The position numbers were made by a program, and so were the translations under genes. The notes under the pieces are model-generated. The model was not told where the DNA came from. It saw only the letters and a program-made list of their open reading frames with translations, and searched no databases. Shown one piece after another: positions 1 to 64,000 of a DNA stretch of 64,000 bases. The DNA is taken from positions 1,302,001 to 1,366,000 of the forward strand of contig CATNEN010000011.1 in assembly GCA_950097015.1 (NCBI GenBank), in the 5' to 3' direction. Each line of letters opens with the position of its first letter. The stretch's first letter is position 1. The DNA is from Macrostomum hystrix (Eukaryota > Animalia > Platyhelminthes).

Positions 1-2771
1 AGGCGAGAAGATTGTCCTTCAGGCAGGCGAGAAGATTGTCCTTCAGGCAGGCGAGAAGATTGTCCTTCAGGTAGGAGAGATGCCTGTCTTTCAGATTGGA
101 GAGATGCCTGTCTTTCAGGTAGGAGAGATGCCTGTCTTTCAGATAGGAGAGATGCCTGTCTTTTAGATAGGAGAGATGCCTGTCTTTCAGATAGGAGAGA
201 TGCCTGTCTTTCAGGTAGGAGAGATGCCTGTCTTTCAGGTAGGAGAGATGCCTGTCTTTCAGGTAGGAGAGATGCCTGTCTTTCAGGTAGGAGACAAGCC
301 TGTCTTTCAGGTAGGAGAGATGCCTGTCTTTCAGGTAGGAGAGATGCCTGTCTTTCAGGTAGGAGAGATGCCTGTCTTTCAGGTAGGTGAGATGCCTGTC
401 TTTCAGGTAGGAGAGATGCCTGTCTTTCAGGTAGGAGAGATGCCTGTCTTTCAGGTAGGAGACAAGCCTGTCTTTCAGGTAGGAGAGATGCCTGTCTTTC
501 AGGTAGGAGAGATGCCTGTCTTTCAGGTAGGAGAGAAGCCTGTCTTTCAGGTAGGTGAGATGCCTGTCTTTCAGGTAGGAGAGATGCCTGTCTTTCAGAT
601 AGGAGAGATGCCTGTCTTTCAGGTAGGAGACAAGCCTGTCTTTCAGGTAGGAGACAAGCCTGTCCTTCAGGCAGGCGAGAAGATTGTCCTTCAGGTAGGA
701 GAGAAGATTGTCCTTCAGGCAGGATAGAAGATTGTCCTTCAGGTAGGCGAGAAGATTGTCCTTCAGGTAGGAGAGAAGATTGTCCTTCAGGTAGGAGAGA
801 AGATTGTCCTTCAGGCAGGCGAGAAGATTGTCCTTCAGGTAGGATAGAAGATTGTCCTTCAGGTAGGATAGAAGGTTGTCCTTCAGGCAGGATAGAAGAT
901 TGTCCTTCAGGCAGGATAGAAGATTGTCCTTCAGGTAGGAGAGAAGATTGTCCTTCAGGCAGGCGAGAAGATTGTCCTTCAGGTAGGATAGAAGATTGTC
1001 CTTCAGGTAGGATAGAAGGTTGTCCTTCAGGCAGGATAGAAGATTGTCCTTCAGGCAGGATAGAAGATTGTCCTTCAGGTAGGAGAGAAGATTGTCCTTC
1101 AGGCAGGAGAGAAGATTGTCCTTCAGGCAGGCGAGAAGATTGTCCTTCAGGTAGGAGAGAAGATTGTCCTTCAGGTAGGAGAGAAGATTGTCCTTCAGGT
1201 AGGAGAGAAGATTGTCCTTCAGGTAGGAGAGAAGATTGTCCTTCAAGTAGGAGAGAGATTGTCCTTCAGGTAGGAGAGAAGATTGTCCTTCAGGTAGGAG
1301 AGAAGATTGTCCTTCAGGCAGGCGAGAAGATTGTCCTTCAGGCAGGCGAGAAGATTGTCCTTCAGGTAGGATAGAAGATTGTCCTTCAGGTAGGAGAGAA
1401 GATTGTCCTTCAGTTAGGAGAGAAGATTGTCCTTCAGGCAGGAGAGAAGATTGTCCTTCAGGTAGGATAGAAGATTGTCCTTCAGGCAGGATAGAAGATT
1501 GTCCTTCAGGTAGGCGAGAAGATTGTCCTTCAGGCAGGATAGAAGATTGTCCTTCAGGTAGGCGAGAAGATTGTCCTTCAGGCAGGCGAGAAGATTGTCC
1601 TTCAGGCAGGCGAGAAGATTGTCCTTCAGGTAGGAGAGAAGATTGTCCTTCAGGTAGGAGAGAAGATTGTCCTTCAGGTAGGAGAGAAGATTGTCCTTCA
1701 GGTAGGAGAGAAGATTGTCCTTCAAGTAGGAGAGAAATTGTCCTTCAGGTAGGAGAGAAGATTTTCCTTCAGGTAGGAGAGAAGATTGTCCTTCAGGTAG
1801 GAGAGAAGATTGTCCTTCAGGCAGGCGAGAAGATTGTCCTTCAGGTAGGATAGAAGATTGTCCTTCAGGTAGGATAGAAGGTTGTCCTTCAGGCAGGATA
1901 GAAGATTGTCCTTCAGGCAGGATAGAAGATTGTCCTTCAGGTAGGAGAGAAGATTGTCCTTCAGGCAGGCGAGAAGATTGTCCTTCAGGCAGGCGAGAAG
2001 ATTGTCCTTCAGGTAGGAGAGAAGATTGTCCTTCAGGCAGGAGAGAAGATTGTCCTTCAGGTAGGAGAGAAGATTGTCCTTCAGGTAGGAGAGAAGATTG
2101 TCCTTCAGGTAGGAGAGAAGATTGTCCTTCAGGTAGGAGAGAAGATTGTCCTTCAGGTAGGAGAAGATTGTCCTTCAGGTAGGAGAGAGATTGTCCTTCA
2201 GGTAGGAGAGAAGATTGTCCTTCAGGTAGGAGAGAAGATTGTCCTTCAGGTAGAATAGAAGATTGTCCTTCAGGCAGGAGAGAAGATTGTCCTTCAGGCA
2301 GGAGAGAAGATTGTCCTTCAGGAAGGAGAGAAGATTGTCCTTCAGGCAGGAGAGAAGATTGTCCTTCAGGCAGGCGAGAAGATTGTCCTTCAGGTAGGAG
2401 AGAAGATTGTCCTTCAGGTAGGATAGAAGGTTGTCCTTCAGGCAGGATAGAAGATTGTCCTTCAGGCAGGATAGAAGGTTGTCCTTCAGGCAGGATAGAA
2501 GATTGTCCTTCAGGCAGGATAGAAGATTGTCCTTCAGGTCGGAGAGAAGATTGTCCTTCAGGCAGGAGAGAAGATTGTCCTTCAGGTAGGAGAGAAGATT
2601 GTCCTTCAGGTAGGAGAGAAGATTGTCCTTCAGGTAGGAGAGAAGATTGTCCTTCAGGTAGGAGAGAAGATTGTCCTTCAGGCAGGCGAGAAGATTGTCC
2701 TTCAGGCAGGCGAGAAGATTGTCCTTCAGGCAGGCGAGAAGATTGTCCTTCAGGCAGGAGAGAAGATTGTC
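1..2771. repeat. 21-bp minisatellite array (AGGTAGGAGAGAAGATTGTCCTTC-type; 5' sub-block variant with GATGCCTGTCTTTC), truncated by the window edge
   Basis: Directly visible 21-bp periodicity with two subtypes, switching at about 660-700. ORFs 176..727, 1414..1725 and 2175..2834 are just 7-aa translations of the unit. Confidence 0.97.
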
Positions 2772-3928
2772 AAAAGACAGAACAGTTTCCTCGTTGTCTT
2801 CGGGTCTAGTGTCACCAAAAAATATGTGAATCATGAAAATATTAGATTACGTAGTCGAAACTAGATTTTCGACGCAGGTTTAACGAGTGCATATAATAAG
2901 CTGTTGGGTTTTTTTAAACTGCGAGTACTTTGAAAATTGGACAAAAGAAGCCACTTTATAGCAGTTTCACTTTTCTTTGTCTGGGTGCAATAAAGCTAGC
3001 TTTTTCTGCCCACAAATTTTGCCATAAAAATGCTTCAGCCCCTAAAGCACCCACAATGGCTGTTTCTTGATTTCGCAATATTCTTGTCGTATTTAGTGCG
3101 AATAAGACAATGAATGAATTTCCAGATCTTTCTTTTTCATCTCAACTAAGTTTTGAGTCAGTAAAAACTGAGCCAATTCGTTTCACTTGGTTGGTTTGAA
3201 AGGCAAGAAACACGATGACAGAATCGTAAAACAGTGACAAAGGGCCCGGGGGTTCGTAACAGGCAGAACTGGTTTAAACCGGTTTGTGAAAGAATAGCAA
3301 AGCCCTCAAATATGGTCAAATGCAGGGGCTATTATAGATCTGATTGTTCTCATTGTAGACGCAATGCAAATGGCCACCCAGAACCAGTTTTTTGTTAACT
3401 TAAAATTGAGAAAGAGACGAGACTTGCTCGCAGGCTCACAGTTGTGCCAAACTTGAACATTGCATATCGCAGCAGCTGATTGCATTATGCAAACGGAGAT
3501 TCGGACAAAGAAGGGAGAGAGAGAAGAATAGAGATTTCAGGTGGACAATGGCCAGCCGCTCGAAGGCAGTTTGCTTTTAAGTTTGACGCGCGACAAACTG
3601 TCTGCCCAAAAAACCTGCCGCCTAAGCCCCCACTAAACCGTACTATATCGCGCCATCTCATAATAACAAACAGCAGGTCTACTGTGGCTGCACATTGCAG
3701 ACACGAGTTGAGTAGGTGGGTTGAATAAAAAAACTGTATTTAAAGCCAAATTGTTCGGCCTCGCTTGCTGCTCCTTGCCTAACTAACTCTAGAGCATCTT
3801 TCATTTTAACAAAAAAGCGGAAAAGTACAGATCTTTTTAGGGCTATCGAGTGCGTTTAAAATTTTCCGAGCAAAGCGGTCGATTGCCAAAGTGAATCGTT
3901 TTTGGCAAAGAATAGTTTTGCAGGAATT

Positions 3929-3972
3929 ATGGCCGACAGACGATCAGGTAAGCAACAGCCGTCACAGAGACG

Positions 3973-4004
<32 letters not shown>

Positions 4005-4027
4005 GACAGCAGCAGCAGCAGCAGCAG
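3929..4027 (+). CDS. Putative first coding exon of the giant T/E-rich (KY-linked) gene: MADRRSGKQQPSQRR-polyQ
   Basis: ATG at 3929 in ATTATGG context; CAG|GTTGGT donor at 4027/4028 in phase 0, matching the next exon. An alternative donor G|GTAAG at 3947/3948 does not phase-match the exon-2 acceptor at 5043/5044. Confidence 0.45.
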
Positions 4028-4083
4028 GTTGGTTGTCTCTTTCGACTTTGTCAATGTGATAATTGTATAGTAGTTAATGTTGC

Positions 4084-4350
4084 GAGGTTGTAGCCGAGTG
4101 GTTAGGGCGTCGGACTCACGACTTGAAGGTCGGGGGTTCGATTCTTGACTCCACTGGAACAATTTGTGTCCTTTAGCAAGACACTTAACTCTGCATTGCT
4201 TCAGTTCACCCAGCTGTTAAATGGGTACCAGCATTAGCTGGGATAATTGAAGGTGGGTGTGGCGTCCCCCCAGTCCATGGACTGAACAGCTGTACGCAGC
4301 CTTCAGATGCGCCGCCCAATATAGCTGCGGCTGTGCTGTCGGCTGCACAT
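4084..4350 (+). mobile_element. tRNA-derived CORE-SINE, full-length copy
   Basis: A box TAGCCGAGTGG and B box GGTTCGATTC, then TGTGTCCTTTAGCAAGACACTTAACTCT...CAGTTCACCCAGCTGTTAAATGGG, which resembles the MIR/CORE domain. Near-identical copies at 61528 (+) and 42239-42503 (-). Confidence 0.85.
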
Positions 4351-5043
4351 CTGGCCCTATTGGGACAGATGTAATCCATTTTTTCAATAGTAGTTAATGT
4401 AGTAGCTATTAGTTAGTAGTAACTACGGTAACTGCTTCTATACTACTGTAGGACTATATTACTATATGATATTAGACTTGCTACTAACGACTAACTTAGT
4501 AACTAGTATCTATAGTAGTAAACTATAGTAACTATAGGCGAGGCAAAAATATAATGTCATTACCCCATTATCCATTTCCATCAATATTGGTCGATCAGTC
4601 CTTACCAGTAACTAAAGTAGTAACTATAGAAACTATAGTAAATTATAGTTACTAATGTATTTACTATAGTGTACAGTAGTTACTTCAGTATTTATTTCAG
4701 TACTAAGTTATTGGTTTGTAGCAAGTGTAATATCAAGGACGACTAGAGATATATACTTCCTACTGATATTGGCTTGCATTTATACTGCCACGATACGAGC
4801 ATCGGCGCAAAGATCAAGCTTCCATAAGCTTCATAGTTGCCCCTACAACCCCTGCTAAACCCCTGCCTTCTGCATGCCTGCTTGCGTGACTCTGTGTTAT
4901 GTGCGTTGGGCCGTAAGATGATAAGAGGATAAGTTCCTCCAAAAGAGGAAAAACTTTTTTAAGGTCATTTTATTTTATAATGAAAATAAAATAATCAAAA
5001 TAAGATTCAATACTAATATACAATACTAACATGCAAACAACAG

Positions 5044-5051
5044 CAACAACT

Positions 5052-5082
<31 letters not shown>

Positions 5083-5629
5083 TCTGCCGCAATCTGGCAG
5101 GACCAGAGCCGATCAACATCCGACGCTGTTTCAGCGTCGTCCACAATCGTTATTCACGAACGAATCCTATCCGACGACGTGACCATGGTGGTGACTGAGC
5201 AGAGCGACGAGATTCAGCAGCAGCAGCAGCAGCAGCAGAACGAGCAGGAGATCGTTGTTGCGACAGGCCCAGTAGCTTCCAATGAGTCGATCATCGACAA
5301 ATCTGTGCGAACGTCGATCACTGTCGAGGCGACGGTGACAGAAGCCTGTCCGCTGATAGACGAAGACGAGTCGACATCGTCCAACTCGGCGGAAGAGCCC
5401 TTCAGTCACAAGTACGAGGAGCTGCGAGAGGGCGATGCCGAGGTCGACCTCACCGGCGGATGCATCGATCGAACCTCGTCGGATGCCTCAGACGGCTTCA
5501 ACGAGCGAGATTTCGACAGCTCGTTGTCGGTCTCTGGTGGCAAGTGCTTCGGCAGCACGTGCAGCTCGTACAGATTCGTCATCAAGCGCAACCAAGCTGG
5601 GAATGGCAGCATAGCAACGAACTCGAGCC
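5044..5629 (+). CDS. Putative exon 2 of the giant T/E-rich gene (polyQ, acidic Ser-rich)
   Basis: Branch site TACTAAC at 5024-5030, acceptor AACAG at 5043, frame open through ORF 5179..5664, donor C|GTGAGG at 5629/5630 in phase 1, matching the acceptor at 6230. Confidence 0.6.
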
Positions 5630-6230
5630 GTGAGGAACTCGATTTGCTTGAAAATTACTTCTAAGAGTTCTGGGATTTTAGGCTCCAGGATCATGCAGAA
5701 ATATTACTCCAGGCTATACAGGCAAGAGTTGCGAAAAGGTAAAAATGAGACACGGGAGAGATGTGACGCAAGAGAGATGAGATGTGGTGATAATATGGGT
5801 AGAGATGATATGAAGTGAGATTAGACATATGTTATAAGATGGGGAGAGATGATATAAGGGGTGGGAGATGAGACAGGGGAGACATGAGACTGGAAGTGAG
5901 TTGCAACCTCGGAGTGACTGAGTTTTGGCCAAGGTATTTGCCAAGAGTACTGGTATTTGGTTCATGGCTCTTGGTCCTAGCAGCTTGCTAATGGTATCTG
6001 GCCCTTCACACATACGTGTGGAGTAAATCTCCTATGGGTTCAAATGCTGTCCTTTATCCCCTGAATCCCGAACTCCCAAGCAAAAAGTGTTAAATAACTA
6101 ACGCCAGATTCTGCCCTGTTTCATTATGAGTTTCTAGTCATTAAATCCTAATGCTTATTCCCTATGTGCTCAACTGGCTTCGGTGGCACTAACCAACAAA
6201 GTAGGATTTGCCTCACTATATGATCCACAG

Positions 6231-9200
6231 AAAAGTCAACGACAACAAGAACAACGACAACAACAACGACGCAGCGCAAAGCTGCGGCAGAAATTTCCAG
6301 CAGAACCACCGGAGAAGTGCTGGAGGAGGCCATTTCATCGACAAGCATCGCGTCCGCGGCAGCCGAGGTGAAGACAGGAGCCGAAGCCAGCGGAACCACC
6401 AGCTCGAGATACGCCGCGAAACAAACTAGTGGAAAACAGTCGAATCAAGAAGAGCAGCTAAATACAGAACTCACCTTTGAAGTTGTTGAGGAAGGCGAAG
6501 AGTCCATTGTCAGGACAAGACAAAAGACAGAAATCAATGTAGGAAAGGTTTTCACTGATGGAACCAAGGAGACTAAAGTCCTTGAAACTACTGAGACAAC
6601 TGACAGAGTTATCGTCGGTGTTACTGGTCCTAGTAGAGTGACTGAAGTTGTGACAACGACGACGATCACCTCGACTACTGACTCGAATTCGAATTTCGAT
6701 TCATCGGCTGAGCAAGCAAGCGCTAGCGACTTTGTTATTGTTACCAAGCAGCAAGTGATCGAGTCGCAGATAGAATCTGATGAACGGGACAAAACTGTCG
6801 CAACAAGCAATCTCACTAACGATGGAATGGAAAGTTTTGTCATTACGAAAACCGATCCGACAATAGTTTGTCCGACTGTAACCACACAGGATACCAGCGA
6901 CTCCGGCAAGAGAGTATCAACAACTGAGGAAGTCATCACGGAGTCCAAGCAGACTAGCATTGGTGGCTCTGTTAGGACTGCAGAAAACGTAACGGTCGTG
7001 GTCAAGAAGACTACAAATCTCATTACCGAAGTGCACAGCTCAGAAGAGACAGACACAACAACCGATCTAACGATTGACGACACAGACGAATTTGATGACA
7101 CCATGACTGACGCAACATTGGAGACCACGGACGACATAACAATGGACGCAAGAACCGACGCGACCGAAGGAAATTCTGATGGCGGAGATAGCGACGCAAC
7201 CATGGAAACCACTGACGATCTGACCGAGGATTCTGGCTATCCTGCGTCTGCGTCACAATTGACCGAGGTCATTCAAGGCGATGGACGAACTGTTACCAAG
7301 GTGACCAGAGTGACGAAAAAGAAAATTGTAACCACGACAGGAAAAGAAGCGAGTGGAAAAAACGTTGACAACTCCACCAGAGCTTCAATACTGACAACAA
7401 AGAGCAAGCGGTCTGTCAATTCCATTCTGGAAACAGAGCACACTCTAAAAAAGTGCACCGAAGACGCCACTGGTGGCTCTTGGTTCTCCAAGTCGTTCGC
7501 TAGCGAAATTGAGCGCTTTGCCAGTGCCGATAATAAGAAGAGCCGTTACGTAGATCTTGACGCACTGTGGGCAGATCTGTTCATTCCAAGCAGCTACACA
7601 GTCCAGTACGTTACTGAGGAAAGCTCGAAACCTTCTTCCACGTGGGTGTGTCGCTATCTTGATATCGATCTAAAAGAGGGAAGCAGCTCTACTGCTTCCT
7701 GTGCCACAGAGGAGAGCACAATCGATTCTAGCACCAAGATTTCCGTTTTCAAAACTGACCATTCAGAGGATGCTGAGGCAAGACGTGCGTCCAAGAACCA
7801 AATCACAACAACCAAGACCACAACGGTCATTAGAAGACAGGACGGTGAAAGTACTAAAGGTGAAGTGACGAAGTTTGATCAGACGATGGACAGTAGCAAC
7901 AAGGAAGAAGAGTCCAAAATAACCACTGACGATGGAGAGACCACGACAACAACTACAACTACCATCAGGACTATGACTATTACAAATACAAATGGAGATG
8001 ATAGCGAGAAAGTAACATCAGTAACAAAGACGTCCACAACTGATCTTATCGGATGCGCCATTCGTACTACCAGCGACGAAACCAATTCAAACGGCATCGA
8101 AGTGCTGCACAGAAGGGATTCTAAAGACGGTCCAAGCGAAGAACCTCTTGATAGCGAGTTCTTGTCCGTCACGAGCGGTCAAGTTACAATAGAAATTAAC
8201 TCGGTGCAAAAGGTGATTGACGCAATGATCGAGGTGACAACCGAGGTGACGACCGAGGCGACGGAGATCGAACAGACGACTGAGGAGACCACCGAGGAGA
8301 CTACTGGGGAGACCACCGAAGAGACCACCAAGGAGACCACCGAGGAGACTACTGAGGAGACCACCGAGGAGACAACAGAGGTGACGGAGATCGAACAGAC
8401 GACTGAGGAGACCACCGAGGAGACTACTGGGGAGACCACCGAAGAGACCACCGAGGAGACCACCGAGGAGACTACTGAGGAGACCACCGAGGAGACAACA
8501 GAGGTGACGGAGATCGAACAGACGACTGAGGAGACAACCGAGGAGACCACCGAGGAGACAACAGAGGTGACGGAGATCGAACAGACGACTGAGGAGACTG
8601 AGGAGACCACGGTGACAACCGAGGCGACGGAGATCGAACAGACGACTGAGGAGACCACGGTGACAACCGTGGCGACGGAGATCGAACAGACGACCGAGGA
8701 GACCGCCGAGGTGACAACCGAGGCGACGGAGATCGAACAGACGACTGAGGAGACCACCGAGGAGACTACTGAGGAGACCACCGAAGAGACCACCGAGGAG
8801 ACCACCGAGGAGACAACAGAGGTGACGGAGATCGAACAGACGACTGAGGAGACCACCGAGGAGACCACGGAGTTGACGGAGATCGAACAGACGACTGAGG
8901 AGACCACCGAGGAGACCACTGAGGAAACCACTGCGGAGACCACCGAGGTGACAACCGAGGGGACGGAGATCGAACAGACGACTGAGGAGACCACCGAGGA
9001 GACCACCGAGGAGACCACTGAAGTGACGGAGATCAAACAGACGACTGAGGAGACCACCGAGGAGACCTCCGAGGAGACCACGGAGGTGACGGAGATCGAA
9101 CAGACCACTGAGGAGACCACTGAGGAGACTACTGAGGGGACAACAGAGGTGACGGAGATCGAACAGACGACTGGGGAGACCACCGAGGAGATCACCGAGG

Positions 9201-12200
9201 AGACCACCGAGGAGACAACCGAGGTGACGGAGATCGAACAGACGACGGAGGAGACCACCGAGGAGACCACCGAGAAAGAAACATCATGGACGAAGACGTC
9301 AACTACAGAAATGATCGGATGCGCTATTCGAGCTACTGGCGAAAGTTCAAAAAGCTTTGAAGTTCTTCACAGAAGAGCATCCACAGAGAGCCTAAGCGAA
9401 GAGGCGCAAAAAAGTGAATTCTTGTTTGTCAAGGAGGACCAAGTAACAATCGAGATTGACTCAGTGCAAAAAGCGATCGATGCGAAAAGAAAATCATCCA
9501 GTCCAGAAAAGTCCAAAAATTCTACGACTAAAAAAACTAAAAAGACACCGAGGGTTAAAATCGATCAAACGGTCACTGAGGTTGAGCAGACAACCGAGGA
9601 ATCCACTGAGACCACTGAGGTTGAAGAAACGACCGATGAGGCTACAGAGGTTGAGCAGACAACCGAGGAGACGATTGAGACCACTGAGGTTGAGGAAACG
9701 ACTGATGAGGCTACTGAGGTTGAGCAGACAACCGAGGAATCGATTGAGACCACTGAGGTTGAGGAAACGACCGATGAGGCTACTGAGGTTGAGCAGACAA
9801 CCGAGGAATCGATTGAGACCACTGAGATTGAGGAAACGACCGATGAGACGACTGAGATTGAGCAGACAACCGAGGAGACAACTGAGGTTGAGCAGACAAC
9901 CGAGGAGACAACTGAGGTTGAGCAGACTACCCAGGAGACTATTGAGACCACTGAGGTTGAGGAAACGACCGATGAGACTACTGAGGTTGAGCAGACTACC
10001 GAGGAGATCACTGAGATTGAGCAGACAACCGAGGAATCGATTGAGACCACTGAGGTTGAGGAAACGACCGATGAGACGACTGAGATTGAGCAGACAACCG
10101 AGGAGACAACTGAGGTTGAGCAGACAACCGAGGAGACCCAGGAGACTATTGAGACCACTGAGGTTGAGGAAACGACCGATGAGACTACTGAGGTTGAGCA
10201 GACTACCGAGGAGATCACTGAGATTGAACAGACAACCGAGGAATCGATTGAGACCACTGAGATTGAGGAAACGACCGAGGAGACCACTGAGATTGAGCAG
10301 ACAACCGAGGAGACAGCTGAGATTGAGCAGACAACCGAGGAGACAACTGAGGTTGAGCAGACAACCGAGGAATCGATTGAGACTACTGAGGTTGAGCAGA
10401 CTACCGAGGAGACCACTGAGGTTGAGCAGACAACCGAGGAGACAGCTGAGATTGAGCAGACAACCGAGGAGACAACTGAGGTTGAGCAGACAACCGAGGA
10501 ATCGATTGAGACTACTGAGGTTGAGCAGACTACCGAGGAGACAACTGAGATTGAGCAGACAACCGAGGAGACAACTGAGGTTGAGCAGACTACCCAGGAG
10601 ACTATTGAGACCACTGAGATTGAGGAAACGACCGAGGAGACAACTGAGGTTGAGCAGACAACCGAGGAATCGATTGAGACTACTGAGGTTGAGCAGACTA
10701 CCGAGGAGATCACTGAGATTGAGCAGACAACCGAGGAGACAACTGAGGTTGAGCAGACAACCGAGGAGACAACTGAGGTTGAGCAGACAACCGAGGAGAC
10801 AACTGAGGTTGAGCAGACAACCGAGGAGACAACTGAGGTTGAGCAGACTACCCAGGAGACTATTGAGACCACTGAGATTGAGGAGACGACCGATGAGACT
10901 ACTGAGGTTGAGCAGACAACTGAAATGACAACTGAGGTTGAGCAGACAACTGAAGAGACCACTGAGATTGAGCAGACAACCGAGGAGACAACTGAGGTTG
11001 AGCAGACAACCGAGGAGACCACTGAGATTGAGCAGACAACCGAGGAGACAGCTGAGATTGAGCAGACAACCGAGGAGACAACTGAGGTTGAGCAGACTAC
11101 CCAGGAGACTATTGAGACCACTGAGGTTGAGGAAACGACCGATGAGACTACTGAGGTTGAGCAGACAACCGAGGAGACAACTGATGTTGAGCAGACAACC
11201 GAGGAGACAACTGAGGTTGAGCAGACTACCCAGGAGACTATTGAGACCACTGAGATTGAGGAGACGACCGAGGAGACTACTGAGGTTGAGCAGACAACTG
11301 AAGTGACAACTGAGGTTGAGCAGACAACCGAGGAGACAACTGAGATTGAGCAGACTACCGAGGAGACTATTGAGACCACTGAGATTGAGGAAACGACCGA
11401 TGAGACTACTAAGGTTGAGCAGACAACTGAAGAGACAACTGAGGTTGAGCAGACTACCGAGGAGACCACTGAGATTGAGCAGACAACCGAGGAATCGATT
11501 GAGACCACTGAGATTGAGGAAACGACCGATGAGACTACTGAGGTTGAGCAGACAACTGAAGAGACCACTGAGATTGAGCAGACAACCGAGGAGACTATTG
11601 AGACCTGTGAAATGACTGAGATCAAGAATTCTTTTGCCTTTACCGAAGCCTTCGGTGACACAGGGGCGGATGTCTTCGGGTATGCTTTTATTGTGTACGG
11701 CTCGGTGTTCATGTCCGAGACTTTCTCATGTGGCGAGTTCAGAGAAAGGCAAGATTCGAGTTCTCAAGAGTTTGCAAGTGAATATTTGAAAGTCATTGAC
11801 TCTGAGAAGTTAACCAGAAGCACTGAGTTTTATCTCGAGACTGATGTTTTCAGCATGAAGAAGCGCTGCACAACTTACGTTGAAGATGATGAGCCGACTT
11901 CAAAGACGACCATTAGTCAGCAGGTCACTGGTGACGACAGTCAAACTGATACAACGCTCCAAACAACTACCGTTACAACTACTACCATCACAACAATGGT
12001 TACTGGAAAGAGTATTCAGGAGACAAGACTCGTCGACGATGCTCAGAATAGTGCACTGACTGTCGCTTCTACTGCGCGGATAGCTAATATTTCGTATTCC
12101 ACATCCGACTACCGCTTCATCTCATCTCTGGTTAGCCACTACGTCAGACAGATCAATCCTGATCGCCTACAGTTTATTTCAACCATTTCTGGTGAACAAA

Positions 12201-15200
12201 AGACTGATGTGGAAATCGCCGATACTTCAATGATTCAAACATCCAGCTCCTCTACTTCCGTGACTAAGGCGACCACAAACGTGACAGATTCAAAGACCAC
12301 AAGCATCAGCGAGGTGACGTCGATCGGAGCAGGTGACTACCGACAAATTTCAACATTGGCCAGTCATCAAGTTAGACAAGTCGATCCATCAAGTTTGATC
12401 TCTGTCTCTGGTATTGTGTCGAAGTCGAGCACAGAAGAGAGAAACCTCGAATCAAGCAGCATTGGAGCCAAATCTTCAAAAAGCATCATCACGACGACAA
12501 CAACCACAATGAAAACGGTCACAGGAGGGATAGTAGTTGAAACCAACGCAACACAGATCACATCGAAGGAAGAGCTCATCGGTGAAGAAAACCAACTTCA
12601 CGGGTCCGCGGCCAGAGTACAGTCAGGAGAATCTGGATCGAGCAGTTTGCTCGTGCTGCATCGCAGGACATCGAACGCAGAGCCAACTGAGGATTCACTT
12701 AAGGATGAGTTCCTGTCTATCACGACTGCGACTGGTCAATCAACTGCGACTTCCAAAGTGACAACTGAAATTTCACATGGACAGAATTCCGACTACAGAA
12801 TGATATCTTCTCTGATCAGCCATCATGTCAGACAGACCAATTCGGCATGTCTAAGCGAAATTTCTGGCTTGTCAACGTCTGCTGAGACAGTCGAGATTAA
12901 GGAGACCACAGAGATTGAGCTAACGACAGAAGAAACGAATGAAACCACTGAGACAGTTAAGACCGGTTGCGGATCAGTGGAAGTTTCTGTGTCAGGAAAA
13001 GGTACTAAGAAAAAGAGACGATCTCGACGAGGCAAATCAGGTTCTCAGAAAGAAGTTGAAACATCAGAGACCAAGCAGACGACAGAACAAACAGCTGAAG
13101 AGACAATCGAGACTACTCAGGAGGTTGAGCAGACTACAGAAGACACCGCTGAGATTGAACAGACTAGAGAAGAGACCACTGAGATTGAGGAGACCACTGA
13201 GGAGACCACTGAGATTGAGGAGACCACTGAGGAGACCACCGAGATTGAGGAGACCACTGAGGAGACCACTGAGATTGAGGAGACAACTGAGGAGACCACT
13301 GAGATTGAGCAGACCACTGAGGAGACCACTGAGATTAAGGAGACGACTGTGGAGACCACTGAGATTGAGGAGACCACTGAGGAGACCACTGAGATTGAGG
13401 AGACAACTGTGGACACCACTGAGATTGAGGAGACCACTGAGGAGACCACTGAGATTGAGGAGACCACTGAGGAGACCACTGAGATTGAGGAGACAACTGA
13501 GGAGACCACTGAGATTGAGCAGACCACTGAGGAGACCACTGAGATTAAGGAGACGACTGTGGAGACCACTGAGATTGAGGAGACCACTGAGGAGACCACT
13601 GAGATTGAGGAGACCACTGAGGAGACCACTGAGATTGAGGAGACAACTGTGGACACCACTGAGATTGAGCGGACTACAGAGGAGACAATCGAGACTACTC
13701 AGGAGATTGAACTGAGTACTGAAGAAGGTCGTGAGACTTCTGAGACGACAAGAACAAAGAAGGTCATTGGTTGCATCGATACTGACTCGCAATTCGACGA
13801 AGATACTATCGAGCTGACAGAATATCATGATGAATATGAAGTCGGTGGTGGGATGACCGATTCAAACTCTTACGCCTATCGACGATTAAAGAGGACGCAA
13901 GGACAGAGCGCCGAATCACGTGACCAAAAAGACTCAGCAGTTGCCGAAGCCAACAGTGGCGAAGAATCAGACAAAAGTCAGAGTAAGACCTCCACTATAA
14001 CAACGGTGGAAACAACAACTACAATAGTGCGCAAGAAGAGGCCCAACAAAGCAGCCTCGAGCAAGGCTACTCGGCAACAAGATCAATTCAGCGACTCAGA
14101 TGAAGAAGACAAGCGAAGGAGTCGGTTCGGAAAAAATAAATCGTTCTCTCGGCACGACAGCGAGACGACCGAAACTGTGAAAAGTAATTCACAGATAAGA
14201 AAAACGGAAGAAGCCTTCGAGACTTCATGGACCTCTGAGATTGAGCAGACGATTGATGAGACCACTGAGATTGAGCAGACCACTGAGGAGACCACTGAGA
14301 TTGAGCAGACGACAGAGGAGACAACTGAGATTGAGCAGACTACTGAGGAGACAACTGAGATTGAGCAGACGACTGAGGAGACAACTGAGATTGAGCAGAC
14401 TACTGAGGAGACAACTGAGATTGAGCAGACCACTGATGAGACAACTGAGATTGAGCAGACCACTGAGGAGACAACTGAGATTGAGCAGACGACTGATGAG
14501 ACAATTGAGATTGAGCATACCACTGAGGAGATCACTGAGATTGAGCAGACGACTGATGAGACCACTGAGATTGAGCAGACGACAGAGGAGACAACTGAGA
14601 TTGAGCAGACGACTGAGGAGACAACTGAGATTGAGCAGACGACTGATGAGACAACTGAGATTGAGCAGACGACAGAGGAGACAACTGAGATTGAGGAGAC
14701 GACTGATGAGACCACTGAGATTGAGCAGACGACTGAGGAGACCACTGAGATTGAGCAGACGACTGATGAGACAACTGAGATTGAGCAGACGACTGATGAG
14801 ACCACTGAGATTGTGGAGGCTATAGAAGAAACCACAGAGACCACTGAGGAGACGGTTGAGACCGGTGGCGCATCAGTGGAAGTTTCTGTCACAGGAAAAG
14901 GTTCTAAGAAAAAGAGACGATCTCGACGAGGCAAATCAGGATCTCAAAAGGAAGTTAACGACTTCGAGACCAAGCAGACGACTGAGACCATCGAAATTTC
15001 TGAGAACAGTGAGACCACAGAAGTTGTAGAGATTCAGGACACGACTGAGGAGACCACCGAAATTGAGGAGTTGACTGATGAGACCACTGAGATTGAGCAG
15101 ACGACTGAAGAGACAACTGAGATTGAGCAGACGACTGATGAGACAACTGAGATTGAGCAGACGACTGATGAGACAACTGAGATTGAGCAGACGACTGATG

Positions 15201-16792
15201 AGACAACTGAGATTGAGCAGACGACTGAGGAGACCACTGAGATTGAGCAGACGACTGATGAGACAACTGAGATTGAGCAGACGACTGAGGAGACCACTGA
15301 GATTGAGCAGTCGACTGAGGAGACCACTGAGATTGAGCAGACGACAGAGGAGACAACTGAGATTGAGCAGACGACTGATGAGACTACTGAGATTGAGCAG
15401 TCGACTGAGGAGACCACTGAGATTGAGCAGACGACAGAGGAGACAACTGAGATTGAGCAGACGACTGATGAGACAACTGAGATTGAGCAGACGACTGATG
15501 AGACAACTGAGATTGAGCAGACGACTGAGGAGACCACTGAGATTGAGCAGTCGACTGAGGAGACCACTGAGATTGAGCAGACGACAGAGGAGACAACTGA
15601 GATTGAGCAGACGACTGATGAGACTACTGAGATTGAGCAGTCGACTGCGGAGACCACTGAGATTGAGCAGACGACTGATGCGACAATTGAGATTGAGCAG
15701 ACCTCTGAGGAGACCACTAAGAATGTTGAGACGGCTGAGGAGTCATCCGAGAATGTCAAGACGGCTGAGGATATCACTGTGATTGAGCAAACGACCGAGC
15801 AGGAAGTTTCTTTGGATGATGCAACCGAGGAGACTATTGAGACCATAAAGTCGCAACAGACTAGCTCGGAGACTTTGACAACTTCTCAAGCCGCTAAACA
15901 GAAGCAGATTGAGAGCGCTGTTACTGATGGTGAAGACTTCTTCACCATCTGTGCGCAGAGAAGCCAAAGCAGAAGACTAGATCAAGTGGGTCAGTCCGCA
16001 TCCAAAGAGTCTTCTTGTGAAAGTCAGTCGACTGAAGCTGTCGAAGAACAATCAACTGTGCCAAAAAGAGGTCAGGTTGTTACTGACGTCATTCAAGAGG
16101 TCTCCGAACTTGCTGGCTCTCTTGAGACGACCAGCTTTCATGACTTCGACTCCATTCTTTCCCTGGAAGAGTCACAACTGCTGACTGGTGAGCAGGTGCC
16201 GCAGATTCACTCTGAGTCTAGTCATGAGCACGTTACAACAACGTTGGACGACTCTTCAATGTCCGTGGACACGTCGATAGACACAACGGTACTCGTGTCG
16301 TCCAGACTGACAACTAGACGGTCAACGCTGCAGGAACAGACCATCATCAAGCCAGCCGTGAAGGAGACGGACGCGTCCGAGATCGAGGCTGAGACAGTGT
16401 CCGCAACATCGACTGAAAGCAGCGGAGAGAGCCAGACGACGGGCTTCAAGAAGCTCATCAGCTACTTCTGGGGCGGCTCCAAAAAGGGCACCGCAGCCGA
16501 GTCGCAGAGCCAAAAAGCCGATCAGAAAAGCGAGACGGAGGTCTCAGAATCGGAGGAATCGGCTGCTACAAGGATTCGAAGCAGCAGTTCAACGGCGTCC
16601 AACGCTGAGGAGGACATCTACGAGAAGAGGCGCCGCGCAGCTCGCGAGCTGTTCATGTTCGGCGAGGTGAAGTCGGACACTTCTGTGTCCGAGGAGCTCA
16701 ACCAGAATATTCATCACCACGCCACCTCCCTGTCTCAGTCTGCCTACTCTGGCTGGTACTCCGGCTTTCAGCAGGACGACTCGCGTGACGAG
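6231..16792 (+). CDS. Giant exon (about 3520 aa) encoding an acidic Thr/Glu-rich low-complexity protein with five blocks of (T)EIEQTTEET-like repeats
   Basis: The single frame is stop-free for more than 10.5 kb (ORF 6317..16849), including long non-repetitive stretches. Acceptor CCACAG at 6230, with CTAAC upstream, is phase 1. Thr codons in the repeats vary largely at the wobble base. The 3' end is uncertain (donor at 16755/56 or GC donor at 16792/93). Confidence 0.85.
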
Positions 16793-16891
16793 GCAAGAAC
16801 TCTAAGCAGATTTGTTGTTTTTATCAACTTGTTAGAAAATGATTTATGACTCAAGTTGATGATAAATGACTCAACTTGTCCATTTTAATAG

Positions 16892-16961
16892 GATCAAGCG
16901 TTCACTACTGAGACAAATTTCTCGTCAGCATTGTCTTGCATGCAGGAAGGCACTGGACAGG
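16892..16961 (+). CDS. Small exon downstream of the giant exon (two open frames; likely IKRSLLRQISRQHCLACRKALDR)
   Basis: TTTTAATAG acceptor at 16891 and G|GTAATT donor at 16961/62. Confidence 0.55.
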
Positions 16962-17048
16962 GTAATTGGGCTTCGATTTTCGTCGAGTTTCAATTCAAAA
17001 AAGTGTATTTAAAATACAAGTCATTATCATCTATTCAACATCTTTCAG

Positions 17049-17090
17049 GTTATCAAACTTGGAGGGCCAAGGGAGCCTACGAAAAATGCC
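17049..17090 (+). CDS. 42-bp exon (likely VIKLGGPREPTKNA)
   Basis: TCTTTCAG acceptor at 17048 and C|GTAAG donor at 17090/91. Confidence 0.6.
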
Positions 17091-17243
17091 GTAAGAGTTT
17101 TTTTTTCAAATTCGTGCAACGAAAACTTAGTTCGTTGAAAAATCGAACTTCTAAAAATAAAACACGCCGCACACACTCCCTCACCTGGGGGTGGGTGGCG
17201 GAGTGGTCTAACGCGTTTTCCACTCTAAACGAGGCTGAGACAG

Positions 17244-17406
17244 TGTCCGCAACATGCTGAGGAGGAGGAGGAACTAAGGTCCCTAAGCTCGATTCCGCTA
17301 AGCGAGGCCACATTCATTTGGGGCGCAGCCGCGGAGATAAGGCTAAGAGCTTGTCGTGCAATTTACGCCAATTTACGAGGAAGTCAGGACAGATGTACAC
17401 ACCTGC
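17244..17406 (+). CDS. Linker exon (CPQHAEEEEELRSLSSIPLSEATFIWGAAAEIRLRACRAIYANLRGSQDRCTHL) leading into the KY-like exon
   Basis: GAGACAG acceptor at 17243, with CTAAC and a pyrimidine tract upstream. C|GTGAGC donor at 17406/07 is phase 1, matching the acceptor at 17581. Confidence 0.55.
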
Positions 17407-17581
17407 GTGAGCGTGTGCCTGCGTACAGTATCTGTGTGCGTGTGTGCTCAGCAGTCAGCGGTATGTGCAGAATTGCCTCCTCGATGTCTGCTGGTCTAGT
17501 GTCACCAAATGATGTGCCGTTGCTCGCTGCCTTCCTGCAATTGTTATTATCATCATTTTTCGTTAACTCCCATGCGTACAG

Positions 17582-19065
17582 GCACTCCGAGCAAGCCGAC
17601 CAGAAAGTTTAAGCTGCCAAGCGATCTCGTTTCCACCGACGCCGCCGACTCAGAGCCGGGAGTAACAACCGCGGCCAGCTCAGCGCCTGTCGACCGTCCT
17701 TCGCTGGAGCAGTTCAGCCAGGTGGATGCTCACGCCCTGCGTCTAGTCGAGGCCCGAGTCAAGCCCGCCGATCTGCGCGAGCTCATCTGGCAGCTCATTG
17801 GTCAGCCGGGCGTCGAAGACCCCATCGAGCGGCTCAGACTGATCTTCGTTTGGTTGTGCGCTGCCAAATCGGACGCTTTTTCGACAAATGCGACGGAAGA
17901 TTCCGCTGAGGCCCTGCTGGCAGCCGCTCTCGACGGACGAGTCCCGATGGCGCTGGCCCTACGAGTCCTGTGCCGAGCCTGCAGCCTCGACTGTCGCCTG
18001 GTGCAGGGTGCTGTGCGTGGCCCAAAGGACCCGGCAGTTGGCAGCGCACTGCATCTCTGGAACGCCGTTCTCATCAACGGCTGCTGGCGATTAGTGGACA
18101 GCTTCTGGGCCGCCAGACGATTGCGCAGCAGCGGTGGAGAAGTCGGCAAGTCGCAGCTGGAGCAGCTGGATGAGTTCTACTTCCTCGCCAGACCAGGCCA
18201 GCTCGTCTACACCCATCTTCCTGAGAAAAGTGTCTGGCAGCTGTTGGAGAGGCCCCTGACTGCGGACAGATTCCGCGCCCTGGCTCCAGTCAAGAACGCA
18301 TTCTTTAAGTTCGGCCTGGAGCTGCGCTCGCACGCAGACGCAGTGATTCAGTGGAACTCGACTGACGCCGACCCGGATGCGGATCCGCAGTTGGCGCCTC
18401 TGTCGCCGGCGCTCATTGTTCGCATCGGCGTTCCGCCAGGTCTGGCCGGCCGACTAAGCTTCGTCGCTACGCTGCAGTCCGAGGCCGGAGCCGAGGTCAA
18501 GCATCGGGTTCTGCACCTGTTCGACCGTCAGCAGGCCTGCCTAGTAACCGCCGTGCGACCTCCAGACAGTGGCACCTGGCGGTTGACTTTCTTCACCCGA
18601 GACCTCGCCCTGACAGCTCAGCGGCAGCAGGAGCAGCGCGCAGTCTTTGAGTCTGTCTGCGAGTATCGAATCGTCGCCAAGGTCGACCGGCAAAGTTCGA
18701 TTCTGACCGACTTTCCGCACAGCCAGAACGCGGGCTACGGCCCCGCCGACGCCAACTGGGCTGCCGTGGGCGGCTTCAACCTGACGGCAGTGACCGGCGG
18801 CGAAAACACTGCCACGGACTTGTCAATGCCGATTGTAACTGTGACAGACGGTCAGGTGGACGATGTCCGATTTCGCCTGCCGAGTCGCTCCGCCGCCAGG
18901 CTGCACTACGTCGCGAAGCTGCGTGGCAGCGACGATGGCTCAGCTGTCGCTGCTGGACGGTCTGGAGCTGCTGCTGAAACTGGCGGATCTTGCATCGTTC
19001 GCATGGCTGGCGGACACCTTCTGGTGCGACCGCTGCCGCCGTCTGCTGGCCTGCACGCTTTGGAG
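17582..19065 (+). CDS. KY-like: KY/hillarin-family transglutaminase-like domain plus first KY-type repeats (exon)
   Basis: Motifs FSQVDAHA, LRLIFVWLC, LCRACSLDCRLVQGAVRG, HLWNAVLINGCWRLVDSFWAA, DEFYFLARPGQLVYTHLP and WQLLERPLTADRF match the KY/hillarin/LTD-1 family pattern. Acceptor TACAG at 17581; donor GAG|GTGAGT at 19065/66. Confidence 0.88.
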
Positions 19066-19213
19066 GTGAGTATAGCCAACCCTCAAAGTCACACAGAGAA
19101 CGTCAGTACAAGACCCTCTCTGATAAAGTTACGCATTAAGTCTCACCGAATCCCTCGCTCCATCGAAGGTCTATGCCGGCGGTCGACCTCAGGACGGGGG
19201 AAATAAGCTGCAG

Positions 19214-19559
19214 CTGGTGCAGCAGATCCTGCTGGTCTGTCGGCGTGGTGACGCCGAGTCGGCGGCTGACTCGCTGCACCAGCCTCCGGGTCACCTAGGC
19301 GGCACGCACAAGGCCGCCGAGTTTGGCTTCCACTGCGCGTCGCACGAGGACCCGCTGGTGTCCAGTCGGCAGCCGTTGGCTGAGGACTCGCCGTTTGAGT
19401 TCGTAATGAGCAAGGACCGGCCCCTGTGTCTTGCTGCTCACCTCATTCGCCTGACAGCGTCCGGTTCACAGAGCAGCTCCTACGGCTCGGACTGCGTGCT
19501 GCAGGAGATTCGGCTCAGTGACTCTGTCGCCACCTTCAACGTCTGGCTACCGTCGCCAG
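19214..19559 (+). CDS. KY-like: KY-like gene, penultimate exon
   Basis: CTGCAG acceptor at 19213 (phase 0); GHLGGTHKAAEFGFHCASHEDP resembles the KY repeat motif; CAG|GTAAAT donor at 19559/60. Confidence 0.75.
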
Positions 19560-19637
19560 GTAAATCATTAACAGCAGAAAAACAACGGGGGAATTTCAAA
19601 TATTTCGTTATTTTGTATTTCCATCAAAACCTCGCAG

Positions 19638-20104
19638 GCTACTACAAGCTGGTGATCTTCGGTCTGCCCGCCACCGAGCGGCACGACAACTTCGCCAACC
19701 TGTGGCAGCTGCTGATCTGCGCTCCGTCAAGACAAGCGGACGCAGCCGCGTGGTCCTCGCGCGCCTCCGCTGGTCCTCGCTACCCGCTGCAGTTCGCGGC
19801 CTGGTCAGATTCCTGCAGCCTGCGCCAGCCAATCACAGGCCAGCTGCCAATCGGAGCCAATCAGCTCGTCGACTTTGACCTGACGGTGCCAGGAGCCAGA
19901 TCTGTGTCCGTTGTCTGCGGCGACACCTGGAAGGCGTTGAGGGCGCAGCCAGCTGGCCGATGGAGCGGACGGGTCGGGTTCGCTGATCAGCCAGCAGGTG
20001 GGCGAGTGTCTGTGTGCGCCAACTACGCTGACGGGGACTCGGCGACATACCGAACCCTACTGGAATACCGACTAGCAGAGCTGCCCGAGTTCAGCGACTA
20101 CTAA
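19638..20104 (+). CDS. KY-like: KY-like gene, last coding exon
   Basis: CTCGCAG acceptor at 19637 (phase 1). GYYKLVIFG, RYPLQFAAWSDSCSLRQPITGQLP, VDFDLTVPGARSVSVVCGDTW and VSVCANY...YRTLLEY are typical of the hillarin/KY C-terminal repeat. Stop TAA at 20102-20104. Confidence 0.85.
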
Positions 20105-23043
20105 CCATTTGTTTGTTAACCCGATAGACGACAACAAACCGCTTGCGAAAAGAAACTACTGTACTTTTTCGTTTGTTTAGAATTTTTCTAGGTTTTTAGT
20201 TTCGCCATTTCCCCAAATCTGCCAGATTTTTAATTTAATTTTAAATTTAGAAACTAGGAAATCACTTTTGAAAATTTCGTTTAGCTTGATTGCACACCTT
20301 GGACGAGTTAGAAGAAAAAATACGGGAATATTAATCATGAATGTGCCTTCAGTATAAAATAATTCAAAATATGTTGTTAAGCAGCACTTCAAAACTTTTC
20401 CAGTGTGTGTTCAATCATTAGTCCATAAACAAACGAATAGTTCGTTCTCGCTCATCCCGCCTTTTCGATTTGAATTTTTCGTTTCGCCTGGTCATTTCTT
20501 AGAAAATCGTCATTTAAATTCGCGCGATTTCAAAGCCAAAACGAGCCAAATTTCTCGCTCGGATGAATATTTTATACTCATCAAATGTTCATTTATAACA
20601 AATCTATTAGTTGGTTTAACTGCTTGCCATTCCTTACATCCCGTCTATTACCTGTACCCGTAGCTATAAAAACAACTCAAACAATTAAATCTTCACCGGC
20701 TTAACGCTGTGGTTGTTCCAAATCATTTATTTGATCACCATTGTAGCGAACAGCTTTTTTTAGGTAAAAATAGTCGTAGAACTTTTTATAACTACTTGTT
20801 TCCATTTCTAGGAATACTTTATTCTACAAAAGTTGTTATTTTTTCATACTGCCGACTGAAAAACTGGAAAGAGATTTTTTTAATTAACAGAGACAAATGT
20901 CATTTAACATTAGGTTTCGCGTCTTGCCTTGCCTCCATCCACTTGCATAGCTAATTATCCCTAATGAGGTCGCATTAAAAAAATTAGGACAAGAAACCCT
21001 ATCGGATTATCTCCACCAATGCCGGATTATCTCGACGAAGGATTACTTTATCGGAATATCTACAACGCTATTTTATACAAACTCTCGGATTGTCACAATA
21101 GGATACTGTATGTTTAACTAGGCTATTAGTTATTCTCCATTGTCTAATAAATTTCATCACTATCAAAGTACGAGTGTTGGCAAAAGAAGTTCCCGGAAAT
21201 TTTATCCTAGCTAAACAATGCCTTGCTTAACTGTCACGGGTGTAGCGGTAAATATCGGACTACCGGATTATCGCCAAAAATCTGATTATCTACACAAATG
21301 GATTATGTCCACTACCAGATCATAGGCACAACCGGAGATATATTTTTTAGCTAATTAAGCAACAATTATAACAAAGCTTTTTTTAATGTCGTTTTTATAT
21401 AATTGAGTAAGAACTAGGAATTCAAAAGGTAAGTGTCGCATATTTCAGAATGGCAATAATTGTGATGAAATATAATTTTAATAATTAAATTTTATGCACA
21501 TTTTATAAATGTTATAAATAAATACGCAGATTATAGAATATACTTATAAATATAATTCTATGAATCAAAATGAGATTGGGTCGGAACACGAAACATGCTC
21601 AGGACAGCTATAAGAATGTGTCGATTTCTAAACAATTGTTTTCTGAACAGCTTAGCAACACAACTGAGGAACAACGGCGATTGTGAAGAAGCGTTAAAGG
21701 AAAAAAGAAGAAATAGGTTTTTAATATATGTTAAATATACAAAAATCTGTTAAGCCTAATTCTTGACAGTATCTCATAGTTTTTTTTTCATCCAATCAGC
21801 AATTATTTACAAGCATAATTTGAATCGTGCTTTTACAATGTGTGTGTCTTATTAAAGTAAATCAATAATTAAGACAAAAACGCAAAAATACATAATTAAT
21901 AATATATGTAACATATATATAAATAGAGTGCCAAATTACATATTATATAGCAGTATTATCAAGCTAAATATAATGCAACGAATTGGTGAGACCTGGACAC
22001 ATACGCATCATGCTACTTACAATCAACTGTTAGCAAGTAGTAGGTTTGTGCATAAATAATTATTCTAACAGCTAATAAAACTAGATGAATAAAACAAACG
22101 CATAAGATTATATTCTTATTACAACGAATTGATTTTCACACGGGTTTTGTTAAGTCTAGCAAAAATACTACTCATTCGATTATTTTAGTAGTAGTATATA
22201 GAGAGCATTTCCTCCTTAATATTGGCATGGCGGTGGAGGCGACTTATGATCGCTAATAGATCGAATTAATTATTGAATTTTTGAAGTCAAAAAAGGCATT
22301 CAGAAAATGTATAAAATATATTTGATGCCACTCAACAAACATGCAATCTAGCATTTCTCAAGCAATCAATCACATAAACGATCTACAATAATATAACCAA
22401 TGAAAAGAGCAAGAGACATGCAATATATTATTAGTAAAAGTGGAGGTAACAAGCATTGTCTTTTTTCACATTTAAACAATCTAAACGATTAATTGATGAA
22501 TACTTTTGATCACAAAGTTACTAATATGAGATAAAGTGGTTAAAAGTGTAGAGCAGTATGGTCGGTCATATTGCACACAGTGACCGAAAAAAATGTTCGA
22601 CTATTTATAAAAATGACTCAAAGGTTCGTTGCTATCCAGTGTGAGTGAAGCATCAACTACAAAAAAAAACAAAAAGAGAGAGAGAGAGAGAGAAAAACCA
22701 AACAAAAACTGAGTTTAAAGTTGAGATTGTGTATAAGCGGGATGAGTGACAGTGCTAACAATGCAGCGAGACTCGGTGAGATGTAAATGATCTCCGTATA
22801 GGCAGAAATTTGAACTCAATAATTGTTCTTTTTTACAGTGACTTGCCGAAATAAAATTAGTAAATATAAAATAGCAGCTTCACATTCTGTGGACTAGAGC
22901 TGTTGTATTTTCAATAAGAATAAAAACAAAACAGAAAAAAGTCATTTTTTAGAACTACTAGTGTTGACAGCAAGTTTCTCTAATAAACGGAGCATTATTG
23001 TGTCAAGTCTCTCTTGTGAATTGACTGATGGACACAGTCAGCT

Positions 23044-23477
23044 TCAGGAATTGTCAGTCGGTGGCGGCGTATTCATCATCATCTTTCTACTGGCTGCACT
23101 GGAGCGCAATTTCCTCCGCCAACTATTGCTCCGCTGCAGTTTGGCCGCGGCGGCCTCCGGGCCTGAACCGTCGCCGCCGCCGCCGCCGACCATTTCGAAT
23201 AATAAACGGCGCTCACGATCAACCAGGCTGGTCATTTCTCGCTCGAGAGTTTGTCTGGCCGAAGCTGATGAAGTTGGAATCTGCATAGCCAAGGCCAGAC
23301 TAGTCCAATCGAAGGACTCGTCTAGCAGCATCAGGGCGCCGTGAACGCCTGAGTCTAGCAGGTGGATGGCAAATTCTTTGAGGCCGATTCGACTAAGCCA
23401 GGATTGGACACGATCCGAGCTCCACACTAGGAGATCTGTGGTGTGGTGTGGTGCCAGGACGCGGGATGTGTTTCCCA
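23044..23477 (-). CDS. Liprin-alpha (PPFIA/syd-2): Liprin-alpha exon 11 (SAM3 and C-terminus)
   Basis: DLLVWSSDRVQSWLSRIGLKEFAIHLLDSGVHGALMLLDESFDWTSLALAMQIP is SAM3. Acceptor TTTCAG at 23480-23478, phase 1; TGA at 23046-23044. Confidence 0.93.
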
Positions 23478-25200
23478 CTGAAATCCCACACTAAAGACAC
23501 AGAATCCCACAAAAATCCCACACTAAAGACACAGAATCCCACAAAAATCCCACACTAAAGACACAGAATCCCACAAAAATCCCACACTAAAGACACAGAA
23601 TCCCACTGAAATCCCACACTAAAGACACAGAATCCCACAAAAATCCCACACTAAAGACACAGAATCCCACAAAAATCCCACACTAAAAACACAGAATCCC
23701 ACTGAAATCCCACACTAAAGACACAGAATCCCACAAAAATCCCACACTAAAGACAGAACCCCACAAAAATCCCACACTAAAAACACAGAATCCCACAAAA
23801 ATCCCACACTAAAGACACAGAACCCCACTGAAATCCCACACTAAAGACACAGAATCCCACAAAAATCCCACACTAAAGACACAGAATCCCACAAAAATCC
23901 CACACTAAAAACACAGAATCCCACAAAAATCCCACACTAAAGACACAGAACCCCACTGAAATCCCACACTAAAGACACAGAATCCCACAAAAATCCCACA
24001 CTAAAGACACAGAATCCCACAAAAATCCCACACTAAAGACACAGAATCCCACAAAAATCCCACACTAAAGACACAGAATCCCACAAAAATCCCACACTAA
24101 AGACACAGAATCCCACAAAAATCCCACACTAAAGACACAGAATCCCACTGAAATCCCACACTAAAGACACAGAATCCCACAAAAATCCCACACTAAAGAC
24201 ACAGAATCCCACAAAAATCCCACACTAAAAACACAGAATCCCACTGAAATCCCACACTAAAGACACAGAATCCCACAAAAATCCCACACTAAAGACAGAA
24301 CCCCACAAAAATCCCACACTAAAGACAGAACCCCACAAAAATCCCACACTAAAAACACAGAATCCCACAAAAATCCCACACTAAAGACACAGAACCCCAC
24401 TGAAATCCCACACTAAAGACACAGAATCCCACAAAAATCCCACACTAAAGACACAGAATCCCACAAAAATCCCACACTAAAAACACAGAATCCCACAAAA
24501 ATCCCACACTAAAAACACAGAATCCCACAAAAATCCCACACTAAAGACACAGAATCCCACAAAAATCCCACACTAAAGACACAGAATCCCACTGAAATCC
24601 CACACTAAAGACACAGAATCCCGCAAAAATCCCACACTAAAGACACAGAATCCCACAAAAATCCCACACTAAAAACACAGAATCCCACTGAAATCCCACA
24701 CTAAAGACACAGAATCCCACAAAAATCCCACACTAAAGACACAGAATCCCACTGAAATCCCACACTAAAGACACAGAATCCCACAAAAATCCCACACTAA
24801 AAACACAGAATCCCACTGAAATCCCACACTAAAAACACAGAATTCCTAAAAAATCCCACACTAAAAACACAGAACCCCACAAAAATCCCACACTAAAAAC
24901 ACAGAATTCCTAAAAAATCCCGCACTAAAGACACAGACCCCACAAAAATTCCGCACTAAAGACACAGAATCCATAAAAAATCCCACACTAAAGACACAGA
25001 ACTACAAAAAATCCCACACCAAAAATACAGAATCCCTAAAAAATCCCACAAAAATCCCACACTAAAGACACAGAATCCCACAGAAATCCCACACTAAAAA
25101 CACAGAATCCCACTAAAATCCCACACTAAAAACACAGAATTCCTAAAAAATCCCGCACTAAAGACACAAAATCCAACAAAAAATCCATTCAAGAAACACA
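23478..25200. repeat. 32-bp minisatellite (AAATCCCACACTAAAGACACAGAATCCCACAA) filling liprin intron 10
   Basis: Direct periodicity; degenerates toward 25200. Confidence 0.96.
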
Positions 25201-25262
25201 GAATCCCACACTAAGACACGAAATCCCATAAATCCCATATAAGTCAGGCATCCCATAATTAC

Positions 25263-25834
25263 CAGTGTCGCTAATAGCGCAGTCTTCCCTCCGCGCCTCC
25301 AATGCTCCCCTATCGAAGCCCAGCATGTTCAGCGCTTGAATGCCGCAGGACAGCGAGGCCCGATGAAAAGCGTCGACCATTTTTAGGTGGGAGCGGAGGT
25401 CCTTCTTAGTCAAATGCGGCAACATCCTGGCGTCCACCAGGCACTCCATAAAAGCCGACCGGTACTGGCTCAGGCCCAGGCTAGGCAGCCAATAGTTGCC
25501 GACCCATTCGTGACCCATCTGACCGCAGGCCAGGTTCAAATTCGGCTGATTGACAGCTTGGCCATTCTGAGTCTGCGGACTGGTCAGATTGACCATCTCC
25601 TGGATGGCCAGGCGCAGTTTTAATCGATGCAACGGATTTGATATGCCAATCTCGCGTTGTATCTCCTGATCGGACAGGTTGGACATGATGGCGCCAGATT
25701 TGACATTGGCCCTGCAGGCTGCCACATACCAGGCGGGCATGCCGACCCACAGTTCTAGCCAGGCCACAATTGTTGGACCGGTCCATTGGGCGAAGCTGGT
25801 GCACTCGCGCATTACTAGGTCTAGCAGTTCCTCT
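25263..25834 (-). CDS. Liprin-alpha (PPFIA/syd-2): Liprin-alpha exon 10 (SAM1 and SAM2)
   Basis: [67 protein letters not shown] is the hallmark liprin-alpha SAM1. [40 protein letters not shown] is SAM2. TGTAG acceptor and G|GTAATT donor. Confidence 0.97.
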
Positions 25835-25874
25835 CTACAAATTTTGTCGGGGACTTTGACCTCTTCTCTCTTCT

Positions 25875-26172
25875 AAGGGGGTCAATGACCCCTGTTCGCC
25901 CTTTAATTAGAGAGGTGGGGTCAATCTAAAGGAGACTGAGGATGAAAGCTAGACTTTTCTATACTTTCAGGGGGTCATTGACCCCTGTTTGCCCTTTTAA
26001 TCAGAGAGGTGGGGTCAATCTAAAGGAGACTGAGGATGAAAGCTAGACTTTTCAATACTTTCAGGGGGTCATTGACCCCTGTTTGCCCTTTTAATTAGAG
26101 AGGTGGGGTCAATCTAAAGGAGACTAATGATTAAAGCTAGACTTTTCTATACTTTCAGGGAGTCATTGACCT
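25875..26172. repeat. About 3.2 copies of a 94-bp tandem repeat with a GGGGTCA-w-TGACCCC palindrome, in liprin intron 9
   Basis: Units start at about 25875, 25968, 26062 and 26156. Confidence 0.92.
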
Positions 26173-26206
26173 GAAAAATGCAACTATTAAAAATCGAATT
26201 ACTCAC

Positions 26207-26375
26207 TTCTTTCTTCGACGCCTATCCTCGCCTTTTTGGCCAAAAAACTGCTGCTGCTGCTGCTGATGAAGCAGCGAAGAAGGATTAGCATTAGAAGGGA
26301 TAGCACCTGGCAACGGACTACCAGGATAAGAGGCAGCCATTTCCATCGGATAAACAGCGTCAAGTTGCATTAGAC
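26207..26375 (-). CDS. Liprin-alpha (PPFIA/syd-2): Liprin-alpha exon 9
   Basis: TCCAG acceptor (phase 1) and AA|GTGAGT donor (phase 2). Ends GQKGEDRRRRKK, the conserved basic patch before SAM1. Confidence 0.85.
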
Positions 26376-26900
26376 CTGGACGATTCAAATCAGTAAATAA
26401 ATTATAAAACTAAAACAAAAGTTACAAACTTGTTGCTAATTGCTAAAGTGAAATAACATAAATACCTGTCATCCAAAGCTTTTTCATAATTGGAAAATAA
26501 AAAACGAAAGCAAAAATGAGGAATCAACCATTTAAAAAAGATATTATCTGCACCTTTGCAAATTAAACTAAAAAAATACTCAAATTTAGTTAAATCCGTC
26601 TTCTTGATAATGCACCACTTATACTACTGTTGCAATCAAATTTACGCTTCAGTAGTGTGGAAAGATTTTTTTAAGCAAAAACTTGGATATTTATTCTTTC
26701 TTGTGACAGGAAGATTAGAATTTTGTTATATCTGAATTCGAGTATGAGATAGCAGTTCGTTTGCATTTTTCCGTGTTTTATTAATTTTTTTTAGCAAATT
26801 GGATTTTCTTCGCCGCGCAATCCGAGGCCTTGTAAAGAAATATGGGAAGCAATTTTGTAGTCACTTTCTGCAGCTTTGAAATATAGACGGAGACTATGGT

Positions 26901-27143
26901 TTGGCGGTAGAGATCAAAGACTGGCGGTGTGGGGGTTGGCGGTAGAGATCAAAGACTGGCGGAGGTGTGGGTATTGGCGGTAGAGATCAAAGACTGGCGG
27001 AGGTGTGGGGGTTCGCGGTAGAGATCAAAGACTGGCGTAGGTTTGGGGTTGGCGGTAGAGATCAAAGACTGGCAGAGGTGTGAGGGTAGGCGGTAGAGAT
27101 CAAAGACTGGCGGAGGTGTGGGGGTAGGCGGTAGAGATCAAAG
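26901..27143. repeat. 35-38-bp minisatellite (GGCGGTAGAGATCAAAGACTGGCGGAGGTGTGGGGGTT), about 6.5 copies
   Basis: Direct periodicity. Confidence 0.93.
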
Positions 27144-27239
27144 CTATAGGTATAGGATAGTGTGCAGTTGCACGCAGTGCAAGCAATAAGAAATACAAAA
27201 AGCGATGACAATGCAGAGCATTGCATCGTCGCTACTCAC

Positions 27240-27365
27240 TGGTAGGCAATGGAGAAGCAGCAGCCGTCAGCGGTGAAGCATAGCCAGGAGGTCGACGGCC
27301 AAGGCTAGCGGTGCTGCCAGCGGCGCCGACAGCAGCTGCAGAGGCAGACGAAGTTAAAGCGTATG

Positions 27366-27396
<31 letters not shown>

Positions 27397-27430
27397 ATGA
27401 AAGTGAAGATGATGCGGTAGAGTGCGATAG

Positions 27431-27465
<35 letters not shown>

Positions 27466-27763
27466 AAGGTGCTGCATCAGTTGCATCTGCTGGTGCTGAT
27501 GCTGCTGACGATGCTGATGCTGTGGATGATGATGATGATGATGCGGACTAGAAGCGGCGACGGTGGCAGTTGCGGCGGTTGTCGACACTGGCGCGGACTC
27601 TTTCTTGTTGAAGATTCGGCCTAGAGTGCCAAATCGAGAACGCTTTTTTGACGCGGCGGCGGCAGCGGCGGCGGCAGCGGCGGCGGCGGCAGCTGGCGAC
27701 TTGTTCTGCAAGGAGTCCTGACTGCCGGAGGAGGGCGACGACTGCGGCGACTCGAGCGAATTT
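27240..27763 (-). CDS. Liprin-alpha (PPFIA/syd-2): Liprin-alpha exon 8 (low-complexity Ala/His/Gln region; KKRSRFGTLGRIFNKKE motif)
   Basis: CTGCAG acceptor (phase 2) and A|GTGAGT donor (phase 1). SSGSQDSL...KK..GTLGRIF.KKE corresponds to the liprin-alpha SSQDSL/KSSIGRLFGKKE motif. Confidence 0.88.
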
Positions 27764-28513
27764 CTGCAGTTTTTATCGGTGATAAGATACTGATAATACT
27801 ACTGCTGAATTGTCGAGTAGTATGTTGCCAGCAATTCATTCATGCTAGCTGCTATTCAATAGTTTTAGTAGCGTTATTATGGCACAGCAATTACCGTCTA
27901 GATATTTGAATTCTAGCATCAAACCAGTTTGCTGACTATTTTGATTCTAAGAAAAAAAGAAAACTCTAGTATTAGTAGTATGTTATCTATTCACCGCTAT
28001 CTGCCGCGAAAAAATAACGGGTTGAGAATGCTATTTTTGCAGTTTTTAATCGATTTCAAATATGACACTAGAAAGGATTCCCCAATTACAGAACAATTGT
28101 ATCCTAAATTTACGTTTACACCGGCAAATGATATCGTGAATATCGTATTGTTATATGACTGTTTTCTTTAATATGCTTTAAGCAAATACATCATGCACTC
28201 TTAGTTTGCAGAATATTGGCTGTCGGTTAAATAATACACAGAAGGTAGTTGATAAACGGGCAAATCATGTTAATTAGGACAAAATGCTTTAATTAAATCA
28301 AACAAAACAAGACAGAATTAATTGTGAAATTATTCTCACTCGTATTTAATGATAAAACATATGCTTTAAGAGACTATGTGCGACATAGTTAGAAAAAATA
28401 GACAAAAAACTATCTAGATAGAGTTTGTTTAATCAAGGACAGTGCTAATCATTGACTTTATCAAAGAGCTTTGTTGTAAAAAGCCCGTCTGGATTATTAT
28501 TTTAGTCCGCACA

Positions 28514-29293
28514 TCTGTCTACCTATCTGTCAGCCTGTCTAACTACCTACCTGTCTGTCTGCCTGTCTAACTACCTACCTGTCTGTCTGCCTGTCTAACT
28601 ACCTACCTGTCTGTCTGCCTGTCTAACTACCTACCTGTCTGTCTGCCTGTCTAACTACCTACCTGTTTGTCCGCCTGTCTAACTACCTACCTGTCTGTCT
28701 GCCTGTCTAACTACCTACCTGTCTGTCTGCCTGTCTAACTACCTACCTGTCTGTCTGCCTGTCTAACTACCTACCTGTTTGTCTGCCTGTCTAACTACCT
28801 ACCTGTCTACCTACCTACCTACCTACCTACCTACCTACCTACCTACCTACCTACCTACCTGCCTGTCTACCAATCTGTCTACCTGTCTGCCTGTCTACCT
28901 ACCTACCTGTCTGTCTGCCCTCTCCATGTCTACCTACCTGTCTGTCCGCCTGTCAACCTACCTACCTGCCTGTCTACCTACCTACCTACCTGCCTGCCTG
29001 CCTGCCTACCTGTCTGTCCGTCTGTCAACCTACCTACCTGTCTGTCTACCTACCTACCTACCTGCCTGCCTGTCTACAAATCTGTCTACCTGTCTGCCTG
29101 TCTACCTACCTACCTGTCTGTCTGCCCTCTCCATGTCTACCTACCTGTCTATCCGCCTGTCAACCTACCTACCTGCCTGTCTACCTACCTGTCTATCTAC
29201 CTACCTGTCTGCCTGTCTACCTACCTGTCTACCTACCTACCTGTCTGTCTGTCTGTCTCCCTGTCTACCTACCTGTCTACCTACCTACCTGTC
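28514..29293. repeat. Compound (CTAC)n/(CTGT)n/(CTGC)n microsatellite with a 28-bp higher-order unit
   Basis: Direct. ORF 28779..29384 is a translation of it. Confidence 0.93.
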
Positions 29294-30156
29294 ATACATG
29301 ACTGTCTATATATTTGTTTTCTTTCAAGAATTGATGATTCTTGACCGTGACCCAACACAGTATTTAAAGTATATAAAAAATTAATATTTTTGAACGTTTT
29401 AATAAAACAAATAAACTGTTTAAAAGTGAGATCGTATTTATAAAAAGATAAATCAAATTCTAATTGAATAATGCAAGAAGCGGATGCAGTCGAGGTGGAC
29501 AAGGGGGCTGTGAATTGAAGCGTCCCTATTGGCTAGTAGAAGATTCAATTAACCTTATTCTTTGCTTAATATTAAGCGAATGCTGGCGAACAATGGGAGC
29601 TCGGCCAGATTGGGCCACAACTGGCGTCGGCTCCTCGTACGATTGGCCAGTGAAACTGTAAGCGGGGCATCATTTTATTGTCGTCGATAAATACGCATGT
29701 GCCTTGGTTAGCTGCTTGGTTAGCCTACTGCAAGTAGTCTGTAATGCTTATAAATTAATTATTGAGATTCAAAATGCTACGAACGAACGATCAATGAAGC
29801 ACAGTATATCCAGTCTATCAACACCATAGCAACCGGCATGTTTACCTTGGATACAGGACGGTATATGGGGTTATCAGTTCAAGGGGTGGGGTCAAAACAA
29901 ACGATAAACTAACGATTAAGAGTGCAGAAACTGATATATTAGGTAATAAAAAATTCTGCATCAAACTGTGAGCAGAAAACAAAAATGAGAGGCAATTTGA
30001 TTAACTTATCAAACTCATTTACGCCGTCACCGGAATAATTTTTTTTGTTATAATTATGGTCATAAAAAAGAGAAAATAAAATTGGAAATATGATTCTTTT
30101 TAAATAGAAGTACATAAAGTAAAATATAGAAGTGCAAATAAAGAGAAATATATATC

Positions 30157-30475
30157 TAGATTGATTGAGAATAGATGACATCTATCGAGGTGAGATAGAC
30201 TGAGAATAGATGACATCTATCGAGGTGAGATAGACTGAGAATATACGAAATCTATTGAGGTGAGACAGATTGAGAATAGATGAAATCTATCGAGGTGAGA
30301 TAGACTGAGAATAGACGAAATCTATTGAGGTGACATAGATTGAGAATAGATGAAATCTATCAAGGTGTGATAGACTGAGAATAGATGACATCTATCGAGG
30401 TGAGATAGATTGAGAATAGATCAAATCTATCGAGGTGAGATAGATTGAGAATAGACGAAATCTATCGAGGTAGGA
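30157..30475. repeat. 35-bp minisatellite containing the palindrome ATAGATG-A-CATCTAT
   Basis: About 9 copies of GAYTGAGAATAGATGAMATCTATCGAGGTGAGATA. Confidence 0.92.
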
Positions 30476-30677
30476 TTGGTTAAGAATAAAAAAGAAAGAT
30501 AATCTTGAAGATCAAATAGTACACATAGATAAGGTTTAGTGCATTATATAATTTTATAAGAAAGAAATCGATAAACGAATCAATAAGTCGGATGTTAAAA
30601 TAAAAAAAGCTGCCACAAAAAGAAAGGCTTCAAGCAATTAAAGCAGGTTTTGCAAAAGAAAATAAACGGCGTCTCAC

Positions 30678-30883
30678 CCGTCATGCGCCTTAGCCAATGC
30701 CTGTGCCACCCGTTCCAGCCTCAGGGTTCGCGGAGTTCCAGGTGGAGAGTCATCCACTCGCGCCTGCTGCTGATGCTGATGCTGCTGATGAGGCTGCGGA
30801 GTCTGGTGACCAACAGGTGCCGAAGCCATTGTTGTCATTGGCAACTGGGCGGATGCGTGAGGCAGAGTAGATGCTGAACGAAT
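30678..30883 (-). CDS. Liprin-alpha (PPFIA/syd-2): Liprin-alpha exon 7
   Basis: CTCAG acceptor (phase 0) and GG|GTGAGA donor (phase 2). DDSPPGTPRTLRLERVAQALA resembles the invertebrate liprin-alpha motif SPPxTPRxxRLERVAQAL. Confidence 0.88.
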
Positions 30884-31364
30884 CTGAGAGTTGGGAAGAA
30901 TTTTTATCAAGTACGCGGCTTGTTTATTTTTTAGTTTTGATCCCAAAACACCAAATAAAAAATTAAATCCTTCTACCATAATTTGATACAACTTTAAACT
31001 TCATCCACTTTTTCGTCAGAGGAAAATAGTGGAACACGTTACCAATGCAAACAAATGATTAATTAAATGACAGATTAAATTTCTAATACCATACATTACA
31101 ATCCTTAAATATAACATGTAACTTACCAGAAAGTACAAATGCAACAATTCATCGAAAAGTATCTGATTTGTTATATAAATAGGTTTAATAAATATGTCAT
31201 GTTAATTACCCGATTAATTACAGACTACACAACACATACAGATAACTAAGCATAGTCTATATTCAATATTTAATGGTTTTTATGCAGAAGGGTTTATGAA
31301 CAATGAGATTAATCTAGTAGTGGAAAAATTATCTGGTAGTTGGTATTTAGTGTAAGCTATGGGA

Positions 31365-32165
31365 TATGATATTAAGAAGCCAACTGAAGTACTTTGGGAT
31401 TAGGGATTAAGAAGCCAAATGAAGTACTTTGGGATTAGGGATTAAGAAACTATATGAAGTACTTTGGGATTAGGGATTATTAAATCAAACGAAATACTTT
31501 GGGAGTAGGGATTAAGAAACCAACTGATGTACTTTGGCATTCGGGATTAAGAAACCAACTGATGTACTTTGGCATTCGGGATTAAGAAACCAACTGATGT
31601 ACTTTGGCATTCGGGATTAAGAAACCAACTGATGTACTTTGGCATTCGGGATTAAGAAACCAACTGATGTACTTTGGCATTCGGGATTAAGAAGCAGACT
31701 GAAGTACTTTGGGATTAGGGATTAAGAAACTATATGAAGTACTTTGCGATAAGGGATTAAGAAACTAAATGAAGTACTTTGGCATTCGGGATTAAGAAAC
31801 TAAATGAAGTACTTTGGGATTAGGGATTAAGAAACTAAAATGAAGTACTTTGGGATTATGGATTAAGAAATCAAATGAAGTACTTTGGGATTAGGGATTA
31901 AGAAACTAAAATGAAGTACTTTGGGATTAGGGATTAAGAAACGAAAATGAAGTACTTTGGGATTAGGGATTAAGAAATCAAATGAAGTACTTTGGGATTA
32001 TGGATTAAGAAATCAAATGAAGTACTTTGGGATTATGGATTAAGAAATCAAATGAAGTACTTTGGGATTAGGGATTAAGAAATCAAATGAAGTACTTTGG
32101 GATTAGGGATTAATAAATCAAATGAAGTACTTTGGGATTAGGGATTAAGAAACTAAATGAAGCAC
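31365..32165. repeat. About 35-bp minisatellite (GGGATTAAGAAAYYAAATGAAGTACTTTGGGATTA)
   Basis: Direct periodicity. Confidence 0.94.
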
Positions 32166-32409
32166 TGTAGAATTAGGGATTGAGAAAGCTACAGTTATGG
32201 TACACAGTTATGGTATTAGAAAACCCATGAAAGAATGGAGATACGTTTGGATAATTTGAGGATACGGGGTAACTAAGCAACAAGCAGCTCACTACACAGA
32301 CAATAAAAGCACACATTAAAATTGTAAAAAATGAACAAATAAATAAAAGCAGCTGTTGCACATGACTTATATTAAGCTACAATTAAAGCAAAGTGAAAAT
32401 GTTTTTTAC

Positions 32410-32496
32410 CTGTCCGTGATAAACAGACATTGGTGTGATAGCCAAGTGTGGCGTAGACGCCGAGAACTGATGATTGTGCCTCGAACAATACAAGCT
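32410..32496 (-). CDS. Liprin-alpha (PPFIA/syd-2): Liprin-alpha putative 87-bp exon 6 (SLYCSRHNHQFSASTPHLAITPMSVYHGQ)
   Basis: TCGCAG acceptor and CAG|GTAAAA donor; phase 0-0, stop-free, GC island within an AT-rich intron. Could be a skippable cassette exon. Confidence 0.6.
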
Positions 32497-32814
32497 CTGC
32501 GAGTAAATTGATATTAAATGAGAAAAATTAAAAAAACACGAATATTTTTAGGAAAATTATTACAGTAAAAGTGCAACAAAATTTAATGTGATGAGTGAAA
32601 CTACACTGCAATATGAGATTTATGTATCACTGAAGCAAAACTTCTAGAAACTAGAAATGAAAAAAAGTAAATAGTAGCTTCTGTAGCTTCGCACACATGA
32701 TCCAGACAGGTCGGTAGTTCGAATCGGAATAGTAGCTGAGTTAGATTTTTATGTTATCGTGGCGGCCCTTGTTCTAGTCAATAAATTAATAATAAATCTG
32801 AGCGAATTCCGCCA

Positions 32815-33005
32815 GATGTGCAGCCAGATGTGCGTATAACGGCTGTTCAGTCCATGGACTGGGGAGGGGGGGCAGGCCACAAACGCCCTCAATTACCCCA
32901 GCTAATTGCAAAGATGACACAAATTGTTCCAGTTGAGTCGGGAATCGAACCCCTGACCTTCAAGCGGTGAGTCCGACGCTTTAACCACTAGGCTTAAACA
33001 ACCCC
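32815..33005 (-). mobile_element. CORE-SINE copy with most of the CORE region internally deleted
   Basis: Reverse-complement tRNA head (GGAATCGAACCC...ACCACTAGGC), CAGTCCATGGACTG and the 3' tail shared with the other copies. Confidence 0.8.
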
Positions 33006-33151
33006 TACCTTAATGGACAATGGACTGAAAATATGTGGAAATTCCATGATAAATAATTAAGATAGAAAATCAAAGGAAATATTAGATCTAAACATAAGAG
33101 ACTAGAAAAAAGCAAATAAACACACTATATCTGAAATAAAGGGCCACTTAC

Positions 33152-33550
33152 CCCGCCAGCCACAGTGGCATAGACAGCCGGGGCGGCGTTAACAGCGCCA
33201 CCAACACCGCCGCTGCTAACAATGTAGCGCCCGGCAGAAGCGGCAGCAGCAGCAGCAGCCGGGGTGGTTCGCCCGCTCATAGGCGGACTGGGGCCGACCC
33301 AGCCAGCTGCCAGGTGGGTTGCGCTGCCAACGCGAGATTCCAGCTCTTCGGCTCGCTGCTCCGTGGACTCTTTCTCTTCCTGGATGAGTCTAATCTCATT
33401 ATTAATAGCGTCCAGTTGTTCCTGAATCATAGCGGCTAGCGAGTGAGCATCGGCCGTCTGCTGATCGCTGGCCGCCGAGTCGGAGCCGACGAATGCCGAC
33501 GGAAAATCCGGCGCGTCAACAGCTCCGCCGGCTCCGGAGCTGTCGAATGC
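33152..33550 (-). CDS. Liprin-alpha (PPFIA/syd-2): Liprin-alpha exon 5 (LH2 region [41 protein letters not shown])
   Basis: The conserved liprin-alpha motif; CTCCAG acceptor and GGG|GTAAGT donor, both phase 0. Confidence 0.95.
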
Positions 33551-33589
33551 CTGGAGTTTTAATGCCATTAAAAATATTCAGGGGAGGTA

Positions 33590-34850
33590 TACACTGAAGC
33601 ATCAGGGGGTTGGAACTGAAGCATCAGGTGATAGGAACTGAAGCATCGGGGGTTGGAAATGAAGCAGATCAGGTGGTAGGAACTGAAGCATCAGGTGGTA
33701 GGAACTGAAGCATCAGGTGGTAGGAACTGAAGCATCAGGGGGTAGGAACTGAAGCATCAGGTGGTAGGAACTGAAGCATCAGGTGGTAGGAACTGAAGCA
33801 GATCAGGTGATAGGAACTGAAGCATCAGGGGGTAGGAACTGAAGCATCAGGGGGTTAGAACTGAAGCATCAGGTGGTAGGAACTGAAGCATCAGGTGGTA
33901 GGAACTGAAGCATCAGGTGGTAGGAACTGAAGCATCAGGTGGTAGGAACTGAAGCAGATCAGGTGATAGGAACTGAAGCATCAGGGGGTTGGAACTGAAG
34001 CATCAGGTGGTAGGAACTGAAGCATCAGGTGGTAGGAACTGAAGCAGATCAGGTGATAGGAACTGAAGCATCAGGGGGTAGGAACTGAAGCATCAGGTGG
34101 TAGGAACTGAACCATCAGGTGGTAGGAACTGAAGCATCAGGGGGTAGGAACTGAAGCATCGGGGGTTGGAACTGAAGCATCAGGTGGTAGGAACTGAAGC
34201 ATCAGGGGGTTGGAACTGAAGCATCGGGGGTTGGAACTGAAGCATCAGGTGGTAGGAACTGAAGCATCAGGGGGTTGGAACTGAAGCATCAGGTGGTAGG
34301 AACTGAAGCATCAGGTGGTAGGAACTGAAGCATCAGGTGGTAGGAACTGAAGCATCAGGTGGTTGGAACTGAAGTATCAGGGGGTAGGAACTGAAGCATC
34401 AGGTGGTAGGAACTGAAGCATCAGGTGGTAGGAACTGAAGCATCAGGTGGTAGGAACTGAAGCATCAGGTGGTAGGAACTGAAGCATCAGGTGGTAGGAA
34501 CTGAAGCATCAGGTGGTAGGAACTGAAGCATCAGGTGGTAGGAACTGAAGCATCAGGTGGTAGGAACTGAAGCATCAGGTGGTAGGAACTGAAGCATCAG
34601 GTGGTAGGAACTGAAGCATCAGGTGGTAGGAACTGAAGCATCAGGTGGTAGGAACTGAAGCATCAGGTGGTAGGAACTGAAGCATCAGGTGGTAGGAACT
34701 GAAGCATCAGGTGGTAGGAACTGAAGCATCAGGTGGTAGGAACTGAAGCATCAGGGGGTAGGAACTGAAGCATCGGGGGTTGGAACTGAAGCATCAGGTG
34801 GTAGGAACTGAAGCATCAGGTGGTAGGAACTGAAGTATCAGGGGGTAGAC
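33590..34850. repeat. 22-bp minisatellite (GGAACTGAAGCATCAGGTGGTA) filling liprin intron 4
   Basis: Direct periodicity; very homogeneous at about 34390-34740. Confidence 0.97.
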
Positions 34851-34870
34851 ACTGGGCAGATGACTCATAC

Positions 34871-35065
34871 CTGTTGCACATTCTGCAGCACGTGCTGCTG
34901 AGCCAAGCGTTCAAAGTCTCCCTCGCCGAGAGTGCGAACTTTCGCTTCAACCGACAGTGGCAAATCGCGGCTAGACGAGCTGGTCGCTGTGCCAACACCG
35001 CCGTTGGCATCGCCGGCGGAGCGACCACGAGACGGTCGCAGGCAGGCTTGACCTTCCTGTAGCAA

Positions 35066-35106
<41 letters not shown>

Positions 35107-35647
35107 TTATTCGTTCCAACTCCATTGAAAGATCGTCTCGTTCGAATTGAGAATCTTCCAGAGCTCGCCGAATTCGATCTAACTCAGCACTGAGCTGGTT
35201 CCTTTCCTCCAAGGCGGACATTTTCTCATGCAAATGCAGCTGCAACCGTTCATTGCTCTCCATTAGCAATTTATCAACGGTAGCCGATAATCGACTGTTG
35301 TGCTCTTCGTGAAGCTTTTCCCTTTGCTGCGAGCGAGACAATTCGTTTCTAATCTCGTCTAATTCGGCTAGAAGCTCGGCCGGATCCGGCTGACTAGATT
35401 CCGACGCTGCAGCCAGGGTGGAATCGTTGGAATCGCCGGTTCCCGACTGCTGCTGCTGCTCATTAGAGGCGGTCAATTGTCTCAGCTTGTCCTCGGCAGT
35501 TCGCAGGCTGGCAGCTTGCATAGCCAGCTGCTCTTCTAGCCGATCGTTGCGCTCGTGGGCGGAGGTGGTCTCGCGCTGGGCGCTCAGATAGCGCTGCTCA
35601 AGGGTGGCGATGCGCTCCTCTTGGTCCTCGCGCTGAGCTTCGGCCTC
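34871..35647 (-). CDS. Liprin-alpha (PPFIA/syd-2): Liprin-alpha exon 4 (coiled coil)
   Basis: EAEAQREDQEERIATLEQRYLSAQRETTS and EEHNSRLSATVDKLLMESNERLQLHLHEKMSALEERN are conserved. CACAG acceptor and CAG|GTATGA donor. Confidence 0.95.
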
Positions 35648-36108
35648 CTGTGAGGAACCATGCGGGCAAGTGTTATTTAGAAACTAGTTCCGTTCCTCAC
35701 TGAAACTCTTCGGCAGATTCCGATTTCCAATCTTTAGCCGCTTCTAGATCTAGCGATTCCAGATAATTATCTTCGGCAGATTCCATTTCCTAATATAAGA
35801 TTTTAAGTAGATTCCAGTTCCTAATCTAGGCTTTCGGCAAATTTGAGTTTCCAATTCCTAACGGAAACAGACACTAAATTCCTAACGAGATAATCGGCAG
35901 TTTCCCATTTCTTATCAATATTTTCGGCAGATTCCAGTGCCTTATCATATCTGATTCCCGATTTTATTGCACATGACAAATTGGTCTTGGGCGGATTCCA
36001 AACGTAGCCAAGTCAGATTCCAGCATAATTTAGAAGCTAATCGAAAAATCTTTGTCAGATTCCTGTACTTAATAATAATTTTAACAATTTCAACGAATAG
36101 CAGCAAAC

Positions 36109-36333
36109 CTTGAGATCTCGCTGAAGTCTTTCGATAACTTCGCCGCTTCGACCGCTCTCAGTCTGGGAACGATGCAGAGCCTCTTCAAGATCGCGTAGTC
36201 GACTAGACAACTCAGAAACTTGCCTCCGACTGAGCAGCAACTCAGCGCTGCTTTTGTCTAACCGATCCTGATAGTCTACGATTTTGGCCGCGTCTGAGTC
36301 CGCCTCGGTGTTGCCATTGGATATGGCGGCAGG
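36109..36333 (-). CDS. Liprin-alpha (PPFIA/syd-2): Liprin-alpha exon 3 (coiled coil)
   Basis: Open heptad-like frame ending LQRDLK, which joins EAEAQRED of the next exon. AAG|GTTTGC donor; tandem AAG/CAG acceptor, so the start may be 36336. Confidence 0.85.
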
Positions 36334-36409
36334 CTGCTTTGCAACAGCAAAGTTTTAAGGAGTCTTCTTTCATGTATCATGTATTAATGACAAAAAGCAC
36401 GAATGACCC

Positions 36410-36965
36410 ACACTGACTTGCCTAGATACCATCTTCAGCTACCTAATGACCATCTTCATCAGTTACCTAATGACCAACTTCAGTCACATAATGACCATCT
36501 TCAGCTACTTAATGATCATCTTCAGCTACCTAATGACCATCTTCATCAGTTACCTAATGACCATCTTCAGTTACCTAATGACCATCTTCAGTTATATAAT
36601 GACCAACTTCGGTTACCGAATGACTAACTTCAGTTTCCTAATAGCCACCTAATGACTAACTTCAGTTTCCTAATAGCTACATAATGACGAACTTCAGTTT
36701 CCTAATAGCTACCTAATGACTAACTTCAGTTTCCTAATAGCTACCTAATGACTAAGTTCAGTTTCCTAATAGCTACCGAATGACTAACTTCAGTTTCCTA
36801 ATAGCTACCTAATGACTAAGTTCAGTTTCCTAATAGCTACCTAATGACTAAGTTCAGTTTCCTAATAGCTACCGAATGACTAACTTCAGTTTCCTAATAG
36901 CTACATAATGACTAACTTCAGTTTCCTAATAGCTACCAAATGAGCAACTTCAGCTACCTAATGAC
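36410..36965. repeat. 24-27-bp minisatellite (CTACCTAATGACYAWCTTCAGTTTCCTAATAG family)
   Basis: Direct periodicity with two subtypes. Confidence 0.92.
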
Positions 36966-37023
36966 CATAATGACAAGTAATAGATTATATGACTGGTATC
37001 AAAGCAAAAAGAAGACAATTTAC

Positions 37024-37440
37024 CGCTGACTCAGAATTAGCAGCGCCACTATCAGAAGTTCTGCTCAACCTGGCCACCTGTTCTCTCAGGCTAAACAGTT
37101 CCTGATTGGCTGAGCCCAGTTCCTCTTCAAGCTGGCCAGACCGATCCAAAGCCTGGCGCAGTTTCTCTTTAATCTTCTCATCCAGCGCTTTGTGATGCTC
37201 GAATAAGCTTTTCAAAGCTTTCAAAACTTCAACCTCGGAGCTGACGCCGGCGGGCGATGCTGCCTGTCGCTTGACAACGGTCATGCGCAGAGAGCGCTCG
37301 TGCCTAGCAACTAGGGATTCCAGGTGCTCCAATAGAAGCCTAGTATTGTTGCGTTCAGCTTTCAAATCGCCCACTTCTTCTTCGCGTTCTCGAAGCTGTT
37401 CTCGGACTAGATTTAATTCGCGACTCAGTACAGCAACGTC
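37024..37440 (-). CDS. Liprin-alpha (PPFIA/syd-2): Liprin-alpha exon 2 (LH1 coiled coil)
   Basis: [64 protein letters not shown] is the diagnostic liprin-alpha motif. CCGCAG acceptor and GCG|GTAAAT donor. Confidence 0.97.
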
Positions 37441-37611
37441 CTGCGGAAGTACCAGATATTTACCAATAGTGTAATAATATTTGTAGTAGGCTAGTGGACA
37501 CTGGTACATCATTTTTTGACAGTAAATGACAATCCTGCCCGGATTTATAAATCGTGGTCCCAAATAAATGTGGCCTCGCAGCGGAATCGAACCCTGGGAG
37601 CTTGGTTTGAT

Positions 37612-37777
37612 TTGAAGGTTGGGGGTTCGATTCCAGACTCACTGGAACAATAAGTGCCATTTTAGCAATACACTTAACTCTGCGTTCCTTTAGTTCACCC
37701 AGCTGTAAAATGGGTCCCCCAGTCCATGGACTGAACAGCCGTACGCAGCCTACAGATGCTGCGGCTGTGCTGTCGTC
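37612..37777 (+). mobile_element. 5'-truncated, diverged CORE-SINE copy
   Basis: B box GGTTCGATTCC, CORE-like TTTAGCAATACACTTAACTCTGC...CACCCAGCTGTAAAATGGG and CAGTCCATGGACTG. Confidence 0.8.
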
Positions 37778-38329
37778 ATGACAGGCGTAATCAGCTCGAT
37801 TATGAAGGACACATCTGGTTCCACTTCGGCTGAGATTTGACCCCGTGAAATATTCAGACTTTATTCCTTAGACAACTGGCTTAGCTGTAGCAGATACGCA
37901 TTGTGCGTAACCATACTTTACCTAGTTGCTTGTATAGGAACTTGAATTATAACCCGCACCGCAAAGTGATAGCATGCAAAAAACGCACGTGGAATGCTTT
38001 CCAGCTAGTTTTTTTAGGAAGAGACCTAATTTATGGACTGCCCTTGGGCGCAAAAAATACACGAATTCGTGTGCAACAAGTAGCTACAATGGGAAGACAA
38101 TCTTGTCATTATTTAGGGTCAATTGTATCGCTTTAGTTTTCAATTAAAAATGCACCCAATAGGAAGAGCAGGGAAGAGAGTTTGAAGTGCAACCATTTCT
38201 TATACAACAGTAAACAATCGAAACATTAAAAGAGCATCTGAATGGACTAAAAACACTCAGGGCAACAGTGGGTCAGAAGCAGCAGTTGTCTAAGTAGTCA
38301 GGGGATCAGAGTCCTTAGTGGGTCAGAAA

Positions 38330-40940
38330 TCAGTGTTATTGAGTCACGGATCAGTGTTATAGGGTCAGTGATCAGTGTTATAGTGTCAGGGATCAGTGTT
38401 ATAGGGTCAGTGATCAGTGTTATAGGGTCAGTGATCAGTGTTATAGGGTCAGGGATCAGTGTTATAGGGTCAGGGATCAGTGTTATAGGATCAGGGATCA
38501 GTGTCATAGGGTCAGTGATCAGTGTTATTGAGTCACGGATCAGTGTTATAGGGTCAGTGATCAGTGTTATAGGGTCAGGGATCAGTGTTATAGGGTCAGG
38601 GATCAGTGTTATAGGGTCAGGGATCAGTGTTATAGGGTCAGGGATCAGTGTTATAGGGTCAGTGATCAGTGTTATAGGATCAGGGATCAGTGCTATAGGG
38701 TCAGTGATCAGTGTTATAGGATCAGTGATCAGTGTTATAGGGTCAGGGATCAGTGTTATAGGATCAGGGATCAGTGTCATAGGGTCAGTGATCAGTGTTA
38801 TTGAGTCACGGATCAGTGTTATAGGGTCAGTGATCAGTGTTATAGGGTCAGGGATCAGTGTTATAGGGTCAGGGATAGTGCTATAGGGTCAGGTATCAGT
38901 GCTATAGGGTCAGTGATCAGTGTTATAGGATCAGGGATCAGTGCTATAGGGTCAGGGATCAGTGAAATAGGGTCAGTGATCAGTGTTATAGGATCAGGGA
39001 TCAGTGTTATAGGATCAGGGATCAGTGTTATAGGGTCAGGGATCAGTGTTATAGGGTCAGGGATCAGTGTTATAGGGTCAGGGATCAGTGTTATAGGGTC
39101 AGGGATCAGTGTTATAGGGTCAGGGATCAGTGTTCTAGGGTCAGGGATAGTGCTATAGGGTCAGGTATCAGTGCTATAGGGTCAGGGATCAGTGCTATAG
39201 GGTCAGTGATCAGTGTTATAGGATCAGTGATCAGTGTTATAGGGTCAGGGATCAGTGAAATAGGGTCAGTGATCAGTGTTATAGGATCAGGGATCAGTGT
39301 TATAGGGTCAGGGATCAGTGTTATAGGGTCAGGGATCAGTGTTACAGGGTCAGTGATCAGTGCTATAGGGTCAGGGATCAGTGTTATAGGGTCAGGGATC
39401 AGTGTTATAGGGTCAGGGATCAGTGAAATAGGGTCAGTGATCAGTGTTATAGGATCAGGGATCAGTGTTATAGGGTCAGGGATCAGTGTTATAGGGTCAG
39501 GGATCAGTGTTATAGGGTCAGGGATCAGTGCTATAGGGTCAGTGATCAGTGTTATAGGATCAGTGATCAGTGTTATAGGGTCAGGGATCAGTGAAATAGG
39601 GTCAGTGATCAGTGTTATAGGATCAGGGATCAGTGTTATAGGGTCAGGGATCAGTGTTATAGGGTCAGGGATCAGTGTTACAGGGTCAGTGATCAGTGCT
39701 ATAGGGTCAGGGATCAGTGTTATAGGGTCAGGGATCAGTGTTATAGGGTCAGGGATCAGTGAAATAGGGTCAGTGATCAGTGTTATAGGATCAGGGATCA
39801 GTGTTATAGGGTCAGGGATCAGTGTTATAGGGTCAGGGATCAGTGTTATAGGGTCAGGGATCAGTGCTATAGGGTCAGGGATCAGTGTTATAGGGTCAGG
39901 GATCAGTGTTATAGGATCAGGGATCAGTGTTATAGGATCAGGGATCAGTGTTATAGGGTCAGGGATCAGTGTTATAGGGTCAGGGATCAGTGTTATAGGG
40001 TCAGGGATCAGTGTTATAGGGTCAGGGATCAGTGTTATAGGGTCAGGGATCAGTGTTATAGGGTCAGGGATCAGTGTTATAGGATCAGGGATCAGTGTCA
40101 TAGGGTCAGTGATCAGTGTTATTGAGTCACGGATCAGTGTTATAGGGTCAGTGATCAGTGTTATAGGGTCAGGGATCAGTGTTATAGGGTCAGGGATCAG
40201 TGTTATAGGGTCAGGGATCAGTGTTATAGGGTCAGGGATCAGTGTTATAGGGTCAGTGATCAGTGTTATAGGGTCAGGGATCAGTGTTATAGGGTCAGGG
40301 ATCAGTGCTATAGGGTCAGGGATCAGTGCTATAGGGTCAGTGATCAGTGTTATAGGGTCAGTGATCAGTGCTATAGGGTCAGGAATCAGTGCTATAGGGT
40401 CAGGGATCAGTGCTATAGGGTCAGGGATCAGTGCTATAGGGTCAGGGATCAGTGTTATAGGGTCAGGGATCAGTGCTATAGGGTCAGTGATCAGTGTTAT
40501 AGGATCAGGGATCAGTGCTATAGGGTCAGGGATCAGTGAAATAGGGTCAGTGATCAGTGTTATAGGATCAGGGATCAGTGTTATAGGGTCAGGGATCAGT
40601 GTTATAGGGTCAGGGATCAGTGTTATAGGGTCAGGGATCAGTGTTATAGGGTCAGGGATCAGTGTTATAGGGTCAGTGATCAGTGCCATAGGGTCAGGGA
40701 TCAGTGTTATAGGATCAGGGATCAGTGCTATAGGGTCAGTGATCAGTGCTATAGGATCAGGGATCAGTGCTATAGGGTCAGGGATCAGTGCTATAGGGTC
40801 AGGGATCAGTGCTATAGGATCAGGGATCAGTGCTATAGGGTCAGGGATCAGTGCTATAGGATCAGGGATCAGTGCTATAGGATCAGGGATCAGTGCTATA
40901 GGGTCAGGGATCAGTGCTATAGGATCAGGGATCAGTGCTA
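38330..40940. repeat. 21-bp minisatellite (GGGTCAGGGATCAGTGTTATA), about 120 copies, in liprin intron 1
   Basis: Direct periodicity. ORFs 39127..40980 and 39206..40957 are unit translations. Confidence 0.97.
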
Positions 40941-42238
40941 GAGAGGATGCCAAATAGAGCGAATGCCAAAACGAAAACATAGTAGCATGTGGTTTCGGAG
41001 GCCATGGTTATTTATTTTGACATTAATCGCTCCATGATAGTTCAAACAAAATTACATCCAATTTTGTGTCATTAAAATTGCTAACTCAAAAACGCCAGAG
41101 AATCATTTCTGATTCTAACTAACTCGTATGTAGATTACTACGCCAGAATACGTGCAAGCTAGTTAATCTTTGTAGCTAAACTAGATGCGGCATGGCATTG
41201 AATAGCAACAGAAATTATCGAGGGTAGTCTAGATGAAATGCCATCTGGGAGATAGTACGGAGAGAGAGAGAGGAATGGGAGAGGAGAGATGCAGCATTCT
41301 CTCGATAACAGTATTTTTCTAACTATTCGAGCATATAGGCTAAGGATGGTGCAGCAGCAGCAGTTGTCAACGAATGTGTACAGATGTACATAGCTCTTGC
41401 ATATCATTCTCGTTGCTTTATCTCTAACCATGCCAGGAACAGAAGCCACAGATCGTTAAAACTGATGCCATCAAAACAGAGACACACATATTAACAAGAA
41501 TTTGATAACTGATACATATTTCTAAGGCTGAGATTCGATCTCCCGACCTTTTCAGTTAGAAGTCCAACTAAAGCTATTAAACCACTAAACTACAAGCTCC
41601 CTTTGAATATATATATAGATGTGTGCTAAATCATGCCGCCATTTTATATGGGAAAAGGCCAGGAAATGTAGGATGAGAAGAAGAACGACAAACGTCCTTA
41701 CTAAGGTGCCCCCCTAGGGGAGTTAGAGACAGACAGACAGAGAGAGATGAAGAGGGAGCCAGCTGCACTTAAACATGCTGTTAGATTAGAGACCCCTGCC
41801 TTCCTAATTCTCTCATCTTCAATGGAGCGCGAGCTTGTTCCCATCACCAATGGCCCCCCTATTCTATTAATCCAGCCCAGATCACCAGTTGATTGTGTGC
41901 TTATGCTTTGTCTATGCAATCATATGTATGCCAGAACCTATAACATAATAGCTAATTATATATCTCTAAGAAATAAGTTAGGGAAACGCTACGAATAAAA
42001 CAGTCGAGAGTAAATTACATACAGTAGCTGACATCCAATTGGGAAAATTAATATTATGAAAGGGTAAAACTTAAACAGCGAGATACGATAGTAAAAATGA
42101 GATGACTGATAAGACGATAATATCCATATCAGTGTCTCTGTACTTCTCGTATGTTGATCTGGCATTGAATACGCAGTATATTTTGTATATATATATTTAT
42201 ATATATGCTAGTCTAGCTTTAAGTGGAATCATTTATTA

Positions 42239-42503
42239 ATGTGCAGCCGACAGCACAGCCGCAGCTATTGCGCGGCGCATCTGAAAGCTGCGTAGGACTG
42301 TTCAGTCCATGGACAGGAGGGGCGCCACACCCCTCTTCAATTATCCCAGCTAATGCTGGTACCCATTTGACAGCTGGGTGAACTGAAGCAATGCATAATC
42401 AAGTGTCTTGCTAAAGGACACAAATTGTTCTAGTAAAGTCGGGAATCGAACCCCCGACCTTCAAGTTGTGATTCAGATGCTCTAACTACAAGGCTACAAC
42501 CTC
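42239..42503 (-). mobile_element. tRNA-derived CORE-SINE, full-length copy
   Basis: Reverse complement of the 4084-4350 element along its whole length. Confidence 0.87.
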
Positions 42504-43429
42504 TCTATTTAGTTACGATTTTTTTAGTTTTAAGTGAAAAGGGAGATTTGAAGGAAAAAATAAAAATGGTTATCTTAAGGGGGAGAATGTGAAAAGGGAT
42601 ATCTCAAGAGGCGGGGGGGAAGCGAAAAGAGGAGATCTTAATGGGGATCACGAGAAAACAGGAGATCATAAGGGACAGAAAGTGAAAAAGCGTGAATCGG
42701 TAAGGCAGGGAGATTCTAAAACGGAAGAACGTGCAACAGTAACTATAGATTCTTATATATTTCCCCGGACTAACAGAATAAGCAACGAACACTTTCCCCC
42801 CTAGTTAAAGTGTCTAAGTTACAATAGTAGATTAGCTACATACTGGCAAGGTAAGGCTATTCAACCGCCCACGATCGTGTAGAATGACTATTGTGCCAGG
42901 TGTTTAACATTCTGCATTTAAAAAGATCATTTTATGAAGCTTTAATCGTAGAAATCATTCTAAAGTTCGCTTATTAACTTGGTCTCAATAAGACAGACAA
43001 AAGTGCAGCTAGACTGAAAAAAGTTTTTACATTTAGAGTATAAACAACTATAGCTTAAGTGTGAAGCTAACGCAACCGTAATTCATTATTATTATTTTTA
43101 TTTATGACTATTTATCCAGAGCTTCTCGCAGAAATTGGCCAAAACTAAGGGCACAGCAATCAGCGGTAGAAGCACCGTCAAGGATTTGTTATTCCCAGCC
43201 ACATTTGTATAGCCAGTCTAGCTGCGCTGTTGATGAGTTGTTGGCACTAGTTTTCTGTGTTGATCTATTTCTCTTTCTGTATATTCTAGTATATATTCTA
43301 GGAATATATAACACAGAAAAGTTAGCAAAAAGTATTAATATTTGACTGCTCTGAATTTGAGCACTAAAATCAACTTGACACAGAACAATAAAGAAAACTA
43401 GACAGATAGAAGAGGGAAGAGATTGGACA

Positions 43430-44760
43430 GGGGAGAGATGAGGCAGGGTAGAGATGAGACACGGGAGAGATGAGGCAGGGGAGAGATGAGGCAGGGGAGA
43501 GATGAGGCAGGGGAGAGATGAGACACAGGAGAGATAAGGCACGGGAGAGATGAGACACGGGAGAGATGAGACACAGGGGAGATGAGACACAGGAGATGAG
43601 ACACAGGAGAGATGAGACACATGAGAGATGAGACACAGGAGAGATAAGGCACGGGAGAGATGAGACACAGGAGAGATAAGGCACGTGAGAGATGAGACAC
43701 GGGAGAGATGAGACACAGGAGAGATGAGACACAGGAGAGATGAGACACATGAGAGATGAGACACAGGAGAGATAAGGCACGTGAGAGATGAGACACAGGA
43801 GAGATGAGACACATGAGAGATGAGACACATGAGAGATGAGACACAGGAGAGATAAGGCACGTGAGAGATGAGACACAGGAGAGATGAGACACAGGAGATG
43901 AGACACAGGAGAGATGAGACACATGAGAGATGAGACACAGGAGAGATGAGACACAGGAGAGATAAGGCACGGGAGAGATGAGACACAGGAGAGATGAGGC
44001 ACGGGAGAGATGAGACACAGGAGAGATGAGACACAGGAGAGATGAGACACATGAGAGATGAGACACAGGAGAGATAAGGCACGTGAGAGATGAGACACAG
44101 GAGAGATGAGACACATGAGAGATGAGACACAGGAGAGATGAGACACAGGAGAGATGAGACACATGAGAGATGAGACACAGGAGAGATAAGGCACGTGAGA
44201 GATGAGACACAGGAGAGATGAGACACATGAGAGATGAGACACAGGAGAGATGAGACACAGGAGAGATGAGACACATGAGAGATGAGACACAGGAGAGATG
44301 AGACACAGGAGAGATAAGGCACGGGAGAGATGAGACACAGGAGAGATGAGGCACGGGAGAGATGAGGCACGGGAGAGATGAGACACAGGAGAATAGAGAC
44401 ACAGGAGAGAAGAGACACAGGAGAGATGAGACACAGGAGAGATGAGACACAGGAGAGATGAGACACATGAGAGATGAGACACATGAGAGATGAGACACAG
44501 GAGAGATGAGACACAGGAGAGATGAGACACATGAGAGATATGACACAGAAAAGATAAGACACAGGAGAGATGAGACACAGGAGAGATGAGACACATGAGA
44601 GATGAGACACATGAGAGATGAGACACAGGAGAGATGAGACACAGGAGAGATGAGACACGGGAGAGATGAGACACAGGAGAGATGAGACACATGAGAGATA
44701 TGACACAGAAAAGATAAGACACAGGAGAGATGAGACACGGGAGAGATGAGACAAGTGAGA
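43430..44760. repeat. 18-bp purine-rich minisatellite (GAGAGATGAGACACAGGA)
   Basis: Direct periodicity. Three overlapping minus-strand ORFs are artefacts. Confidence 0.97.
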
Positions 44761-45460
44761 GAGAAGACAAGGGATGTAGATTGTAGACTAAACTAGACTA
44801 CAACCTCAAAGGACGAAAGCTTTCTGGCCTAGCAAGAAATTCTTAATACAACTTTAACAGAACATTTAGCCAATTCATTTTCAAATTGTAAATCCTTTAG
44901 AGGCGTTTGGATGCGGCAGATTTTTAAGCAACCAACCAACGGATCCTAAAGAAAACTCGAATCCCCTAGAGCAATAATATACGACTGCGCCGCTGCAAGC
45001 GGCTCTACAGTCTGCTATTTTTTCTTTTATAAGAGCGCCTTTAAGAAAAATAGATGGCTTATAGTGGCCGGCAAGAAGATTGGGGTGGGTGGTTGGGGCA
45101 AAAGCTGCTTTTCAAGCAGAGCAAAAGTGCAGGCCCTAAAAATCAACCCGGCCTTACTATGTACTCGTAAACTAATAAAATATTAATATGTAGAGTTTAA
45201 AATAAAGAAAGTAATTTTACTGTCTAGCTATCCTACGTGGATTGATCGATATTGATTGTTCTTTTACAAAGTATCAATTATTAATAAAAATTTGACAAGA
45301 TGCAGAATAAAACTATGTTATCAGATTAGTAATTTAATTAACAAGTTACTAGGCCTATAAGCTATAAGCTTGAAGGTTATCATAGTTCAAACTAGATTTC
45401 TAATGACTCAAATGTGTCTCCAAGAACTTAAGCATTTCTTTGAGGAACTAAATTCGTATC

Positions 45461-45930
45461 TAACGACTCAAACTCGTCTCTAACAGCTCAAACTCAACTC
45501 TAACGACTCAAACTCGTCTCTAACGACTCAAACTCGTATCTAACGACTGAAACTCGTCTCTAACGACTCAAACTCGTCTCTAACAGCTCAAACTCAACTC
45601 TAACGACTCAAACGCGTATCTAACGACTGAAACTCGTCTCTAACGACTCAAACGCGTATCTAACGACTCAAACTCGTCTCTAACGACTCAAACTCGTCTC
45701 TAACAGCTCAAACTCAACTCTAACGACTCAAACTCGTCTCTAACGACTCAAACTCGTCTCTAACGACTCAAACGCGTATCTAACGACTCAAACTCGTCTC
45801 TAACGACTCAAACTCGTCTCTAACAGCTCAAACTCAACTCTAACGACTCAAACTCGTCTCTAACGACTCAAACTCGTCTCTAACGACTCAAACGCGTATC
45901 TAACGACTCAAAATCGTCTCTAACGATTCA
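45461..45930. repeat. 20-bp minisatellite (TAACGACTCAAACTCGTCTC)
   Basis: Direct periodicity. Confidence 0.95.
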
Positions 45931-46869
45931 TATGACTCACAATTGCTTTAAACGACAAAAACCCGTCTCTCTTACGATTTAAAGTCGTCACTATTGACTT
46001 ATATTTTAATTAAGGGTATCTGTATCGTGTTTAATTTGGTATAACCAACACGCTTTATATCGTGTTTTGAAACGAAAAAAATTAAATGGATAAAGATACT
46101 AGTAAAGGGCAGTAGAATTGATCTAATTGGGTTGGATAAGATTGATGTTAGTTATTAGCTGTCGATATAATCATATAACTGTGCTTATCTACGTGCGTAG
46201 AAAAGTAGAATAATAACTTAAAGAAAAAGAAGGAAAGATAGGAAAGTCTGCTTTGATTTCCTGGGCCGGCTAAACAGACAATCAAAGACTGCGTTGCTAT
46301 ATACACACACAGATCCCAATAAGCTAGCTATATAAGACAAATATATCCCCACTAAACAGACCAATCTGTCTGAATTCGCGGCCAGATCCTCTACGAGCCG
46401 TAACCAATTTCCCGATTCCATACCGCATATGGCCGATGCAATACAATCTTAAGGCATTAAATGATCTGCTAGTATCTATACGTATAACCGTATAACATAA
46501 TTTATAATATATTAATTAATTAAAATTAAAATTAAAATTAATTAACTGTTAAGTAGATCAATACAGTAAAAACCTATTTAATAGATTGCTATATTAATTA
46601 ATACATGAAACATAAATATAGACTTCAATAGATGCTAATAATTTTGAATCAAATGAGTTGAAAAAGTTGAAGGAGATAAGAGTAAAAAAGAGATGAACTT
46701 TTTTCTATAATATTGCCAACAAACCCTTTAAGTGAAGATGGAGATTACAATTGAAAAACAAATAATAGAAATCTCATAGTAAGGTTATTAAGACACAAGG
46801 AAACATCAGATAATAAGAAAATAAATCAACATGGTGGATATATAACCCAATTAATTAGTAGAAAAATAT

Positions 46870-47340
46870 ATTATATATCAGCCGATCAAATGACAGAAAG
46901 ATAAATCAGCCAATCAAACACCAGTAAGATATATCAGCCAATCAAACGCCAGTAACATACATCAGCCAATCAAAGAACAGGAAGAAATATCAGCCAATCA
47001 AACGCCAGTAAGATATATCAGCCAATCAAACGCCAGTAACATACATCAGCCAATCAAAGAACAGGAAGAAATATCAGCCAATTAAACGCCAGTAAGATAT
47101 ATCAGCCAATCAAACGCCAGTAACATACATCAGCCAATCAAAGAACAGGAAGAAATATCAGCCAATCAAATAACAGGAAGGTAAATAAGCCAATGAAATA
47201 GCAGGAAGGTATACCAGCTAATCAAATCAAATGGAAGATATCAGCCAATCAAATAACAGGAAGGTAAATAAGCCAATGAAATAGCAGGAAGGTATACCAG
47301 CTAATCAAATCAAAGGGAAGATATATCAGCCAATCAATGA
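46870..47340. repeat. About 27-29-bp degenerate tandem repeat built around CAGCCAATCA, next to the liprin exon 1 donor
   Basis: Roughly a dozen AGCCAATCA copies plus variants. Confidence 0.9.
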
Positions 47341-47380
47341 CTGAGGAAAAACGAAGTAGAATTAAAACTCAGATTCTTAC

Positions 47381-47629
47381 CTGAGGCATAGCCGAGCTGA
47401 GCTGCTTATTGAGCAGGTCTCTGTCTCGCTCGAGTTCGTCCATCTTCTGTTGCGCAAGGCCTAGTTGTTCTTGAGCCTCGCGCAACGATTCCATGAGCTT
47501 GTCTCTCTCATCTAGCATATTTATCATTAGCTGTTCAACATTATTGGCGCCATCCTCTGATAGTTGAGACTCGCGATCACCCTGACTGCTGCCATCCTCG
47601 GAGATTGTCGGCATGACATCGCACATCAT
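47381..47629 (-). CDS. Liprin-alpha (PPFIA/syd-2): Liprin-alpha exon 1 (MMCDVMPTISED...EQLMINMLDERDKLMESLRE). Full model: 47629-47381, 37440-37024, 36333-36109, 35647-34871, 33550-33152, 32496-32410, 30883-30678, 27763-27240, 26375-26207, 25834-25263, 23477-23044 = 4059 nt
   Basis: MMCEVMPTISE-like N-terminus diagnostic of liprin-alpha; CAG|GTAAGA donor. All 11 exons are phase-compatible and their summed length is divisible by 3. Confidence 0.96.
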
Positions 47630-48234
47630 CTTGGCAGCAGAGCAGATTGATCAGAGATGACGAATATAACAACAGAGGCAACAAGAAATGACAAACTAGT
47701 GCAATAAAATGCTTTAACAGCTCAAGGCAGCCCTAATTTAGTTATTGCCACTGCTGTTGATTTTTCTTGCTGTTGATAATAAAAGTACATTTGCAGTACT
47801 TTTATTTCAATTAGCTGTACCAAGTCAACCTTCGCTTATATTTTTGCACACTAGAGCAAAAAAATATTGCACTTAAAGTGTAACGTCTGTTTTATTGAGT
47901 AGCTATATTGAAGCCAGACCAGTTTACTCAAATTTACTGCGCTGAAAATTATTTTATTAAAGAAAAAAATTAATGTTTAAAAACTAGTGCATATTAATTA
48001 ATATATTGATGTATTGTCAACCAAATTAAGAGAGCTTAAAAATTAACATAGGGAGGCCTAGCAAGCTAAGAATAGGCTAAAATTTTAATATGCATACTAA
48101 CCATGAAAAACAGCTAATACAGCATAAGTGCAATTATTTTAATGCTTTTTAAATATGCCTATTGGAATAGCTATTGGACAAAAAGGTAGCCATCATGTTA
48201 CAAATGAACAATTAAGGGGCTAGCTAGTGATATA

Positions 48235-48515
48235 CATACATGCGCAACACCCGGCCGACCCGGCCGAACTGGCCGGGTGAAACGAGGGCCAAGCAAGGTA
48301 AGTCGCAAAAACCAATTGACCATGCGCAAAAAAATCAAAGTGGGGACCAAGGGACAAAAAAGGAAGGCGTGAAGAAAAGGAAAAAGGGGAGAGAAAAAGA
48401 GAGCAAATGAGAGCAAACTAAGTCGTAAATAGAGCAATGAAATGAACTAAGTCGCAAATGAGAGCAAAAACTAAGTCGCACGGCCGGCTAAGATTTGGGA
48501 GGTTGCGCATGTATG
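48235..48515. mobile_element. 281-bp non-autonomous DNA transposon (MITE) with 14-bp TIR CATACATGCGCAAC and 8-bp TSD GTGATATA; hAT- or P-element-like
   Basis: TIRs at 48235-48248 and 48502-48515 are perfect inverted repeats. TSD GTGATATA at 48227-48234 and 48516-48523. Subterminal CCGGCCG and internal AAGTCGCAAA repeats. Confidence 0.9.
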
Positions 48516-51500
48516 GTGATATAGATAGTCCTACTACCTACATGCATAGATATGTTTCATTTTTAATGACTGTCTTTCTTGATTCGATAAACCCCAATAT
48601 TTTACTATACATAAACAAGATTTCCTTAACTTAAACCTTAGGCCTATATAATCCTATGGCTGAAGTTAAAATTAACAGCTAAAATAATAAATTGCATAGC
48701 CAACTTTGAAAACAAATATCTAGACCTAGAAAATGATAAATTTATCCTTGAAATCATATGAAATACAGATTTTAAATAATTAGCCAACTAGTAAAAAACC
48801 ACTACATAAAAGTAGTCGGCCTAGGCCTAGCCAGTATAGGCAGTCTAGTTTATTTTTAAAGCTTTAATGTTGCAGTAAATAACTGAGGTTAAAATTGTTA
48901 TATTATAGCCTAAATAATTTACACATAGATGAATATATATCTAAAGACATTATTGTACAGCCCGAGGGATTGTGGGAATTTAAATCCAAGTAGACAGCTG
49001 GCATCTAAGTAAGTCTAGGCTAGCTAGCCACCAAGGTCTAGACTCTAGTTGTAGTAATCCCTAGGATTAGTTAGCCAGGCCTAGGGGCTAGTGCTAAGCC
49101 TTGCCATTAACTAAGTGGCCTAAGCTAGCCATCCCCTAGTTGACTTGATCAAAGCATTATTTTAACTAATCAAGCAACAAGAGGATATAGCTGCTGATAT
49201 AGGAGGATACTGAACCATAACAAGTTGAGTAGCCAGTTAAGTCAATTATTATTCTTAGTCAATAATTGCTCTTAGTCTTAGGGCATAATTTACAAGTCTG
49301 AGAATTTTGTAGTAGCTTATAAGTGGCCAGCTAGTTGACATTGTGACGGACATAATTGATTCATTAGGCTCTAGTACAAGCTTGTGTGACATTTAAACTC
49401 ATGCCATAGCTTGGCTGCTAGAGACATGCTAATGGGTGCTCTAGACTTTCTAGTTCTAGCACTGACACAACAAAAAATTTGCAAAAAAGTTTTAAGAAAC
49501 TTGAAACAAAACTTTAAACTTCTAAAACTAACTACATTTCAGACAGTACAGTAACCCAGGCAATTACAACTAAACCTAATAAGCTAGCTGCCTAGGCCCC
49601 AATGTTCAAAGCTATAGATGTAATGTAGAAAGTGTAGATATGATATAGGCCTGTGTAGAAAATTTAAGCCTAGGTAAGCCTAATAGGGGTAGAGAGAAGG
49701 GTTTGGACTTTGGGACCTTGAAAGTTTACAATAACCAAAATTGTTTAAGAGTCAATATTTAAGAGTTGAGACCTAGTTAGCCTAATTCAAACAGTTTTAC
49801 TTAGGAATCTAGTCACTTAGGAAGCTGATCTTAAATAGGCCTAATTGAAACATTTATTTAGCAAAAAATATAGTAAGTAAAATGACATTTTCTTTTGAAG
49901 TGCCTGGTCTTAATTAAAGAAGACAGTCTAGGTATGACCTAACTAACTTTAGGGTCTAACTGAGCTAGCTATCTAAGGCAATATTATCTATCTGTATGGT
50001 AATGTATCATCAACCAAACAAGAATGTGTATTTTTTTACTTCAAACCTAAGCTACAGATTTTCTATTTAAGATATGATGATAAATCAAAAGCCAAGTTAT
50101 AGAAAACTGTTATATCTTTCTAAAAAGTAACTGCTTTTGCTATTTTGTGAAAAAGAAAAAAGTTGTTTTCTATCTAAAACTAAACAATGATTTTCATGTA
50201 TCTTCAAACCAAATGGAGAATTTGATGTTTGGTTTTTCAATTTAAGTGAGTGGTTTAATCTTAGGCCTATTTTAAGGAGTGAACTTTTAGGAATTATGTC
50301 ATTTGAAAGCATTTTTCATGCTCTATAAATAACTACATTTATGGTCATTTTTAAATTGAAAAGCAACCGCATAGGCCTACAATCTTAGTCTAAAGTACAT
50401 GCTGAAAAAATGTTAAAAAGTATGCTTTTGCAATAAAAATTTTTCTGAAAAGTTAATATCTTTCTTTCCTCTTAATGTTTCATTGAATGTCATGCCTCAG
50501 CTTGTAGATAATTTCTTTGAATTTCAAATTAGTTGTTCTGTGAAACATAATAGCTTGTTTCTGTCTTGCATGATACCAGGGAAGGAGGCAAAAATCTTGT
50601 TTGGTTTTGAAGATACACTGTTTGGTTGATGATACATTTTGGCAATAATCTGGGCCTCTTGAACTGTAATTCAATAAATTAGTTATAGTTTTAGTAGGTA
50701 CATAAATCTTAATCTATGTGTACAAATGTTTTTGTGGGTGCTGAGTTTACCCAAGAATAGTTTGAAAAGGCTTGAAATTCTTAAAAGTGAAACTTTTTTA
50801 AGTGGGTGCTTGAAAAAAGAAAACCATTTTGTGCCACCTACAACCACTTTCTATGGTATGGCTTCCCTATCACAGTCACAGGATGACCATACTTAGTGGC
50901 ACATTTGGAATTTTTGAAGATATTTTTTGTTGGAGAATGGCAAATAAATAGGATAGGAGTCAAAGGTACCTATTGAAGATTACTCATATATAATTTCATG
51001 GCCTTTAGCCTTAAGGCTTTTGCAGGGACCCCAATAAATAGGAATACCACACTAGGTGGGAAATGGTGATTGAAGGTTTTTCGGTCAGGTAAATTCTGTG
51101 TGAATAACAAATAGGATTTGATTTCCTAGGATTTGAATAGAGACACGGGGACTTATTGAAGATTAATTACTAATTAGCAGTGAGCCAGGGCCTAACTGCC
51201 TACACCCTAAGGACTGTGGGCATCCAAATATATACTCTGGATCAGTCACCATGACAATGATGAGAAATGAAAGCAACAACTACATTCGAAAATAAAGTTC
51301 GAATTCAAGAATCTATTTGTAGTAAAAATACGTATTAATTTTAATGCCATTGTTAAAACTATACAATTAAAAAAACATAACTTAAAACTAATTAAAGACG
51401 ATACTCAATGCTTTGATTAATAATTAGCCCCCACGCGTATTACAAAGTTCAAATTTTATATAAATTAAGATATTACACTTTCTTGTTACACTACATGATT

Positions 51501-53300
51501 ATTTTCACGTACTCTCGATTGAAAAATCGCGGGAATTAGTTTTTGTTGCTTTTCTATTTAAAACAAACACTACATTCTTCTTGATAAAGTGTGCATTTTC
51601 ATTTACTAGGCCGATTTCAAAAGTATTTTATTTTTGTCTATGTTTATTTTGCAAGTTATAAATACTGGCCTAACGGATCTTTTGCCTAATCTACCTAAAG
51701 CGATAATGCAATATTTAGAGTCGTTACTAAAATCTAAACTAAACTTAAAATATTTATTGATACAACTGGTAAGTCGAAAAAGTAAAAAAACGCTTATTAC
51801 AGTTGCTCAGACAGACACTCACGCATCTTAAAATTTCCCAAATTCTTCGCAACCGTCTTCACCTCATTGATTCACGGGTCAAATCGCATCATCAATTACG
51901 AATCGATAAAAATAGCCTCTAATGATACAAGAAACATCTCTTTAGGAAGTCTTCAATACACTACTAGATCAAAAATCTAATTCTAAGAGTCGAAGTTTGT
52001 AAACTGTAAACATTTTTTTGTTTTTTATTGTGTGCAGGTAACATTTTTTCACGATTTGAATATGCGAGGTCGAGACTGAAAGTGAGCGGTGAAAAACAGA
52101 TGCACACAATAGCCTCAGTCCCAAAAACATATTCTCTGCATCACTATTTAAGAGGCTTGAATCACCATATGAGTTCGAATATCTTCCGGTTTTAAGTTGG
52201 AAATACGTTCGCGTTTAGCTCCTAAAGTTAAAATGCCGGTGTTGCTAGCTTTGTAGCTCGTATTTCAAACTTTTTACTCATTGTGGAAACTCTAGTTTTG
52301 TATTGAACTTTAGTTATAAAATATAGTTATAAAATAATCACTATGTCCAGTGAGCATTAAAAACGAAATTAGTTTCGATTGTGGCGTTATGAGTGTCTTA
52401 TTTGCATTTGTTTAGAAAAATTTAGCTTCGTGGCAAGTTTATTTAATATGCGTTTCTTGCGTCTAAAGTAAATTGAAAGTACTTTATGTAAAAAATGTCC
52501 GGTAAATCCATCAAGCAGGCGCAGCTTTTATTGCGAATCTGCAAAGTTTTAAAAAATAAGGAAAAATAAAATTCTAGTGTTCCACCCAGATGGCATTATG
52601 TAAGATATTCGATATATTAATCCTAAAAAGTGGCCCTAAGATAAGCCACTAATAATTCACTAGCCGAGATTTTTGGCCGAATAAATATAGAAGTCTTTTT
52701 ATTTGATGCTGCTTCAGCTGCAGCAGCAGCAGCAATTTTCCTTTCACAGTTTGTCTGTCATTCTCTTATAAAAAGATTCTCGTTGTGTCATTAAATTATC
52801 CATGCATGATACAGTCGGCTGCAGTGTTATATCGAAAGAAAATTGCGTGCTACACACTGATGCTTTCTAGGAAAGGCCTAATTGCAATCTTGTTCTTCGA
52901 ACTATTATAATTCTGTGCAACAATGGCGTAGCGAACACGCAAAGCTGATTGGTAAAGTATAGTCAAAGCCCTCCTGACTTGAGCATCATGAGTTTGATGA
53001 ATATCTGAATTTGAATCTGATTTAAAACAGGAATCAATTGGAAAATAAACAATGCGTTGATCACCGAAGCGGAATTTATTGAATAAATAATTCAATTCAA
53101 ATTCTAGATAAAGGATCTAGTGACTGATTTTATAACAAAAATTTGAAACTAGTTTCATTGCGCATGAAGCCTCCAGAAAATCTAAAAGCAAAATATAGCC
53201 ACAATGATTCTAAAGAAAATAATTAACGCGATTTCAGTGCAGGCTTATGTAAAAGAACGTCAGAGACAGATCATCAGCTATGCAACAGTTCTGTTGTTCC

Positions 53301-53590
53301 TGAACGTTAGACAGAAGTGTTTGAACATGTTAGACAGAAGTGTTTGAACATGTTAGACAGAAGTGTTTGAACATGTTAGACAGAAGTGTTTGAACATGTT
53401 AGACAGAAGTGTTTGAACATGTAATTAGACAGAAGTGTTTGAACATGTTAGACAGAAGTGTTTGAACATGTTAGACAGAAGTGTTTGAACATGTTAGACA
53501 GAAGTGTTTGAACATGTTAGACAGAAGTGTTTGAACATGTTAGACAGAAGAGTTTGAACATGTTAGACAGAAGTGTTTAACATGTTAGAC
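53301..53590. repeat. 23-bp minisatellite (GTTAGACAGAAGTGTTTGAACAT) downstream of the GPCR stop
   Basis: About 12 near-identical copies. Confidence 0.95.
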
Positions 53591-53728
53591 GGACTGCTTG
53601 CGCATTTACAGTATTACAAATAACTCAGAAGCTGCTAGAACGGTACACGGTCTGAACATAAAATAAACAACAAGGCTAGATATTTTAATCGTAAATGTAC
53701 TTTATTTACAAGTCAATTAATCAGCCAA

Positions 53729-54117
53729 TCAGTTCTGCTCTGCAATAGTATCCAAAATTTGAGCTTGAGTTGTTGTTTGCACTGCATGCGACTGTGCGCT
53801 CTGCTTTCGCATTGTCGTCTGCTGCAGTCGATGCTTCGGTCTCCAGATTTCACCGTGAATCGAACTCCGAACCGCAGTGGCAGAAAATCCGGCGGTGCTG
53901 GACGATCCGGTGGCTAGGCGGGAATGAGCTCGCGACCTCTGATTGTTGGCTGCGCTATTGTGACGCAATCGGCAGGTGAGAATGCGAACGAATGCGCGAC
54001 GAAAGTCCCGATTCCAGCATGCGTAAATTACCGGATTGCACAGCGAGTTGCAATAGCCGAGCCAGAATACGATTTTGAAAGCCATCTCTGGTATGTCGCA
54101 GGATTTGCAGATCCATT
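53729..54117 (-). CDS. Aminergic GPCR exon 3 (ECL3, TM7, C-tail)
   Basis: [34 protein letters not shown]; T-tract TAG acceptor at 54120-54118, phase 1. Confidence 0.93.
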
Positions 54118-54149
54118 CTAAAAAAAATTTAGTCGGAGTTTCTTTTGTT

Positions 54150-54475
54150 GTTGTTGCTATTTTTAGAATACAAGCACATGGTGTTTCCATTGGTCACAGA
54201 GGTTAGGCCTATGGAGTTGTCGCTATTTTTAGAATAGTGGCCGATCGAGGGGTGGGTTGCGACTCCCCGTATTTCTATTGGTCAGAGATGTTGGGGTTGT
54301 CGCTATTTTTAGAGTAATGATGGAGGGGTGAATTGCCACTCCCCGTGTTTCTTTATTGGTCACTGAGGTTATAGGGTTTTTGCTATTTTTAGAATAGTGG
54401 CGAAGGATGGGTTGCGCGACTTCCCGCGTTTCTATTGGTCACAGAGGTTGGGGTTGTTTTTTAGAACAGTGGCGT
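54150..54475. repeat. About 4 copies of a 66-80-bp repeat in GPCR intron 2, each with CTATTTTTAG and ATTGG
   Basis: CTATTTTTAG at 54157, 54223, 54303 and 54383. Confidence 0.85.
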
Positions 54476-54542
54476 TGAGTGACCGATTCGTCAGTTATAC
54501 GAGCTATAGTATAGGTTTCTATTGAGTCATTCTATAACTTAC

Positions 54543-54650
54543 TGAGCGGATAAAGAAGGAAGAACGGCAGCCAACAGCCGATGAACACGCCAACAACAAT
54601 GCCAAGAGTCTTGGCTGCCTTCTTTTCGCGTCGAAATTTTGCCAGCTTGC
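54543..54650 (-). CDS. Aminergic GPCR exon 2 (end of ICL3 and TM6)
   Basis: [32 protein letters not shown]; CCGCAG acceptor and A|GTAAGT donor, both phase 1. Confidence 0.95.
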
Positions 54651-54769
54651 CTGCGGTAACGGAAGAGAAACGCACATTGAATTTGATAATGGGCGAGGAC
54701 CAAATAGGATTTAAATTTATTTGCAATTGAAGACTTGATAAAGGTTTTGTCAAAGTTAATTAATAAGGA

Positions 54770-55585
54770 TCTAAGGAATTAAAGGGGATCTAAGAAATAA
54801 GAGGGGATCTCAGGAATGACAGGGGATCTAAGAAATGAGAGAGGATCTAGGGAAAAAGAGTGGATCTAAGGAAAAATGAGAGAGGATCTAAGGAATGAGA
54901 GGGAACTTGAGGAATGAGTGGGGATCTAAGAAATGAGAGGGGATCTACGGAATGAGAGGGGATCTAAATGAAATGAGAGGGGATCTAAATGGATTGAGAG
55001 AGGATCTACGGAATGAGAGGGGATCTAAATGAAATGAGAGGGGATCGAAGGAATGAGAGGGGATCAGAGGAATGAGAGGGGATCAGAGGAATGAGTGGGG
55101 ATCTAGGGATTGAGAGGGGATTTAGGGAATGAGAGGGGATTTAGGGAATGAGAGGGATCTAGGGAACGAGAGGGATCTAGGGAATGAGAGGGATCTAGGG
55201 AATGAGAGGGATCTAGGGAATGAGAGGGATCTAGGGAATGAGAGGGATCTAGGGAATGAGAGGGATCTAGGGAATGAGAGGGATCTAGGGAATGAGAGGG
55301 ATCTAGGGAATTAGAGGGATCTAAGGAGCGAGAGGGATCTAGGGAATGAGAAGGGATTTAGGGAATGAGAGGGCATGTAGGAAATGAGAGGGGATTTAGG
55401 GAATGAGAGGGGATTTAGGGGATGAGAGGGGATCTAGGGAATGAGAGGGGATCTAGGGAATGAGAGGGGATTTAGGGAATGAGAGGGGATTTAGGGAATG
55501 AGAGGGATCTAGGGAATGAGAGGGGATTTAGGGAATGAGAGGGGATTTAGGGAATGAGAGGGGATCTAAGGAATGAGAGGGGTTC
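54770..55585. repeat. 18-19-bp purine-rich minisatellite (GGGAATGAGAGGGATCTA)
   Basis: Direct periodicity. Confidence 0.95.
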
Positions 55586-56461
55586 TAAATAATTAAAAAG
55601 GATCAAAGTATCGCTTGTTTGTAGAAAATCTTTCACAGGCAAAAGCAACTGACAATAGTTTTGCATAGCGTCTCGCCCCGGCACCCTTAGCTGTACTCGA
55701 ATATGCAAAACAAGCCTAAATGAGGTTAGCTACGTCAAAGCATTGTAATCAGAAATTAAGTTATTACGCCGGTAAATAGAATGTTTTGAACAGCAGTCTT
55801 TTAGTGTAACAAAAAGCGCGCGAAATTAAAATTCAAGTTTCGATAAAAAGCACGAGTGCTAAAAATTAGTAAGAATTTAGTGTGAAATCTTATTAATAAA
55901 GGTTTGGAAAGTTCAATTATTGCAGCAATGAGTAATTGAATAGACAGTATTCTAAATATAAGCAGTTGACAAGCTGTAGTTAAAGAATAAAACCAATTTA
56001 AACTTACTATGAACCGCAGCTCGAACAGTCAAAATATCTGAGTGCATTGTCTCTAAAAATTGCGTAGTAAAACAGAAAAAACATATTTCTACGAGTATAT
56101 CTATCGAAAAAAGTTTTTTTTTCGTTTAAATTATTCACAATTCGCAGGCGTGAAGTAAGCATAACAATATAACTGTTGAAGTTAATGAGCTGAAGCCCAG
56201 TAGGTAGGTAAAAGTACAGTAAACGTCTTCACTTTTTAGGAAAATATTCAGTCTGCTTTGAAAATGCATTGTCAACTAAAACTGTTCCTGAGTTTAAACT
56301 GTTCTCAGAGTGAACAAGTTCCTTCAGCTACGTAAGGTAAACTACAAGTCTGAAATAGGAATTTTACTGGACAGAAACTTCTGAATTACTCTAAAAAACA
56401 CTTTGTGGACAAAAAGCATGCTTCACAAAATCGAAATAAGGCATATGAGAAAAGTTCTCAA

Positions 56462-57170
56462 CATCCGAAACTTCCAATAAAATCCCGAATATTCCACTGC
56501 ATTCCAGAAACTTCCACTGAAATCCCGAATCTTCCACTGAAATCCCGAAACCTCCTCTGAAATCCCGAAACTTCCACTGAAATCCCGAAACCTCCTCCGA
56601 AATCACCAAACTTCCACTGAAATCCCGAATCTTCCACTGAAATCCCGAAACTTCCACTGAAATCCCGAATCTTCCACTGAAATCCCGAAACTTCCACTGA
56701 AATCCCGAATCTTCCACTAAAATCCCGAATCTTCCACTGAAATCCCGAAACTTCCTCCGAAATCCCCAAACTTCCACTGAAATCCCGAATCTTCCACTGA
56801 AATCCCGAAACTTCCACTGAATTCCCGAAACTTCCTCCGAAATCCCCAAACTTCCACTGAAATCCCCAAACTTCCACTGAAATCCCGAAACTTCCTCCGA
56901 AATCACCAAACTTCCACTGAAATCCCGAAACTTCCACTGAAATCCCGAAACTTCCACTGAAATCCCGAAACTTCCACTGAAATCCCGAAACTTCCACTGA
57001 ATTCCCGAAACTTCCTCCGAAATCCCGAATCTTCCACTGAAATCCCGAAACTTCCACGAAACTTCCACTGAAATCCCGAAACTTCCACGAAACTTCCACT
57101 GAAATCCCGAAACTTCCACTGATTTCCTGAAACTTCCACTGAAATTTCGGAACTTCCACAGAATTACTGA
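56462..57170. repeat. 20-bp minisatellite (AAATCCCGAAACTTCCACTG)
   Basis: Direct periodicity. Confidence 0.95.
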
Positions 57171-57602
57171 AGTTTTCAAGTAGAAAATTCTTCTTAAAAC
57201 TACTGGAAAGCTTTTATAAAAAACTAAAATTCAGAAAAATCACCCACAATTCACCAAAGACCCGAAACTGTCGCTCTAAATTAACTGATTAAGCAATTAT
57301 CTAAATTTGTAAATAAAACCGTTTTTTGAATTTCATTTTGCTCTTTTGTTAATTAAGAAAGTCTTCCGTATAGATTCAAAGAAATATACTCGAGTTTTAC
57401 AATCTTAGCTCTTAAAAGTGCACTGGATATGTTTGTACAATGTGTCTGCGGTAGTCAAATGCAAATTAAATAAATTTGGTCGTTTCAAATCACTAAACTA
57501 AATAACGACAAGCAACTGCAACGATGCAATGAGCGAAACAATCGGTTCTTGTAAATCAGATGATCAAATTTTCTTATAAAACACGGACCTTTCAATTTCA
57601 CA

Positions 57603-58290
57603 AACAGGCTGATAAGATGGGGCAGAAACAAGCTGATAAGATGGGGCAGAAACAGGCTGATAAAATATCGGAGAAACAGGCAGATACGATATGGGAGAAA
57701 CAGGCAGATAAGATATGGGAGAAACAGGCTGATAAGATATGGGAGAAACAGGCTGATAAGATATGGGAGAAACAGGCTGATAAGATATGGGAGAAACAGG
57801 CAGATACGATATGGGAGAAACAGGCTGATAAGATATGGGAGAAACAGGCTGATAAGATATGGGAGAAACGGGCAGATACGATATGGGAGAAACAGGCAAA
57901 TACGATATTGGAGAAACAGGCTGATAAGATGGGGCAGAAACAGACAGATAAGATAGGGGGAGAAACAGCAGATAAGATATAGGAGAAACAGGCTGATAAG
58001 ATGGGGCAGAAACAGACAGATAAGATAGGGGGAGAAACAGCAGATAAGATATGAGAGAAACAGGCTGATGCGATATGGGAGAAACAGCCAGATACGATAT
58101 GGGAGGAACAGGCAGATAAGATATGGGAGAAACAGGCTGATAAGATATGGGAGAAACAGGCTGATAAGATATGGGAGAAACAGGCAGATAAGATATGGGA
58201 GAAACAGGCAGATAAGATATGGGAGAAACAGATTAAACAGGGAGAGACATGAAGATTAGGGGGAGAAACAGGCAGATTAGAGGGGATAAT
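57603..58290. repeat. 24-bp minisatellite (GATAAGATATGGGAGAAACAGGCT)
   Basis: Direct periodicity. Confidence 0.95.
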
Positions 58291-59183
58291 CATACAAGTT
58301 ATTTGTTAGTTAAGACAATATTGTCGCATGGAGACTGCTATCTGGAAGATCCCGCATACTTATATCATTGGAAAACTGCCACCAACTATTTATTGATGTT
58401 CTGTCGACGCTAGAGAAAAACGTCGATGCTCCTCTGAAGATAGACACGAAAAAACTTTTTGCTCAACTTTTTTTTATCAAGAAACGCTGATAGAGTTAGT
58501 AAATAAAGTACATACGGGACTTCAATTTAGTAACGTGTGTACTTTTAAAAACAATCTGCCATACTAGCTCTGGCTTTATAGGAACTCATAGCCTAGTAAA
58601 CTCGTTTGGGAAATCTTCTTTTTAAAAAAAATAAGATGCTGCAAGACGAAGTCAATTTCTAGAATTAATCTCTTCCCTGCTCTCTCTCCCCCTCTCTCAT
58701 TTTATTTAACGTTGCCCCAAACTGTGTAGACAAAGAAAGAGAAAGTTGCTTTGAGGCGCAGTTACTGGAGAATTTTTTTAAGGCAGTCAAAGCTACTTAA
58801 AGCTTTATTTATTTTCCGTGTTTTTTTCCATAGGGGATTACAGATTATTGCTACTTTAGAAGGATTACCTGCCATAAAATATAATTTATATCCGTTAGAT
58901 GGTCCGAATGGAGATTACTGTATTAACTTCTCCCTGGTTTCTCATTTCACGCGCCCTCTTAATGTACTCTCTCCTCTCTCCCCCTGCCTGTTCAATTTAT
59001 TTATTAGCCTTATCTTCTCTCTCGGCTCTGATTGGCTCTCACCTCGTCTCTCTTTCCTTCCCCTGCGTTTCTTCTCTTACCTCTGGCCAGTCCGCGCACA
59101 TGTTACCCTTCTAACCAACCCCCCTTCCTTATCGCTCTGTTAAACTTAAATATATTTTGACTCTCGGCCTGAATTGGCTCACT

Positions 59184-59228
59184 GCCGTATGAACGGGCTC
59201 TTACTGCGAGGACTCAATTTGTTGCATA
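59184..59228 (+). ncRNA. Flatworm spliced-leader (SL)-like sequence; probable SL RNA pseudogene or variant
   Basis: GCCGTATGAACGGGCTCTTACTGCGAGGACTCAATTTGTTGCATA closely resembles the Macrostomum SL exon as I recall it (CCGTAAAGACGGTCTCTTACTGCGAAGACTCAATTTATTGCATG) and the Schistosoma SL 3' end (ATTTGTTGCATG). It lacks the terminal ATG|GT. The comparison is from memory, not a search. Confidence 0.65.
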
Positions 59229-59315
59229 AGAAATCGTTACAATTACTATAATATTAGTGCTTACTATAATTTATTAAATAAAAATAGTTATAATTGATCA
59301 TATGTATGTTCGTAT

Positions 59316-59432
59316 GTTCAGTCCATGGACTGGGGGACGCCCTAACTGATTACCCTAGCTGATGCTAAGTGTCTTGCTGAAGAACAAAAATTGTTTAAGT
59401 GGAGTCGAAAATCGAACCCGCGACCTTCAAGC
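59316..59432 (-). mobile_element. Truncated, diverged CORE-SINE fragment
   Basis: GTTCAGTCCATGGACTGGGGGACGCC, AAGTGTCTTGCT and a reverse B box AATCGAACCC. Confidence 0.75.
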
Positions 59433-59759
59433 GAATGCGAATGAACTGCACCCTCCATATGACTTTCTATGAATGAACTGCGTCAAATTTCAAAAGACAA
59501 TCGAATCCAAAAGCAGACAAGCACGGAACCAACTCTTATTTGCTTGCGTGAGTTGGAAAACCTGCCAAGTGTGATTTTCTAATATCCGCTTTACGGGACA
59601 AAGAGTGAAAGTGTTATTAACTTCATAGGTAGCTATAGTGGAGTTCACAATGATCTGTATAAAGCGGTGCAATTTAAAAAAAGGGCATGCTTTTATTCAA
59701 AAATTGCTGCCTGATTTTAAAGGATTTTTCTGACGCAGTATAAATTATGGGATTCTAGG

Positions 59760-60160
59760 AGTGTTTCACAATGTTTCACAATATTTCACTATGTTCCCAT
59801 AATGGGATTATTCAATTGTTTCACAGTATCCCATTATGGGATTCAATTCAACGATTGTTTCACAATATCCCATTATGGGACTCTACGAACGTCTCACAAT
59901 ATCCCATTATCGGATTCTACGAATGTCTCACAATATCCCATTATGGGATTCTTCAATTGTTTCACAATATCCCATTATGGGATTCTTCGATTGCTTCACA
60001 ATATCCCAATATGAGAATAAATAATTTTTCCTCATATAAAATAACGAGATTATGCGATTATAAAAAAATCCCACGATTATCGAGACTAAACGATACTTTC
60101 ACAATATCACCAAAGGGATTAGACGATAATTTCAGAATATCCCATTATGGTACATCCTAT
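59760..60160. repeat. About 33-bp degenerate minisatellite with the palindrome ATCCCAT-T-ATGGGAT, beside the GPCR exon 1 donor
   Basis: Repeated TTTCACAATATCCCATTATGGGATT. Confidence 0.88.
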
Positions 60161-60212
60161 CAATAAATTATGCTTTGAAATGGGATAAAATCATTCTAGT
60201 ACTGATCCTCAC

Positions 60213-61107
60213 CTGCAGCCATCAGTCTGGAACTAATCTGCTGATGCGTCTGACCACCGCAGCTGCCAGCTCCGCCGCCGCGATGCACCCTCAGTGTCAC
60301 CGTGTCTGTCGTCGCTGACGAGCCTATTAAAGCACTGGCAGCATTCGAAGCAGCAGCGGACGGAGCTCTGGAGGCCAGCAGTCCGGCACCAGTTCGAGTA
60401 GTCTTGACCCCGGAGGCCAGGAATCGAGTCTGCTTAGCCGCAGCTTGGTACACTCGAATGTAGAAGAATACAACAATGCCCAATGGCAGGTAGAATGAGA
60501 ATAGCGATGAGAACAGAATATAAGACGCATTGTTAGACACTGCGCACTTATTTGGATCGTTGTTGACTGCAGTCTGCTGCTGCTGCTGCTGCTGCTGTTG
60601 CTGATTTCTCCAGCCTAGCAATGGTCCCACAGATACTAAACCGGACAGCAACCACACGCAGAGTACAATTACTGCAGCTCTGCGTTGGCTAACTATGCGA
60701 GCTCTTTGCAGAGGTCTGGTGACACCAACGTATCGATCCATCGAGATGGCGCACAGGGACATGATGCTGGCTGTGCAGCACATCACATCAATGGATGCCC
60801 ATAGATCGCAGATCGCAGATCCGAACAGCCAGCAGCCGTGTGTGATCTCCAGAGCAGAGCTGAGCGGCAGAACGCAGACGCCAAGCAGCAAGTCAGCGAT
60901 GGCCAAATTTGATACGAATATTGTTGTAGTGGAACGAAGCGAACGATTCAATAGTACAGCCAGGAGGACTAGAGAATTGCCTACGATGGTTGCGAATGAG
61001 ATAGTACCCAAAGCTAGGCCGGTAACTAGGGACCATCGATCCAATTGTAGGACTGTTGAGCAGCTCCGGATTGTTGAATTGGTTATGGTGTCATTATTCT
61101 CGATCAT
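60213..61107 (-). CDS. Aminergic class A GPCR, alpha1-adrenergic/octopamine-alpha type, exon 1 (TM1-TM5, start of ICL3); spliced product about 463 aa
   Basis: GNSLVLLAV, NLAIADLLLG..VLP, WLFGSAICDLWASIDVMCCTASIMSLCAISMDRY (D3.32), TM5 YILFSSLFSFYLP (Ser pattern), RVHRGG. The first ATG is 61107 (the track's 61128 is TTG), followed by N-glycosylation sequons NDT and NST. G|GTGAGG donor, phase 1. The ligand is not determinable from sequence. Confidence 0.93.
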
Positions 61108-61527
61108 TTCTAGATTATTTAGTTTCAATGCCGCTTCGATAGCTCAGTGTCGGTTACAATGTGGCCCAGTACATGGCTATATTGTGAATCCTAAATATAT
61201 CTACTTCTCCACCATTTGCCCGGGCTTTTCTACGCCATCCCGGACCAATAGCAGAGTTGCTAGGGAGTTGCTGGGGGCAGCTAGAAAAAAGTTAAACAGT
61301 AGAAAGAACTTTTTTTCTTCATCTCCGAAAATATCAACCAATCGCCATGAAATCCAGAACACGGGCGGTTAAATTTTCCGCTCTACCCGACGAAACAACT
61401 ACCAGAATCATGAAACAACGCCATCGTCGAGATATTCAACGAATCTCGTCCGGGTGTCTGGTGGCAAAAGCCACACAATCATGTAATCATGTCGGCTATT
61501 GTCGGCTTGAATATCGCTAATCGCTGA

Positions 61528-61780
61528 GAGGTTGTAGCCGAGTGGTTAGGGCGTCGGACTCACGACTTGAAGGTCGGGGGTTCGATTCCCGACTCCACAG
61601 AAACAATTTGTGTCCTTTAGCAAGGCACTTAACTCTGCATTGCTTCAGTTCACCCAGCTGTTAAATGGGTACCAGCATCAGCTGGGATAATTGAAGGTGG
61701 GCGTGGCGTCCCCCCAGTCCATGGACTGAACAGCCGTACGCAGCCTTCAGATGCGCCGCGCATTAGCTGCGGCTGTACAT
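61528..61780 (+). mobile_element. tRNA-derived CORE-SINE, full-length copy
   Basis: Highly similar to 4084-4350, with intact A and B boxes. Confidence 0.87.
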
Positions 61781-62126
61781 CTAACCTTATCGGCCAGTTT
61801 AATTGATTTGCCAGTTGAAATTGTTAATAACTGGCTTTTTAATTGAAAAAAGCCAGTTCAGTATATATGATTCTAGCCTAGATTTTATGATAGAACTAGT
61901 GCCTAGAAATTCATAAAAGCGATCTAGCTGTAAATCATCTGGCTAGCAAAGTACTCATCTATCGAAGCACTTTAATTCGCACTAATACCGAAGGCAATCT
62001 GTTGGTCGGCAGTCGCTCGTCAGCAGGCATTCTAGAGGCTGTGACAAGTGAGTATATTGGACTCACGCATCAAATGAGGTTCGCTTTACAATAACTAACA
62101 AACTACATGTAGAAATCTGAGAATAT

Positions 62127-62180
<54 letters not shown>
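62127..62180. repeat. (CAG)18 microsatellite, non-coding
   Basis: Direct count. Confidence 0.95.
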
Positions 62181-62181
<1 letters not shown>

Positions 62182-62314
62182 TTTTTGTGTTAGCCAGAAT
62201 ATTAATATTTGATCAATATTGGAAAATAAGAGACGATGCCCGGAACGATTAAACAAATTACCTTATCTATAAATATATACTTTTCTCCGATTACTGAAAC
62301 TCAGCTCGGAAACA

Positions 62315-63530
62315 GGGAGTGAGGGGTAGAAACAGAAAGTAGTGAGGGGTAGAAACAGAAAGTAGTGAGGGGTAGAAACAGAAAGTAGTGAGGGGTAGAA
62401 ACAGAAAGTAGTGAGGGGTAGAAACAGAAAGTGAGGGGTAGAAACAGAAAGTAGTGAGGGGTAGAAAAAGAAAGTGAGGGGTAAAAACAGAAAGTGAGGG
62501 GTAGAAACAGAAAGTGAGGGGTAGAAACATAAAGTGAGGGGTAGAAACAGTAAGTGAGGGGTAGAAACATAAAGTAGTGAGGGGTAGAAACAGAAAGTAG
62601 TGAGGGGTAGAAACAGAAAGTGAGGGGTAGAAACAGAAAGTAGTGAGGGGTAGAAACAGAAAGTTCGGGGTAGAAACAGAAAGTAGTGAGGGGTAGAAAC
62701 AGAAAGTAGTGAGGGATAGAAACAGAAAGTAGTGAGGGGTAGAAACAGAAAGTGAGGGGTAGAAACAGAAAGTGAGGGGTAGAAACAGAAAGTAGTGAGG
62801 GGTAGAAACATAAAGTGAGGGGTAGAAACGAAAACTAGTGAGGGGTAGAAACAGAAAGTAGTGAGGGGTAGAAACAGAAAGTAGTGAGGGGTAGAAACGG
62901 AAAGTAGTGAGGGGTAGAAACAGAAAGTGAGGGGTAGAAACAGAAAGTAGTGAGGGGTAGAAACAGAAAGTTCGGGGTAGAAACAGAAAGTAGTGAGGGG
63001 TAGAAACAGAAAGTGAGGGGTAGAAACAGAAAGTAGTGAGGGGTAGAAACAGAAAGTTCGGGGTAGAAACAGAAAGTAGTGAGGGGTAGAAACAGAAAGT
63101 AGTGAGGGATAGAAACAGAAAGTAGTGAGGGGTAGAAACAGAAAGTGAGGGGTAGAAACAGAAAGTGAGGGGTAGAAACAGAAAGTAGTGAGGGGTAGAA
63201 ACATAAAGTGAGGGGTAGAAACGAAAACTAGTGAGGGGTAGAAACAGAAAGTAGTGAGGGGTAGAAACAGAAAGTAGTGAGGGGTAGAAACGGAAAGTGA
63301 GGGGTAGAAACAGAAAGTAGTGAGGGGTAGAAACAGAAAGTGAGGGGTAGAAACAGAAAGTAGTGAGGGGTTGAAACAGAAAGTAGTGAGGGGTAGAAAC
63401 AGAAAGTGAAGGGTAGAAACAGAAAGTAGTGAGGGGTAGAAACAGAAAGTAGTGAGGGGTAGAAACAGAAAGTGAGTGGTAGAAACAGAAAGTAGTGAGG
63501 GGTAGAAACAGAAAGTGAGGGGTGGAAACA
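62315..63530. repeat. 20/23-bp minisatellite (GTGAGGGGTAGAAACAGAAA, with or without GTA)
   Basis: Direct periodicity. ORFs 62263..63636 and 62291..63667 are artefacts. Confidence 0.96.
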
Positions 63531-64000
63531 GAGAGACTGCTATTGAACAATCCAACAGTAGACATGTGACCAAAGCTGCTAGAAGACAGTACACAAGGTC
63601 GGCTTGAGGGCAAATTGCCAATCTGTGACACTCCATATTGCTTTTCTTTCATCCGAGCGCTGTTCAACTTGGGAAAACACAGTCGCAGTCGCTTTTACAT
63701 CCCATATTCCCAAACAAACAGACGGGAAGACACAAACGCACGGCTACAAGGGCTTGATGACAATCTTTTCCCCATTCTTCCCCAAACAGGATAAGAAGAA
63801 AAAACTGGAAAGGCAGATTTCAATCGAGTGTGACAGCTGTTACTTTTCATCGCCGTTGCTTTTTTTCTGATTGATCCGACACCTTTTCAGGCAGGATCTG
63901 TTGGGGATCTTATAAGGGGAGGGGATTAAAGAAGCACTCGACCACGCGTAAACCAAGTACGCAAGGACATTGTTAGTTTAAATGATGAAGCTAAATCTCT

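Follow-up and report, generated by a model that had tools for sequence, protein, structure and literature searches.

A giant Thr/Glu-repeat reading frame probably fused to a predicted catalytically dead KY/hillarin module in Macrostomum hystrix

The window analysed here is a 64,000-nt stretch of the Macrostomum hystrix genome, in which positions 3929-20104 of the + strand can be read as one model of 8 exons and 13,677 nt, encoding 4,558 aa with no internal stops. The predicted fused product of ~4,558 residues would have a mass of ~506 kDa and a pI of ~4. Its first exon (3929..4027, +) is tentative; the ATG lies in a good context (A at -3, G at +4) and opens the peptide MADRRSGKQQ, followed by a polyQ run. 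The exon 1 donor, CAG|GTTGGT, is weak, and its phase 0 is compatible with exon 2 (5044..5629, +), which encodes polyQ and acidic unique sequence, is preceded by a TACTAAC-like branch site before the acceptor and ends in a phase 1 donor, C|GTGAGG. An alternative start, the ATG at 5185 (ACCATGG), lies within exon 2. A Pfam scan of exon 2 gave no domain, and the polar polyQ N-terminus carries no signal peptide, as judged from sequence features.

The giant exon (6231..16792, +) is 10,562 nt long; left unspliced at 16792, its frame continues to a stop at 16847-16849. The sequence-only reading had described a 10.5-kb acidic T/E exon, and this is borne out by an open frame at 6317-16849 (+) that counts 3,510 codons when begun at its first start codon, or 3,541 between stops, and holds five T/E arrays. 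Thr accounts for 26.5% and Glu for 23.9% of the residues, D+E outnumber K+R by 989 to 212, and the frame as a whole is rich in T/E/S/I/Q, with Pro and Lys scarce. Tandem array periods are 12, 30, 63, 99 and 129 nt. The arrays, all on the + strand, make up 1,787 of the 3,510 residues (51%) and lie at 8201..9313 (TTEE and TEIEQ units), 9545..11623 (units of 30, 69, 99 and 129 nt), 13046..13744 (EIEETTEETT, 30-nt unit), 14195..14863 (EIEQTTEETT) and 14963..15763 (again EIEQTTEETT). Inside them, variability at third codon positions is 2-4 times that at first and second positions. About half of the frame, ~1,700 codons, is non-repetitive, and short motifs recur in the unique segments between arrays (VLHRRxS three times, DYRxISSLxSHxVRQ three times and KKKRRSRRGK twice). 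Hydrophobic runs of at least 14 residues are absent from the giant frame; where unique segments of the giant exon were scanned against Pfam there was no hit, with neither Ig nor FN3 upstream of the KY module. A conserved tail (~16120-16753) shows 58% identity to the Macrostomum lignano protein A0A1I8FY85, the last 44 residues being nearly identical. We conclude that the giant frame is genuine coding sequence, because a long open frame is about half non-repetitive, varies in excess at third positions and is conserved at its tail in M. lignano.

A KY-family domain had been proposed downstream on the same strand, and it was recovered there, 733 nt separating the stop at 16849 from the acceptor before 17582, with both Pfam domains above their cut-offs. 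In the ORF at 17509-19206, Transglut_core (PF01841) scores 25.6 bits against a gathering cut-off of 23 (residues 101-197), followed by Ig-like_KY (PF23265) at 45.8 bits against 27 (residues 254-395). The module has three exons, all on the + strand. The first (17582..19065) carries a PxxF.LPS linker motif, the transglutaminase-like core and Ig-like_KY; the second is at 19193..19559, with a splice junction that agrees with A0A1I8FY85; and the third (19638..20104), before which the junction WLPSPG|YYKLVIFG is also the same in A0A1I8FY85, ends in ...YRTLLEYRLAELPEFSDY and a stop, with an AT-rich region beyond. An AlphaFold model of the module (pLDDT 84.6, pTM 0.86) has a confidently folded core. 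By the evidence of core, Ig-like domain, collinearity and intron positions, the locus is, at the level of sequence, a member of the KY/hillarin H-domain family.

Of 111 relatives, 74 have Cys in the catalytic column; the M. hystrix module has Arg there, while the His (HLWNAV) and Asp (LVDSFW) of the triad are retained. Because Arg replaces the catalytic Cys, the module is predicted to be catalytically dead and to bind rather than catalyse. An active KY-type peptidase or transglutaminase was thus rejected, the Cys-His-Asp triad being broken here and in the M. lignano ortholog. The leech-type hillarin class was also set aside, as 3929-20104 contains one H-domain instead of two in tandem, and so was the LTD-1/D-hillarin subtype with its N-terminal LIM domain, for which neither exon 2 nor the scanned unique parts of the giant exon gave a Pfam match. 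In M. lignano, LIM and KY do occur together, in a separate transcript, RNA1509_4625.

A frame-consistent path links the giant exon to the module: a donor after 16792, exon A (16892..16961, +), exon B (17049..17090, +) and the acceptor before 17582. The sequence-only reading had threaded three small phase-linked exons through this interval; the path keeps frame as claimed, with just two small exons required, and the donor after 16792 reads GC rather than GT. The proposed GC-AG intron (16793..16891, +; 99 nt, 29% GC) runs from GAG|GCAAGA to TTTAATAG|G and, if retained, adds 18 codons and a stop. GC-AG introns make up ~1% of animal introns. This near-consensus, phase 0 site at 16793 is the sole frame-compatible donor with good context, and no GT donor fitting the frame was found before the stop at 16847. 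GC3 drops from 0.85 across the 13 codons before the donor to 0.22 across the 18 codons after it, and the flanks at this composition switch have 29-30% GC, similar to the neighbouring intron.

Exon A (70 nt, phase 0 to phase 1, with an in-frame ATG at 16941) begins 42 nt past the giant-frame stop, and there is therefore no space for an independent promoter. Exon B, a 42-nt mini-exon in phase 1 at both ends, encodes (G)YQTWRAKGAYEKC; it opens in phase 1 and contains no ATG in frame, and must therefore be preceded by another coding exon. Its TW..KG.Y motif is also present in M. lignano and trematode relatives. Two hillarin paralogs with two H-domains each, C39 and C10, occur in the same genome. 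In C39, the H2 exon is preceded by exons of 76 nt (phase 0 to 1) and 42 nt (phase 1 to 1), which are followed by introns of 116 and 473 nt respectively, and the corresponding series at the giant locus is exon A of 70 nt, an intron of 87 nt, exon B of 42 nt, an intron of 491 nt and the KY exon. The counterpart of exon A (C39:18038819-18038894) is an internal exon of the same phase class and similar size, with no sequence similarity to it; the C39 mini-exon has the phases of exon B and encodes (Y)SKAWEPKGQYEQK, with 5 of 14 residues matching. The intron before the PPPSDFSLP motif is shared with C10. This phase-1 intron lies nine codons ahead of the F in PPxxFxLP, and the intron that follows exon B is at the same codon in three paralogs. 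Judged by length, phase and peptide motif, exons A and B are homologues of exons lying inside a canonical hillarin paralog, which would place the start of the KY reading frame at most 42-96 nt past the giant-frame stop.

Among 1.84 billion representative proteins, the sole match above 41% identity was A0A1I8FY85 ('TGc domain-containing protein', 1,061 aa, N-truncated), and the protein searches turned up no M. hystrix entries and no Macrostomum sequences beyond it. The suggested search for orthologs in other Macrostomum species thus succeeded: this M. lignano chain unites TTEFEQ/TTEIEQ repeats at its N-terminus, the giant-frame tail (...EEDIYEKRRRAARELFMFGEVKSD..NQNIHHHATSLSQSAYSG) and the KY module. 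Its module is 60-64% identical to that of M. hystrix and has the same Cys-to-Arg change, and the three KY exons (17582-20104) align with it end to end, both introns being removed there. The linker contains no Met and reads through in frame; it is unlike exons A and B in length and sequence, with 11 residues above the expected number, and homology to the giant tail ends at ...SAYSG, 13 codons short of the M. hystrix GC donor. A0A1I8FY85 is presumably not cDNA-derived but a MAKER/SNAP model built on the 2015 assembly. It is probably a gene prediction only, and because of this presumed origin, a frameshift-like stretch at aa 654-680 and the overlong linker, its junction may be a prediction artefact.

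We estimate a probability of about 0.6 that the giant T/E frame splices in frame onto the KY/hillarin module to make one protein, the giant fusion first proposed from the sequence. It is favoured because A0A1I8FY85 joins T/E repeats, tail and KY module, because the linker exons match internal hillarin exons in length, phase and peptide motif, and because GC3 switches exactly at the proposed donor. Counted against it are the end of A0A1I8FY85 homology before the donor and the dissimilarity of exon A to the paralog exon. The fusion falls short of proof because a GC donor is rare and an operon with an AUG-ending spliced leader fits the same acceptor. Positions 3929-20104 (+) would be a single transcription unit; if there is one gene, its main product would comprise a short polyQ N-terminus, a ~3,500-residue T/E region with its five arrays (10-residue units, e.g. 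EIEQTTEETT) interleaved with unique segments, and one C-terminal H-domain attached via two small exons. Such a gene may descend from a hillarin paralog in which the part upstream of the two linker exons gave way to the giant acidic exon. Given the weak GC donor, part of the transcript may stay unspliced and yield, alongside the fusion, an isoform that stops at 16849 and lacks the KY module.

A two-gene operon is possible, though less likely than the fusion. The upstream gene would encode a ~3,750-aa T/E protein stopping at 16847-16849, with its mRNA polyadenylated within ~40 nt; a spliced leader would be trans-spliced onto the same primary transcript before 16892 or 16946, giving a separate ~830-aa hillarin-like protein whose start codon would be either the AUG brought by the leader or ATG 16941. 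On that view, what had been a cis-acceptor inside a partial hillarin duplicate would have turned into a trans-splice site. Operons and polycistronic precursors are documented in Macrostomum, where ~7% of assembled transcripts are precursors, and in M. lignano ~15% of genes are in operons, with spacers peaking near 100 bp; here the 3' UTR and spacer together would have just 42 nt. The Macrostomum spliced leader ends in ...TTGCATG, and its AUG would be in frame, as acceptors 16892 and 16946 are both phase 0. With this leader, and with ATG 16941 in exon A, the earlier statement that there is 'no convincing separate start' was too strong. Nevertheless, the sequence of the acceptor, TTTAATAG, departs from [T/C]TNCAG, the enriched trans-splice motif of Macrostomum. 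A GATAAA hexamer at 16864-16869 could serve the operon, yet the stretch 16849-16891 lacks a canonical AATAAA. The in-frame stop at 16847, with no GT donor upstream of it, is as an operon would have it, but the 18 codons before that stop have a GC3 of 0.22, as against 0.61-0.85 upstream, and a near-consensus GC donor in the right phase sits at the composition switch. Finally, the M. lignano model continues in frame through a linker without Met, which speaks for one gene, although operon neighbours can be wrongly merged by gene predictors.

A separate gene for the KY module, driven from a promoter of its own in the 491-nt gap and with exons A and B as chance look-alikes, is highly improbable. 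The ORF at 17509-19206 does open with an ATG, and a second in-frame ATG at 17572 could also serve as start; however, M. lignano conservation starts exactly at the acceptor (TPSKP, 17584), with a pyrimidine tract before it, exon B equals the paralog mini-exon in length and both phases, with the residue matches and shared intron position given above, and the gap is partly occupied by an interspersed repeat (17273..17420; 1,281 candidates across the genome on a first look, with 77-92% identity for the best of the copies listed). Least credible of all is that the giant frame is an untranslated minisatellite region open by chance: the M. hystrix genome is rich in minisatellites with long open frames on both strands, and the antisense of the T/E arrays is likewise open, up to 715 codons, but the non-repetitive codons open in one frame with the arrays, the third-position excess, the tail kept at protein level in M. 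lignano and the presence of 5' exons compatible with splicing to the giant exon all argue otherwise.

The locus is a variant within the known hillarin/KY family. Its module is collinear with the second H-domain of Hirudo medicinalis hillarin (Q964C7; 34% identity over residues 603-935, E 1.5e-76), and both have a Y..KPPxxFxL linker motif before the domain and a ...LLEY C-terminal end. In contrast to hillarin, D-hillarin and C. elegans LTD-1, the locus has one H-domain and no LIM domain, and no first H-domain was found upstream; in place of hillarin's upstream domains are ~3,700 residues of polyQ and T/E-repeat sequence. KY (kyphoscoliosis peptidase) is a vertebrate Z-disc protein. It has the same Pfam pair, Transglut_core and Ig-like_KY, as the locus, whereas KY-type relatives keep the catalytic Cys (the 74 of 111 cores) that is Arg here. 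The Z-disc link drawn earlier is speculative; the module lacks the catalytic Cys, and in structure it comes closest not to a Z-disc protein but to a ciliary central-pair one, Chlamydomonas FAP246 (central-pair C1; PDB 7n6g, 7sqc). FAP246 was the sole solved structure found by sequence (E 3.5e-6) and also the best fold match, over core and Ig-like part (Foldseek E 1e-15); with 14-18% identity and a different overall architecture, it does not imply a ciliary role.

Inactive transglutaminase-like domains can bind partners, as in yeast Cyk3-Rho1 and D-hillarin-septin Pnut, and in Cyk3 and erythrocyte protein 4.2 a dead active site serves binding, not catalysis (PMC3718969). Protein 4.2 is a weak fold match to the module (E ~1e-3 to 5e-3); it and Cyk3 are distant or unrelated in sequence and have no giant repeat region. 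By analogy with such domains (PMC3718969), the dead module may anchor the T/E part to a cytoskeletal partner. The T/E part itself would be an intrinsically disordered, strongly negative spacer or spring, probably rich in CK2-type Thr sites. Tentatively, and rather doubtfully, the fused protein could be a half-megadalton intracellular 'brush or spring' on a dead module, conserved across deeply diverged Macrostomum, with the GC donor toggling between anchored and unanchored forms.

A secreted mucin was rejected, given the polar polyQ N-terminus and the lack of long hydrophobic runs in the giant frame. So was the titin PEVK-like spring class, to which the sequence-only reading had likened the protein: the composition is T/E/S/I/Q, with 10-residue units lacking Pro or Lys, and neither PEVK sequence nor flanking Ig/FN3 arrays are in common. 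Titin PEVK/E-rich segments and the T/E region are both long, low-complexity, acidic and probably disordered parts of a giant intracellular protein, a likeness in possible mode of working only, without homology.

Should the fusion be true, it would be by far the largest hillarin/KY-family protein among the relatives compared, the longest of the best 150 matches having 1,677 aa, and would show clearly how repeat expansion ahead of an old domain can build a giant disordered acidic region. It would permit very long polyanionic segments to be tested as spacers or springs outside muscle titin, and would offer a system for finding partners of inactive transglutaminase-like modules that is tractable because Macrostomum offers RNAi and in situ hybridisation, with transgenesis in M. 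lignano. Should the operon be true, a former internal acceptor would have become a trans-splice site, with the leader supplying the start codon. On either reading, gene-model merging in spliced-leader genomes could usefully be tested on this locus.

The M. hystrix genome contains many minisatellites that yield long frames on both strands, and for this reason the coding status of the giant Thr/Glu frame at 6317–16849 (+) matters. This frame has 3,510 codons counted from its first start codon (3,541 from stop to stop) and is dominated by Thr (26.5%) and Glu (23.9%), with 989 acidic residues to 212 basic ones. Tandem Repeats Finder detected arrays with periods of 12, 30, 63, 99 and 129 nt, and a sliding-window count placed 1,787 residues in five T/E arrays. 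The remaining half is unique sequence with short recurring motifs: VLHRRxS...EFL and DYRxISSLxSHxVRQ three times each, and KKKRRSRRGK twice. Three observations show that the frame is real coding sequence, more than an open minisatellite: some 1,700 non-repetitive codons are kept open, variability at codon position 3 in the 30-nt arrays is 2–4 times that at positions 1 and 2, and the C-terminal ∼220 residues are conserved at the protein level in a second species.

The unique parts of the frame have no paralog that we could find elsewhere in the M. hystrix genome, match no Pfam family (just two sub-threshold chance matches were returned) and gave no usable neighbour in the ESM Atlas. The conserved tail motif was not found in 170 fetched relatives or in the hillarin paralog loci. 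Word-index protein searches, in which length window and content are limited so that a blank result does not imply absence, gave no match for the giant-frame tail (candidates of 1,930–6,140 aa) or for the first 240 residues of the KY exon, and returned only the query protein itself for the junction region of the M. lignano ortholog A0A1I8FY85. A second giant low-complexity open frame, of 4,226 codons with copies ∼2.6 kb apart, lies on another contig (C38:31611975–31623169); it matched the T/E query through composition only.

The sequence-only reading had suggested that this frame may be joined to the KY/hillarin-type module encoded downstream and had called for an ortholog search in other Macrostomum species. 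HMMER, run exhaustively against 1.84 billion representatives, provided one close relative, the M. lignano protein A0A1I8FY85 (64% identity), which is probably a MAKER/SNAP gene prediction made on the 2015 assembly and not a cDNA. Its 1,061 residues are truncated at the N-terminus and begin within TTEFEQ/TTEIEQ repeats. There follows a tail with 58% identity to the C-terminus of the giant frame and near identity over its final 44 residues, up to ...SQSAYSG, then a 31-residue linker devoid of Met, and then a complete KY module. Since this one chain holds repeats, tail, linker and module, the adjacency, orientation and in-frame connection of the two parts all appear to be present in a deeply diverged congener.

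The proposed linking path also kept its frame on re-examination: it runs from a donor after 16792 through exon A (16892–16961) and exon B (17049–17090) to an acceptor before 17582. The resulting eight-exon model is free of stops and encodes 4,558 residues. It was assembled with a local script for frame, length and composition; single exons served as the queries to databases and folding tools, and the 77-residue junction peptide was compared with the proteins already fetched only.

M. hystrix has two canonical two-domain hillarin paralogs, at C39:18028481–18045724 (+) and C10:2073418–2090961 (−), the former being orthologous to M. lignano A0A1I8IVW1 (∼85% identity). In the C39 gene a 76-nt exon (phase 0 to 1), a 116-nt intron, a 42-nt mini-exon (phase 1 to 1) reading (Y)SKAWEPKGQYEQK and a 473-nt intron precede the H2 exon; here exon A of 70 nt (phase 0 to 1), an intron of 87 nt, exon B of 42 nt (phase 1 to 1) reading (G)YQTWRAKGAYEKC and an intron of 491 nt precede the KY exon. 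In both genes nine codons separate the last intron from the Phe of a PPxxFxLP motif, and the third paralog, on C10, has the same intron position. This common gene structure marks exon B as a genuine exon. Because exon B starts in phase 1 and has no in-frame ATG, it needs coding sequence upstream, in exon A. Exon A in turn starts 42 nt past the stop of the giant frame, a distance too short for a promoter of its own, which indicates that the giant frame and the KY part are co-transcribed. Between its two H-domains the C39 paralog carries a low-complexity Gly/Pro/Gln stretch of at least 300 residues, and the introns of the C39 and C10 genes contain minisatellites reading PKPEPVQ/GLGWTGS and ISYPYPISSH.

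At the end of the giant exon, GAG|GCAAGA is the sole donor with good context and the right phase. GT donors at 16667, beyond which the peptide is nearly identical in M. lignano, and at 16756, where context is poor and phase wrong, were rejected. GC-AG introns are rare in animals, and we found no paper in the literature connecting Macrostomum with them or with KY. Composition changes at the site: the unique C-terminal region has a GC3 of 0.61, the 13 codons that precede 16793 one of 0.85 and the 18 codons from 16793 to the stop one of 0.22, and the 99-nt interval at the donor has 29% GC, equal to the neighbouring intron.

Three new lines of evidence, namely the A0A1I8FY85 chain, the homology of the linking exons and the composition at the donor, thus favour a fused mRNA, possibly beside an unspliced isoform ending at 16849; we give this a probability of about 0.6. 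Against it are the GC-type donor and features of A0A1I8FY85 itself: it is probably a gene prediction, its match to the giant tail ends 13 codons short of the M. hystrix donor position, and its linker is 11 residues longer. In residues 654–680 of that protein a conserved VFESVCEYRIVA... block is swapped for unrelated residues (APCSSQSACIKSTRKSIKLRTTS), which suggests a frameshift in the M. lignano gene model or in the assembly. We think it less likely, though far from negligible, that the locus is purely an operon, making the giant protein and a separate one of ∼830 residues by spliced-leader (SL) trans-splicing at 16892 or 16946. Macrostomum does have operons: in M. lignano polycistronic precursors account for ∼7% of assembled transcripts, and ∼15% of genes have been placed in operons, whose spacers measure near 100 bp. 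The Macrostomum SL ends in ATG and 16892 and 16946 are both phase-0 acceptors, so that trans-splicing there would give an in-frame start for the shorter protein; a phase-0 acceptor also fits the fusion and does not discriminate. Trans-splicing at the exon B acceptor, TTTCAG, was rejected, as the SL would place its AUG in the wrong frame and no in-frame ATG occurs in exon B. The remaining readings, an internal promoter and a non-coding repeat, are very improbable even when taken together.

The 5′ end of the fused gene would consist of three frame-consistent pieces on the + strand: exon 1 (3929–4027), which opens with an ATG in good context followed by polyQ, exon 2 (5044–5629), and the giant exon from an acceptor before 6231. 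Since the donor of exon 1 is weak, the true start could instead be the ATG at 5185. Neither a signal peptide nor a long hydrophobic run was found in the 5′ exons or the giant frame. Exon 2 contains, at 5557–5566, another near-consensus context for a GC donor (GTG|GCAAGT), which may be a hint of GC donor use in this gene, or chance. Upstream of the gene, window positions 1–3000 are filled with minisatellite arrays of 24-nt units, open on both strands, including 176–727 (+), reading MPVFQVGE, and 1414–2834 (−), reading KDNLLSYL; these look like intergenic satellite DNA.

The ORF at 17509–19206 contains Transglut_core and Ig-like_KY, both past the Pfam curated cut-offs, and the module reaches its stop at 20104 via two short GT-AG introns (19066–19192 and 19560–19637). 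Outside Macrostomum, the named protein closest to it is leech hillarin, in its second H-domain; in the PDB, the ciliary central-pair protein FAP246 alone is a clear structural relative. AlphaFold gave a confident model of the first KY exon (pLDDT 84.6, pTM 0.86). Among 111 aligned cores the position of the catalytic Cys is occupied by Cys in 74, by Lys in 18 and by Arg in 5; the M. hystrix module has Arg there, as does A0A1I8FY85, and retains the catalytic His and Asp. By this substitution the module is a pseudo-enzyme, and most plausibly a binding module. Inactive transglutaminase-like domains elsewhere serve in partner binding, not catalysis (PMC3718969).

The gene probably descends from a hillarin paralog: the first domain would have been lost, and whatever preceded the two small linker exons would have turned into the giant exon. 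The T/E part carries a net charge near −780 and hardly any hydrophobic residues, so it is expected to be an extended, disordered polyanion, which the dead transglutaminase module would tether to a partner. Its many Thr residues lie in CK2-type contexts (T-x-x-E), and the basic KKKRRSRRGK patches and RRxS motifs are possible regulatory or binding sites. Any likeness to titin PEVK would be in working only; there is no homology.

Two introns contain tRNA-like stretches (4075–4150 and 17180–17260), of the kind GTTGTAGCCGAGTGGTTAGGGCG...GGTTCGATTC. With no ARAGORN call and no Rfam family match they were rejected as tRNA genes, and they are probably SINE-type relics. An interspersed repeat of ∼100–150 bp lies at 17273–17420; a first look across the genome gave 1,281 candidates, and the best copies among the matches listed are 77–92% identical.

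Follow-up and report, generated by a model that had tools for sequence, protein, structure and literature searches.

A probable retro-copied spliced leader exon at the end of a solo BEL/Pao LTR in Macrostomum hystrix

A short stretch of the flatworm genome of Macrostomum hystrix resembles a spliced leader (SL) exon and lies inside an intron of a receptor gene, which raises the question of whether it is a decayed SL RNA gene or whether the exon arrived there by another route. The locus is part of 64,000 nucleotides of contig CATNEN010000011.1 (assembly GCA_950097015.1, forward strand, positions 1,302,001 to 1,366,000), referred to here as the window. Positions 59184-59241 read GCCGTATGAACGGGCTCTTACTGCGAGGACTCAATTTGTTGCAT AAGAAATCGTTACA on the plus strand. 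A preliminary description of the window regarded them as a diverged genomic copy of an SL RNA gene that had lost its AUG and its splice donor. It also recognised the host as a trans-splicing flatworm, which M. hystrix is. The analysis reported here leads to a different assignment, held with high confidence: positions 59184-59241 represent the R/U5 end of a solo BEL/Pao LTR that carries a retro-copied SL exon.

Similarity to the SL RNA genes of M. hystrix

When aligned with the 45-nt exon of the SL RNA genes found in the same genome, positions 59184-59228 were identical at 38 of 45 bases, and no indel was required. The local alignment score was 58, compared with a mean of 12.8 and a maximum of 24 for shuffled sequences, and none of 2000 shuffles reached the observed value. 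The SL resemblance of this segment is far beyond chance, and its derivation from a flatworm SL, as originally proposed, was confirmed. Relative to the canonical exon, the segment carried seven substitutions, A7T, A8G, G9A, T14G, A27G, A38G and G45A, the last of which abolishes the terminal AUG. Against the published 35-nt SL of M. lignano, three of the first 34 positions differed, and A replaced the G that ends the AUG.

Bona fide SL RNA genes of M. hystrix had the structure GCCGTAAAGACGGTCTCTTACTGCGAAGACTCAATTTATTGCATG|GTAAGACACCGTTGATCC...CTATATTTTTAGC..., with an Sm-like site after the exon. Type A genes (GCCGTAAAGACGG...CAATTTATTGCATG|GTAAGAC) were located about 300 bp from U1 snRNA in repeats of ~11.6 kb. 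Type B genes (CGAATTCAGTCGGTCTCTTACTGCGAAGACTCTCTTTTTTGCATG|GTAAGAC) possessed their own Sm-like GTATTTTTGA and alternated with 5S rRNA in a tandem array with units of 927 bp. The SL gene loci were L032-L049 on contigs C15, C17 and C42 and L080 (G000:C39:12667000-12670000), with an array reaching to at least 12.683 Mb. The exon was the only part that these genes clearly had in common with the window LTR. Apart from a short intron-like match considered below, homology began at exon base 1 and stopped at the last base of the exon; the upstream GGCAGAATCTTT and the GTAAGACACCG intron with its Sm-like site were absent from the LTR. Outside the exon, the window copy comprised retrotransposon U3 on the upstream side and, downstream, the terminal 13 nt of the LTR and then the target-site duplication (TSD).

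The splice junction of the window copy read GCATA|AGAAATC, compared with GCATG|GTAAG in real genes. Nothing like the Sm-like ATATTTTTAG was found after the window segment, which is followed by only 13 nt up to the LTR end. As the sequence beyond 59241 differs in every copy, neither a conserved intron nor a conserved Sm site is possible there. The preliminary description had already noted that an Sm site was missing downstream, and indeed nothing similar to the CTATATTTTTAGC of real genes was present. A pattern search that permitted GGT after the variant exon returned no variant SL gene with an intact donor. Lacking donor, intron and Sm site, the window copy cannot donate a leader and is an inert relic. 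The earlier view that the locus is a non-functional donor thus remained valid with respect to the missing GT and Sm site, but not with respect to its supposed cause, the decay of an SL gene.

The preliminary description had further drawn two hairpins in the segment and considered them as retained structure. Both hairpins can be drawn, but the minimum free energy structure of the 58-nt RNA was a different one, and its fold did not differ significantly from shuffled sequences (z -1.73, with 12 of 200 shuffles equally good). The suggestion of retained structure is not supported statistically. The predicted fold paired AACGG with UCGUU and UCUUA with UAAGA, like stem I of real SL RNA.

A solo LTR of a BEL/Pao family and its relatives

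The SL-like stretch 59184-59241 constituted the final 58 bases of a 323-bp solo LTR (Table 1). In BLAST comparisons of the window with the genomic copies, the full 323 bp showed 90.9-99.4% identity to more than 15 other copies, and similarity was sharply limited at 58919 and 59241. The insertion and its flanks read ...GAGATTAC|TG...CA|ATTACTATA. The features expected of a solo LTR were present, namely TG...CA termini, a short TSD, a multicopy family and full elements with primer-binding site (PBS) and polypurine tract (PPT). A second LTR copy was not found within the 64-kb window. These features would be accounted for by insertion of a BEL/Pao element with duplication of ATTAC and later LTR-LTR recombination that left a single LTR.

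Table 1. Features of the solo LTR and its host intron, in window coordinates
Feature	Position	Strand	Basis
Left target-site duplication ATTAC, 5 bp	58914..58918		Identical 5-mers abut both LTR ends
Solo LTR, BEL/Pao family, 323 bp, TGTATT...GTTACA	58919..59241	+	BLAST against genomic copies
TATA-like box TAAATATATTTT, in U3	59147..59158	+	Read directly from the sequence
SL-exon-derived segment, 45 nt	59184..59228	+	Alignment to the canonical exon
Native U5 terminus, last 13 nt of the LTR, AGAAATCGTTACA	59229..59241	+	Comparison of copies
Right target-site duplication ATTAC	59242..59246		Abuts the LTR end
Intron of rhodopsin-type GPCR gene, approximate bounds from ORF ends	54754..60195	-	7tm_1 split between ORFs

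The LTR is oriented antisense to the host GPCR gene. The Pfam domain 7tm_1 was split over three minus-strand ORFs, with domain positions 1-189 on ORF 60196-61128 (2.1e-52), positions 191-225 on ORF 54532-54753 and positions 229-260 on ORF 53729-54190. This agreed with the antisense intronic location given in the preliminary description. The same intron contained blocks of short tandem repeats at 56391-57179 and 57560-58293, the latter with a period of about 24 nt, and long spurious ORFs were produced by both blocks in either orientation. On the minus strand, 59330-59450 was occupied by a SINE-like repeat of tRNA origin that had a T-arm-like GGTTCGATTTTCGACTCCAC, and related copies occurred in contigs from public runs. 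A SNORD48 match inside this repeat (59342-59399) had an E value of 0.067, was below the gathering threshold and is probably due to chance. Searches of 57000-61500 against Rfam (E up to 10) gave chance-level matches only, and no SL family was among them. ARAGORN called no tRNA over the window, the SINE-like repeat included.

A whole-genome search with 59150-59330 identified at least 79 candidate copies. The 49-nt variant GCCGTATGAACGGG...GCATAAGAA occurred 50 times at up to three mismatches, and 26 genomic copies were identical to the window copy over the 49 nt. The seven differences from the SL are therefore family traits and not the decay of a local copy that had been assumed at first. The GCATAAGAA junction (GCATA|AGAAATC) was present in 50 of 50 copies and a GT donor in none. 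The sequence upstream of the leader-like part was conserved in all 29 other copies inspected, and in nearly all of them similarity ended abruptly 13 nt past it. The 3' end of the family read ...AAATCGTTACA, or ...AATTCAAGACA in one subfamily, with a few copies damaged at this place. Several copies showed TGGCGCCCGAAC or TGGCGCCCAATG immediately after the LTR, representing a tRNA primer-binding site, and in two copies (L006 and L021) the LTR continued into the PBS TGGCGCCC.

The coding part of the family is missing from the window copy, and the BEL/Pao domains come from full-length relatives. The full-length relative L061 on contig 39 held two such LTRs, the PBS TGGCGCCCGATG and the PPT GGGGGGAG before its 3' LTR, together with a near-identical flanking repeat. 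Its ORFs matched the Pfam families Peptidase_A17 (Pao retrotransposon peptidase; 1.4e-48), RVT_1 (1.1e-07) and DUF1759 (gag; 1.5e-14). The LTR family thus belongs to BEL/Pao. Two subfamilies were distinguished, the autonomous subfamily A and subfamily B, which had the last ~127 bp of the LTR in common (equivalent to 59115-59241). Subfamily B was represented by the short non-autonomous L063, with 351-bp LTRs around 1.56 kb of tandem repeats. These two LTRs were 100% identical, indicating that the family was active recently. The older relatives L065 and L066 carried three of the seven substitutions (A7T, T14G and G45A) and had the same junction as the window copy. As read from the sequences, they form part of a nested series that leads from the canonical SL to the form in the window.

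Three loci showed unusual arrangements. In L057 (G000:C3:9791459-9794489), an LTR of the same family, a subfamily-B-like U3 was combined with an SL exon of exactly canonical sequence, after which came CATAAGAAATCAAGACA; an old relic seems to have been overwritten by a fresh leader, the last bases of the relic being kept. L079 (G000:C39:11246800-11249900) comprised the family U3 and canonical SL up to base 42, followed by unique sequence that had no match among the other loci examined. It may be a template-switch chimera within the leader, or the result of a deletion. At L013 (G000:C30:3977316-3980400), an LTR was arranged head-to-head with an adjoining inverted LTR that had an internal deletion and a PBS (...AAGAAATCGCACCACATTGGGCGCCATGTAACGATTGAACAGG...).

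Leader exons were also found outside this lineage. A second BEL/Pao lineage, F2 (L051-L060 and L064), had 55% amino acid identity to the window lineage in its reverse transcriptase. It carried the exact canonical exon between a different U3 and a 49-nt U5, followed by the PBS TGGCGCACGAAC. Further repeat families with a leader exon were L067/68, L069-71, L072-74 and L075-77. Across L067-L078, located on several contigs, at least four repeat families had the leader exon followed by family-specific sequence. In L073, a type-B-like 5' part was joined to a type-A 3' part. The 5' boundary of the relic coincided exactly with exon base 1 in subfamilies A and B, F2, L069-71 and L072, and some others were 5'-truncated. 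The 3' boundary was exact (...GCATG) in F2, L067/68, L072-74 and L077, and correct within 1-2 nt in the window family. There, the border between exon and U5 can be placed only to within one or two bases, as the junction base is A and not the G of AUG. The AUG was lost in three families, which read ATA (window family), ATA (L069-71) and AGA (L075/76). The distant relatives L086 and L087, with about 70% identity in gag, showed a weak leader-like remnant at the same place (TCTTACTG...CTCA.TT.T.TTGC), the score of which was equalled by 30 of 2000 shuffles. This suggests that the relic is old in the clade that includes them. For L088, 51 of 2000 shuffles equalled the leader score and a clear SL relic was not found.

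Origin and possible function of the relic

The SL most likely entered the LTR by reverse transcription of a trans-spliced element RNA. Trans-splicing would have attached the SL to the leader of an ancestral element RNA, within a few bases of the PBS on its upstream side, and tRNA-primed synthesis of minus-strand strong-stop DNA would have copied the SL up to the RNA 5' end. Strand transfer would then have placed the SL copy behind U3, yielding the order U3-SL-U5' in both progeny LTRs. The first transfer after the gain of the SL would have taken place without R homology and hence have been a rare, illegitimate event. Subsequently, the relic would have evolved with the element, acquiring seven substitutions that include the loss of the AUG. 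The exact exon boundaries described above are the mark of a capped 5' end of a trans-spliced RNA that was copied as cDNA.

RNA sources consisted of contigs from four public runs of one study, the kind of run being unrecorded. Between 58700 and 59500, these contigs covered 58916-59241 and, at 59350-59430, the SINE-like repeat, and left the unique flanks uncovered. Such coverage fits transcriptome data without proving it. Since it comprises repeats and not unique flanks, it is uninformative on the expression of the window copy. In the contigs, the variant leader was preceded by U3 and continued into U5, PBS and internal sequence; joints of the variant leader to host exons were not found among the contigs of the four runs. 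A 217-nt contig that started exactly at 59184 was considered as a transcription start and rejected. Position 59183 is polymorphic (T/A), so that the assembly graph breaks there, which explains the start of the contig. An apparent RNA junction at 59207, from the leader into unrelated sequence, was traced to a truncated genomic copy at C6:320345-320379.

Other explanations start from the SL RNA or its gene. The LTR may have taken up the 5' portion of an SL gene or of an unspliced SL RNA, comprising the exon and about 13 nt of intron, and may then have lost GGT. With GGT removed, 9 of 11 positions agreed between the AAGAAATCGTT after the exon and AAGACACCGTT, the start of the SL intron; the mimicry of stem I of real SL RNA by the predicted fold points in the same direction. 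The intron resemblance was, however, spotted post hoc. The preliminary description had also explained the junction as GCATGGTAAGAA minus GGT, but this deletion is unneeded, since a full-length 45-nt exon with G45A explains the variant without an indel and the remaining AGAAATCGTTACA fits the motif of LTR termini. The terminal GAAATCGTTACA conforms to AA[AGT]TCNNNACA, a motif of several BEL/Pao families, and AA[AGT]TCNNNACA|TGGCGCCC was found at 23 LTR/PBS junctions of such families, including L088, which has no clear SL relic. A junction in support of capture would read ...GCATGGTAAGA; no copy kept the GT or any further intron, and the relics of other families end exactly at the last base of the exon. 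Capture of unspliced SL RNA is accordingly improbable.

A stand-alone SL RNA pseudogene, decayed in place with loss of its AUG and donor, would account for the 45 exon-like nucleotides and for the missing donor and Sm site. It would not account for the location of the segment within a repeat of 323 bp that has TG..CA ends and a TSD, for 26 identical copies, or for an upstream region that is retrotransposon U3 and not that of an SL gene. Real SL genes, moreover, are located in arrays linked to U1 or 5S rRNA. Promoter homology is absent, and the intron-like match at 9 of 11 positions competes with the motif of LTR termini. The family-wide identity and the LTR boundaries led to the rejection of an in-place pseudogene, and with it of the original interpretation as a genomic SL RNA gene copy; its probability is very small. 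Even less credence can be given to the idea that the LTR carries a variant SL RNA gene that is functional, or that an intact donor is concealed by an assembly error. The exon similarity and the upstream TATA-like box are all that could be cited for either. The reading was GCATAAGAA in all 50 copies, the pattern search detected no gene with GGT after the variant exon, and the contigs of the four public runs gave the same GCATAAGAA leading into U5 and PBS, with no joints to host exons.

The position of the relic in the LTR bears on the element's own transcript. The distance from the first T of the TATA box TAAATATATTTT to the first SL base was 37 nt. The TATA box and the following TTGACTCTCGGCCT were conserved in both subfamilies, A and B, and also in the distantly related L086 and L087. 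The transcription start is predicted near 59178-59184. Since the relic follows the TATA box at a distance of about 30 nt, an SL-like leader probably forms the start of element transcripts and would act as the R repeat in strand transfer. A more far-reaching and rather doubtful proposal is that the SL segment is a working module of the active lineage and its non-autonomous parasites, serving as transcript start, as R and as a host-like leader purged of its AUG. The segment was identical between subfamilies A and B despite their differing upstream U3. Across the 29 other copies, it showed 2.15% differences, compared with 5.35% over the 69 nt of U3 next to it (nominal Fisher p 3e-6, a value that is unreliable as the copies are phylogenetically dependent). 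The lower divergence is suggestive of constraint. The loss of the AUG in three families would be expected if an upstream AUG harms the element. L057 and L079, with canonical SL on young U3, hint at exchange with cellular SL-bearing RNAs.

SL-like sequences in Macrostomum genomes are mostly retrotransposon LTRs and not SL genes or pseudogenes. Owing to this LTR origin, such matches need to be filtered in any mapping of SL genes or trans-splice sites. The relics would imply that trans-spliced retrotransposon RNAs were still able to complete reverse transcription. Macrostomum species share a conserved cellular SL, at least in the 35 nt that are published, and the distance of a relic from it can thus be used as a rough measure of the divergence since acquisition. 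If the relic does provide transcript start and R, a mobile element would have adopted a host RNA-processing tag as a replication signal.

Comparison with known systems

Relict spliced leaders in recycled cDNAs, located in the 5' UTRs of host genes, were reportedly described in dinoflagellates by Slamovits and Keeling in 2008 (as cited in PMC12582326). The dinoflagellate relicts and those of M. hystrix have in common that SL exon copies are present in DNA and are explained by the reverse transcription and reintegration of trans-spliced RNAs. They differ in the carrier, which is a host gene in dinoflagellates and the retrotransposon's own LTR in M. hystrix. Because the carrier is the element's own LTR, the relic is copied at every transposition.

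The SL RNA genes of Macrostomum, comprising those of M. hystrix and the 109-bp gene of M. lignano (PMC8629364), share with the relic the 45-nt exon, the CCGT..ACGG hairpin and the ...CAATTTATTGCAT core. In M. lignano, the leader reads CGGTCTCTTACTGCGAAGACTCAATTTATTGCATG and is followed by GTAAG in the gene (PMC8629364). The continuation G|GTAAGACACCG, two more hairpins and an Sm-like site are confined to the real genes and absent from the window element. The real genes of M. hystrix are moreover located in tandem units linked to U1 or 5S rRNA, unlike the window element. As a retrotransposon, the Macrostomum element resembles Sinbad, a BEL/Pao element of Schistosoma mansoni, in its Pao-type pol and DUF1759 gag. 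The Macrostomum element also has a tRNA PBS directly after the LTR, a 5-bp TSD and an SL segment in every LTR, the last being a feature that Sinbad is not known to have.

The closest parallel comes from parasitic flatworms, in which 597 SL-like loci were reported in LTR and LINE elements and explained as integrated retrotransposon transcripts that had gained the SL by trans-splicing (Mol Biol Evol 2025, PMC12582326). In these loci as in the M. hystrix relic, a partial or whole exon is the sole feature of an SL RNA and is found in mobile elements. This type of SL scar is thus already known from flatworms, and the window copy is an ordinary example of it; the pattern of interest is that of the family. 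The loci in PMC12582326 were mentioned briefly as discarded candidates and belong to parasitic species, whereas M. hystrix is free-living. Compared with that report, the present analysis adds the mapping of the relic to the U3/U5 junction, the nested substitutions across the family and a solo LTR with its TSD.
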